Shown here: one piece after another, positions 1 to 64,000 of the stretch | How positions within the stretch are numbered: the first letter of the stretch is position 1 | How the letters are laid out: each line of letters opens with the position of its first letter | Assembly (NCBI GenBank): GCA_964016885.1 | Contig: OZ024750.1 | Location: 11,284,001-11,348,000 of the forward strand | Reading direction: 5' to 3' | Source: Eledone cirrhosa | Taxonomy: Eukaryota | DNA length: 64,000 nucleotides | Program-made: the position numbers and the translations under genes | The notes under the pieces: generated by a model | The model's database searches: none | Told to the model about the DNA's origin: nothing | The model's input: only the letters and a program-made list of their open reading frames with translations

Positions 1-347
1 ATATATTGAAATTAGATGCCTTTATAATTCAAAACATCTGATTTCCATAAATAATTCAAATTCAATAGTACACTGATGAGATCAGCGTATGATTAAATTG
101 CCTACATATATGATTGGAATTTTATTATCATTGTAACTATTCAATAAATACGATATAGATTAAAGATGAGTCTATGGTTTCATTTTAATTATTATTGCTA
201 TGTAGTTATTTAAAATATTTAAATATTTTCTATCTTTGAGAAATACATGAGGAAAGAAGGTGGGAAGGAATTTGGAAATGCATGGTTCTGGGTGGGAACG
301 ATTGTGCTTCAGGGTTAGTAGGGTACCTGGGAGGCTGGAACTATAAA

Positions 348-524
348 TAATTGTTTCTACTTTTGGCACAAGGCCAGCAATTACCCAGTACATTACTGGT
401 ACTTTATTTTATCGACCCCGTAAGGATGAAAGGCAAAGATAACCTCGGATGTGAACTCAGACCGGAAAATGACGTAACTATGCTGGAAAGCATGGCGTCC
501 AACCCTCTACCGATACTACCAATT
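348..524 (-). mobile_element. tRNA-derived SINE (dominant family, here SINE-1)
   Basis: Reverse complement shows an A-box-like TGGTAGTATCGGTAG, a B-box-like GAGTTCACATCC, the body CTTTGCCTTTCATCCTTACGGGGTCGATAAAATAAAGTACCAG and the tail GGCCTTGTGCCAAAAGTAGAAACAATTATT. More than 25 similar copies occur in the window. Confidence 0.9.
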
Positions 525-641
525 GATTGAGAAAAGGAGAGACAAGAGAGTGGAGAACACGTGTGTAGATGTAGCAGGGGGTTAGCAATCTCCAAGGAGT
601 AGAGAACATTGTAGCAACAGTATAAAGGGGGAAACGGGGAA

Positions 642-692
642 AAGGGTGAAAGCAGCGATTCTTTGCTTAAACTTTAATCTGTTATTTTAATA

Positions 693-694
<2 letters not shown>
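642..694 (+). mobile_element. Family A short element fragment (3' half of HHR-like motif) abutting (TA)n
   Basis: AAGGGTGAAAGCAGCGATTCTTTGCTTAAACTTTAATCTGTTATTTTAAT is near-identical to copies at 7.25, 20.27 and 50.7 kb. Confidence 0.75.
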
Positions 695-726
<32 letters not shown>

Positions 727-1934
727 AATGGAAGTTTAGTAAAATCGAAGTTTTGGTGGTGGCCAAGCTAACGATATACAATTAGGAATGTGCAGCAAAG
801 CACTTGATAAGGTTGTGTCACGTTAGAGCAATAACATACGATAGCTAGCTTGACAAATTGAAAACTGCAACAGGTGAGCCCAGCCACATGAAACCAAAGC
901 AACGAAAATAAGTCGATGCTTGTGTGCCTTTAGATATATTGTAGTGTGTTGATACGCAGGTATGCGTAGTAAGGTGTGTATGTGTATGTCTATATTTGCT
1001 TTTGTTATTTAAGTATTTTGATGTCGATAGAAACTCACATTTTTCATTAACATAACGGAAAAAAAAACACCTAATTCTGATTCTGCGCCACTCTTTCCTG
1101 TCTTATTTCTCGTATATATTGTACATTTTAAATGAATTTCTTGTCACTTTATCAACGAAAATTCTCACCAACGCAGAATAATAACAGAGAATAATCCTAA
1201 TACTATATCTGAGGAATTGCAACAATGTGAATATATAGTTGTGTATTACTAACAGAAAATATTTACACTCTTTCATTTCGTTCATTACTTTTCATTGTCT
1301 TATGAAATGGTTCATATAAATTCCTTTCTATAATCATAAAATATCCTAAAATAGAAACATTTCCCATAAAATATATTACTACGATATTGGCGAGACTTAA
1401 AGCTAGCCAGTCTACACATTATTTTCTCCTTTGCCAACACTTCTGTAGTAGAGTCTGCAGTGAAGCGTATCATACAATGATATAAATATACTTACAAAAA
1501 AGATATTTACATTATGCCAGCATTTCTTGGATTGAGGTATATCTACAGGCTTAGGAATTTCATTTTTCTGGCTACGAAGTTAAGAGTTCGATATCATAAC
1601 GACAGAAATTTGACAGAAATTTGGTGTACAGAAAGCTGTGGGTGGACGTGCATTATATATATATATATATATATATATTATACTTGGGGAGGGTCATATT
1701 GTTATAATATTGTCAGAAATATTATAACAATGTTCTGTTATTATTTCTGGCAATATTATAACAATATGGCTCTCCTTAAGTATAACAATATTTGTTTCGA
1801 AACACGATTTCATATCAAAAACCTTGCAAAACAAATATATATATATATATATATGGGGAGGTGGGGAAGGCAAAAGGAAAACCTGCATAATCGGGAAGAG
1901 AGCAGAGATATTATATTATTTATTTATGTTCTCT

Positions 1935-2190
1935 CAGTAAGTTGCCAGAGCACTAACTTGTGTGCCACTAACTTGTGTGTCATTGTGTTTGATGCAGGTG
2001 CTAGCGAATCACATCCTTCTTTGTTGAACTTTTAATGAAACCTTTGTAAGATCATCATAAAGTTCTGCATTTATTACATGGCTTCTTCATGAAACATTGA
2101 GTACCATTCTAAACGTTCTAGTATAGCATCTAATTGTTTCTTTAAGGGTTTTATAAGACGCTACCTTACACTACTTGATCCATACACTTT
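1935..2190 (-). pseudogene. Decayed RTE-clade LINE ORF C-terminal fragment
   Basis: Minus-strand translation with frameshifts gives LYGS..KQLD/CYTRTFRMVLNVS*RSHVINAELYDDLTKVSLKVQ/RRM*FASTCIKH..HKLVLWQ, resembling the RTE post-RT motif (LDGCYTRMLR..LNISW..H..N.ELYG..RRLRFAGHC..LVLWQP). Confidence 0.7.
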
Positions 2191-3340
2191 CCCAACTTCA
2201 CTACTACGACTTCTTCCTTAACAAAGCCACATGATTCTTCGGTGTATTTAACAGGGTTTACAGTTGTGTGCGTTCCCACCCCATATTCACATGCAGATGT
2301 TCAGGCTGGTCATCAATCGCATCAATCTGATCAAACTTGTTTTACAAACAAGCTCCTATATTTAGTGAAAACTTAGCTCAAACTCTCCGTCTTTAAAATT
2401 ATCCTCATCACTGATCTTTCAAGTAATTTATCCTGTTTCCTCTCAACTAAACTAAATTACAGGATCCAAACTGTTCATTACCTGCACTTATATTTCCATC
2501 TTCTCATATTTGCTACTCTCAGATTGCCTAAGGTGTCTAGAGGTCAGGTTAAATTTCTGAATAATTGCCCTCATCATTCAAATATTTTCACTTCATAGAA
2601 CATATTGAATTTAAACAGTCATTCAATCTTATCGATTGCTTTCAATAATCATCTCGTTGTTATTAGCGCATGTGCAAATTATATCAACCAGGAATATGCT
2701 AATAAAGTCTATTTCCTTTGATTTTTCCCCATCTACGATTATTATTAGATTACTCGGGATTATAATCAAAACATTTAACAGGGAGTGGTTTAATACGAAA
2801 TGTAGCCGAACTTGAAATGTAATTAATTTTTCTGAATTCGTTCTGACAAGATACACAGACAAGTCATTTCCAAGAATTCAAAATTGTCTTCTATTGAAAG
2901 TTACATATTACCACGTAATACATACTAACGCTTCAAATGTTAGGATGAATGATTCTGACACATTGCATCACATCTCCAGCTGATAATTTTCTTCCACTGT
3001 AGATAACAACTCCCTTACAATACTAACTGCTGACAGTTATTTCATTTCTTTATCTATTTTTGGTTTACAGTTGAAAAGATCTCTATAGATAGAGAGAAAG
3101 AGATACAGGTGATGGACAGCGAAAGAGAAAGAATGAGAATTGAAGACAGATAAAAATCAGACTTACAGACATACAGAAAGACAGACAGATATAAATGTAG
3201 AAACTGATCGATATCAAAGATATTTAACTGAAGCTAATTTCAATGTATTCAATCAACATTTTAAATCTTAGATTAGCAGTGATTATTAACTATGAAAAAA
3301 TTTATTATTATTATTATTATTATTTTGGCAGTATTAGAGC

Positions 3341-3652
3341 AGTGGATTGGCAGTATCGGTAGAGGGTCGAACGCCATGCTTTTCAGCATAGAGTTACGGC
3401 TCTTTACGTTCTGAGTTCAAATCCAGCCGAGGTTAACTTTGCCTTTCATCCTTACGGGGTCGATAAAATAAAGTACCAGTCACGCACTGGGGTCGATTTA
3501 ATCGACTTGCCCCTACCCCCAAAATTGCTGGCATTCTGCCTATATAAGAAACCATTATGTTGGCAGTATAGTTAGAGCGTCGGACAACATGCTTACTGCT
3601 CTTTACGTTCTCAGTTCAAATCCCCCCGAGGTTAGCTTTGCCTTTCATACTT
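3341..3652 (+). mobile_element. SINE-1, full copy plus partial second copy
   Basis: GGATTGGCAGTATCGGTAGAGGGTCG head, GAGTTCAAATCC B-box and conserved body; a second head follows at about 3560. Confidence 0.85.
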
Positions 3653-4016
3653 ACTTTTTTTTCTTCTTTTTTTTACAGTTAAAACCGTTTCATTTTGTAA
3701 TAAGATGAGACAGGAGAGTGTTTCTGGGTATGATGGAGACTTATTTTGTATTTCTTCACAGAACCCCAAACTAATTTGTAGTTTTATACTAAATGAAATA
3801 ATTAAACTTCTTTCGCATGGCACAGAATATGAAATCAAGAATAGATCTTTTAAACAATTTTTTTCTCTTGATATAAAAATATACAGCTAGTTCATACACG
3901 ATGTGAGTAATCAGAAATAAATTATTTCCCTAACTCAACATATAAGTGAACAGTCTAAACACGTTTCTCCTGTTTTCAAGTGAAAAGTAAACATTAATTG
4001 GTCTCATTATTTCTGT

Positions 4017-4370
4017 ATTGGCAGTATCGGTAGAGGATCGGACACCATGCTTTGACGCATAGAGTCACGGCCCTTGCCATTCTGAGTTCAAATCCCGCCG
4101 AGGTTAACTTTGCCTCTTATCCTTACGGGGTCGATCAAATAAAGTACCAGTAATGAACTGGTGTCGATTTAATCGACTTTCCCTCAAATTGTTGGCCTTA
4201 TGCCTAAATCAGAAACAATTATTTCCAGCATAGTTACGTCCCTTTACGGTCTGAGTTCAAATCCCGTCGAGGTTAACTTTGCCTTTCATCCTTACGGGGT
4301 CGATAAAATAAAGTACCAGTAATGTACTGGGATAATTACTGGCCTTGTGCCAAAAGTAGAAACAATTATT
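4017..4370 (+). mobile_element. SINE-1, two tandem copies
   Basis: Two successive GAGTTCAAATCCCG..GCCT(C/T)T(T/C)ATCCTTACGGGGTCGAT..AGAAACAATTATT units. Confidence 0.85.
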
Positions 4371-4552
4371 TCTGTTTCAATGATAGGATATTCTGTTGAT
4401 TTATTTGTATATATAAATGTATGTAGTGTGTCATACATTTATATATAACTTTGCCACAACTCACACACTCGCTCACGACCGCCAAAGATGGAGGCAGTTG
4501 TTGCAGCGTTCAACACTGCAGTGTCCCAACGACCCCGAAAAGGGTCAAGGAA

Positions 4553-4573
4553 CGATGATGACGACGACGACGT

Positions 4574-4629
<56 letters not shown>

Positions 4630-4707
4630 GTGATGATGGTGATGATGATGATGGTGATGATGGTGATGATGATGATGATGTTGATGATGATGATGATGAT
4701 GATGATA
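4553..4707. repeat. (GAT)n trinucleotide microsatellite
   Basis: Directly visible; it produces the poly-D and poly-M ORFs. Confidence 0.95.
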
Positions 4708-5929
4708 TAAATATATATTATTTTTCTTTGTTATATTGTTTGTTTGTTGTTTTCTATGTTGTTTCTCGTGAGAAGATATTGTGTATTGGTAATTTTATTT
4801 CGTAATTATCCCAGATTTTTGAAACGATTGAACTTCAACTAGTTGTGCTACTACCTGGAAACATATTGATAATTTTAGTATTTAATCGATCTCATTATCT
4901 GTTAATTTACATGTTTCTTCTGCATCAACTAACTCCTATATATTTATAGAATCTCTGCCTTTAAATTATTTTTTTAAAAGTAATTATGTAGTTGGTATTT
5001 AAGTAGAATTTTCAATAATTATGTAGATTCATACAAAGTTACATCGGGAATGGAAGATGTAAGTCTCTTATGTACATTTATTCGATTTACTAATACGTAA
5101 AAGTAACAATTTTATAAATATTCACACGAAAAGACAACATTAGTTTTCGTTTATTTACCCTTTAGCGGTATTAGTTAATTGTGTAACTGTTCAGTTAGTT
5201 ATTTCCCTAAAGTATGCCATGAAGAGAAAATCATTAAAGCTACTTCAAATCATTACTAATTTTCTCGACATTTATCAGCCAAGTGATTATCTCAAATTTT
5301 AATTAGTATGCCTAAAGTATTTAATATGTATTTTTATTAATACACGTTTTTTTTATTTTTATTTATTTTTTTTTTTTTGTAGAGAATTATAAATTAAACT
5401 GAGTCCTATTTGTGGCTTTCTCAAAATTATCAACATCGTCAGTTGTTGATTTCTATGTTTAGAATCAGATTAGCCTTGATCCATTGAACCAAATATTAAA
5501 GACATACTAATAGAAAAACCACCCTTTGGGGGGTTTTCTGCTAGCATGTGTAATGTGCATATTGATATTATACGCAATATAAACGTTATGATATAACGAT
5601 GCAAATATATGAACGTTTATATAAGCGTTATAATATAGCGTCTGTTATATCATAACCGGAAGTATTTACATTTGAAAATTTTAAAGAAGTGAATCTTAAA
5701 ATAAGCAATCATTATATATAAGAATATTTATATTTAATCAACAGCTACGAAATTTAGTACATAAATTATGTAATATTCATTCATTATTTATTCAAAGTAA
5801 TCAGACTTATTTTACTAACGGGATAAAAAAATATATTCAGGACACAATCCCGCACTTCTCCCTTTATTATATTATGATACTAACAGTTATAATGTATTTT
5901 CAGAGAGTTGTAGGGTTACATTATTTAAT

Positions 5930-6121
5930 GGGCGGTGGATTGGCAGTATCGGTAGAGGGTCGGACGCCATGCTTTCCAGCATAGTTACGTCTCTTTACGA
6001 TCTGAGTTCAAATCCCACCGAGGTTAACTTTGCCTTTCATCCTTACGGGGTCGATAAAATAAAGTACCAGTAATGCACTGGGTAATTGCTGGCCTTGTGC
6101 CTAAAGTAGAAACAATTATTT
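5930..6121 (+). mobile_element. SINE-1 full-length, near-consensus
   Basis: GGGCGGTGGATTGGCAGTATCGGTAGAGGGTCGGACGCC...GAGTTCAAATCCC...AGTAGAAACAATTATT. Confidence 0.9.
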
Positions 6122-7064
6122 AATGAGTTATTGCGATGTGTTACACTGTATGAGATGGTTTGAGAGAGATTTAGCTGCAAATAATAGTATATCTAGCAAT
6201 CCCATACTTTGGCATCAGCTATCTCAATAAATTGGACCGGTATCAATTGGGAAACGGAATTGACAGATTTACATTACTAATATCTTACGTCTTACTTTAT
6301 GGTACGAAACATTATTCTCGGGAAAAGTATGTTCAATGAACAAAGAGAAGCATTTATTTAGATAGTGTTGCTTTCAATTACTTGTTACAATAAGTCACAG
6401 TGAGAAAGAAGGGGAAATGGATGCCCATCGCACTTCATTTAGCTTTGTTCCCTAATGGGAAGTTGCCATGGTGATAAAATGTAGCACATTTTGAATGTCT
6501 AGTCAGTCATCAGTGGCGTATCAAAGTCAATATAGATTTAGTAACAGCCATACAGGTGTGTCTATTGAAAGATAATGGGACGTGGAAATATTTCCACTGA
6601 TGAATTGGAATTGTTGAGATTGGATAATTTCACACGTTCAGAGATAATAGAATTCCTCACTGAGTCTTGTGAGAATAAATCACAGGAACTTGCTCAGTTG
6701 ATTAAGGATCGCCAATCCAGTTCTAAGCTTCACAAAAATGCATAACCCACTGTGTTCAAATTTCTACAATCGTAAGCTAAGAGACAAATCAAGTTTCCTT
6801 TTTGTGTAAGACGCCATCAAATAAAAGGGAAATATAGGGTGAAAATTAATACTTAATAGCATTTATTCCCATGGGAAACGTCGAAGGAATTGTATCGATA
6901 ATTGGTGCGACTAATTACCTATTTATATAGTTACTCGCTGCGTTCGGAAATTTAAGTTTGGGGATATTACTATTTTCTGTATTAATGATTGGTATAGATA
7001 CCAAAATGATAACAAACATACACACATACATACATATATATATACACACACACACACACGCACG

Positions 7065-7161
<97 letters not shown>

Positions 7162-7207
7162 TATTACTTTCAAAGTAAAGGGTGTCATGAATGATACAAA
7201 ATCAAAC

Positions 7208-7245
<38 letters not shown>

Positions 7246-7257
7246 AAATAACGAATT

Positions 7258-7312
7258 AAAGTTTAAGCAAAGAATCGCTGCTTTCACCCTTAACGGAATC
7301 TTCTGAAACTCT
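7258..7312 (-). ncRNA. Non-canonical hammerhead-like motif (family A; core CAGAAGA)
   Basis: Reverse complement AGAGTTT-CAGAAGA-TTCC gttaa GGGT-GAA-AGCAG cgattct TTGCT-T-AAACTTT. Stems I, II and III all form; core position 4 is A instead of U. Confidence 0.55.
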
Positions 7313-7315
7313 TTA

Positions 7316-7373
<58 letters not shown>

Positions 7374-7419
7374 ATGTGTGTGTGTGCGTGTGTGTATATA
7401 TATATGTGTGTGTGTGTGT

Positions 7420-7568
7420 AAAATCGTGACCGTGATTAAACCAGTATTGAACTAATTAGACGATTATTCAACGGAGTACTCGAAACTTGGGATAGTAGAA
7501 TGGGACTATATTAGAAATAGTCGACGCCCGACAGCTGAGCTCTTGCCATTTTGACAGCTAATTCCAGA
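7420..7568 (-). mobile_element. Diverged family B short element
   Basis: CCCGACAGCTGAGCTCTTGCCATTTTGACAGCTA and GAGTACTCGAAACTTGGGATAGTAGAATGGG match family B copies; flanked by microsatellites. Confidence 0.55.
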
Positions 7569-7730
7569 CATATACGTATATGTGTGTATGTCTGCATGTG
7601 TATGTGTGCATGTGTGCATGTGCATGTGTATGCGTGTGCGTGTATGTGTGTGTAATATGATGATTACTCTGTCTTATAGGCGTGTTTGTGTGTGTGTGGG
7701 GTGGGGGGTTAGGGGGGGGTGTCTGTGTGT

Positions 7731-7771
<41 letters not shown>

Positions 7772-8425
7772 TCTGTTTGTGTGTGTGTATATATATGTGA
7801 TATCATGATTACACTATATTCTATGCAGGCAATATTTAAAGAATATAAGATATATTTAGTGGGGCTTATGATTGTGTAAATTGATATATCACACTTCCAC
7901 TGTAACAAGAAGCACTTATCTTATATGAAATATAATAAAAACTGATTTAAAAATACCACGAGACAATGATTAGATTTGAAACGTTCTTATTTTAGCTTCA
8001 TTTCACAAAGAAAATCTGTTCACTATACTTGACTTCATTGAGTATAATCGATACTGTAGTCTTCCATAATGATTGTCATCGATTACGAAAATATATTTTT
8101 GTTGTTGTTGTTGTTGTTTGTTTTCGTTTTATGCTCAGGATTAGAGTAAATCGTATTTGCTAGGTAACTGTGTGAATATATGAGCGAGCCAATGGTTGGG
8201 GGAGAATATTTGATATAGAAGATGCGACTAGGCTTGCAAGTAATTCGGCAAGGGTTTGACGAGGAAGTAAAGCAGTAGTAGGGTGAGATAAAGAGGGGGA
8301 GGGGGTGATAGCATAAGTTACAGAATATCTCAGAGAAAAAATTGAACAAGAAAAAATTCCACGACTGGTGGAAGAGAGAACGTTTAACGAGTAAGAGGTG
8401 GGTGGTAATGATAGTATACATTATA

Positions 8426-8604
8426 GAGAAGACTTCTGGCGTCCTTGGCCCTAGGGCAGCCTCTCTACTTAACACCATCGGAATAGGGTTTGTTATCTGC
8501 AAGTGTGAGCCTCGAGAACTGGAATGACTCTTCCAGCAGGTCTCATTCACCATCCTCTGGGGAAACGCCTTCTCTATTCCGTCCACCGCAGCTGCTGAGC
8601 AGTA
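8426..8604 (+). pseudogene. CRE-like non-LTR retrotransposon 3' fragment (restriction-like endonuclease C-terminus)
   Basis: EKTSGVLGPRAASLLNTIGIGFVICKCEPRELE*LFQQVSFTILWGNAFSI matches the P.AVET.G..G......QR.S..I.RGNA motif of CRE-clade RLEs. Confidence 0.75.
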
Positions 8605-9431
8605 ATAGTAAGAGATGGGAAGAGTGGGATAGAGGGAGGCAATGACAGTGGGAGTTTGGTTCCATTGTGTCAGACCTGGTGTATGTGTATATATTTATTT
8701 ACCAGACCATATAAAGACAACATTTCATTGGTCTATCGTTTATCCAATTTTTAAGTTATTAAATAAGTCAGAGAAAAGAATGAACAAAAAAAAGAGAACG
8801 GCTGAATGAAGAGAGAATGTTTGACGAGTAAGACAGTGGAATGAACTGGAACATATGTGAGTGATTACATGAATAAAGTACCAGTAATGCACTGGGTTAG
8901 TTGCTGGCCTTGTGCCAAAAGTAGAAACATTTATTATTATTTTAATCAAAGAAATAAAGACAAGAAATAGGACAAAAGGAGAATATTGGATACCACAAAG
9001 AGCGGGAAATATTAATAGGCTGATAAATGACTTTTATTATCTTCTCAACTTCTGAGACAAGTGGATTGGCAGTATCGGTAGAGCGTCGGACAAGAGGTTT
9101 TGTGGTATATAGTTACTTCCCTGTAACCGAGGTTAATTTTACCTTTCATGCTTACAGGGTCGATAAAATGAAGTACCAAAAACTGCTGGCCTTGTGCTTA
9201 AATCTGAAATAATCATTATTTGTAGTAGTAGTAGTAGTAGTAGCATCTGATCGACGCACTTCTTAATTATATATATATATATGCCTATATATATATATAT
9301 ATATAGGCATATATATATTATATTATATTACATATACCTACGCACAGACATGCAGATATATATAAATACATGTATGTGGAAATTTAAACTCAATTTCACA
9401 TTTGGTTTATTTATTTCCCCCAGGTCCCATT

Positions 9432-9494
<63 letters not shown>

Positions 9495-10377
9495 CATTCT
9501 TTTTCTCTCTGTCTCTCTCTGAAAAACATTTTTTTTTTCGGACCAACAACATTTCGTGCCTATTTGCTAAATTTCTTTCATTCTTTTTAACTGAGATCCA
9601 TTCCAGATACACCGTATTGGCTGATATCAGATATCATTCACGTTTCTATTCTGTCACGCGCTCATTTTGTAAAAAAAATATTGATTGCGTCAATTCATAT
9701 ACATTGCCCAGGCAACTGAAATTGCCTCTTTATACGATAGGGAAACTATTGAATTTTATTTAGCGATATTTTATCATTTGTTCGTTAGTTATTTGGTTCG
9801 CTGGCTGGATGGTTGGATGGTTAGTTGGATGGTTGGATGGTTGGATGGTTTGTTATGTTGTGTGTGTAGATGTGTGGTCGTTTGTAGTTTTTTTGTTGAT
9901 TTTATTTTGTATTTTTTCATGTATTTGTTTGTTTACGTCTATATGTCTTTCGTAATTACGTGTGTTTTTTCTTTTGTTTTTTTGTTTCTCTTTGTCATTT
10001 TTAATTTTTCATTTTTCGTGTTTTATTTAAAATATGTTTTCGTGTTCCTTTGAGTTGATTAGATTTTTTTTATTATTTATTTATTTATTTATTTATTTAT
10101 TATAGGTTTTTTTGTTTCTTTTTTTTTAATTTTATTTCAAAATTCTTTCAATCAAGTTTTCTGCACTATCTTAACTCATTTAAAAAATTGTTTTTATTGC
10201 TCTTCATCGCTAAATACTGATGCTCGCTCATTTCGACAACTTTATAGCCCCCCCCCCCCCCCCCACCTCTCTCTCTCTCTCTCTAGCTAGATTATCGAAA
10301 TATATAAAAAAAAAGATATATGCCATTAGCAAAACATATAGAAACACCCACATGAATAAACAGATACGTAAATACAT

Positions 10378-10424
<47 letters not shown>

Positions 10425-10697
10425 CCTAAACACATGTTAATCATATTCATGTTCATGGGCCCTTAATTGGCGATAGAGTCGTAGGTGCATTGTAAAGATA
10501 TACAGCATGACTTTGGTATCTTAAACTTGACAGAAAAAGTTGAGCATCAACACATCTTTCTCCATTTATACGTCCCCTTATTAGACTATATCATTTAGTC
10601 AGTCATCCGGCGTCGCTTCAATTTCTATTTCAATTCTAAAACTTCACTCACCATCTTCCAAACGTATTTCTTTTGTTCATATATATGATATATGATA

Positions 10698-10803
10698 TAA
10701 TTGTTTCTACTTTTGGCACAAGGCCAGCAAATACCCAGTGCATTACTGGTACTTTATTTTATCGACCCCGTAAGGATGAAAGGCAAAGTTAACCTCGGTG
10801 GGA
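10698..10803 (-). mobile_element. SINE-1, 5'-truncated
   Basis: Body and tail match the family. Confidence 0.85.
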
Positions 10804-10874
10804 TATATGATATAATGCCTTATTTTTCCTCTGCGCTCTCTCTCCCTTTCTCTCTCTCTCTCTCTCTGTACATA

Positions 10875-10912
<38 letters not shown>

Positions 10913-10916
10913 CATT

Positions 10917-11024
<108 letters not shown>

Positions 11025-11025
11025 G

Positions 11026-11069
<44 letters not shown>

Positions 11070-11835
11070 TGCTTTCTTCCTTTCACTCACTATGTGCATT
11101 AGCCTACTCTTCACTTCCTAATACATGCTATGACCTCCTCATTCACGTATATTCTTGATATATCTGATCTAATGGGTAGTCTTTAAGCATACGAATTGTC
11201 TCAAGAGAGTAGAGAAAATGCGGTCTGTGTTGCTGAATCTAACTTTCTATTAATGGAACATATTTCATTTTTATATGAAGATAAGACGATCTGAAAATAC
11301 TTAAGTGCAGAATGGAGGTGAAGACAGTTATGACATCTGTTTCCTTTTCATACAAACTTTGTTGAAATTATTGTCACCTTGCACTCACCGTGTCGGTTCC
11401 GTACTCTGGTAGAACTGTAGCGTGTGCATGGCTAGAACGTACATAATACCCACAAGCACATACATGTACACCCACTCTCACACCTACACACAGTCATATG
11501 TATATAAAATTATGTACGTTAGGATGTAATAAAAGCTATATTCTCTTTCTGTTTAATTTACACCCTGTAATATAACTACATATACCTAAACTTTGGCTAA
11601 AAACTCGTGTTCTGGTGTTCCCCGTCTCTGAATCCAGGAATCGATGTCTCTTCAGATTGCCGAAGAGTGTCTCAGTGTTTCAGACCTTCCACCGTAACAT
11701 AAGACCTACTCAAGCACCAACCGTGGTAAGTAACGGAGCTCCTACACAACAATACGAAATTAGTTAAGTTTAATGTTATGTGACCGGGTCATACTATAGA
11801 AGTTATTCACTGCATTAACCACAACCATTCAGATT

Positions 11836-12129
11836 CTCTCTTGTACCACATCTTGTACCACATATTGTACCATTTCTTGTACCACATCTTGTACCACTCT
11901 CTTCTACCCCTCTCGTGTTCCACTCTCTTGTACAACATCTTGTACCATATCTTGTACCACATATTGTACCATTTCTTGTACCACATCTTGTACCACTCTC
12001 TTGTACCACTCTCTTGTACCACATATTCTACCACTCTCTTGTACTACATCTTGTACCTCTCTCTTGCACCACTCTCTTGTACCACATCTTGTACCACATA
12101 TTGTACCACTCTTGTAACACTCTTCCACA
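11836..12129. repeat. Minisatellite of ~12-bp TCTTGTACCACA variants
   Basis: Repeated TTGTACCAC core with TC/AT/ATAT spacers. Confidence 0.9.
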
Positions 12130-12516
12130 TCAAACGCCGATAATTTTCCCGAAAAATGTTTCATTTTTTGTTGTTGTTGTTGTTGTTGTTTTCTTTGCAA
12201 CTAGTTAGATGCCCCTGAGCAGTGAGTCAACCCTAGATCCAACAAATCTCCCCCATCCCCAATTCCCGGCGGCACATATCCCTACCGGGAGATTGATGCC
12301 TGCCGTCTGATGTATTCACAGAGTTGAAATAGTTCTCTGTATATTGTGGCTTTCATGTAGAATACATCAAGACGAATAAATCTTCTTAAAGATTCCAATT
12401 GCACTTTCAAATTCTTTTTCTTATGCGTGTGTGTATATATATATATATATATTTATGTGTGTGTATGTATGTGTGTGTGTGTGTGTGTGCGTCTGTGTTT
12501 GTGTGTGTATGTTTAC

Positions 12517-12585
<69 letters not shown>

Positions 12586-12838
12586 TATTTGTGTATAAGT
12601 GTTTGTTTATATCTGTAAGTGTATGTGTATATATATATATATATATTGTTTATGTATATAAACAAGCTCTAATCAGGAAACATTTGTAGTCTCGCGTGTA
12701 TAGTTTTCTTGAAATTCCTATATAGCGACGTCGCAATAGTCTGTTCCAATAATAGGACGCTACAAGCGTCAATTCAATTTCACAAATACAAAACAACATT
12801 GAGTAAAACAAAGATGTAGAAAATTGATTAGTTAGAAA

Positions 12839-12919
12839 TATTGGGTTGTAACATAAATTCCCGCCGTTTCTTTTATTAAGAAGTGTTATAAAAGTGGGAA
12901 TGTATGTTACAACCCAATA
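12839..12919. mobile_element. Tiny mariner-like MITE (TIRs only)
   Basis: TATTGGGTTGTAACATAAATTCCC ... GGGAATGTATGTTACAACCCAATA inverted repeats with TA ends, resembling mariner TIRs. Confidence 0.65.
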
Positions 12920-13134
12920 TTTCAATTGTAAGATAAGAGAGAATGAAATAGACCGTTATGTGAGGAATGTAGGTGTTTATGTTGTTACCAAGAACAGTGT
13001 TATTGTTGTTGTTGTTGTTGTTTCCGCTGAGGAATCCTCTCTGACTGGTTCACCTCAAGTTTAGGTCTAAATATTTTAAGTGAAGTCATAAATATTTAAT
13101 GCAGTGATACGAAATAATTAGATTCGTAATGAAA

Positions 13135-13525
13135 ATAACTGTTTCTACTTTTGGCACAAGGCCAGCAATTAACCAGTACATTACTGGTACTTTATTTTAT
13201 CGACCCCCGTAAGGATGAAAGGCAAAGTGAACCTCGGCGGGATTTGAACTCAGACCGTAAAGGGACGTAACTATGCTGGAAAGCATGGCGTCCGACTCTC
13301 TACCGATACTGCCAATCCACCGTGAAAATAATGATTTCTAGTATAGGCACTAGGGTAGTAATTTTGGAGGGAGGGGAAAGACGATTACATTACTGGTGCT
13401 TTATTTTATCGACCCCGTAAGGATGAAAGGCAAAGTTGATCTCGGTGGGATTTGAACTCAGACCGTAAAGGGGCGTAACTCTATGCTGAAAAGCATGGTG
13501 TCCTACCCTCTACCGAAACTGCCGA
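13135..13525 (-). mobile_element. SINE-1, two tandem copies
   Basis: Two complete reverse-strand units, at about 13135-13323 and 13330-13525. Confidence 0.88.
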
Positions 13526-15145
13526 AAATAACAATAAATATGTTTACTGAAAGTTTTTGTCGTGAATGGCTAGAAATACTGCTCCGTAATCCAAATTGAT
13601 CAAATATAGAATGTGACATGTAGTGGGCGAGTGGATCTGATTTAGGGTGAGCAAAAATACGATGTTATTAAATTTTCTCAACAAAAAGCAGTCTTACGTG
13701 TAAAGCAGACGTATGAATGACCAAACAAATATATTGGATTTCAATGAAAAGATTTTCAATTATTAAATAATTTAAAATAATGACATTCAAAAGAGGACGG
13801 CATTTCCTATTGGAAATAATATTTCTCGTCATTGGTTTGGCTTCGGTATCTGAAGATAAAGTTCTGATGCTTCTTTTTTAAAGATATGGAGTGTACGTAA
13901 CAAGTACTAACTGACTCAATATTAATATACATTATTTGACGGCAAATCAACATCGTTTATTGAATTATATGCGTTCTGGCATTCTCCATTGAAATACAAT
14001 TTATAAACATTAAGATATATTTAAATATGTCAAATACATTTTAAGAGGACAAGCAACAAATTTTACAAACGTATTAAGAATACATTATGAAATGACTTCA
14101 ACCAGATAAGAACACCCTTGGTTAATTTTGCTCTACGGTCCTCGTAAATCTATATTATAAAAGAAAAGCTGTTATTCCGTCTGTCTATCCATCACACATA
14201 TATCTAAAAGGAGTGAAAAGGGAAGGAATGAAAATGGGAAGCAATCCCCTTTTTTAAGTTGAGAAGGGAGGGGAAATAACTTATGTCATGCTTTTAGTTT
14301 ATTGCAAGGGTTAGAGATAGTAGATAGAGATCTATATGAGTGGGTGGTGGTGTGGAGCCTGTGGGGAAGGGGTGGCTAGTATATATTAATTTAATGCTTA
14401 GGTAAAAAACAAACATTTTAATTGCTGACAGTGTATTACTGGTACTTACTTTACCTAAGCTGTACTTAGAAAATAAAGTCGACCACGATGTGATTTGAAA
14501 CACAACATACCGAATCGAAAGTAAAGACACTCTATTATCCCAGTTATTCATGGAATTAACTATTAAATTTCTTAGTAATGTTATATACTTCTTTATGTTT
14601 ACTTTTATATTTCCAATACCGAATCAGACTGATACAATAAATATGTTATACTACTATTCAACTTCAACTAATGAAATTGAACTGAACAGTTTCAAATATT
14701 GGCTGACAATATAAAGTTAGAAACTGTGAACTATCATTAGTTAAACTACATCATTTTTCAGACGTTTTCATGTTTTTTTGTCTTTTGTTTAATTTTTTTT
14801 TTAATTTAGGCTAATTATGTTAAAGTCTCCTTGACCTTCACATAATACTCTAAAACACTTGTGTCAATCTGAACATTAGAAGTGATTTCCTAGAACTATT
14901 TTGAATTCTCCTATATTCCTCCAGACAAGTAGAATGTAATATGAATGAACCCGAACAGAAATGTAGCAGAACCACTCAAACCTGTCATTAACTTGCTAAG
15001 TGAACGCTTATACTTTTTATTATATTTTTCAACCCATTTATCTGTCATTCTCACATACACTATATACTTCCTCTAACACAGAGAGAGGGAGAGAGAGAGA
15101 GACAGACACAGAGAGAGGGAGAGAGAGACAGAGAGAGAGACAGAC

Positions 15146-15184
<39 letters not shown>

Positions 15185-15259
15185 GAGAGATACATAGAGA
15201 GAGAGAGAGACAGACAGAGAGAGAGAGAGACATACAGACAGAGGGACAGACGCACACAC

Positions 15260-15292
<33 letters not shown>

Positions 15293-15388
15293 GTATACTA
15301 GGGAGAGGATCAGGGGTGTATAATACTAGTGCGGATGAAACGATGTTAGCAAGTAAAGATATGCATATACTATAGGCGTTCTTTGTTA

Positions 15389-15462
<74 letters not shown>

Positions 15463-15530
15463 ACTTATGAATTTGTTTTCTTTTCCTTACAATCGTCTAT
15501 CATTTATTTCTTATTCTTTCTTTCATACTA

Positions 15531-15567
15531 TGTTCTGATGAAGGACCAGCATTCGAACCGTTAAGAC
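15531..15567 (+). ncRNA. Degenerate minimal hammerhead (family J)
   Basis: TGTT-CTGATGA-AGGA ccagca TTC-GAACCGTT-AAGACA. GAAA is mutated to GAAC; architecture is similar to the 63890 copy. Confidence 0.4.
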
Positions 15568-15697
15568 ACCTTTCCTACTCTACTAAGCGTTGTACTCTAT
15601 TGTTCTCGTGTGTTGATTTTCCTTGTTCACTTATCATATATTTATATATATATGTAAGTAAATAAATATATATGTATGTATGTTAATATATATATAG

Positions 15698-15966
15698 TGG
15701 TGGAACACTGGAAGGTAATATCCGTAGTGGTAGAGCACTCAGTCCATGGGACGAGTTAGGTAAAAGTGGTTACACAACAGTTAGTTCACCATACCGAGAA
15801 CAATTGTTTCACCTTAGCGGATCCTCAGCTCGGAATGGACATGGTTATAGGAACAGGAAGGACAACCGTACCACAGGAAGGACAACCGTACCACAGGAAG
15901 GACAACCGTACGTACGGTTATCCTTCCTGTTCCTATAACCATGTCCATTCCGAGCTGAGGATCCGC
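15698..15966 (-). mobile_element. Fold-back short element (family E1) with HHR and internal 20-bp triplication
   Basis: Inverted arms 15817-15870 and 15912-15966; ACAGGAAGGACAACCGTACC x3; the 3' tail ends in (TA)n at about 15697. Confidence 0.75.
15789..15838 (-). ncRNA. Type I minimal hammerhead ribozyme
   Basis: Reverse complement CCAT-T-CCGAG-CTGAGGA-TCC gctaa GGT-GAAAC AATT GT-T-CTCGG-T-ATGG: intact core, perfect 5-bp stem I plus a 4-bp extension, palindromic stem III (AACAATTGTT). Confidence 0.85.
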
Positions 15967-16036
15967 ACGCAACAAATAATTGGAGTAAAAATACGATATA
16001 TTAACAAATGGAAACTATAATTATAAAACCATATTT

Positions 16037-16099
16037 ATTTCATTATACATATTTCAAGGACACCAAGTTAAATTATGGTGTACTTTCATCAGATAAAAT
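16037..16099 (-). ncRNA. Type I hammerhead ribozyme (left-arm copy)
   Basis: Inverted copy of 16236-16298 with an intact CTGATGA/GAAA core. Confidence 0.75.
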
Positions 16100-16235
16100 A
16101 TAATATAGAGCAGTTTTATAAATAAATATTGACATACCCTTAAATAATGCGACCATTTTCCGGGAACTTCCAACAGAAATGGTCGCATTCTTTAAGGGTG
16201 CGTCAATATTTATTTATAAAACTGCTCTATATTAT

Positions 16236-16298
16236 ATTTTATCTGATGAAAGCACACCATAATTTAACTTGGTGTCCTTGAAATATGTATAATGAAAT
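16236..16298 (+). ncRNA. Type I hammerhead ribozyme
   Basis: ATTTTAT-CTGATGA-AAG C ACACCA taatttaact TGGTGT C CTT-GAAAT atgt AT-A-ATGAAAT: 7-bp stem I, long stem II, minimal stem III. Confidence 0.8.
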
Positions 16299-16341
16299 AA
16301 ATATGGTTTTATAAATATAGTTTCCATTTGTTAATATATCG

Positions 16342-16407
<66 letters not shown>

Positions 16408-17951
16408 TAAATGATTTTCAAATTACTGTGCAATCTCCATTTGAAACCTTCAGTGCTTTGCTCTCAGTAAGTCTAGTTACGACGTGTCTCTTTAATATGG
16501 GGGATTAATATGAAATGCGCAATTCTAACTGAACAAACATTTATATCTATCCTCGTAGTCCATATGACTTTATCTGTTTGATAATAATTTATATTCAACA
16601 AACGTTCATATCTTATTTATATAGATATTTCTGTAATGCCAAATGAAAACAGTTTTAGTTTTATCTAGAGTTTTAAATAATTGAATTATTACGGATTGTT
16701 TTCAATGATATATAATATGAAAGATATTAAGCGATAGAGTCTGATGCAGTTTATTATATGAATTCTATAATCTTTTCTGTGTTTTTATTCGTTAAAAATA
16801 TTGACCATTAATAAATGAAATATTAACCTGAAATAAAGTTACTGCAAAGAAGTTGGGAGGAAACAAACATTATAAAAGTGCCGTATTCAGTTTTGGTCTA
16901 ATATGTTTTAAATTCAAACCCTACCGTTAAGAGTAATGATCCAGGATTTTCAGGCTGGATAATTGATCTGATTTTAATGAATTTGCAGTGCTGATCTCGA
17001 ATCTTCACTGTTATAACAATATATTTCTCGATGAAAATAGAAAATGATTATTTTAGTAGAGTCTTAATTGAAATAGAGTTAATGAGTGTAATACTTTTGG
17101 CTACTTCAGACCAGTTAAGTTGCCAGAATTATGTCAATTCTAAACTGACTACTCTTCAAGACCTCTGATATGTCAAAGTAATCAGTCTTCCCGCTATGTC
17201 ACATCACATCCTTCGCACAACAAAACTCCTAAATATATTGCTAACAGTTATACAGAGGAAGAACATTACCAATAAAAAAGCTAGAAACTAATTAAGAAGA
17301 CTTCGATCACTATATCAAAATATGAAAGGTTGCCATTATAAAACCAAATGTTGCTTTAGTATAATACATCACGTAGCCTCTAAAAACATCAAGAGAACTT
17401 TGTTTTTTATAAATTTGCAAAATTCTTTTTAACCTTCAATCCTAAATTTAGATCACTTGTAAATATCAATTCTGCAGAGGAAGCCATTATATTTGCTGTT
17501 TGTTTTGCTACAATTCCCGTAGTGCACACTTACGCATGCGCACACACAAGAAAGCTGCTTCTGGATCTGTTGCTCAGTCCCTATTTATATCACTAATATA
17601 TAATTACTGTTAAACTTCTATAAATAAGCAGCATCCTTATAAAACTTAAATACTTTAAGCCATTTTTTTTGTTATTATTGTTTCATTGTATTTTGTATTG
17701 CAATAATGTCGTTGGTTTCAGGGTTCCAATAAACCGATGACGGGGTCATAACATTTCCTATTACGTGAATGACAGGGTCACTGCATTTCTGATGACGTGA
17801 ATGTCAGGGGAATATTAGTGTAACTCGATGTAGATCAAATATCACGTGGTTCTTCCTTCGATAAGGTTTGGATGGATTTTTCGTTTCGTTTTTTTTTTAT
17901 TTTCTGTTATTTATATATTTTGTCTATATATGATGACGAACGATATGCCAC

Positions 17952-18155
17952 ATGAAGGAGTCGGCTGAAAAGTTCATAGACTGACCAAGATACTCTCATG
18001 GAATGACCAAATGAGCTCTATTTTTCTACATAGTCCTCGGAAAGAAACAATGCAGTTATTAATAAGAAAGAGTTGAAATTAATGCATGCAAGATTTCACA
18101 GCTCTAGCATCACTCCTTCATAGTCAGCCTATGAACCTTTCAGTCGACCCTCGTA
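17952..18155. mobile_element. Mariner-like MITE
   Basis: TIRs GTCGGCTGAAAAGTTCATAGACTGAC and GTCAGCCTATGAACCTTTCAGTCGACCCTCGTA, with a TACGAGGG-type mariner end. Confidence 0.75.
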
Positions 18156-19216
18156 TCCTATATTTAGCTTCGTCCGGTCTCGTACGATTCGGATAGCCAT
18201 GATTGAATATTCATTCAAATACTTTTGTATTTAGAGTGACTGTTATTACTTCTTGTTTCGTTTCTCAGTGTTCTGGATTCAAACCCATCTTGATAAAGCA
18301 GGACCATCATTAATAGTGTTCCAGTCGTGACCATCCATCTTTTTATATCCGGGTTTACGTTCTCCAATATGTTTCTATATTCAAGCCGACAGTGTATACT
18401 TGTAAAGAGATTTGCTATTTCTTGCAGTTTGAACATTTTTGACACTCGCTCGTTGGTTCCGTAAAAGTACATCTAATATCCTTTTCGGTAATATAATTAA
18501 CTTTGAAATGCTACTTTTAAGATTATTTCTCATCGATTCCAACCACAATTCCAACGAAACTAGCATGAAATTCTCACCAAATAAAATTCAGTATTTCGCT
18601 ATTGAGTTGTGACGTCCATATCGTTTTCATTTGCTTTTGATTGTAACCTGCAGCATTTATAACATTGTCCAGTTGTATGGTTTCTAAACGTTGTTTATAT
18701 ATATATATCCATATATCTTTTCTTTATTTTGGTTTGTAGATATTGATTTATTCTATACCTGTTACTAGCAGGAATATCTTTGATTGCCATGAGATGGTGT
18801 GGTTCAAGCTATTTTACAACATAACACTGTAATATAGATCTACAATACGGTAATATATATTTTACTGAAATACTTTAAGCACTTCATGTATAGCAAATAC
18901 TATTGATATTGAAGATGCGATGGGCACTGTAGTTTTGCGTTTGATTGTTCTATATATCAATTACTACTCCAAGCCTTTCTTGAATATTAGTTAGGCTTCG
19001 TAAAGCAAACATAATAACACTACAAAATTAAATTTTCATTTATGATAGAATAGAAAATATTCATTACAAAAGCTTCAGTTGTCTTGAATGCATACGATAT
19101 TGTAACATAATAATACCAAACTTCTACAGTAAAATGTTGGTCTTCTACAGTAAAATGTTGAATCTCCTCCTAACTGAAGAGATTGTAAAAGGCATTTACA
19201 CACGAACGCACGCGCG

Positions 19217-19314
<98 letters not shown>

Positions 19315-19949
19315 TAGTAATAAGTAATAAGCGATGTCTGAGACCTGAACCACTAAGATTGTCTGTGTGTATTTCTAATCTTTGGTATGCAAGTTTGAAA
19401 GTTATGCCAAAATTTGTGATATATATGTAAAATATTCTGGAAAATCTTATTAAAAGACTTGACTCACGTACAAATGTGATAACACAAGATGAATGAGAGA
19501 AACCGGTAGATCGAAATTCCTCGAATACTTTCACCAGCAACTTATACAGCAATGGTTTTACATGTAAAGGTGTCGACTTGTAGAACTGTATCAAGCATGA
19601 ACATCATTCCCGAGACATTTGAAAAACCAACAGATGTCGTCTAGATAGATGTTATTCTAATATATCAGATCAGTCATCCGTATATGACTACAACGAAAGC
19701 AAAACAACTTCCACTAAATTTCATGGCTGATCAACTGGACAATATATATTTACTTAATAATCTAATAAAAATATTGTATTCATGGATATTAGCAGACTCA
19801 ATTACAGAATACTTAGAACTTTCAACTCTGGAGGCAACGGTCTTACATGACCTTGGCTGTATTGACTAAAGGAAACACAAAACAAACGCTCAAACACTCA
19901 CATACACGCACACACACATACATACATTATATACATACTATAATACGTA

Positions 19950-20148
19950 GATTCCCGAGTTGTGTCAGGGGATAACCACAGTTAAGTAGGTATTCAATAC
20001 ATTGGAAGAGAATAGGCATTTCTTTTTTTTTTTATTTTATATAGAAATGACTTCTACAGAACTAGAAATGATTCATTCGTGTGAAATCATCAGAAATTAT
20101 GATTTTATAAGAAAGAAACAGTTATAGACCTATGGAAGTATTTTATGT
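19950..20148 (-). mobile_element. Family C short element, decayed HHR with partial inverted arm
   Basis: Reverse complement CTGATGATTTCACACGAATGAATCATTTCTAGTTCTGTAGAAG; the tail matches the 31421-31612 copy. Confidence 0.65.
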
Positions 20149-20164
20149 ATGTATATATATATAT

Positions 20165-20335
20165 ACTAATAATAATAAATGTGAAGACTAAAATCCAAAG
20201 AGGGCTCGATAAGGATAAATATATATCAAATATATAAGAACCAGAGAACAAATATTTATTAAAATAACAGATTAAATTTAAGCAAAGAATCGCTGCTTTC
20301 ACCCTTAACGGGATCTTCTGAAACTCAGAAAAGGG
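20165..20335 (-). mobile_element. Family A short element with CAGAAGA hammerhead-like motif
   Basis: Matches 50757-50898 in reverse; the motif lies at about 20275-20327. Confidence 0.75.
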
Positions 20336-20502
20336 TGTGGTAAGTTACCAGGTGGACCCTAACGCACGAGAGTACATAATACTTAGGGTAATAGAGTGGG
20401 TTATAAGAAAAGAGTCAGGACCCTGACGGCTGAGCTCCGGCCGTTTCGACAGCTAGATCGAAACGGCCGGCGCTCAGCCGTCGGGGTCCTGACTCTTTTC
20501 CT

Positions 20503-20504
<2 letters not shown>
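20336..20504 (-). mobile_element. Family B fold-back short element
   Basis: Palindrome 20403-20504 (GACGGCTGAGCTCCGGCCGTTTCGA..TCGAAACGGCCGGCGCTCAGCCGTC) plus the tail shared with the 49.7 and 57.4 kb copies. Confidence 0.8.
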
Positions 20505-20556
<52 letters not shown>

Positions 20557-20599
20557 TGAGAGAGAGAGAGAGAGAGAGTGTGTGTGTGTGTGTGTGTGT

Positions 20600-20654
<55 letters not shown>

Positions 20655-21467
20655 TATTCCTGTTTGTGCCGGGATGCATGTATGTATACCTGCTTTTTAT
20701 CCATGACCTATGGCCATGCTGGTACACCTCCAATAAATGTATGTATGCACAACGGTAGCATATGGCAGACATGAAATACTTTATCTAAGAAACCTACATT
20801 ATAACATAAGATAAGGAAAATGTTTCTTTAGTTATTGACGTTTTGAAACAGACGGCGGTCCTTTCTTTTCCGCTAGTTACATTCGAGAGTCGCTAGGAAA
20901 TGAAATATAGATTGAGAAGATAAAGAAAAAAAAAGTATGAAATGTTAAAAAAACGAAGGAATACAATATGTTGTAGAAAAGAACTAGGGTTCTCACACTC
21001 ATATTTCTTTTGTTTTTGTTGGGTGGAGTTACATATAAAGCTTTTTAAAGAAATAATACTATAGTACAAAATATACTCACATTATCCTTTAATGTGAATT
21101 AAGGGCGAATCTAGGAATACTTGATATAAGTGATATTACATAATGGACTGTTCTTTTAGAGGTGAATATTGATAAAAATAATGTATCGTAACAATATTTT
21201 ACTTGCTATAAACCAGAACTACATCCAGAAGTAAGTATATGTTTGTTTGTTTTTCAAGCAGTGATATTTATATTTTATATTCGCTCAAAGTCGCATATTT
21301 GTATATAAAGTGTGTGTGTGGCGGGGTGTAAAGATGTACAGTCGATGAGTCTACCTTAGTGTGTTACTGATGCTTATTCGAGCCGTTGGTGATGAAAAAC
21401 CATCTACGTGAGCATTTTATTTCCTTGAAATATCGGCCATATTTTTCACAAGTCAAAAAGGGTAAAT

Positions 21468-21605
21468 AGTATCACGTATTTCTGAAAACACTATATAAAG
21501 ACATTATCACGTATTTCTGAAAACACTGTATATAAAGACATTATCACATATTTCTGAAAACACTATATATAAAGACATTATCACATATTCCTGAAAACAC
21601 TATAT
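21468..21605. repeat. ~35-bp tandem repeat x4
   Basis: TATCAC(G/A)TATTTCTGAAAACACTATAT(AT)AAAGACAT repeated. Confidence 0.9.
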
Positions 21606-23005
21606 GTAATGTTAAGTCAGGAATATCTTTCATCATGGTTAAGCAACAAATTTAATAGTTTCATATTTTATCGATTTTAGGAGAACGTGAAGAATGGAAG
21701 CTAAATACTGTAAGGGATTAGGAGTGGTGCTCTACCAATTCTTTAATTATTGCCTAATGTATCTCCACAAGAGGTAGTAGACGACACCTTGTTCATCATA
21801 GCATATCCGTAAATCATATATACTTGAACCTGGAGAGATTATGACATCAGCTCTCCTTTACCTTTTGCTTACCTGCAACCCTTTATTGTTTAGTGGGTGG
21901 GGAGCACAGGAAAACATTATTAGAATGCCGTATTGGTTTCTAGATACGATACTCAATGTCTATAAAGGAATGGCTACGTTTCAAATTTAAACTGAAAATA
22001 CTCCATCATAAAATCTCAAGCGTGTTGCTAAGATAATCTAGCATGAAATCACGTGTTGGTACACCATTCCATCATTTATATCACCTCTCTCACAAACAGT
22101 TTTCTAAGAGCCCCTTGCCTACTCTCATAAACATTACTTTTTATTTGACAAAAAAATCAATAACCATACGTGGAGAAAGTAGCGGTGAGTATATTCCAAT
22201 GAATTTTCCTTCAGTTCTTAAAACAACTTATACTTAATTTATGTAGCATTGAATAATAGAAGAAAGTTTATTCTGAATACAACTACAAAAATATTATCTA
22301 TGAATTTTCTAAATAAAACGGTGTAATCGCTAATCTTTAGACACTGTCGTTCCTTCGCTTTTATGATGGCAGCCTCCAATATATTTTCCGATTGTAACTT
22401 ATTTTAGAAAACACTTTATTCATCCTAAACCTCTGAGATATCGATAAATAACAGAAGTAATGGGGTACATTCTACGTTTTAGAGAAAACTATTTCAGCAA
22501 ATACACTACCCTCTTTACAACAGTAACCACAAGTTTTCAGCGTAAAACGTTGGGAGAAGATGGCTACTATGAAGATTAAATAACGATGATGGCAGACGAC
22601 ACTCATTTGTAGGTAAGGTATGGTGTATATAGCTGACAGATTACTCGATACTTAGGGTAGTAGAGAATGGTTATATTATAAAGAGTCGGGCCCAGACGGC
22701 TGAGTTCAGGGTCCAGATTCTTTATAATATATATATATATATATATAACCTCCTCCACTTCCACCAAGCATGAATCTAATATAACTGTGTACAATTGTTT
22801 CCTGTGTTTTGTTCGTTCATTTTCAGCTATATATATATATATATATATATATAATGTAGGAGGTGAGTTTTATTGTAGTACAATAAAGCAATGCTGGTGA
22901 GTTTTATTGTAGTACAAATAACCATCTTTTGATCTTATATATTATATATATCTATATATAGTGACGAAACATAAGTCAATTGCATGAACTCATAATCCTT
23001 TATTT

Positions 23006-23058
23006 ACTGCTATATATATTTCGATGATAGCCATTGTATGGCTATGACCTCAGGCAGT
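23006..23058 (-). ncRNA. Hammerhead copy with 3-nt core deletion (family K, probably inactive)
   Basis: Reverse complement ACTGC-CTGA(---)-GGTCATAGCCA tacaa TGGCTATCATC-GAAATATATATA-GCAGT, homologous to 32012-32066. Confidence 0.7.
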
Positions 23059-23117
23059 TAGTAAGTTTTTAGATATGCCAGCTCTGAGTTTTTGATGTTG
23101 ATGGTTTTAGAGCCTTG

Positions 23118-23260
<143 letters not shown>

Positions 23261-24276
23261 CAAAGGTCAAATATCATCATCAATGCTAGTGGCTGAAATG
23301 TCAATGTGAAAAACAAACATAGAGAATGTGTTATCTTAAGTGTTCTCTGAGGTTCAACAGACAGATAAGCAAGAAACACACAGATTAAGGTATTATGAAG
23401 AAACGTCTAAAAGACGTTAATAAATATGAGAGAGGGGGAGAAAGAGACAAACAAATGTTTGTTCAGATTTGAGTCCAACTAAATACATAAAATACACTTT
23501 TTTTTTCTGCCTCTGTTCCTTTACATTCTCTTTTTCGATTGGTTAACACAAACACGTGTATCGCAGCTGGCTAATAATCTCTAATAAGTAAAAAAAACGA
23601 GGAAATTTATAACCAGTGGACATTTTTTTATGTATACATTGTTTGTTTGGTTGTTGTTTTTTTTTTTTTTAGTATCCGTCGTATAAGACGAAAATTAGTC
23701 AATTCCATTAACGGAGATTATATAATAATAGATCAACAATTGTTACATTCTATTCTATCCTCACACATATCTAATAATATCATTATATATCTAATGATAT
23801 CATTCAATGAAATTACACATGTGTAGTTACATACATATAATAAATCACCTTTAAATGAGATACACATATAATTATTATGCAAGTGGAAAACATGATCTGC
23901 TGAAATGTTTTACAATGTTTTAGAAAATTATTATGTTCAATATAATGAGAATTAGTACAGTATTAAAACCTATAGTTTAACATTCTCCACTTAAGTAGAT
24001 TTCTGAAATTGTTTTCTCTCGTTGTGTGCTTTAAGATGCTGTTGTTGCTGCTGTTGCTACTGCTACTACTGCTGTTGTTGTTGTTGTTGCTGCTGTTTTA
24101 ACATAACATATGCAGAGAAAGCTGTTAATTGTCGGCATTTTTAGAGCGTGTGATTGATATGCCTTGCAGTAACTGTTCCCGGTCTTTAATGGTGGATTTA
24201 AATCCCGCTGAGCTCAATTCTGTCATTCTTCCTGAGTTGATAAATAAAATACAACACAAATATTGGAGATTATCCA

Positions 24277-24358
<82 letters not shown>

Positions 24359-24749
24359 ATCTATCTATCTATCTATCTCTCTATTTATTTATCTATCGAT
24401 TTATCTATGTCAGTTAGCTAGCAGTCCTGTGACAAGGTCGTTGACGTATCGACGTACCAAAGATCACTCATTTCCTACTGTATGTTTCATTTAATTTTCG
24501 AGTAATTTGGATTTCAGGGTTGCATCTGTCACTTTACTTGACTGAAATTAATATATAACCCTTATAGAGTTGTAAGCGGAGTAATTGGAACACATATGAA
24601 CATTTCGTCATGTCTTCAAAGGCTGGACGAGAAATCCTTTTCAAGTTTGATACCTAGCCCGAATACTTAAAATAGAATGCAAAATGCTAAAGACCCTCTC
24701 ATGAAATTAACATGCAAGTGTCTTAGCATGCTACAAACAGGTACCAACT

Positions 24750-24990
24750 TAATGTAATTCTCAGGATATTTCAGAACGGTACAGTACGTGACAAAGCTGG
24801 TTCTTTAAATTGCAGGTACAGTCCATCCGGCGGACTTCCAAGCAATAACCGTCTACCAAATTTCATTCACAAGACTTTTGGTTGACTCGAGGTTATGGTA
24901 AAAGTCACTTGCTCAATGTGCCAGACAGTAGGATCAAACTTTGGACATTTTAGTTGCGAAAGAAACTTCTTAATTATTTAGACATGCTGC
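24750..24990 (-). mobile_element. Old diverged tRNA/CORE-type SINE
   Basis: Reverse complement contains CACATTGAGCAAGTGACT (CORE-like) and TTGTGAATGAAATTTGGTAGACGG. Confidence 0.55.
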
Positions 24991-25646
24991 ATAATAGAAG
25001 GAAAACTTTAATTTTATTCTAGAAAACCAGTGGCAGATTTTTCCTTTCATATATAGATCATATTGTAACTGTTTGGTTTTAGTTTCTTATAGTCTATGGA
25101 AATAGCCTTGTCTAAGTGATGTATATGTCTGCGATTTCTGTAAAACACATCACTGAGTTGGCACTATACCATTAAATTCCTGGCAATCAATTCTTTTCCT
25201 CTAAATATCGTATTGCATTTCTGTAAAAGACAACATAGTTATTTACTTATTTTTTAAAAATAAAATTCGTAAATCAATTCTTTAATATTTCTTCACAATA
25301 CGCTTTTAGAAATTATATTAAACCGACTTTATCACTATTATTATGTTTTGGTATTTTCACTTGTTTAAGAAAATTACAAATTATCATTGTGACAGCTCTA
25401 TTGTTTTTTTACGCATAAATCAAAATTCCTTCCCCGTCTACTCCACTAATACCACCGGTAAATGATTTCCAAAGCTATTAAAAAGGACTAATAAACATTA
25501 TTAACTGAATTATCTTCTTTCGCATTCAAATATTAAATTGAAACAAATAATAAGAGAGGTAGCGTTGGAGAATGTCGTGGATGATTTTCGTAGGTATAGT
25601 TTATAGATCAGACTTGTATTATAACAAAAATCCACTAAGTAAATAC

Positions 25647-25732
<86 letters not shown>

Positions 25733-27337
25733 GTATAAAACACTATGTTCACGCTTGTTTCGATAGAAAGTATTTCCTTCACTTAACAGCTGTTAAGCCA
25801 AACATCTTTTGAAAATACCTTTTAAGATTGGATTTCATTTTGACATAACTAAATTTAAATATGGCTAGCTTCATGACATTTTAGAAATTAATCAAATATT
25901 TTCTTTTTCTTTGTAATATTTTCTGAATCATGTTTTTCACTTCATTGAAGGTCTGTCATAGATAAAATCCTATAAAATAAATTACTGATACGTGGTATAA
26001 GTGGCAAAGGGGTTAATTTGAATAACTTTTTTTCATTAAAATGTATTAAAGAAGAAAAACATAAAGGAAAATTGAAATAACAATTTGTTGATTTCTTAAA
26101 ATGACATTTGTCACTATTATCTTTCGTTGTTTTTTATTATTATTTATTCTTGTTGTTTAGTTCGATATGAGACCTAATATCATGCCAACCTTAATAATTC
26201 CATCTTTTTAGATATATCTAGCACTATCCAATACATCCTTTCTTTTTTAATGCAGTTTGTTTCTATATTTATTTATATAAAAGGACAATAATTTTTTTTA
26301 TATATTTTATGGCTATAAAAATATTTCATTAGTAACGAAGGGAGGAAACATATTTAAAAATTGAAAGTTAGTTGAAATCTAAGATCAACACTAGATTTTG
26401 TAATTTTACATTCTGAAAAGTTTTACATGATAAAACGATGGAAATTATATATTTTTATGTTCTAGTAAATTTATGTATAATTGTTTGTGAAATTTTTTCG
26501 AAAACAAACATCATCGTTTTGAACGAATAGACATTTTGGCTGAAGAAATAAGCTTAATTGATAAAAACCGCGTGAAATTCTTCATATCGTTTGAAACACA
26601 TCTCTCACAACTACGTAATGACAAATTAATTGATTTCTGCCATTCACGTTTGAACTACCATATTATTTCAGTAAATATCATTACATTATCGTCAGTTCAC
26701 TCTATATTGTCTATTTCTATAATCTATTTTCTTTGTTTTTCAAGAGATAAAGAATTTGAAAACAATATTTCATTTCAATCAATCAATAATACTCTTCTAA
26801 ATGTTTCAGGCGAGCAACATTTATAAAATAAAAATGTTTTGATATAGCAGATGGCTGGCTTTCGTGTATGATTTATGAATTCAGTTGGCTTTATCATACA
26901 CAAAACGCATGAGTTTTATTAAGTACATAAATTTAAGCCGTGTATTTCTGATGTACTGCCGATAAAGTTATAACCTGTAACTTAACCCTGTTTGCTCTTA
27001 ATGCATACATATGTCCATATATACCATATGAATTTGTACCGTTAACCTCCTAAAATGTGCTGGAAATGTCTAATAAATTGGATTAAAGTTGTTTGGTTCA
27101 TTTTGGTTCATAAAATTCTAATTTGGAATATCGAAACCAAGTTAGCGAATGTTTTTAATGTTTATGTATCGATATATGCATAATATCATGTGGATGAGTT
27201 GATGGCGAAGGTTAGTATGTATGTGTTTAAGCAGGTCGGTAGAATTTAGGGAACTGTAGTTGACTAATGAAGGGGGGGGGGTGTTCGAAGAATGATGGGT
27301 AGTTGTGTAGGGTCGCTTATCTAAATAGAAAGGCATG

Positions 27338-27344
27338 TAGATAG

Positions 27345-27406
<62 letters not shown>

Positions 27407-27408
27407 GC

Positions 27409-27475
<67 letters not shown>

Positions 27476-27795
27476 TGGACAGACAAAGGCAGGTAGATAG
27501 GTATATAGATAATTGACAGACAGACAGACAAACATATAGATAGGTAGACAGGTCGCTTGGTATCTAGATAGATAGACAGACAGATAGATAGATAGGCAGG
27601 CAGATGGGTGGGTAGGTAGACAGGTATACAGATAGACAGACAGAGAGACAGATAGGTAGGCAGGTCGCTTGGTATATAGACAGACAGTCAGGCAGGGCAG
27701 GCAGACAGGTAGGTAGGTAGGTAGGTAGGTAGGTAGGTAGGTAGGTAGGTAGGTAGGTAGGTAGGTAGGTAGGTAGGTAGGTAGGTAGGTAGGTA
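27338..27795. repeat. Compound tetranucleotide microsatellite (GATA/GACA/GGTA)
   Basis: Directly visible. Confidence 0.95.
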
Positions 27796-27891
27796 TATAG
27801 ATACATGTGTAAGTAAATATCTATGTAAATAGAAGAGAAGGTTAAAAGCAGGCTCGCATACGTATACTTATTCTGACATGTGCATCAACAA

Positions 27892-27968
27892 CAGGTAGCT
27901 CTCTAGAAAGGTAGCTCTCTAGAAAGGTAGCTCTCTAGAAAGGTAGCTCTCTAGAAAGGTAGCTCTCT
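27892..27968. repeat. 16-bp tandem repeat AGGTAGCTCTCTAGAA x~4.7
   Basis: Directly visible. Confidence 0.95.
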
Positions 27969-28081
27969 GGGTGGATATGTGTATAATTAGAAAAGGATAC
28001 ATATATGGGTAAAGATAGATAGGTGTGTGCGTTAATAAGGTAGACGGTGTCGAAACAAAGGTGTAGTATAAATGGAAGGAT

Positions 28082-28985
28082 AATAATTGTTTCTACTGTT
28101 GGCACAAGGCCAGCAATTATCCCAGTACATTACTGGTACTTTATTTTATCGACCCCGTAAGGATGAAAGGCAAAGTTTACCTCGGCGGGATTTGAACTCA
28201 GAATGGCAAGGGCCGTAATTCTATGCGTCAAAGCATGGCGTCCGACCCTCTACCGATACTGCCAATCCACCGCCCTAGAAGGATAATAATAATGGTTTCT
28301 TATACAGGCACAAGGCCAGCAATTTGGGGGAGGGGAGGAGAAAGTCGATTAAATCGACCCCATTACGTCACTGGTACTTTATTCTATCGATCCCGTAAGG
28401 ATGAAAGGCAAAGTTAACCTCGGCGGGATTTGAACTCAGAATGGCAAGGGCCGTAACTCTATGCGTCAAAGCATGGCGTCCGACCCTCTACCGATACTGC
28501 CAATCCACCGCCCTAGAAGGATAATAATAATGGTTTCTTATACAGGCACAAGGCCAGCAATTTGGGGGAGGGGAGGAGAAAGTCGATTAAATCGACCCCA
28601 TTACGTCACTGGTACTTTATTCTATCGATCCCGTAAGGATGAAAGGCAAAGTTAACCTCGGCGGGATTTGAACTCAGAATGGCAAGGGCCGTAACTCTAT
28701 GCGTAAAGCATGGCGTCCGACCCTCTACCGATACTGCCAATCCACCGCCCTAGAAGGATAATAATAATGGTTTCTTATACAGGCACAAGGCCAGCAATTT
28801 GGGGGAGGGGAGGAGAAAGTCGATTAAATCGACCCCATTACGTCACTGGTACTTTATTTTATCGACCCCGTAAGGATGAAAGGCAAAGTTAACCTCGGTG
28901 GGATTTGAACTCAGATCATAAAGGAACGTATCTCTTTGCTGGAAAGCATGGCGTCCGACCCTCTACCGATACTAACAACCACCTT
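28082..28985 (-). mobile_element. Head-to-tail array of four SINE-1 units (period ~238 bp)
   Basis: Identical translated segments start at 28223 and 28461 (238 apart), and a third follows; internal units are nearly identical. Confidence 0.92.
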
Positions 28986-29372
28986 AGAACGATAATGATA
29001 ATGCAATGAAGAATTAAATTATAAATTAATAAAATAATAAAAATGGAATTATACAACCAAAGAATACAAGAGAAACTAAATAGAATAAGCAAGATAACAT
29101 CAAACCACAGACAATAAAATTAAATTAAATTAAAGTTAGGTAAGTTAGAATCATATGAAAAAACGAAGTTAGGTGGCGTGGCAGACATATTACGGGTCCT
29201 TAAACTAGCTGCCTAATAATGAAGGAAACCCGCCGAGGGAAACATATCGATCGATAGATTTATAAGTAACCCTGATCGCAGCGTGAACACACATTCTATT
29301 AAATCAAGGATAACATATACTATATACTAAAACAGAATAAAGTAAAATAAAATAAAATAAGCCGTGGAGATC

Positions 29373-29431
<59 letters not shown>

Positions 29432-30504
29432 ATTTAGCGAGTTATTCATGTATATATCTGAATCTCAACCTATCTAAACACCTGCCTATCTATCTATATA
29501 TCTATCTATCTATCTATGTATCTCATGAGTTGGCTATATAGCTACCTATATGTATATCTGGCTAACGACCTATCTAATTACCTACTCATCTAGATAGATA
29601 GCTAGCTAGATTTCCATTTATATATGTCTTTCAACATAACTAACCATCAATTCGTATATCACTCCATTTACCGATCCATATTTTACCTAATCTACCTGTT
29701 TGAACTACATTAGTCGAAGAATTCTGGAGGCAGAAGTGTTTGAAAAGATATGACCTTTGCCTCGTACAAACAAGGAAAGAATTATCTTCCTATATCTCTG
29801 TCTTTAGTTATCTAAATCCTTGTTTCTTCACGTATCTTTTAACTGCGTTTCATTCATCCTTTCTTTTTCCCTTATTCTCCTGATCATGCTTCTGTAAAGT
29901 AAGATATAATCTCTTAGCAATACACATTTATTTTTCATTCACGTCATTAAATCTCATGAACTTCCTACTCTCAATGCCAAAATATAGGACATCGTTGCCA
30001 GTTAAAGAAATCAATGGTTTCTACAATAAAAGGCCGGAAACAAGAAACTCAATCCTCCAAATTATTTGATCAAGAATTTATAGCTCCTATAGCTTAATCT
30101 ACTGAAGTGATTAAAATGCCAATGTTCTGTGCTTCGCGATATTTTCGCTATACTTTGCAATATTTTCTCTATGCTTCGTAAATTTATCTTAAAAACCTGT
30201 TTCAATCAAGCATAAATATAATACGACGTTGTACATGAGTGGAACTTCCACAAATCCTAGATTACCGAATATCCAGAGAATGAAGTATGTTTGCTGTATT
30301 AATTCCGCAACTTCTTTACATTTAAATCTTTTCTTCTTTAAGATGTAACAAGAAAACATTTAGAATCTTTTATCTCGGTTCATACAATTCTTCATTCTCT
30401 TATAACTTCCAGGCTGCAGAGTTGTGTAGGTCACATATTGATTGCTAGTATATATATGCATACACAAAACCTCTCTCTATATATATATATATAAATATAA
30501 CCTC

Positions 30505-30581
<77 letters not shown>

Positions 30582-30610
30582 CTCAGACACATACACACAC
30601 ACACTCACAA

Positions 30611-30679
<69 letters not shown>

Positions 30680-30711
30680 GAAAACGAATGGACGCATCTT
30701 AACTACCATTA

Positions 30712-30764
<53 letters not shown>

Positions 30765-31121
30765 GAAGAGATATATTAGATATGTCTCATTTGAAATAAT
30801 ACAGCCAATTTTCCACGCAATACTTTTAGTTAGCACCCCGAACACATAATTGGGAATATAATCACTTATTTCCTAATGTTTGTTGAGTGAGTTGGAATTT
30901 GGCCGGAGTATCGCTAAAAAGCTTTCTCCGATATTGTATTTATATATATATATAGTATTAAGGATACTAATTATGGTTATGTATATATTAAAACCTTTTA
31001 TAGTTATATATATTATAAACCCTAAACAGTGAAAGACAGTAATTTATTACTACCCTATTACCAGTAAGATAAATAGCTCAATGTAATAACATCAGTTGTT
31101 CTACAGAGCAGTTATATATAT

Positions 31122-31208
<87 letters not shown>

Positions 31209-31420
31209 TGGGGGTGGGAAAGAAAGAGAAGGTTACTTGTCAGTACCATAGCGTTATTCATAATAACGAGGTATATCCATTATATACAAAAGTTATGAAA
31301 TAACAATTGTTGGATATACATAAAACAACGAGCATTGAATGAACAGAGGACTCAATATATACGTTGTATCTAGCATTTATGATAATGAATGTGCATAGAA
31401 ATCATATATATATATATATA

Positions 31421-31612
31421 GTTTTAATATAGATGAGATTCTACAGGACTAGAACTCTTTCATTCATTAGAAATCATCAGGAATCTTGATGATTTCTAAT
31501 AAATGAAACAGTTCTAGTCCTGTAGAATCTCATCTATATTAAAACTTTTATACTCTGCTATGTATTGAGTACCTTACTTACTGTGGTTACCTCCGATTCA
31601 ACCCGGAATAAC
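31421..31612 (+). mobile_element. Family C fold-back short element in (TA)n
   Basis: Palindrome 31421-31545 centred at about 31484, then a tail containing GTATTGAGTACCTTAC ending in (TA)n. Confidence 0.85.
31436..31486 (-). ncRNA. Type I hammerhead ribozyme (family C)
   Basis: Reverse complement AGATTC-CTGATGA-TTTC taat GAAT-GAAAGAG ttctagtc CTGT-A-GAATCT has a perfect 6-bp stem I. The opposite arm keeps GAAACAG, restoring stem III ACAG/CTGT. Confidence 0.75.
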
Positions 31613-31631
31613 GTATATATATATATATATA

Positions 31632-31750
31632 TAACAAAGGAAATGTGGTAAGGAACCAGATGGACCATAACGCACTAGAGTACTCAATACTTAGAGTAGT
31701 AGAGTGGGAAACGGCTTGAGCTCTGTCGTCGGGGTCATATTTTTTCCTAT
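31632..31750 (-). mobile_element. Family B element (tail plus inverted GAAACGGC..GTC segment)
   Basis: Matches the 49690-49877 copy. Confidence 0.8.
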
Positions 31751-32011
31751 ATATATATATATATCCAGGGAGTGTAACTTGGAGTTACTGTAGGTTCACC
31801 CGGGTGAGCACTCAATGTTTAGGTTCACTTCGGTGTCGAGGGGTAGAGCTAGACAGAGTGTATTATAGTGACCAGCATAGAGTTATGGTCCAGCATATGA
31901 TTCCAGTTCCTCAGTGAAATAACAACCCAACCAGGAACTGGGCATATCAGAGTATTGACAAAATTATACACCTCAACAACATATGTACTTGTCTATACAA
32001 CACTAATTCGG

Positions 32012-32066
32012 ACTGCCTGAAGAGGTCACAGCCAAAGATGGCTGTCACCGAAATATATATAGCAGT
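32012..32066 (+). ncRNA. Type I minimal hammerhead ribozyme (family K)
   Basis: ACTGC-CTGAAGA-GGT C ACAGCCA aaga TGGCTGT C ACC-GAAAT atat AT-A-GCAGT: intact core, perfect stem I, palindromic AT stem III. Confidence 0.88.
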
Positions 32067-32130
32067 AATAAACGAAGCTAAATTTTAAACATTTGACTTA
32101 TTTAATTTACTTTATTTATATATGTGTGCC

Positions 32131-32167
<37 letters not shown>

Positions 32168-32212
32168 GTGTGTATGTATATATATATGTGTGTGCATATA
32201 TATATATAGTAT

Positions 32213-32252
<40 letters not shown>

Positions 32253-32253
32253 T

Positions 32254-32289
<36 letters not shown>

Positions 32290-32290
32290 T

Positions 32291-32332
<42 letters not shown>

Positions 32333-32333
32333 T

Positions 32334-32386
<53 letters not shown>

Positions 32387-32922
32387 CATATATATATCCA
32401 TACTTTCCTGTCTATATTGAAATATGTCATGTTGCATAGATTTATGAATGTGATATAAAAATATATATTTGTTCATCTAGTTCAATGATTTCATCCTCTG
32501 TGAAGTAACTAATATCTACCAGAATTCTTGTGAAAACGTATTATTTCAATAAATTTGTTTTGGTTCATCATTTGTTTAGATAATGTTGTACATATTCGTT
32601 CAGCAAAAATCGAAATATGGTGTCTTTCAAAGAAGATAAACAAAATTAAAGCAATGTTTCTTTGAAATCAATAGAAGTATTTCAACTGTAGAAAAAAATA
32701 AGAAATTACGTTTTCCCATATAACGGATAGCTGAAGTTCATAATGTGATTTATGCATTCAGCTGACGCTACTTAATCAGACATAATGTACTACTGTATAA
32801 ATGAAACAAACTTTGAACTTGATAAATAAATGTAGTGTTGTTTTTCTTCAAATAGATTACACTATACAGTTGTCTTGATCGTTGTATGTAGAACACAAGA
32901 CTTACTAACATTATTGCCACCT

Positions 32923-33108
32923 CTGGCAGTATCGGTAGAGGGTCGGACGCCATGCTTTGCAACAAAGAGATGCCGCGCTTTATGGTCTGAGTTCAAATCC
33001 CGCCGAGGTTAACTTTGCCTTTCATACTTACGGGGGTCGATAAAATAAAGTACCAGTAATACACTGGGATAATTGCTGGCCTTGTGCCAAAAGTAGAAAC
33101 AATTATTA
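32923..33108 (+). mobile_element. SINE-1
   Basis: Head, B-box, body and tail are present. Confidence 0.88.
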
Positions 33109-33136
33109 CCACCTCTGTATTGATACATACATACAT

Positions 33137-33226
<90 letters not shown>

Positions 33227-35386
33227 CTTTAATATATAGAGGTGTAAATATATTAAATACCACGGAGTGATAAATTTAACCACGGGGTACACATGTAATA
33301 TTTAGAAACATGTTGGATATAGAGATATAGATAGGTTCTTTAGTCATACATATATAAGCTAGAAAGACAGTAACGTTTCGGAGAAAGATATTTCCATGCC
33401 TCAATAGATATTTTCAAACTGAGTGCCTCACAAAATTTTAAAGGTGTAGTGTAATGTATAGTTTGTTTAATTGGCCCTAATACAGACCGACACGGGAGAT
33501 ACAGAACCAAATTTGGTCTTGGAGGGATAAAGAGAACAAAGAGAGCAAAGATATGGTTGCTCGCCTGTTTCTGCTAAGCCATAAGAATTCTTCATTGTAA
33601 ACGCAATTCTAATTAGCAATACACGCATATACAAATATATTGCCGGAAATCACAAGCGGCAGGAGATATTTATACGGCAAACATTACACTAAATCCTTCT
33701 GACAATATATAAAACAAACTGATAAAATACCGAAGCCTGTTATGAAATGTTTTATACAGTTTCAAACATTGCTGAAAGGACAATAAATCGTTTTTCATTT
33801 ATTTTGATAAAAATACTCATCAAACATCTCGGTAGTATAGTTTAGCGGCTTATAGGGATTCGATTTCTTGGCTTTGAATCAGAGTAATTGAAAACATTTA
33901 ATATTTACATTGACAACTTCTTCAGGAAATACGAGCGAAATATTTTGTTCGGTTTAAGAGCAAATGGAAAATAAATATGATGAGAATTTATGTGAAGATA
34001 ACCTAGCTATTTATGTAGTAATTTCGTTAATCATAAGAAAGAAAGAAAATATCATTGTAAATCGGTGATATTTATGATCAATTTATGAGATCATGAAGCC
34101 TCTCTGACATTTTTCAAAGATCAACACAGAATCAAGTGAAAACTAGAAAAGATCTAATTCGTATTAATAATAACTGAAATATATCCATCAATATACAATA
34201 TTTGAAGCATTTACGCAATTACGTGACATCACGGATCTAATATTCTAGCGACGTCATCAGTGATATATCTATGCTTCTTCTAAAATTATCTTGGTTATGT
34301 TAATGCTTCCAAAATAATATTAATGGAAATATGAATGGCACAGATTTTCAAGCCAATTACACTATCCTTATGTCAATTTCTTGCTATCAGATCCAATAGT
34401 CAACTCAATACAATTCTTTACTTTACGAGGCTTTTACCATATCCTAACTAAAAAGGGAGAATTAAAAGGGTCAACAAGTTTACTGGAGAAGATAATAACA
34501 AAAGACAAGGTAGAAGAATTTTTAAAATACTAAAGTCAATTTTCACTTTCTTGACAAATTTATTAGTCACTTAATCTTCCTAATATTATAGCCATCGGGA
34601 AATTTATCGATAATGATTGCAGAGTGGTTACACATTATTTTGGCAAATTAAAATATTGAAAACAATCCATTCAATGTTGATGAAATGAGATGAAGAAGAT
34701 GATGAAAAAACGGAGGATATTGACATTCAAAAATTACCATCTAACTCCCAGGAAACAATTCGGATTCCAGCAATGCATCAAATAAAATGATTTATCGAAT
34801 ATTGAAGGGAAGTACTTTAGATTTGATTTCCTTTCCAGCCATCTTTAAAAATAACAAACAATAAGTTACCATTATAGAGAAAACGGTGATTAAATTAATA
34901 ACATAAAATTTAAGATCAGCCATTGTGTGATTAAAGCAAATTTATATAACAACGTAAAGAAAGAGATCGAAATGGCAAGATATTTCACACTCATAATTCC
35001 AAAGAATAATATAACCATCCTACACAAATAGTGAACAAACGGAAAAGGCTAATATTGACTTTCATACAATGTATTAACGTTTTACTATCAGCTTTTGTTA
35101 TATAAAACATTCCGTGTATCACTATCATCTACATTTGAAATGAATCCCTCACGGCATATTCCACTAAGGAAGGTACATGCAATAATTCGGTAATATATGT
35201 AATGTTCATTACATGTACACCCAGGTTTACTTCTTCAAAATACTGAGTACCCAGTTGAAACGGTCCCATGAGTCTCTTGGTTGGAAATAGTGTAACACTG
35301 CTTTCATACAGATGAAGTATTTTCATATTAAAATCTACATCTCTACCGTTTCTTTAAAAGAACAACCTAATTCAGATGAATAGTCA

Positions 35387-35510
35387 TAATTGTTTCTACT
35401 TTTGGCACAAGGCCACCAATTACCCAGTACATTACAGGTACTTTATTTTATCGACCCCCGTAAGGATGAAAGGCAAAGTTGACCTTGGCGGGATTTGAAC
35501 TCAGAGTGGA
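35387..35510 (-). mobile_element. SINE-1, 5'-truncated, flanked by a probable 18-bp target-site duplication
   Basis: TCAGATGAATAGTCATAAT occurs at about 35372 and again at about 35515. Confidence 0.85.
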
Positions 35511-35559
35511 AAGGTCAGATGAATAGTCATAATGATATATATATATATATATATGGGGG

Positions 35560-35835
35560 GAGGGGTATCACCTTGATCACCTTGACCGACCAGTCTGTCG
35601 GGCGCCAATCGGCGCCGCTGGCCACAGCACATCGTGCTGTTTTAGCCATAAGATAAAGCCATCCCACTGGCTGGGCGGGCAGGCCGGTACTCATTTCTAC
35701 AGCTGAGTAAACTGGAGCAACGTGAAATAAAGTGTCTTGCTCAAGGAAACAAACGCATCACCCGGTCCGAGAATTGAACTCACAACCTTTCGATTGCAAG
35801 CCGAATGCTCTTTAACCACTAAGCCATGCGCCTTC
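35560..35835 (-). mobile_element. tRNA-headed CORE-type SINE (SINE-2)
   Basis: Reverse complement GAAGGCGCATGGCTTAGTGGTT..GAGTTCAATTC..TCCTTGAGCAAGACACTTTATTTCAC..CAGCTGTAGAAATGAGTACC (A/B boxes plus a CORE-like domain). Confidence 0.85.
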
Positions 35836-36268
35836 ACGGGGGGGGGGGGGTTATATATACATATATATATGGGGGGTATGTGTCTGCTGGTTTCCATCTG
35901 CTTATTGTGGGGCAGATAACGTTGATAGAATTCTATGCGGCCTTGAAGAGATGGTTTCGGCGAGATTAGGCGGTGAGTGCTAGAGTTTTTGTGGTAAATG
36001 CTTATTGCGTAAGGTTTCTTTGAAGATTCTGCTCAAGCTACAGAGTCATTTACATCACACACACACACACACACAACACACACACACACACACACATTTA
36101 TAAATGGAGATATTCAGTTAATTCTGCCAAGTGTCCTCTACTGTGGCATCATTTTATGGCAAATGTCTAGAAAATGTAAGTTATGAGGGTAAAAACGTGA
36201 GGAAGCACGTTATATATATGAAAATATGCCAGTGGCGAGAAATAAAATGTTAATTTTAATTATATATA

Positions 36269-36333
<65 letters not shown>

Positions 36334-37549
36334 GGGGTAGAGAGAGAGCAATGGTAGTGATAAGCAAATTCTTTACGAAAGTTTTGCTTCAAAGAATGAG
36401 TTTTCAGACAAAAATTATAATACATCATAAATATGGTTTAAACGAGATTTTACGTGAAAATTGAAGATATGCATATAATAAACAAATATACATATGCCAT
36501 TAGCTCGTTAAATAAAGGCATAACATTAAACACACGTGCATCAGCAGCTTCAGTGGGAAGTATAGATGCTAGTGAGAACACGTTGATGCTTTTCCACACT
36601 ACTATGGCACTAAGTAGAATCATGCCATATAATAGATTACCACTGATATATGTATGTGCGCATGTGTTAATATTGATATCGGCGTTTCTTATTTCTATCT
36701 CAATATTTGCAGGACATTGCATATTTGCATATATGTAAATGCAAGTATTTGATGAGAAAAAAAATAAAACAAATGACAGTACATCTAAGGCATATTATTA
36801 TAATGCCAGTCATCAGAGCCTAGAAATGTTTTATAGAGTGATTTCCTTTTATTACAATATTATAGGATATTTTATTGTGAGTTTACAATTGCAAATGAGC
36901 GTTCCGTTCTAGAGAGAAACTATTTTTTACATATTTTAGATACAGACAGAGGTTTTATGTGATGTTTAAAAATTATATATTTTTGTGTGTTGGGTTGAAT
37001 GAATGTGTACGCACGTTTGTGTAATATAAGTCTTTGTGGGAACGCCAATAAGAACTTGTATATGAGAATGAGAGAGTGGAGGGGGAATTTAGACCAGTCA
37101 CATGCAATACTTACTAAACATTGATGTGTAGTAATGAAATATTTTATAGATACTAATTTCTACTAAACTGTCATAGGTATTTGGGGCACTTCTAAATATC
37201 TTGTCTCCATATAATAAATGTTTCTATAATATTCACAAAGCCTGAACCTTTGGTAGAACGATGAGTCGATTTAATCGACCCAGTACCTTACTGGTACGTC
37301 ATGTTATCGATATAGTGTGATTATTTTCTGGTATCTATATTGCATTTCTGACAGCGGGAATGACCTACAAAGTGTCTAATTCAATGTAGAACAAATATCT
37401 CAAGACACATGCTATATGCACACACATAATTTTCCAGGGTCCTCTTCGGACGCTTCGTTAATGGATGGAACATCCGAAATATAGGGACTAATAAATATTT
37501 CCATGGTAACATTATCTCTGATATATATATATATACATACACACACACA

Positions 37550-37662
<113 letters not shown>

Positions 37663-38688
37663 GCGTGTGTGCATGTGTGAGTGTGTGTGTGTGTAACACA
37701 CCAGCCAAACAAAGTCTACTCACAAAGTTAACCGAAGCTTATGATAGAAGATACATACACAAATTGCTGCGGAATGGATTGAGCCGAGATCCATGAGTTT
37801 AATAAGCAAACTTCTTAACCACTTAGTTATGCTAGAATTTCAATTTACTCGTATAATTGTATTAGCAGATATTGATTCTGGGAAAATTCGATTAGATTAG
37901 ACTAGCCCCATTACCTGATAATCAAAATAAATTCGACCCAGTTTTTAATCTGATTTCAGTCATAACATAAAATAATTATTGTAAAAATTTATTCTCATTT
38001 AATACACTCCCAATTTTCAAATATTTTATTCTAAATATTTCGCTATGTTACAGATTATAAAGAACTGTAATAAAACAATTAAATGGAACTTTCTTGGTAG
38101 TTTTGGCAACGTATCTAACTTATCTTCATCTACCAATCAGAACCGTTGTGTTTATTGATACTACAATTTCGAAACACTTCAGCTCTTTTACAAACAATAA
38201 TTATATTATAGTTTAGAGATAACATATATCATAGTATGTGATGCAAAAATAATTATCGTTTTTACTACACATGATTTAATTTACTACTGTCTTGTATATA
38301 TTCAAAGTCAATTACATTCATTTAACATTTAATAGAATGCAATATTGCTACAGTCCGCTTATGTAGTTAATACCTAGCTTCAATCATTGTTTTATATTAT
38401 AAAGTTTATAGTCAATATGAAGCTTTTAGTCATATATATATATAAATATGTCAGCCATTATATATATATAATAGCTTATTTACATTAGTTACAAAATAAA
38501 TATTATATTTTGATACCGATCTACTTTTATCTTTCGTTCAGATTTTACACAGATATTCTTTAGTAATAAACATTCTACTTTTGCTAAAGTTAATCTTTCA
38601 TTACAGATATCGTATGTACCGGGGCATTTCTTGTTTGGCTGTTATTAAACTAATTGCTTTATCTACTTATGTCATTTTATGTCATATA

Positions 38689-38719
<31 letters not shown>

Positions 38720-38735
38720 TATATATATATACATA

Positions 38736-38801
<66 letters not shown>

Positions 38802-39021
38802 CGTTTAATTGAATATTCGATATGTTTGTCAGAAAGTCAACTGATCATAGTTGAGATTCTGATTAGTAAAAAACCTTTTAACTATATTTATTTTGTTTCC
38901 AGGGAAACCAACTACATGCAATTTGATGGGAGCAAGTAACTCTTCTAAGGAGTAAGGTATGTCAGCTTTTTCTTTTTTTTTATTTGAAAGTATATGAAAA
39001 TGAAAAATTTTAATGTCGGTG

Positions 39022-39128
39022 GCCTGTCTGAGGAGGGAGCCCCGGGGGTTTGGATGACTGTTGCAGCGGGTGTCACTGGCCATTATCCACGGGAATGCTT
39101 TTGCGGTCTTGTCCGCGGGGCGCAGCAC
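39022..39128 (+). pseudogene. CRE-like retrotransposon 3' fragment
   Basis: RREPRGFG*LLQRVSLAIIHGNAFAVLSAG. Confidence 0.7.
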
Positions 39129-39367
39129 TTCTCTCCCCCCCCCCCCCCTCCCTTGCCCTAGGCCTAAATCCCAATCAATCTCCCCCTTCACCCCTCCCCT
39201 CTCTTCTGTGACACTAGAGTTCTTGCCATGCCCTCCCCTTTCCGTTCTTTTTTCTTTCTTTTTCTCTTTTTTCTCTATATTTCCTATTCTTTTTTCTTTT
39301 GTTTCCTTTACTTTTTTATTACTATTATTATTATTGTAATTGCTGGCCTTGTGCAAAAGTAGAAACA

Positions 39368-39406
<39 letters not shown>

Positions 39407-39598
39407 GGGCGGTGAATTGGCAGTATCGGTAGAGGGTCGGACGCCATGCTTTCTAGCATAGTTACGTCCCTTTACAGTCTGAGTTCAAATCCCGCCAAGG
39501 TTGACTTTGCCTTTCATCCTTACGGGGTCGATAAAATAAAGTACCAGTAATGTACTGGGTAATTTGCTGGCCTTGTGCTAAAAGTAGAAACAATTATT
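39407..39598 (+). mobile_element. SINE-1 within (TTA)n
   Basis: Full copy. Confidence 0.9.
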
Positions 39599-39611
39599 AT
39601 TATTATTTTTA

Positions 39612-39910
39612 TTATTATTTTTTTATCTTGCTTTATGTTCATACGAGTTATCACCAATTCACAACCAGTGACCTCAAGAGACAACAAGGTCCGCCATGTT
39701 CAAGAGAGAACATATACACACATACATGTATCTTTAGGTGTTTAGACCTGTGATGTATTTATATTGACAGAATCTTCCTTAGTATATGGGCAGTTCCCAT
39801 TAGTACTATCTTTTGTATTTCTTCTATACGCGGGTTTCCTGGGATTTGGGATAAGTAATCATTAGACCCCTTAGGTATCATTCCTAGAGCGCCTACAACC
39901 ACTGGTATTG

Positions 39911-39911
<1 letters not shown>
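39612..39911 (-). pseudogene. R4/Dong-clade LINE 3' end (coding 39759-39911 plus 3' UTR) in (TAA)n
   Basis: TIPVVVGALGMIPKGSNDYLSQIPGNPRIEEIQKIVLMGTAHILRKILSI* is a typical R4/Dong RLE C-terminus; TAA repeats flank both sides. Confidence 0.85.
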
Positions 39912-39946
<35 letters not shown>

Positions 39947-40329
39947 GTTGTTCTTTGAGTCTCAGACACTGAAGAAGTTTAGTATGAACCCCCTTAGAGT
40001 ATCTCCTGACCAGGATTGAACCCCAGAGCAGGACCTCCACCATCTCTGGTATCTCCCACCAGACCACCATGAAGGTTATAAGAAACTACAGAAATTTAAT
40101 ATTCATAAACCTACTTTCAATATTGAAGTAATTAACATGTGGTGTTGTTCATGCCTTTCTTAATGTTATTGGTAAAAAATAAAGTATTTAAACCTGAAAT
40201 TTTGTTATTCAAATAATTAGATGCTTGCTTATGTAATTATAAATGTCGCAGAACACATATATATATATATGAAAATATGCAGGACTCCGACGGCTGAGCT
40301 CCGGCCGTTTCAATAGCTATATATATATC

Positions 40330-40773
40330 TTTTAGTCTTAGGCCCACCAGAGCAGTCTCCAACGATCACAACCAGCTTATTGTGCCCAAACTGGAAAGTT
40401 TGTTGAAATGAATATCAAGCCGCTACCTGTAGCCTCATACATTCAGGACGTATCGGAGGGTTCTTGCTGTTCCCAGCAAGCATGCCTTTTGAAGTGTTCC
40501 AAAAGGCGGGGCTGAGCTAATCTTCTTTAACCATCCTTGGAAATTGTTTGAGATAGTACCTAGTGCTCCTGTGACAATCGGGACGACCTTGCTTTCATGG
40601 CAGTTCCCAATCATTTTTAAATCCTGGTATCGGTTAATTTTCTCCCTCTCCTTTTCTTGCACTCTCGTGTCAAATGGGCAGGCTGCATCTACAATCAGGC
40701 ACGATCTTTTTTCCTTGTCTAAAACCACCAGGTCAGGGCTATTGTATTCTAACTTCTTGTCCGTCTGTATATT
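40330..40773 (-). pseudogene. R4/Dong-clade LINE 3' fragment, restriction-like endonuclease (coding 40435-40773)
   Basis: NIQTDKKLEYNSPDLVVLDKEKRSCLIVDAACPFD..EREKINRYQDLK..VVPIVTGALG..LQKACLLGTARTLRYVL carries the PD-(D/E)xK RLE motif. Confidence 0.9.
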
Positions 40774-40924
40774 ATTATTATTTTTTTTTTTTTCATTGTT
40801 CTATTATTACATCCTCTGTTTTTTTGTTATTTATACGCAGAAATGCCCTTTTGTATCGTCCTGTATTGTCCTGTACTGTCCTTAATGTCTACTTTGAGAA
40901 AACCCTTGTGGTTAATAAATAAAG

Positions 40925-40984
<60 letters not shown>

Positions 40985-40985
40985 G

Positions 40986-41173
40986 GACGGTGGATTGGCA
41001 GTATCAGTAGAGGGTCGGACGCCATGCTTTCCAGCATAGTTACGTCCCTTTACGATCTGAGTTCAAATCCCGCCGAGGTTGACTTTGCCTTTCATCCTTA
41101 CGGGGTCGATAAAATAAAGTACCAGTAATGCACTGGGTAATTGCTGGCCTTGTGCCTAAAGTAGAGACAATTA
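40986..41173 (+). mobile_element. SINE-1 within (TTA)n
   Basis: Full near-consensus copy. Confidence 0.9.
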
Positions 41174-41631
41174 TTATTATTATTATTATTATTACTGTAA
41201 ATAAAAGTTCTCGTATAATTGAAAAAATAAATAAAATATATAAATAATATAATATATACTATGTATAAATAAATATTATATATTTTATATTTTACTATAT
41301 TTATATATAATATTTATAAAAGAAACATGAAGTCCGGAATTGTTTGTTTTCATGAATTATTTTCTGAATTCGCTCAAAATATTTTAAAGTATTGATTATT
41401 TTTTATAATTCCACGTCAAATTAGGGCGCAGTTATACGAATACTTAGGTTCTACATAGTTGTAAAATACCATACATCATACACACACATTTTACAAACGA
41501 GGGCATTTTCCACCATTCCTAGCTCTTTGTATGCTATCAGTGTTTGTTTTTAACACAAAAAAAGGTACCCAGTGACTCGAATATAATAGGAAATATCACT
41601 CTCAAAGTAACAGTGCTGATCGGCTAAATAC

Positions 41632-41813
41632 TTGTTTCTACTTTAGGCACAAGGCCAGCAATTACCCAGTGCATTACTGGTACTTTATTTTATCGACCCC
41701 GTAAGGATGAAAGGCAAAGTCAACCTCGGCGGGATTTGAACTCAGATCGTAAAGGGACGTAACTATGCTTGAAAGCATGGCGTCCGACCCTCTACCGATA
41801 GTGCCAATACACC
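41632..41813 (-). mobile_element. SINE-1 with probable target-site duplication CGGCTAAATACT
   Basis: Full copy; CGGCTAAATACT occurs at about 41621 and about 41813. Confidence 0.9.
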
Positions 41814-41899
41814 GGCTAAATACTGCAAGCCGAACATATACCTAGTTATGTAACGATAGCAACAGTTGACTGATTAAATGACAAGTCGATCAATCATAT

Positions 41900-42133
41900 T
41901 GGTGGCCTCCCCACAGCTCGGCGGACAGAATGGAGAAGGTGTTTCTCCGGGAGGATGGTAAGGGAGACGCGCTGGAAAATCCATTCCAACTGGCGGGACT
42001 CACACCTGCGTCTGGCCAGCTCAGCGCCTAAGGTGGCGAGTAGGGAGGTAGCCCTGGGACCGAGGACACCAGAAGTCTCCACTGCCAAGGGTACGACCGC
42101 AAAACTGTTGGAGAGTGACCGGTATTTGTGTCT
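41900..42133 (-). pseudogene. CRE-like retrotransposon 3' fragment
   Basis: KYRSLSNSFAVVPLAVETSGVLGPRATSLLATLGAELARRRCESRQLEWIFQRVSLTIL. Confidence 0.8.
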
Positions 42134-42483
42134 CGATGTGGGTGTGTTTTATATCTTACAATAGGCCTCATGTAGTAGTTAATATTCACGTCGTGTTTAA
42201 ATGTTTTAGCCTGTAATCCATATTATTAGAGCTCTTTAATCTCTGAGATATTTGTTTTAAAGTCAGAGAAAATATCTTAAGAATTCAATGAATGTTGCAG
42301 ACGAGTGAATGTTGCAGACGAGTGTGAAAGAAATATTTGTACTACGTCACAGAAGACTCCATTTTCAATCGATTTTTCAACGTGGTAAAAGTGTCAGATT
42401 GTTTTAATTTTATATAGCAAATTGTGAAATACACCGACTTTGGATAAAAGCTTCCGATTACTAAACAACGGTACATTGCAAAC

Positions 42484-42535
<52 letters not shown>

Positions 42536-42562
42536 GCGTGTGTATATATATATGTGTATGTG

Positions 42563-42595
<33 letters not shown>

Positions 42596-42608
42596 CTATG
42601 TGTGTGTG

Positions 42609-42702
<94 letters not shown>

Positions 42703-43029
42703 AAGGCTGATCTCAGGTTTCAGCACAGTTGCAATGTTTATGTGAATTTCAGAGCTGCGTCAAAAGTCTGTAGTCTCTGGATAACTAATGCTTATAGAAA
42801 CGTTCGACAGATCATAGACTATTCTCTTTATCTGCCTAGTAAATATCTCCAGCGACAATAAAACCTTTCGGTAGATATTCCCTCCGCAAACTGGCTCATT
42901 AGACACATTTCTATTATGGTCGATGAACTAAGTAATTTGCGATGGGTTATTGGATTCATAATCAACCGAAACAGACAGACATGTGTGCGCTGTGTATCTA
43001 TGTATGTATGCATGTATGTAGAAATAATT

Positions 43030-43350
43030 GGGCTGGATACCCGATCGCGCAGTTAAACCACTGGGAGTGAAGGACCCCTAACCTTTGTCAGGGCATTCTT
43101 CTAGGAGAAGGCAACTCAGGAAACTGGGATAACTCCGATATAAAACCTGCTGCTCTGTAGTTACCAATGATGTTGATCTGTTCTTCTTTTCGGGTTATAG
43201 CTACTGTCGCTCAGAGAGTGGGATTGACTCAGTACAGTCTTTCCTCACTTTAAAAAAAAATCTTCACACACAGGCATTGCACGATAACATTAATTAATAA
43301 TTATTAATAATGGTATATTGTACAATGGCCATACTCGATAACGAGGGGTC
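43030..43350 (+). mobile_element. Possible RTE 5'-UTR-derived repeat
   Basis: GC-richer island containing CTAGGAGAAGGCAACTC...AAACC, resembling a motif I recall from RTE 5' UTRs; no ORF. Confidence 0.35.
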
Positions 43351-43502
43351 AGCTATCATGTATGTATGTATGTGTGTGTGTGTATTTATACTATGTGTGA
43401 TGAGATATGTTCGAAGATAATATGGTTACGTTAGACTTAGTGAAAGTCTAAATATTGTTACCGGAAAACTATTTTAAATTTCATCCAAGTAGTTATATAT
43501 AT

Positions 43503-43727
43503 AAATGAAGAATGGCGGACTAGGTTGTTGCGAACATGAACATATGAATAAAAATAGACAAGGGATAAAATGTCCTCTTCGGTAATCTGCTGATTATCGT
43601 TGGTATTTCGACGCATTAAAGACTAATTATCGTTGGTATTTCGACGCATTAAAGACTATCTTTAATGCGTCGAAATACCAACGATAATCAGCAGACTACT
43701 GAAGAGGACATTTACCCCTTGTCTATG
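43503..43727. mobile_element. Fold-back short element (family F) with a 33-bp internal duplication
   Basis: Arms 43554-43657 and 43659-43726; ATTATCGTTGGTATTTCGACGCATTAAAGACTA x2; flanked by (TA)n. Confidence 0.75.
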
Positions 43728-43728
43728 G

Positions 43729-43826
<98 letters not shown>

Positions 43827-44370
43827 GTATATATATTGGGTCAAGTTTGAAATTTGTAGAAATTTTTTTTTTTTTCTACAAATTTCTACAACTTTCATAC
43901 TTGATGACCCAATATATATATACTTTATATACTTTACTGGAACCACAGTGGTATCGATTAACAGTCAAACATAACCCAAAATATATTCAGTTCCAAACAG
44001 AAGGAATTCTAAATACATCATTCTAAATCTTTCTGCAAGATCTTCCAGATACAAACATACATATTCATATACTATAGTTAAACTATGTAAATTATTCCAC
44101 CATCACTAGTCTATAGTTTCGGTGTTTTGCTTGGTCATTTTATTCTTACACAGAAGAATGTTTCCCACGGAACAAACTCCTAAGAAGGAAAAATAAAAAT
44201 GAAAAGAATTCAGTGTTTGTAATTGTTTTTGTATTCTGTTGTTTTGTCTGGGGGTTTTTGTGTGTGTTTTTCTTTTCGGTATTTTGTTTTGTGTTGGATG
44301 AGATGTTGCTACGTTAACATATTAATATTACACTTTTGTATTGAAAAGATACAAAAACACACACACACAC

Positions 44371-44406
<36 letters not shown>

Positions 44407-44409
44407 TAA

Positions 44410-44762
44410 TAAAAACAATGAATAAAAACAAAGAAACAGTTCCTTATATTAAAAAATTCATCATTTTACGATCGTTTCTAGGATATATATGTGTGTGTTG
44501 GTATGTATATCATGTAGATCTATGTAAAAGTTTTACAAACTATCAGAGGGAATATACATACCTATATATGCTGTCTTCAGAAATAATCATTATTTCTGAA
44601 GACAGCATATATAGGTATGTATATTCCCTCTGATAGTTTGTAAAACTTTTACATAGATCTATATGATATACATACCAACACACACATATATATCCTAGAA
44701 ACGATCGTAAAATGATGAATCTTTTAATTCTTTGTTTTTATTCATTTTTTTAAATAATTTAT
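44410..44762. mobile_element. ~350-bp palindrome (family G) centred on the 5' edge of a hammerhead
   Basis: Near-perfect inverted arms centred at about 44588, following a (TA)n tract. Confidence 0.85.
44587..44718 (+). ncRNA. Type I hammerhead ribozyme with greatly extended stem II
   Basis: TCATTATTT-CTGAAGA-[95 nt including ATATATA/TATATAT and GGTATGTATAT/ATATACATACC helices]-GAAAC GATC GT-A-AAATGATGA: 9-bp stem I and palindromic stem III ACGATCGT. Confidence 0.75.
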
Positions 44763-44859
44763 CTTGACTCTGTTTTCCTGTTTTTCATCGAAAACATTTT
44801 GAATACATCTCTTTTCATGATATTTGGATTGGACACTACCGTATATTTTGGTAGATTTA

Positions 44860-44953
<94 letters not shown>

Positions 44954-45585
44954 GATAATGAGGGGGAGTTAGAGAGAAAGAGAGAGGGTGAGAGAGCGAG
45001 AGATAGTGAAAGAGAGAGAGAATGATGGGGAGTGAGAGAGAGAGAAAGAGAGAGGGGTGAGAGAGAGAGAGAAAGAGAGAGGGAAAGAGAGAGGGTGAGA
45101 GAGAGACAGACAGACAGATAAAAAATACAATAACTTTTTATCTGAAAAAATAAAAGAACTATAAAAAATGTTTCGGTACTTATTGTTGGATAAATTCACA
45201 TAATTGGCATCATAAACTTATTCTATTGCTCTGAAACGAAAGTTAATAATGGTATGGCATCAGCTGGCATGTTATGAAAGAATGAAGACTCTGTTTCAAT
45301 TTATTAACACGAACATTTAACTAACGTTGTCGCCGTCGACATATTTCAGGAAGTTTTTAGTGTTTTATTTCTTATTAATGTTATTAATGTTGTTGATGTT
45401 GTTGTTAATAGTTTTCCTGGTTTTACTGTTGTAATTCTGTTTTGTGCCTTCATTCATATAGTTTTATATGTGGACAAATTTTCATTATCTAAAGAATTCT
45501 AGCTTTGAAAAAGAACAGTAGGATTTATAGTAGTTTTGTTGGTATTTCTAACGAAGTAGTGTATAGGTAGGAACAACATAATTTT

Positions 45586-45897
45586 AGACACTTTCTGCAG
45601 CCGCAACCTGGTGCAGTCTGCGACTGGCCCAGGTTCTGCTGCACGTCGGGCTGAGGGGGCCAAACTCCTCAAATACCGGTCGCTCTCCGACAGATTTGCG
45701 GTCGTTCCCCTGGGAGTGGAGACTTCTGGTGTCCTCGGCCCCAGGGCTACCTCATTACTCACCACCATAGGCGCTGAGCTGGCCAGTCGCAGGTGTGAGC
45801 CCCGCGAGTTGGAGTGGCTTTTCTAGCGCGTCTCCCTTACCATCCTCCCGGAGAAACGCCTTCTCCATTCTGTCCGCCGGGGTTGTGGGTGGGCCCC
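45586..45897 (+). pseudogene. CRE-like retrotransposon 3' fragment (RLE C-terminus)
   Basis: DTFCSRNLVQSATGPGSAARRAEGAKLLKYRSLSDRFAVVPLGVETSGVLGPRATSLL..EWLF*RVSLTIL matches DT..S......G.AA..AE..K..KY..L....P..VET.G. Confidence 0.85.
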
Positions 45898-47535
45898 ATC
45901 GCGTACCAATACATTAGTTAATTACAATTCTTTCATCTGATACAACACAATAAAGACTAAAGTGTTTAAAAAAAAAAAATTGATGTTGAAGTAAAAAAAA
46001 AAAAAAATTATATCCATTACATATGATAGTGCTCAGCCTTTTGATACTTTAGACAGTGTATCTCGGGATATTTGTATGATAGTGCTCAGCCTTTTGATAC
46101 TTTAGACAGTGTATCTCGGGATATTCGTTCCCGTTCTCTGATTTCATCTCATACGGGGACACCATTGCCTTCCAACCTATCGAAGACAATAAAATAGTGT
46201 TTCGATCCATATCAGTAGATTAGAATAGCTTCTGAAATCTTACGGTATCAGTTCTGGCACTTTACTTTCTGAGTTCAAATCACACCTAGGTTAGCATTGC
46301 CTTTCATCCTTACGAGTTCGATAAAATAAATTATCGGTACCGTTACTGGAATCGATTTAATTGACTTTCCTCTCACCCCAAACTTGTTGGCCTTTTGTTT
46401 TCTATATTGTTTCGTCCTCACATTCACATAACAAATCACATCACAAAAGATGATAGATAAATAATTTTAAAAAAACTAAGATGTTTAGAAAATAAATATA
46501 AAAAGGTAAGAGGAGGAGGAGGAAGGGGGCGGTGAGAGAGGAGGAGGAGGGAATAAAAAGAACTATTAAGGTGTAAAAAAGATATGAATTAATTTTGTAT
46601 TAAATATCAATTCAATTTACACTAATGATTAAACAGAAAATATTGTGTGTTGACATATATGAAAAAGTGAAAAATTTACAAAGTATGTAGGAGGTATTTG
46701 TTAGAACTATCTTTTGGATTTCATAGATGCTAAGTTTACCAGGTGTGTTTTCTAGAAACTTTTAAATACCTTTCTTTGTGATACCTAGAGCTTCTGTCAG
46801 TACCAGAATAGTTTGTGTTTTAATGTGCCACATTCTGTTTATCTCAATTTCTAGATCTTTATATTTTACAAGTTTTCATACTCTTTTCCTGACACATTTC
46901 TATCAGATTTATTCATGTCAATGAGGAGGCAGGTCTTGTTTTTTTTTTAAACATTTTATCATAATATCAGATCCATTCTATATTTGAATAAAAGAGAGAA
47001 TGTTTACAGCAGAAACATCATCATTCATAGGTAATATTTGATCAGATCTGACCTGGGACTAAACAACTACAGTTAATAACAGATTTTACATAGCTTATGT
47101 CTCATTTTCTATTACAGTATTACTTGCAACAGCACCCAATCTACAGTATTTGATATAAACCAGAAAGTGGTGTGTAAATTTATAGTTTCTTGTTTTCCTA
47201 TATTTAATAGCAAATAGACATTTTAGGTTATTCAACATATATACCGACGAAATTATCGTTATTGTGTTGTTATTTTTTTCAAACAACTTTCGCTGGTTTT
47301 CTCTATTCATTCCAAAATGTCACGAATTTTCTTGGTTTTATTTTGTTTGTTCGGTTGATTATTTTTTCTGCTTTTTGCTATATAAATTTAGATTAGTTGT
47401 TTAAAATGAAATCTATTATTGAATAGCTAAACCGTATTAAATGAGATCTGTCAGAGTGTTATATTATTTCAATGTTTAACACTTTAGGTCGATGGACTAG
47501 CGGGATAAGTAGAGTAATAGGTATAATTCTGTACT

Positions 47536-48140
47536 TACAGTCCGCGACACCATTGAGGCCGTTTTTTAACACAATGCTTTGAGTTATTGGGTGATAAATA
47601 TAGCTTTGACGAGTAGAATTAACTATAGTTTGGTAGTTTTGCAATTCTGGTTCAAAGGTTATGAACGTTTTTCGATTTTGAGAGAAAATAAAAGAAAACA
47701 GGGTCATAAGTAGTGTATTTTATCATTTATTGAAGTTATCTTCATCACTGCTGCCTGAAATAACACTTTCACCATCACTGATTCCATCTTCGGACTCTTC
47801 ATTGTCTTCAAAGGCTCTAATATGCTCGTAAAGCTTGTTCAGATGAGAATTAGCCTTGTAAATTCATCCTTGGACTGTTTTGCTCTCCAGATTCTTAAAT
47901 GATATATACAGTCAATGATATATACAGTCATACCAGCACTTGCTTTAAGGTAGTGTTTGTGGTGTACTGTCTTTCCCATTTCTCCCTTGATAATGGCCCA
48001 TACGAGCTCGATCGTATGGGCCATACGAATGATGCGGTAGAGAAAAGATGACCTCATGACCTCTTTCTCTTGCCATGGAACAAATGACTGGAAAGACGTG
48101 GAGTTTCTTATACTCCCGCAGCTTTTCTCATAGCACACAG
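47536..48140 (-). pseudogene. Tc1/mariner-IS630-type DDE transposase relic with 3' TIR
   Basis: Minus strand gives SMARERGHEVIFSLPHHS../IELVWAIIKGEMG/QYTTNTT..KANSHLNKLYEHIRAFEDNEESED..* (stop at 47723). TA|CAGT, a Tc1-like terminus, lies at 47536-47541. Confidence 0.75.
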
Positions 48141-48669
48141 TTCAGATCTCCTGCTTCGAAAGACGGTAATGTGTATATAATTCTAGAAAGATGTTACTTC
48201 TATTTCTAGCATGCCGTGTGGTTATACAAATGATCCCATGTCAGTATTTAGTTATTGATATTTACTTTCTGACTTGGGTCTTATCTATATTTCATTTTTC
48301 TGACATCAATGAAATATGTATCAGTTATTCACCAGAACCTAATCAATTACTTCTATTTGTAGCACGATAAATTTGTAGTATTGTTCCAATGTAGGATATA
48401 TTTTTCTCTTCTCTTCGGCAGTTGTTTGTCGTTCTCTTCACCATAACCCTCTCCTTTCCTTATCTTTCAAATGTTTAAACGTTTTTTTTTATGTTATTTT
48501 GTTATGCTGAAATAGAGTGTGGTAAGTATCGTTCGTTAGTAGTAGCAGCAAGGTAGTAGTCAAAACTCAGTGACAAGAGAAGATGAGAGTCTGTAAGACC
48601 CGGAGAGAGTATAGTCTGTAGACTTATCGACGTATTTAAGACTATTCAACAGAATTCGTATTATAATCG

Positions 48670-48737
48670 GCTTGTCTCCCCACAGCCCCGGCGGACAGAA
48701 TAGAGAAGGCGTTTCCCCGGAGGACGGCAAGGGACGT
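48670..48737 (-). pseudogene. Very short CRE-like 3' fragment
   Basis: Reverse complement encodes SLAVLRGNAFSILSAG; homologous to the 45.8 kb copy. Confidence 0.7.
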
Positions 48738-48814
48738 CTTGATTATGTCATCACTTCGACGAAATATCTTAGAGCTTCGCTAAGATAACCAACTGGAGTC
48801 AATTAGTTTATCTG

Positions 48815-49042
48815 TTAACCCTTTAGCATTTACATTACTCTATATATACTATTATATTTTCATGATAAAGGCTTTATCTCGCATAATTATCTCACATAAT
48901 ATCGAATCTATGAGATTTTTAAAGTATTTATTTTGAACACAATACCTTAACATCAGTATGAGGGGCCAGTTACAGCTAGTTTCAACAGAAAGAGGTAGAG
49001 AATTCTGGCCGGTTTTGGCCGGTTTGAACATTAAAGGGTTAA
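48815..49042. mobile_element. piggyBac-type MITE
   Basis: TTAA-CCCTTTAGCATTTA ... TGAACATTAAAGGG-TTAA: TTAA target-site duplication and CCC/GGG termini. Confidence 0.75.
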
Positions 49043-49658
49043 AATGGTCGATGCTCTACTCCAGAGCATACTTCTCCAAATTAAATATAGTTTAACACGA
49101 GTAGCAGCCTATCTTTACATTAGATACTATCAACGATAGTACTACTTTCGATTAACATAGCCCTACCTTTTTATCTCTTGTCCTCAATCTTCACGATCTT
49201 TTCTCATGCTCTACATATATATTTATTCAGTACTATCAGTAAACATGTCATGTCACCCCTTACTCTCTGCCTCGACCTACTCCCTCTCTTTCTATCCCCC
49301 CTTGCCTCAATCTCCCCTCCCCCCTTATTCAGTATTTTCTTGTGCGTTCACCCAACAGACCCAGATTATGATATAGTAATTTAGACTCCTTTCACTCTAT
49401 CTTTCCCTTCAGAACAGCAATCCGAAAAGTGGCAAATTTTGATTTGTGCTTTGTGTGCTCTTCCAAACAGACCCCTCATCGAGCACTCGGACATCCTACA
49501 CACACATACACACATATATATATATATATTGAATTTGAGCACAGAACCCAATGAAACTTGAGTACCTGTTTATGTCAGTATTGTAATTATTTATACTAAG
49601 CTCGTCCTATGGACTGAGTGCTCTTACCCTTGGATATTTCCACTTAACTTTTACTTCA

Positions 49659-49689
<31 letters not shown>

Positions 49690-49693
<4 letters not shown>

Positions 49694-49875
49694 AAAAAGT
49701 ATGACCCCGACGGCAGAGCTCAAGCCGTTTCGACGGCTATTTCTGGACTCAAAATAGTCGTCGAAACGGCTTGAGATTTGCCGTCGGCGTCATACTTTTT
49801 TCCCACTCTACTACCCTAAGTATTGAGTACTCTGGGGCGTTATGGTCCATCTGGTTCCTTACCACATTTCCTTTG

Positions 49876-49877
<2 letters not shown>
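49690..49877 (+). mobile_element. Family B fold-back short element in (TA)n
   Basis: Palindrome 49692-49803 plus tail CCCACTCTACTACCCTAAGTATTGAGTACTC..ACCACATTTCC; (TA)n on both sides. Confidence 0.85.
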
Positions 49878-49915
<38 letters not shown>

Positions 49916-49968
49916 TAATATTGGGTTGATTTACTACTTCACAATCGACAGAAATATATATCTATATC

Positions 49969-50101
<133 letters not shown>

Positions 50102-50620
50102 TTGACAAATTGAATCTCTTTAAATCTCTTTAAATATGCACTCCTTTGGAAATAAATTTTAAACGTTATTTTACGAATTATTTTTAGGATACAATTTAAA
50201 TAAATATTTACGGTTTGTTTGTGTTTAGGTTTTGGTAGGGCTTTTAAAAACATTTTAACGATATTTTAAATAAAACTATATTTAGAGCTATTGAAGCTGT
50301 TAGTTATAATTTAGTGAAACATAAAAAATAAATTCGTTTCAATTTAAATTTCCTAACGGTTAAGAATACTCGAAAGATGTAGAATATTTAACTAACAAAA
50401 TAAAATATAATTATGTTTTATTGGTATCTCTCACGGTTTTCATCAAGTTGAAATTAAATTCTAACATAAACATAACTTCTCATCTTAACTTCATGACATT
50501 CAAAAGACTATTTCATAGAATATCCGAGAGAAATATCTACAAAAGGAAAGAAGAAAAGAATTTTAACTCAAATACAGGAAGCTATATTTTTTTTTGTCAT
50601 TGAATTCTCAGACACTGTGT

Positions 50621-50690
<70 letters not shown>

Positions 50691-50697
<7 letters not shown>

Positions 50698-50898
50698 TAA
50701 CAGATTAAAGTTTAAGCAAAGAATCGCTGCTTTCACCCTTAACGGGATCTTCTGAAAGGGTGAAAGCAGCGATTCTTTGCTTAAACTTTAATCTGTTATT
50801 TTAATAAATATTTGCTCTACGGTTCTTATATATTTGATATATATTTATTCTTATCGAGTCCTCTTTGGATTTTAGTCTTCAAATTTATTATTATTACT
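50691..50898 (+). mobile_element. Family A fold-back short element in (TA)n
   Basis: Palindrome 50691-50805 centred at the HHR-like core, plus a 3' tail. Confidence 0.85.
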
Positions 50899-50914
50899 AT
50901 ATATATAGTCTAAA

Positions 50915-51191
50915 GCCTGTCTTAAGCCAGAAGGCTCATTTGGCCGGTGCTTATCCCGGTTTTATGGCGTGAAGCGACTGAGAGTACAAGACTCCCCCCC
51001 CCCCCCTGGACAGGACGCCAGTCCATCGCAAGGTTAAACCTCCAGCTATTGTTGGTACTCATTTTCAGCTGAGTATACTGGAACAACGTGAAATGAAGTG
51101 TTTTGCTCAAGAATACAACACGCAACCCAGGAATCGAACCCACGACATTATGATCGTAAGTCCAACACTCTTACCACTAAGCCACGTGCCT

Positions 51192-51193
<2 letters not shown>
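50915..51193 (-). mobile_element. CORE-type SINE-2
   Basis: Reverse complement GGAGGCACGTGGCTTAGTGGTAAGAG..GGGTTCGATTCC..TTCTTGAGCAAAACACTTCATTTCAC. Confidence 0.85.
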
Positions 51194-51255
<62 letters not shown>

Positions 51256-51292
51256 ATATATGTACAGTATATATATTTATGTATGTATGTAA

Positions 51293-51327
<35 letters not shown>

Positions 51328-51527
51328 TATATGTATGTATGTAAATATATGAGTGTGTGTGTGTGGCGTGTGTGTGTGTGTGTGTGGCTTGTGTGTGTGT
51401 GTGTGAATCCGGTTGTATCTGTCTGTATGTGTGTGTTTGCTTTACATCGTTACTATGGCATCGTAAGTGATTATTATTGCATCGAGAGAAAATCGAAACC
51501 GGAGTTTTGTTTTTATGCTACTATTGA

Positions 51528-52052
<525 letters not shown>

Positions 52053-52454
52053 AAAAGATACTATAGGCTCGTCAATATTTATATATACATATATGCACGC
52101 ATATATATAAATGATGTACTTAATAGAAACTTCTTTATAGGTCGCTGTTTTTTTTTATGACACCTGAAGGGTTTGCTTTTCAAATTAAATTTTTTAAAGG
52201 TAATATGTACATGAAAGAGGTATAATGTTCCAACTTCAATGATGTTTGAAGAATAATTATATTCTATTTTTTTGTCTAACGTGTCTTTGATTATGTTAAA
52301 ATTATATTCTAACATCATAAACTTCTTAAGTTAACGCTATGAATATTGTATCATAGTTACAAAAGAAAGATATATTAAATTCAGCGGACAAAATTTGCAT
52401 TACTGTTATATATGAAACAAAATGTTCATAAATACGCATATAACTGTGTGTGTA

Positions 52455-52547
<93 letters not shown>

Positions 52548-52560
52548 GTCTGTGTATATA

Positions 52561-52629
<69 letters not shown>

Positions 52630-52714
52630 ATACACATGTATATATATGTGTGTGTGTTTGTGTATATATATATATATATTTATGTATATATATATGTGTG
52701 TTCGTATATATATG

Positions 52715-52783
<69 letters not shown>

Positions 52784-52794
52784 ATATGTATGGA

Positions 52795-52832
<38 letters not shown>

Positions 52833-53095
52833 GCAAATTTCTACTGGCTAAAAGTTTTTGTAACAACTTTATGTTTATAAAATTGCTCATAGAATCAGTA
52901 GGCTGGAGGGGACTGCCTTGTACATAACTTCATCCACTAAGGATGCAAATTAAATTTTCTGGGAAATTAATACATAATTTCCTAAAATTATCTCAACATT
53001 TTTTCCAGAGTTGTTAATAATTGAGTCAATGTTTTGTTTGCAACGTTTGAATAGAGTAACAATATCTTATACACAATGCTTTTTTATATTATATA

Positions 53096-53178
53096 GTTTC
53101 GACGGCTATTTCTGGACTACCCAGAAACAGCCGTCGAAACGGCATGAGTTCTGCCGTCGGGGTCATACTTTTTCCTAT
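53096..53178 (+). mobile_element. Family B fragment with short inverted arm
   Basis: GTTTCGACGGCTATTTCTGG actac CCAGAAACAGCCGTCGAAACGGCATGAGTTCTGCCGTCGGGGTC. Confidence 0.8.
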
Positions 53179-53179
53179 A

Positions 53180-53252
<73 letters not shown>

Positions 53253-53677
53253 TAGATCGATAGAGAAAGAGAGAGAGAGAGAGACAGAGAGAGAGAGGGA
53301 GAGGGGGAGAGACCCATTTTACGTATGATTACATTTCTTGCTGGGAAAATAGAAAACCGCTCAGAAGGCACATTATATCAACAATTTCGGAAATATTCGT
53401 TCACGTTTGAGGGAAAATTGAAATGTAAGCAACTGAGACAGAACAGTGAATCTTGCTAGTGAGAGTTATCCACTTAATCTTACGGAAATACGTTAGTAAG
53501 AATACTTTCAATGTCTAATGAGCACAGATAATTCAATCTAAGGCAATTCAATTGCAAGTATTATTTTTGTAATACATACGTAGAAATCTAAATTGCAGTT
53601 CAACTTGAAATAACAACTGTATACTATCCATACAATTCAGAGTTGATTTATTTATATATATATATATTTATATATTT

Positions 53678-53713
<36 letters not shown>

Positions 53714-53742
53714 GGAATCAGAATTTTTTGAATATTAATAAA

Positions 53743-53922
53743 TATTTCTACTTTTGGCACAAGGCCAGCAATTATCCCAGTGTATTACTGGTACTTTATT
53801 TTATCGACCCCGTAAGGATGAAAGGCAAAGTTAACCTCGGCGGGATTTGAACTCAGACCATAAAGGGCCGTAACTCTTTGCTGCAAAGCATGGCGTCCGA
53901 CCCTCTACCGATACTACCAAAT
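53743..53922 (-). mobile_element. SINE-1
   Basis: Full copy. Confidence 0.9.
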
Positions 53923-54010
53923 TCGATTCGTTTGCAATTATGCAAACGAGCCTCATTTTTAAAGCCATGTCAGTAGAATTAGCCCCTCATTCTTGCTCTT
54001 GTGTTGGCAT

Positions 54011-54076
54011 GTAAACAGAACTGCAGACACTAATGTTTCTGGGTATTACCCTTCATCAGTACAGTTCACTGTTTAC
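54011..54076 (-). ncRNA. Type I hammerhead ribozyme with extended stem I (family I)
   Basis: Reverse complement GTAAACA gt GAACTGTA-CTGATGA-AGGG taata CCCA-GAAAC attagt GT-C-TGCAGTTC TGTTTAC: intact core, GUC site, 8+7-bp stem I. Confidence 0.85.
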
Positions 54077-54167
54077 CTACCAGCTGTCAGAGCTAGTGAA
54101 AATATATGATATTTTCTAAAATATACAGTGAGTGATCGGCCTCATTTGCATATTAGCAGCAGACTGG

Positions 54168-54224
<57 letters not shown>

Positions 54225-54379
54225 CTTTATTTGGTAATATAATATATTCATGAAAATGTAGTATTATTCATCTGGAATATACCAACGAGAAACTCCGGAG
54301 GTCAGAAATGAAACACTCGTCGCGTTGTTGTTGTTGTTTTTCTTCTTCTTCTTCTTCTTCTTTTTCTTCTTCTTCTCCT

Positions 54380-54410
<31 letters not shown>

Positions 54411-54957
54411 TGTCTTGTCGTATGACATGTGCACAATAATTAGAAAGACAAATCGAAACTGGTGAGGCAGACGAAGGCGTCATTTGTAGTATATTATATG
54501 TGTAGTATATTATATATTGCGTTTAGTGAGCTCTGTATCAAGATATTTCTTTTAAGTAAAGTAGTGTCACCAAATTCTAGGATTCGAAGGTTTATTTTTA
54601 GCAGCTTTTCTTTGCATTAACATCTTGCGATTTCATTTTCACAAGGTGATTTTTTCTTTTCTTTACTGCTAGTTTAAAACGGTTTTGTCCGTCACTCTAC
54701 TGATCTCGCTATCCAGCCGCCACTATTTTACTTTCGTTGGTATAAGAAAAATCTATAAAGTATCGTTAGTATTACTATTTCATTAAAGCGATACATGTTA
54801 AAATTAAGAGATTGTCAGGCAAAATTACTTGTCGGATTTAGTTTCATTTATTTCAGTTCAAATCAATCCAAACCATTGAGTTCCGCTAAAACGTATGGCC
54901 AACTGCCAAGGTTAGACTTGTTTATTGCTATTTAATAACATTTCTTTCGTTTTCTTA

Positions 54958-55045
<88 letters not shown>

Positions 55046-55180
55046 TGTATATTTATATATATAGTGAAAGAGATACATATATATACATGTATGGGTGTTT
55101 ATATATATATATATATATATAGAAACGTACACATGTAAATGTGTGTGGATGTGTAAATGTGAGTGTGTCAGTGTGTCTCT

Positions 55181-55273
<93 letters not shown>

Positions 55274-55786
55274 TGTGTACGTATCAATGTCTCTCTGTGT
55301 GTGTGTGTTGATAGGAAGAAGTCAGGAATGCTTATATATGAGATTGCGTGCAGACGAATGATAAAAGCAAAGTCTGACTCGGAAATAAAAGAAAGGCGGT
55401 GGGAAACGATCAATAGGAATGTATGTGGGATGGAATATTCCCAGAAGACTTCATATCTTTATCACGAAACAATGTAAAACAAATTGATTTTTACCAGAAG
55501 CAATTGACCAATTATTCGTCACCCATCCCTCGTGGGGTTGAATGAACGTACATCTTAGTCTGTAACTGGAGTACTCTATATTTAACTCTACTCTTTGAAA
55601 GTATATGTAGGCGAGCGGTTCTCTCGCTCTCTAGCATTGTTCTATTTTCACCAAATATTATCATATCGTATATGTGATACCATTACCATACACAGCTTTA
55701 TAGCATTGCTATTATATTTTTGCTGTTACATGTCTACAAGACAGTTCTTGTAACATTGTATTTGTTTATGTAATCTCGCCCCATGT

Positions 55787-56610
55787 TTGAGGTAGGGAAC
55801 CTTTTCATGTTGAAAGGCCACATTAAGTTACTTGTAATATAATAAGGTCGCATTCAAGAAACCTTATTATATATTCTTAAAATCTAAAGTATTTTGTAAA
55901 ATTCTAATTACTATGAACTAATTATATAAAAAAAAACAGAAGCAAATTAATATTAAAGCTAACTACTTTCAATGATTACCACTTTCATTGAGAACTAAAC
56001 ATTATAGACAGCATGAGTTAGTTTTAAATGGCCCTTATGATCTATTATTTTTAAATTCTGGCTGTCTATCAGTGTGGATTTGGATTGGCAGTATCGGTAG
56101 AGGGTCTTTGCAGCAAAGAGTTACATCCCATTACGAACTGAGTTCAAATCCCGCTGAGGTTAACTTTGCTTTTCATCCTTACGGGGTCCATAAAATAAAG
56201 TACCAGTAATGTACTGGTTAATTGCTGGCCTTGTGCCAAAAGTAGAAACAATTGTATCGTTGACTTTTCTTTTACTCTTTAAAATATGTTTATCTTATGG
56301 TTTAAATTATAATAATTGTTTCTACTTTTGGCACAAGGCCAGCAATTATCCCAGTGTATTACTGGTGCTTTTATCGACCCCGTAAGGATGAAAGGCAAAG
56401 TTAATCTCGACGGGATTTGAACTCAGACCGTAAAAGGACGTAACTATGCTGGAAAGCATGGCGCCCCACCCTTTACCGATACTGCCAATTCACCGCCCTA
56501 AATTGTAATAATAAGAGATAGGCAAAAACATTTTAAATTTGTTGGAAATTTGTTATTCTTTCAAAAAGCCGCACAGAATGGCATAGAAGACCGCAGGTTC
56601 CCCATCTCTG
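55787..56610. mobile_element. Probable hAT non-autonomous element interrupted by two SINE-1 copies (56082-56253 +, 56312-56498 -)
   Basis: Imperfect TIRs GAGGTAGGGAACC(TTTT..AAGGCCACATT) and GGTTCCCCATCTCTG resemble hAT CAGGG.TGGGGAACC ends. Confidence 0.5.
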
Positions 56611-57151
56611 TTCTCGACCACTTCCCAAAATAAGACCACCCGCCAGACTAACGAAAATAAAGTTGGTCTACCACAAATTCTCGCCTCTGAGTCACGTCTC
56701 AAAACATCAAACATTTTATCGCACGTTGCGTTGGTCATGTTTTCCACTCAGCCATAAACTTACAATTGTTAAGGAGGAATATCAACTCCTACTTCTAAAA
56801 TGAATCACAAAGTCAAACTAACCTCTTCCAGCCAACGAAGATATATCTTCATAGTCGTTCTATCTCGAGAGTCATAGGTTGAAAGTTTGGAATATTATCG
56901 TTAAGATAATTCACAGTTGTAACATGTATCAATTAGACGAAGAGGCGGACTGTTAGAAGACTATTCTTAATGTCGACTCCAAACTGTAATCTTCAAGACA
57001 TAAAGTATTACTAGAGAGAAAGTAATCGCCAGCCAGCCTTCATGCTTGTATCTATAATTATGGCTATAGCGTGATATTTGATTCAGCAAGCTATTACGCT
57101 AGTTCAGAAAACTAGCATCAAGTTTTTGTAAGAATCAGATATATATTTAAG

Positions 57152-57250
<99 letters not shown>

Positions 57251-57251
57251 G

Positions 57252-57300
<49 letters not shown>

Positions 57301-57382
57301 CTTACACAGATATATAAACACATATATATACTTACACACACATATAGACATATATATATGCATATACGTCCATATATATATA

Positions 57383-57420
<38 letters not shown>

Positions 57421-57424
<4 letters not shown>

Positions 57425-57605
57425 AACGAGTAGGACCCCGACGGCTGAGCTCAAACCGTTTCGACGGCTAACCAGAACTAGCCGTCGAAACGGCTTGAGC
57501 TCAGCCGTCGGGGTCCTACTCGTTCCTAATACCCACTCTACTACCCTAAGTATTGAGTACTTTGGTGCGTTATGGTCCATCTGGTTCCTTACCACATTTC
57601 CTTCG

Positions 57606-57608
<3 letters not shown>
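57421..57608 (+). mobile_element. Family B fold-back short element in (TA)n
   Basis: Near-perfect palindrome 57421-57528 plus the conserved tail. Confidence 0.88.
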
Positions 57609-57676
<68 letters not shown>

Positions 57677-57703
57677 TGTACGCACATACATACATATATA
57701 TAT

Positions 57704-57734
<31 letters not shown>

Positions 57735-57859
57735 CATACGAGTGTATGTGTGTATGATTCTATGAAATTATACAATACACATATAATTCGCGAACAAAGT
57801 AGATATCATTTAATATCAAATGATATCCACTTTCAGATATTTCTGTGCATATATTAACA

Positions 57860-57957
57860 TGTAAACCTATACATGCAGACACACAATATACGTGTGTATA
57901 TATATATATGTGTGTGTGTGTGTAAACCTATACATGCAGACACACAATATACGTGTG

Positions 57958-57988
<31 letters not shown>

Positions 57989-58207
57989 AAACCTATACAT
58001 GCAGACACACAATATACGTGTGTATATATATATGTGTGTGTGTGTGTAAACCTATACATGTAGACACACAATATACGTGTGTATATATATGTGTTTGTGT
58101 GTGTGTGTGTAAACCTATACATGCAGACACACAATATACGTGTGTATATATATATATATATGTGTGTGTGTGTAAACCTATACATGCAGACACACAATAT
58201 ACGTGTG

Positions 58208-58238
<31 letters not shown>

Positions 58239-58333
58239 AAACCTATACATGCAGACACACAATATACGTGTGTATATATATATATATGTGTGTGTGTGTA
58301 AACCTATACATGCAGACACACAATATACGTGTG

Positions 58334-58387
<54 letters not shown>

Positions 58388-58418
58388 CCTATACATGCAG
58401 ACACACAATATACGTGTG

Positions 58419-58458
<40 letters not shown>

Positions 58459-58489
58459 CCTATACATGCAGACACACAATATACGTGTG

Positions 58490-58535
<46 letters not shown>

Positions 58536-58566
58536 CCTATACATGCAGACACACAATATACGTGTG

Positions 58567-58605
<39 letters not shown>

Positions 58606-58639
58606 AAACCTATACATGCAGACACACAATATACGTGTG

Positions 58640-58676
<37 letters not shown>

Positions 58677-58710
58677 AAACCTATACATGCAGACACACAA
58701 TATACGTGTG

Positions 58711-58746
<36 letters not shown>
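57860..58746. repeat. Composite minisatellite, 13 units: constant GTAAACCTATACATGCAGACACACAATATACGTGTG plus variable (TA)n(TG)m
   Basis: Directly visible; unit length 59-85 bp. Confidence 0.95.
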
Positions 58747-58872
58747 ATTACCTTTTATTCTATATACGTATATTTTTATTCTTATTCTTATTTGTTTTTG
58801 TTGTATATATTATGTATGTACATATATATATATATGTGTGTGTGTGTGTGTATACGTGTGTGTGTGTGTTTG

Positions 58873-58918
<46 letters not shown>

Positions 58919-58920
<2 letters not shown>

Positions 58921-59110
58921 CTTTCGCTGTATTTTTTTACTAAAGAAATATTAGCCTGATAGTTGGGTTTAGAATTCTCTAAGAAATGGAAAAAATTGAG
59001 TATTGACTTAGATGGGAGTCGAACCAACATCTTTGGTTATCCAGATCAATATGTTACCATTACACCAACAGCACAGGGGTCTCGATAACCAAAGATGTGG
59101 GTTCGACTAG
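58919..59110 (-). mobile_element. Family D short element with tRNA-like head (59004-59074) and inverted 5' fragment
   Basis: Reverse complement TG-GTGT AATGGTA ACAT-A-TTGAT CTGGATA ACCAA-AGAT-GTTGG TTCGACT CCCAT gives D, anticodon and T arms but no acceptor pairing. An inverted copy lies at 59084-59108. Confidence 0.7.
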
Positions 59111-59167
59111 CTGGAAAGAATTAATCATAGCTATTCGATATAGGTTCGGTTTCGATAAACATAAAAA

Positions 59168-59491
59168 GAAGGCGCGTGGCTGTGTAGTTAGAGAATGGGA
59201 TTCGCAATCGTGAGGTTGTGAGTTCAATTCCCTGGAAAGGCGATGCCTTATGTCCTTGAGCAAGACACTTCCTTTCACGTAGCTCCTTCTGCCTGGATTT
59301 GCACCGGTAGATATTATTAACAATAGGACGGTGGATTGGCAGAATCGGTAGAGCGTCAGATACCATGCTTTGTAGCATAGATTTATGGCCCTTTAAGTTA
59401 TGCCTTTCATCCTTATAGGGTCGATAAAATAAAGTACCAGTAATGTACTAGGATAATTGCTGGACTTGTTTCAAAAGTAGAAACAATTATT
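59168..59491 (+). mobile_element. SINE-2 head (59168-59310) followed by a deleted SINE-1 (59326-59491)
   Basis: GAAGGCGCGTGGCTGTGTAGTT..TCCTTGAGCAAGACACTT, then a SINE-1 head and tail. Confidence 0.8.
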
Positions 59492-59929
59492 AGCGATTGG
59501 AAATCTCAATGGAAACATTGTTTCCTTGGTCCGATTTGATAAGCACCAGCAGACTCGTTAAGTGAGGTCGGGGATCTTATCGATCGTTCGTTAAATAAAA
59601 AAAAGACACTAGATAAGGCTATAAGGAATAGTTAACAAAAGCACTATTTAACAGAAACTTTCGTATGATGTCTAGTAAGTTCTTAATGGCGGTTCCGCAT
59701 TGCGGTTTTAAAGCAAATATAAATGTAAGTAGGCAGGCACAGAACGAATCATGATCTGGTGACATACAAGAATCTGTAATTATAGATATGGCATGATTGC
59801 TGATTTGTCTCAATGGAGGATAATACTCTTATTTAATGAGGGTTTTCCTCTAAAGTTGATAACACAATGCATTTCATACAATATCTCTGCTTTGTTTTTC
59901 TGTCCTGCATGTGTGTATGTATCTATGGT

Positions 59930-60008
<79 letters not shown>

Positions 60009-60102
60009 TATATATGTTTATATGTTTATCTCGAGTTCAATCGGGGATAACCACAGTAAGTTAGTTCTAGTCCTGTAGAAGCCATTTTATATATATATAT
60101 AC

Positions 60103-60138
<36 letters not shown>

Positions 60139-60144
60139 AAAAAT

Positions 60145-60196
60145 GGCTTCTACGGGATTAGAACTGTTTCATTCGAAAACAATCATCAGAAAAGCC
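60145..60196 (-). ncRNA. Family C hammerhead variant
   Basis: Reverse complement GGCTTTT-CTGATGA-TTG tttt CGAAT-GAAACAG ttctaatc CCGT-A-GAAGCC. Stem I differs from the 31436 copy on both strands while keeping pairing. Confidence 0.65.
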
Positions 60197-60339
60197 CTTT
60201 CCTCATGATTTCTTTCGAATGAGTCCTGTAGAAGCCATTTATATATAAAATATGATATTTACACTGTACTAATGTTTTAAGTACCTTACTTACTGAGGTT
60301 ACCCCCCATTAGAACCGGGACTCACCCACACACACACGT

Positions 60340-60389
<50 letters not shown>

Positions 60390-60391
<2 letters not shown>

Positions 60392-60658
60392 CTTTCACCG
60401 TATTTTTTTACTAAAGAAAATTTAGTCTGATAATGGGGTTTAGAACCCTCAGATAAATGGAAAAAGATGAGTATTGACGTACATGGGAGCCACATCTTTA
60501 GTTATCCAGACCATGTACGTCAATACTCATCCTTTTCCATTTATCTGAGGGTTCTAAACCCCATTATCAGACTAAAATTTCTTTAGTCTAAAAATACGGT
60601 GAAAGCTATTCTATTTTCTAATTTCAAACCTGCTCACTGTTTCAAAACATATTTACTA

Positions 60659-60660
<2 letters not shown>
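60390..60660 (+). mobile_element. Family D fold-back element in (TA)n
   Basis: Arms of about 95 bp (60392-60486 and 60511-60605) surround a tRNA-head remnant, plus a 3' tail shared with 61041-61186. Confidence 0.85.
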
Positions 60661-60689
<29 letters not shown>

Positions 60690-60691
<2 letters not shown>

Positions 60692-60820
60692 ACGGAGGAG
60701 TTGTGGTAAGGAATCAGAAGGACCATAACGCACCAGAGTACTCAATACTTAGGGTAGTAGAGTGGATAATAGGAGAAAGTATGACCCCAACGGCAGAGCT
60801 AAAGCCGTTTCGACGGCTAT

Positions 60821-60826
<6 letters not shown>
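60690..60826 (-). mobile_element. Family B element in (TA)n
   Basis: Reverse complement GAAACGGCTTTAGCTCTGCCGTTGGGGTC plus tail. Confidence 0.8.
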
Positions 60827-60871
<45 letters not shown>

Positions 60872-60875
<4 letters not shown>

Positions 60876-60992
60876 ATATAGAAGATATTCTACAGTCCTG
60901 TAGTAGGTCTTCTATATTAAAACATTTATACTCTGCTATGTATTGAGTACCTTACTTACTGTGATTACCTCCGATTCAACCCGGAATAACTT
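60872..60992 (+). mobile_element. Family C short fold-back fragment
   Basis: TTTAATATAGAAGATATTCTACAG tc CTGTAGTAGGTCTTCTATATTAAA plus the family C tail. Confidence 0.75.
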
Positions 60993-61002
60993 ACATATAT
61001 AT

Positions 61003-61036
<34 letters not shown>

Positions 61037-61040
61037 ATAT

Positions 61041-61186
61041 ACGTCAATACTCATCTTTTTCCATTTCTCCGAGGGTTCTTAACCCCACTATCAGGCTAAA
61101 TAATTGCTTTAATTTTTTAGTCAAAATACGGCGCTAGCTTACATTTCTAATAATTTCAAACCAACTCGCTGTTTCGAAAATATTCT
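61041..61186 (+). mobile_element. Family D body and tail without head, in (TA)n
   Basis: ACGTCAATACTCATCTTTTTCCATT..GAGGGTTCTTAACCCC..TCAAACCAACTCGCTGTTTCGAAAATATT. Confidence 0.8.
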
Positions 61187-61298
<112 letters not shown>

Positions 61299-61326
61299 TT
61301 ATATATATATATATATATATATAAAT

Positions 61327-61366
<40 letters not shown>

Positions 61367-61611
61367 ATATATATATATATTCTTATATATATATATTCTT
61401 ATATATATATATATAGCTAAACACTACAAGGTATTGTCTGTATATATATATATATATATACAGACAATACCTTGTAGTGTTTAGCTATGTCACTTTACGT
61501 TCTCAGTTAATATTCTGTTAGTTCCTCATCCAACACTTCTCCATTCCAAGAGAAGAGGCAGTTGGGAGTAGTTTCCAATGTCCTTCCACACAGCAATGAT
61601 GTGAAGTCAAT

Positions 61612-61829
61612 ATTAGTTTCTTATATAGGCATAAAGCCAGAAATTTTGGCGGGAGGGAAAAGTCGATTAAATTGACCCCAGTGCGTGACTGGTACTTTAT
61701 TTTATCGACCCCGTAAGGATGAAAGGCAAAGTTAACTTCGGCGGGATTTGAACTCAGATCATAAAGGGCCGTAATTCTATGCCGTGAAGCATGTTTCCGA
61801 TGCTCTACCGACACTGGCAATCCACCGCC
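61612..61829 (-). mobile_element. SINE-1, long variant
   Basis: Includes the extra GGGGTCAATTTAATCGAC segment. Confidence 0.88.
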
Positions 61830-62977
61830 GATGTGAAGACAATATTGCAAGACAGATAGATGAATGGATCTTAGTACTTTAAAACTTTACTGGTACTTTA
61901 TTTATCTACCCTGGAAGGATGAAAAACATCATCAAAGTAGAATTTAAACTCGGAATTCAACAGGTAAGAATAAATGTCACTGTAAAGATTTCATCAGTTC
62001 ACCTCAAATATTTAAGTTACATGTATTCTGCTTTACACTCTTACCAAATTTATGGTTTTATTGCAACGTAAGAAATCAATAATATTGTACCCTTTACGGG
62101 GTCGATAAAATAAAGCAACAACAATGCACTGGGATAATTGCTGGCCTTGTGCTAAAGGTAGAAACAATTATTGTACTTTTTCTTTGTAATATATATATAC
62201 TGTTCATTTTTATCTACGTTTAAACTACTTTCTCTTTCTTCTCTGACACTTGTTGAAAGAATCTTCATATTTGTCGGTACTCTACATGGAACTCAATTAG
62301 TATATCTTAGTGCTTTATCTCATTTTATATATTCTACGAGATCTTCTTGTGACAGTAGTATATTTTTACATTCTTTGTATTATCTTAAATATTCTGTTTG
62401 AACTCTTAACTGCATCAGGGATTTTTTTCCGCCTCTTAAGAGTTTATGGAAAATGATAGAAGTGATGTAAGCATTTTAAAGATTAATAGCGAAGCTTCCG
62501 CGAGTAAAATCACTACTTACATCGATATTTTATTTCGTAGTGCAAACATCCTTGTGCAATTACAATACATCCTTTCATTGCATAACTTAACAGAAAGTAA
62601 ATATATTTTATACAAATATATAAATAATGAGAGAATAGTTTTCTTCTCCGAAGGGTTTCGGCTATGATTTACATACTCTAAATATATATATATCTTTTTT
62701 TATTTTTTTTATTTATATCATATTATTGACTTTAAGCTCCGGGAAAAGCAAATATTACAAATGCGTATTCATGCAGATGAGGACATACACCCCACTTACA
62801 TGTGTGTGTGTGTGTCTGTGTGCGCGCGTGTGTGTGTGTGTGTGCACCTGTGTGTATGTGAGTGTGTGTATGTGAGTGTGTGTCAGGAAGGGCGTGTATC
62901 TGTGTATGTGTAAATGCAAATAAATATATATTTTCGGTGATGTTTACTATTAACAAACTGCTTCCTGCGCATATATG

Positions 62978-63011
<34 letters not shown>

Positions 63012-63170
63012 AGTGTGTGTCTGTGTGTGTAAGTGAGTGTGTGTGAGTGTGTGTGTGTGTGTGCGTGAGTGCGTGTGTCAGGAAGGGCATGTGTCTTTGT
63101 GTATGTGTAAATGGAAATAAATATATATTTTCGGTGATGTTTAGTGTTGACAAACTGCTTCTTCCTGCGC

Positions 63171-63222
<52 letters not shown>

Positions 63223-63698
63223 TGTGTGTGTGTGTGTATGTATGAATGTTTATATGTGTGTATGCGTGTAGGTGTGTTTACGTACTTGTATTTGTGAATG
63301 CGTATTAATGCTCAACTAAGATAAACATATGTTTAAAGTTACGTAAATACAAGCACGCGTAAAAGAAAATATGCGCGTGTCTTAGAGTCTGTTAGATGAG
63401 ACGATAGAATAAAGGTAAGTTTACCAAGAATTGATATTTTGTTTTCCTTTGTAAAAGAATATCTTATTTTCCCTAACACTATCCTTACTAATGCAAACAC
63501 CTCTACCGCCAACACAAATATACCCTATATCTTTACTTCATTCATCAACTAATATGAACTATTTTGACTTGCTTCATTTCTTGCCATAGATTTAGACGTG
63601 GGATAATATAGTCTGCTAATGTTATTGGGCTTCTTTTAAGTATTTATATACCCTTTCTCCATTGCGAACTCTAACGGTAAAACTATTTTTACTTAGAC

Positions 63699-63801
<103 letters not shown>

Positions 63802-63884
63802 TTATTTTTATTTTCACTTGTTCTCCTTCCCCCTTTTTTCTAAATGTATTTCCACACACCCTCGGAACTCTCTTCCTAACCTAT

Positions 63885-63920
63885 TTATCCTGAAGAAGGG
63901 CTTATGTCCGAAACGTCGTG
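63885..63920 (+). ncRNA. Minimal hammerhead core (family J), stem I degenerate
   Basis: CTGAAGA-A-GGGC ttat GTCC-GAAACGTC has a PLE-style minimal core with palindromic ACGT stem III; flanks pair poorly. Confidence 0.55.
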
Positions 63921-64000
63921 CCCCCGCCCCTACCCCACCCACTCCACTCTCAAGTGCGTGAACCTAATAAACCTTTATTTATCTGTCTCTCTGTTTTGTT

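Follow-up and report, generated by a model that had tools for sequence, protein, structure and literature searches.

A tRNA-headed, non-coding tandem unit in Eledone cirrhosa, probably inserted into (TA)n tracts by PLE machinery

The window, which is the whole stretch of DNA analysed, comprises 64,000 nt of Eledone cirrhosa (GenBank assembly GCA_964016885.1, contig OZ024750.1, positions 11,284,001 to 11,348,000 of the forward strand). Between 58919 and 61186 it carries three copies of a repeat, here family D, that share a body with the hairpins GGGTT/AACCC and GACTAAA/TTTAGTC. The copies and both hairpins had been recorded in an earlier note made from the letters alone, and it is now clear that the copies are fragments of a larger unit. 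Positions in that unit are given as u, with u1 the first cloverleaf base of the young copy at L012:1440. The features are as follows, including those of family E, a neighbour that is not part of family D and serves as an internal control.

58919..59074, minus strand: older family D copy, main arm from u1 to about u157; 135 of 161 positions identical to the D1 unit over u5-u164 (59070-58919 aligned)
59004..59074, minus strand: decayed tRNA-like cloverleaf containing an A box and a B box, u1-u71
59070..59108, plus strand: short inverted arm, u20-u58, 5'-to-5' with the main arm of the 58919 copy; 37 of 39 identical
60343..60389, no strand: (TA)n target tract left of copy 2, read from the sequence
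60390..60512, minus strand: copy 2, short arm covering u28 to roughly u157-162 and lacking 6 nt of the T arm; 124 of 136 identical
60511..60657, plus strand: copy 2, long arm from u60 to about u205, from the alignment (inverted repeat I6)
60659..60690, no strand: (TA)n tract right of copy 2, read from the sequence
60690..60826, minus strand: family E, 3' end of an ORF-bearing element
61041..61188, plus strand: copy 3, a solo arm of subfamily D2 that spans about u65 to the long end at u204; 145 of 153 identical to D2
57420..57608, 49689..49878 and, at another locus, L061:787-2732: further places of family E

The older copy at 58919 has a short-type 3' end that abuts (GA)n. The earlier note had placed its tRNA-like head exactly, although the head is decayed; ARAGORN calls no tRNA in the window, and none lies in the window among the 150 of 202 Rfam matches listed. 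Inverted 5' duplications had been proposed for two copies, and these correspond to the arms at 59070-59108 and at 60512-60390/60511-60657, the latter forming a long plus short pair of the PLE type. The third copy, described as beginning near the tRNA 3' end, does start there, inside the 3' strand of the acceptor, with TA on both sides. The 60390 and 61041 copies lie in (TA)n and have no poly(A), as had been noted.

Other repeats are found in the same window. Unique flanking DNA is mirrored on either side of a (TA)n tract at 61411-61490 and at a second locus, L173, where the 35-nt mirror surrounds a family D insertion and represents an inverted target duplication. Another TA-inserted family with inverted arms occurs at 60030-60340, 60862-61000 and 31405-31622; it shares a short stretch with family E and probably represents one more PLE end. 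A tRNA-headed SINE family of ordinary appearance is abundant, occurring at 59170-59500 and in more than 20 other places, and part of it forms a 238-bp tandem of 3.6 copies at 28121-28973. The minisatellite at 57860-58746 has units of 63-71 bp, composed of a fixed core plus (TA)n(TG)n.

Family E is probably a PLE, judging from an RT-type YRDDG motif in its ORF, weak tblastn similarity to the ORFs of PLEs, either Pfam-confirmed or related to these (E 7e-7 to 1e-5), and its ends; the ORF has no Pfam or PDB match. Our guess is that it is a Hydra-like PLE. Among 55 matches, 34 continue upstream into the RT-bearing ORF, and 25 of 26 inverted pairs combine a long and a short arm. Family E also has a hammerhead-like region, with a non-canonical core, in which stem II is long and stem III palindromic; the arms of the family accumulate at a single 5' position within stem II. 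Elements with Pfam-confirmed RT and GIY-YIG domains are present elsewhere in the genome, with frames of up to 1,096 codons. Similarity between family D and the sampled PLE ends is marginal, the best case being a hairpin resembling one of family E (p about 0.01 in 48 tests, Naiads lying outside the sample).

Family D is a closed, non-coding unit of 260-290 bp that consists of a cloverleaf followed by a structured spacer. Three subfamilies (D1, D2 and D3) were distinguished, with unit lengths of 260, 271 and 290 nt. The earlier note had left open whether the consensus begins at the tRNA 5' end or runs into an RT ORF, and it does neither: in the 30 best matches, drawn from 1,753 first-look candidates in the 3.0 Gb genome of 1,796 contigs, the unit extends to u260 and then joins head-to-tail to the next tRNA. 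The u260/u1 junction has 155 exact pattern matches (reversed control 0). Exact patterns from within the unit gave 4,457 matches for the 24-mer at u68-91, 5,101 at about u131-149 and 864 inside the tRNA, which are lower bounds on the number of family D arms (reversed controls 0). Subfamily variants are visible in contigs of three sequencing runs; run X4 (organism B) is not counted as a second species because it yielded only 7 shallow contigs.

Two long arrays were read, with 24 and 26 full units that differ from their own array consensus by about 9%. In L063, the 26-unit array, the left side is an inverted short arm and the right side a long end, as in the small insertions. Variants shared among array units peak at lags 3, 6 and 10 and at lag 2 (L063; L061 and L228), showing later segmental duplication within the arrays.

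No ORF is attached to the unit. Among 104 5' flanks without an assigned partner arm, none has shared non-unit sequence at the junction, only other pieces of family D; the single PLE-ORF match in these flanks is antisense and lies behind a TA tract. A coding remnant within the unit was rejected (tblastn E of at least 0.035), and a GIY-YIG fragment beside family D in L020 belongs to a separate element across a TA tract. The alternative offered in the earlier note, that the repeat is a PLE terminus, is therefore not borne out in the sample, as none of its arms leads on into an ORF or into non-unit sequence shared between copies. A related possibility is an autonomous PLE, such as a Naiad without hammerheads, of which family D would be the pseudo-LTR and whose copies with an ORF fall outside the sample. 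The insertion footprint described below is indeed that of PLE ends, the D1 spacer at u145-188 loosely resembles a remnant of hammerhead stem III, and Naiads, which are described as having no canonical hammerheads and (TA)n targets, are present in octopuses (PMC8557442). However, each unit closes onto the next, in runs of up to 26, the 104 flanks yielded nothing shared beyond family D itself, and family E readily showed its upstream element in the same loci. We regard a pseudo-LTR as improbable.

Insertion of family D was examined in 302 unique arms and 94 head-to-head pairs, with five array loci and 20 PLE loci left out; the loci were sampled either as top hits or as the first hits on contig 1. 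Arm 3' ends cluster in two zones about 45 nt apart, a short zone at u152-172 and a long zone at u204-216. Using end windows drawn post hoc from data already seen, 77 of 84 classifiable pairs combine a long and a short arm, where 42.1 would be expected, and none of 100,000 permutations reaches this value. The remaining inverted pairs include 6 short-short and 1 long-long, and 10 of the 94 have an end outside both windows. (TA)3 follows 238 of the 302 arm 3' ends, against a background of 1,446 of 13,128 positions. A run of A8 was found after 0/302 arms, and a target duplication, sought as a non-simple direct repeat of at least 9 nt, in 0/94 pairs. Together with 55 tandem arms, the inverted pairs constitute partial tandems with inverted 5'-truncated copies. 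In several pairs, including those in L011, L012 and L030, neither arm contains the other, and both must therefore have been copied from a longer template.

These arrangements match published descriptions of PLEs. PLE insertions are reported to form partial tandems with an inverted 5'-truncated copy and a 30-40 bp tail on one side, and to favour (TA)n (PMC8557442). The tail is explained as the stretch between two internal RT start sites, both DNA strands being cut and extended at an AT-rich target (PMC11167929). Of the features of non-autonomous PLEs, family D shares the partial tandems, the two-site tail and the (TA)n target without duplication. The insertion footprint, read with the published PLE biochemistry, makes it highly probable that family D is mobilised by PLE machinery. 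The earlier note had suggested a SINE moved by Penelope-type machinery, and had held that a tail matching a known LINE 3' end, with ordinary target-site duplications and few inversions or (TA)n flanks, would speak against it. The end rule and TA flanks proved frequent and target duplications absent from the pairs, so the machinery stands, on the end rule, TA targets, inverted arms and absence of both poly(A) and duplications. The label SINE fits only loosely, since the consensus is a closed tandem unit that does not start at the tRNA 5' end.

An ordinary tRNA-derived SINE moved by a LINE, with the inversions and TA flanks secondary, would account for a dispersed, non-coding element of less than 700 bp with a tRNA head and A and B boxes. 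However, there is no poly(A) or repeat tail and no target duplication, the 3' ends are internal and follow the long/short rule, and copies read through head-to-tail. The end rule largely refutes this reading, which we consider the least likely of those discussed here.

In young copies the head gives a complete match to RF00005 (49.7 bits, gathering score 29, E 1e-9), and ARAGORN calls a tRNA in 12 of the 30 family D loci. It is the best-kept part of the unit, with 67 of 72 columns identical in the three subfamilies versus 52 of 109 in the distal spacer, and the A and B boxes are intact in D1, D2 and D3. A pattern built from leader and trailer only, giving a sample chosen without regard to the head, has 1,182 matches, and all 100 of those listed hold the same cloverleaf. 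Lineage changes in the head fall in the anticodon loop or the D loop or improve pairs. The anticodon loop varies by lineage and has lost the equivalent of U33, a Ser-type anticodon is combined with a short variable arm, and in D3 the top two acceptor pairs are broken. By these features the head is not a working tRNA. It bears some resemblance to a Gln tRNA; a motif search for a Gln-like parent gave 0 matches, and no close parent was found among the 15 of 16 host tRNA-like matches compared (best 47/72) from an Rfam search that scored 63 of 552,091 candidates. A separate tRNA-derived repeat is represented by L261 and L263-L271, a dispersed family of high-scoring tRNA-like copies whose flanks are alike and whose anticodons vary (called as Ala, Val, Asp and Thr).

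Base pairing between the 18 nt preceding the tRNA and u74-91 lengthens the acceptor stem beyond a 3-nt bulge. All 18 pairs of this leader/trailer helix form in D1, and four are non-Watson-Crick, each a G-U on the tRNA strand; in D2 two of the G-U pairs become A-U but one C-A mismatch is added. Over this region the tRNA strand folds much better than its complement (-36 to -41 versus -23 to -29 kcal/mol). In a unit-length RNA cut at u1, the trailer is predicted to pair with the 3' end of that same RNA (probability 0.80-0.97), and the 18-bp helix would keep such an RNA in the form of a nicked circle. Whole-unit circular folding is modestly better than that of shuffles (z -2.6, -1.6 and -1.2). Three spacer hairpins recur in all subfamilies. 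One spacer helix has a T-A to C-G double change in D2, and another spacer hairpin tolerates an 11-nt insertion that extends the helix; these helix changes appear to be few independent events and do not amount to proof of covariation. A T5 run at u81-85, inside the trailer, is kept in all subfamilies. Such a run should end Pol III transcription, here before the spacer is reached, and its position directly after the tRNA is therefore a difficulty for a simple SINE.

The 5' ends of arms concentrate in one region. In a sample of 108 arms drawn by position, 62 have their 5' end at u55-69 (0.068 per nt), compared with 0.003 per nt at u70-130, a stretch this sample under-counts as part of it was anchored at u68-91, and 0.006 per nt at u9-54; in 24 arms anchored further 3' the values are 0.059 (u55-69) and 0.004 (u70-130). 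Head-to-head joins cluster around three 4-base palindromes (u61-69), which is also where solo arms stop. The pile-up is read as stalling of the RT on entering the T arm, suggesting therefore that the template is folded; it may also mark a cut or start site near u60. Fifty-one arms reach u8; 16 of them stop between u-8 and u+8, whereas 35 run on into the previous unit, and a monomer starting at the tRNA is therefore not the main template. The u-8 to u+8 zone has 1.5 to 4 times the flanking hazard, with the ends spread out; neither u1 nor u72 stands out as a sharp peak among the copy ends, and no precise RNase P or RNase Z end is seen. An RNase Z product as template was rejected, just 1 of the 108 ends lying at u72.

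Rare variants are shared 8-11 times more often by partner arms (48/12,212) and by successive passes (20/6,659) than by random copies (111/308,772 sites). Successive passes within an insertion differ by 5.6%, a smaller figure than the roughly 9% of old-array units from their consensus. The template is therefore expected to be either a circle or a young homogeneous multimer rather than an old diverged array. These two cannot be distinguished from DNA sequence; we lean slightly towards a circular template over a linear multimer. No misincorporation scar is present at the A58 equivalent (m1A58; 4/188), and there is no ADAR-type A-to-G excess (ratio 1.13, p 0.30).

The lack of an RNA-editing or modification scar would suit amplification at the DNA level, of a satellite or a rolling-circle (Helitron-type) unit with no RNA step, as would the periodic sharing of variants in the long arrays, which reflects later DNA duplication. 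However, 5' truncation is strand-polar, the two fixed internal 3' ends form a pattern common to an RT-bearing element, and the G-U-biased helices occur on one strand only. Amplification without RNA is accordingly given a very low probability, close to that of LINE mobilisation.

A hammerhead, as defined in PMC10085705, was sought in D1-D3 and four control families using all block orders and variant cores. No core heptamer, canonical or variant, is present on the tRNA strand of D1, D2 or D3, whereas core-like heptamers were found in all four control PLE-end families; the full descriptor recovered only one of the four controls. Antisense hammerhead-like matches in family D are AT-rich, non-canonical and absent from D3. 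Rfam finds no ribozyme in family D at E<=5, a weak result as Rfam missed PLE hammerheads at the gathering score, and family D may hold a ribozyme of unknown kind. A separate PLE family in the 3' region of L086 (and at L020:2560-2610) has a hammerhead-like core, apparently a U3-A8 variant, with a palindromic minimal stem III.

Our preferred reading, to which we assign a probability of about 0.7, is that family D is a tRNA-headed closed tandem unit inserted into (TA)n by a PLE, probably from a circular RNA cut at the tRNA. A PLE protein would cut both strands within (TA)n, and reverse transcription would begin at internal positions of the RNA, one strand using the short site (u152-172) and the other the long site (u204-216). 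The RT would usually stop on entering the T arm at u55-69, and the two cDNAs would be joined at the 4-base palindromes of u61-69. Read-through transcripts would be cut before successive tRNA folds by RNase P-like host enzymes, replacing the hammerhead, and the purine-rich 3' end of the unit would pair over 18 bp with the pyrimidine trailer, holding the ends for ligation. A promoter may additionally be provided by the intact A and B boxes. That the tRNA part acts in this way, as a cut-and-close handle for the unit RNA, is suggested by its conservation and predicted folding and is put forward tentatively, at somewhat less than even odds.

The tRNA may instead serve a PLE passenger only as an internal Pol III promoter, with leaky read-through of the T5 run producing linear multi-unit RNAs and no cutting or circularisation. 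Consistent with this, each subfamily retains intact A and B boxes, D3 is abundant despite its damaged acceptor stem, 5' ends are in mild excess near u-8 to u+8, and ribozyme cleavage is described as unnecessary for PAc insertion in vitro (PMC11167929). However, the T5 run that on general knowledge should stop Pol III is kept in every subfamily, conservation extends to the sequence between the boxes and to the leader/trailer helix, though a promoter needs neither, and the 35 of 51 arms noted above extend more than 8 nt upstream of the tRNA. A promoter-only role is thus considered rather unlikely, but it is the strongest competitor of a closed unit RNA cut at its tRNA.

Among known systems, metazoan non-LTR retrozymes are the most similar, being non-coding tandem units of similar size that range from monomers to long arrays, with PLE mobilisation from a circular RNA template proposed (PMC7229834; preprint 10.64898/2026.07.22.740005). 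The unit lengths of family D fall within the retrozyme range of about 170-400 nt. However, retrozymes are defined in those sources by a type I hammerhead in each unit, in place of which family D has a full cloverleaf and the leader/trailer helix, with no core on the tRNA strand. The Chlamys non-autonomous PLEs (MRC1) are likewise PLE passengers in multi-copy head-to-tail form, in a clade mostly without hammerheads, but no tRNA is reported for MRC1-type elements in the account of PMC8557442. The schistosome Sm-alpha/Sj-alpha repeats are high-copy, both SINE-like and satellite-like, and have a tRNA-derived head (tRNA-Gln in S. mansoni); Sm-alpha carries a hammerhead, though, and PLE-type ends are not part of its description in PMC2770079. 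Short, non-autonomous tRNA-derived SINEs share the internal A and B boxes but are described as needing a LINE RT and being copied as monomers from a 3' tail (PMC3531059), whereas family D has internal 3' ends, tandem read-through and the T5 run after the tRNA; the sampled arms and pairs gave no sign of a LINE-partner RT (poly(A) 0/302, target duplication 0/94). The Cassandra TRIMs of plants are, like family D, non-autonomous, with a captured Pol III gene in the repeat and tandem arrays, but the gene is 5S rather than tRNA, the machinery is that of LTR elements and there is no PLE footprint (PMC7215508). By analogy, Cassandra is the LTR-world counterpart of family D.

In the literature searched, with repeat libraries (Repbase, Dfam) and supplements outside the search, no PLE-moved tRNA element is described. 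In an octopus annotation (PMC13282606), 893 SINE families are given as recently active and unclassified, and family D may be catalogued in repeat libraries as an unclassified SINE. Family D is real and is most probably a variant form of non-autonomous PLE passenger. If the interpretation is correct, it is a tRNA-headed element moved by PLE and not by LINE machinery. On a broader scale, and more tentatively than for the handle itself, ribozyme-free 'tRNA-retrozymes', circles cut by tRNA-processing enzymes, closed on an 18-bp splint and copied by PLEs, could have arisen repeatedly in animals. The role of the hammerhead in PLEs is stated to be an open question (PMC8557442), and family D bears on it. 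Recently active, ribozyme-free and only 260 nt long, with two start zones and one stop zone mapped, it offers a minimal substrate for in vitro PLE assays, which can show what a passenger must contribute: cutting and circularisation, a promoter, or neither.
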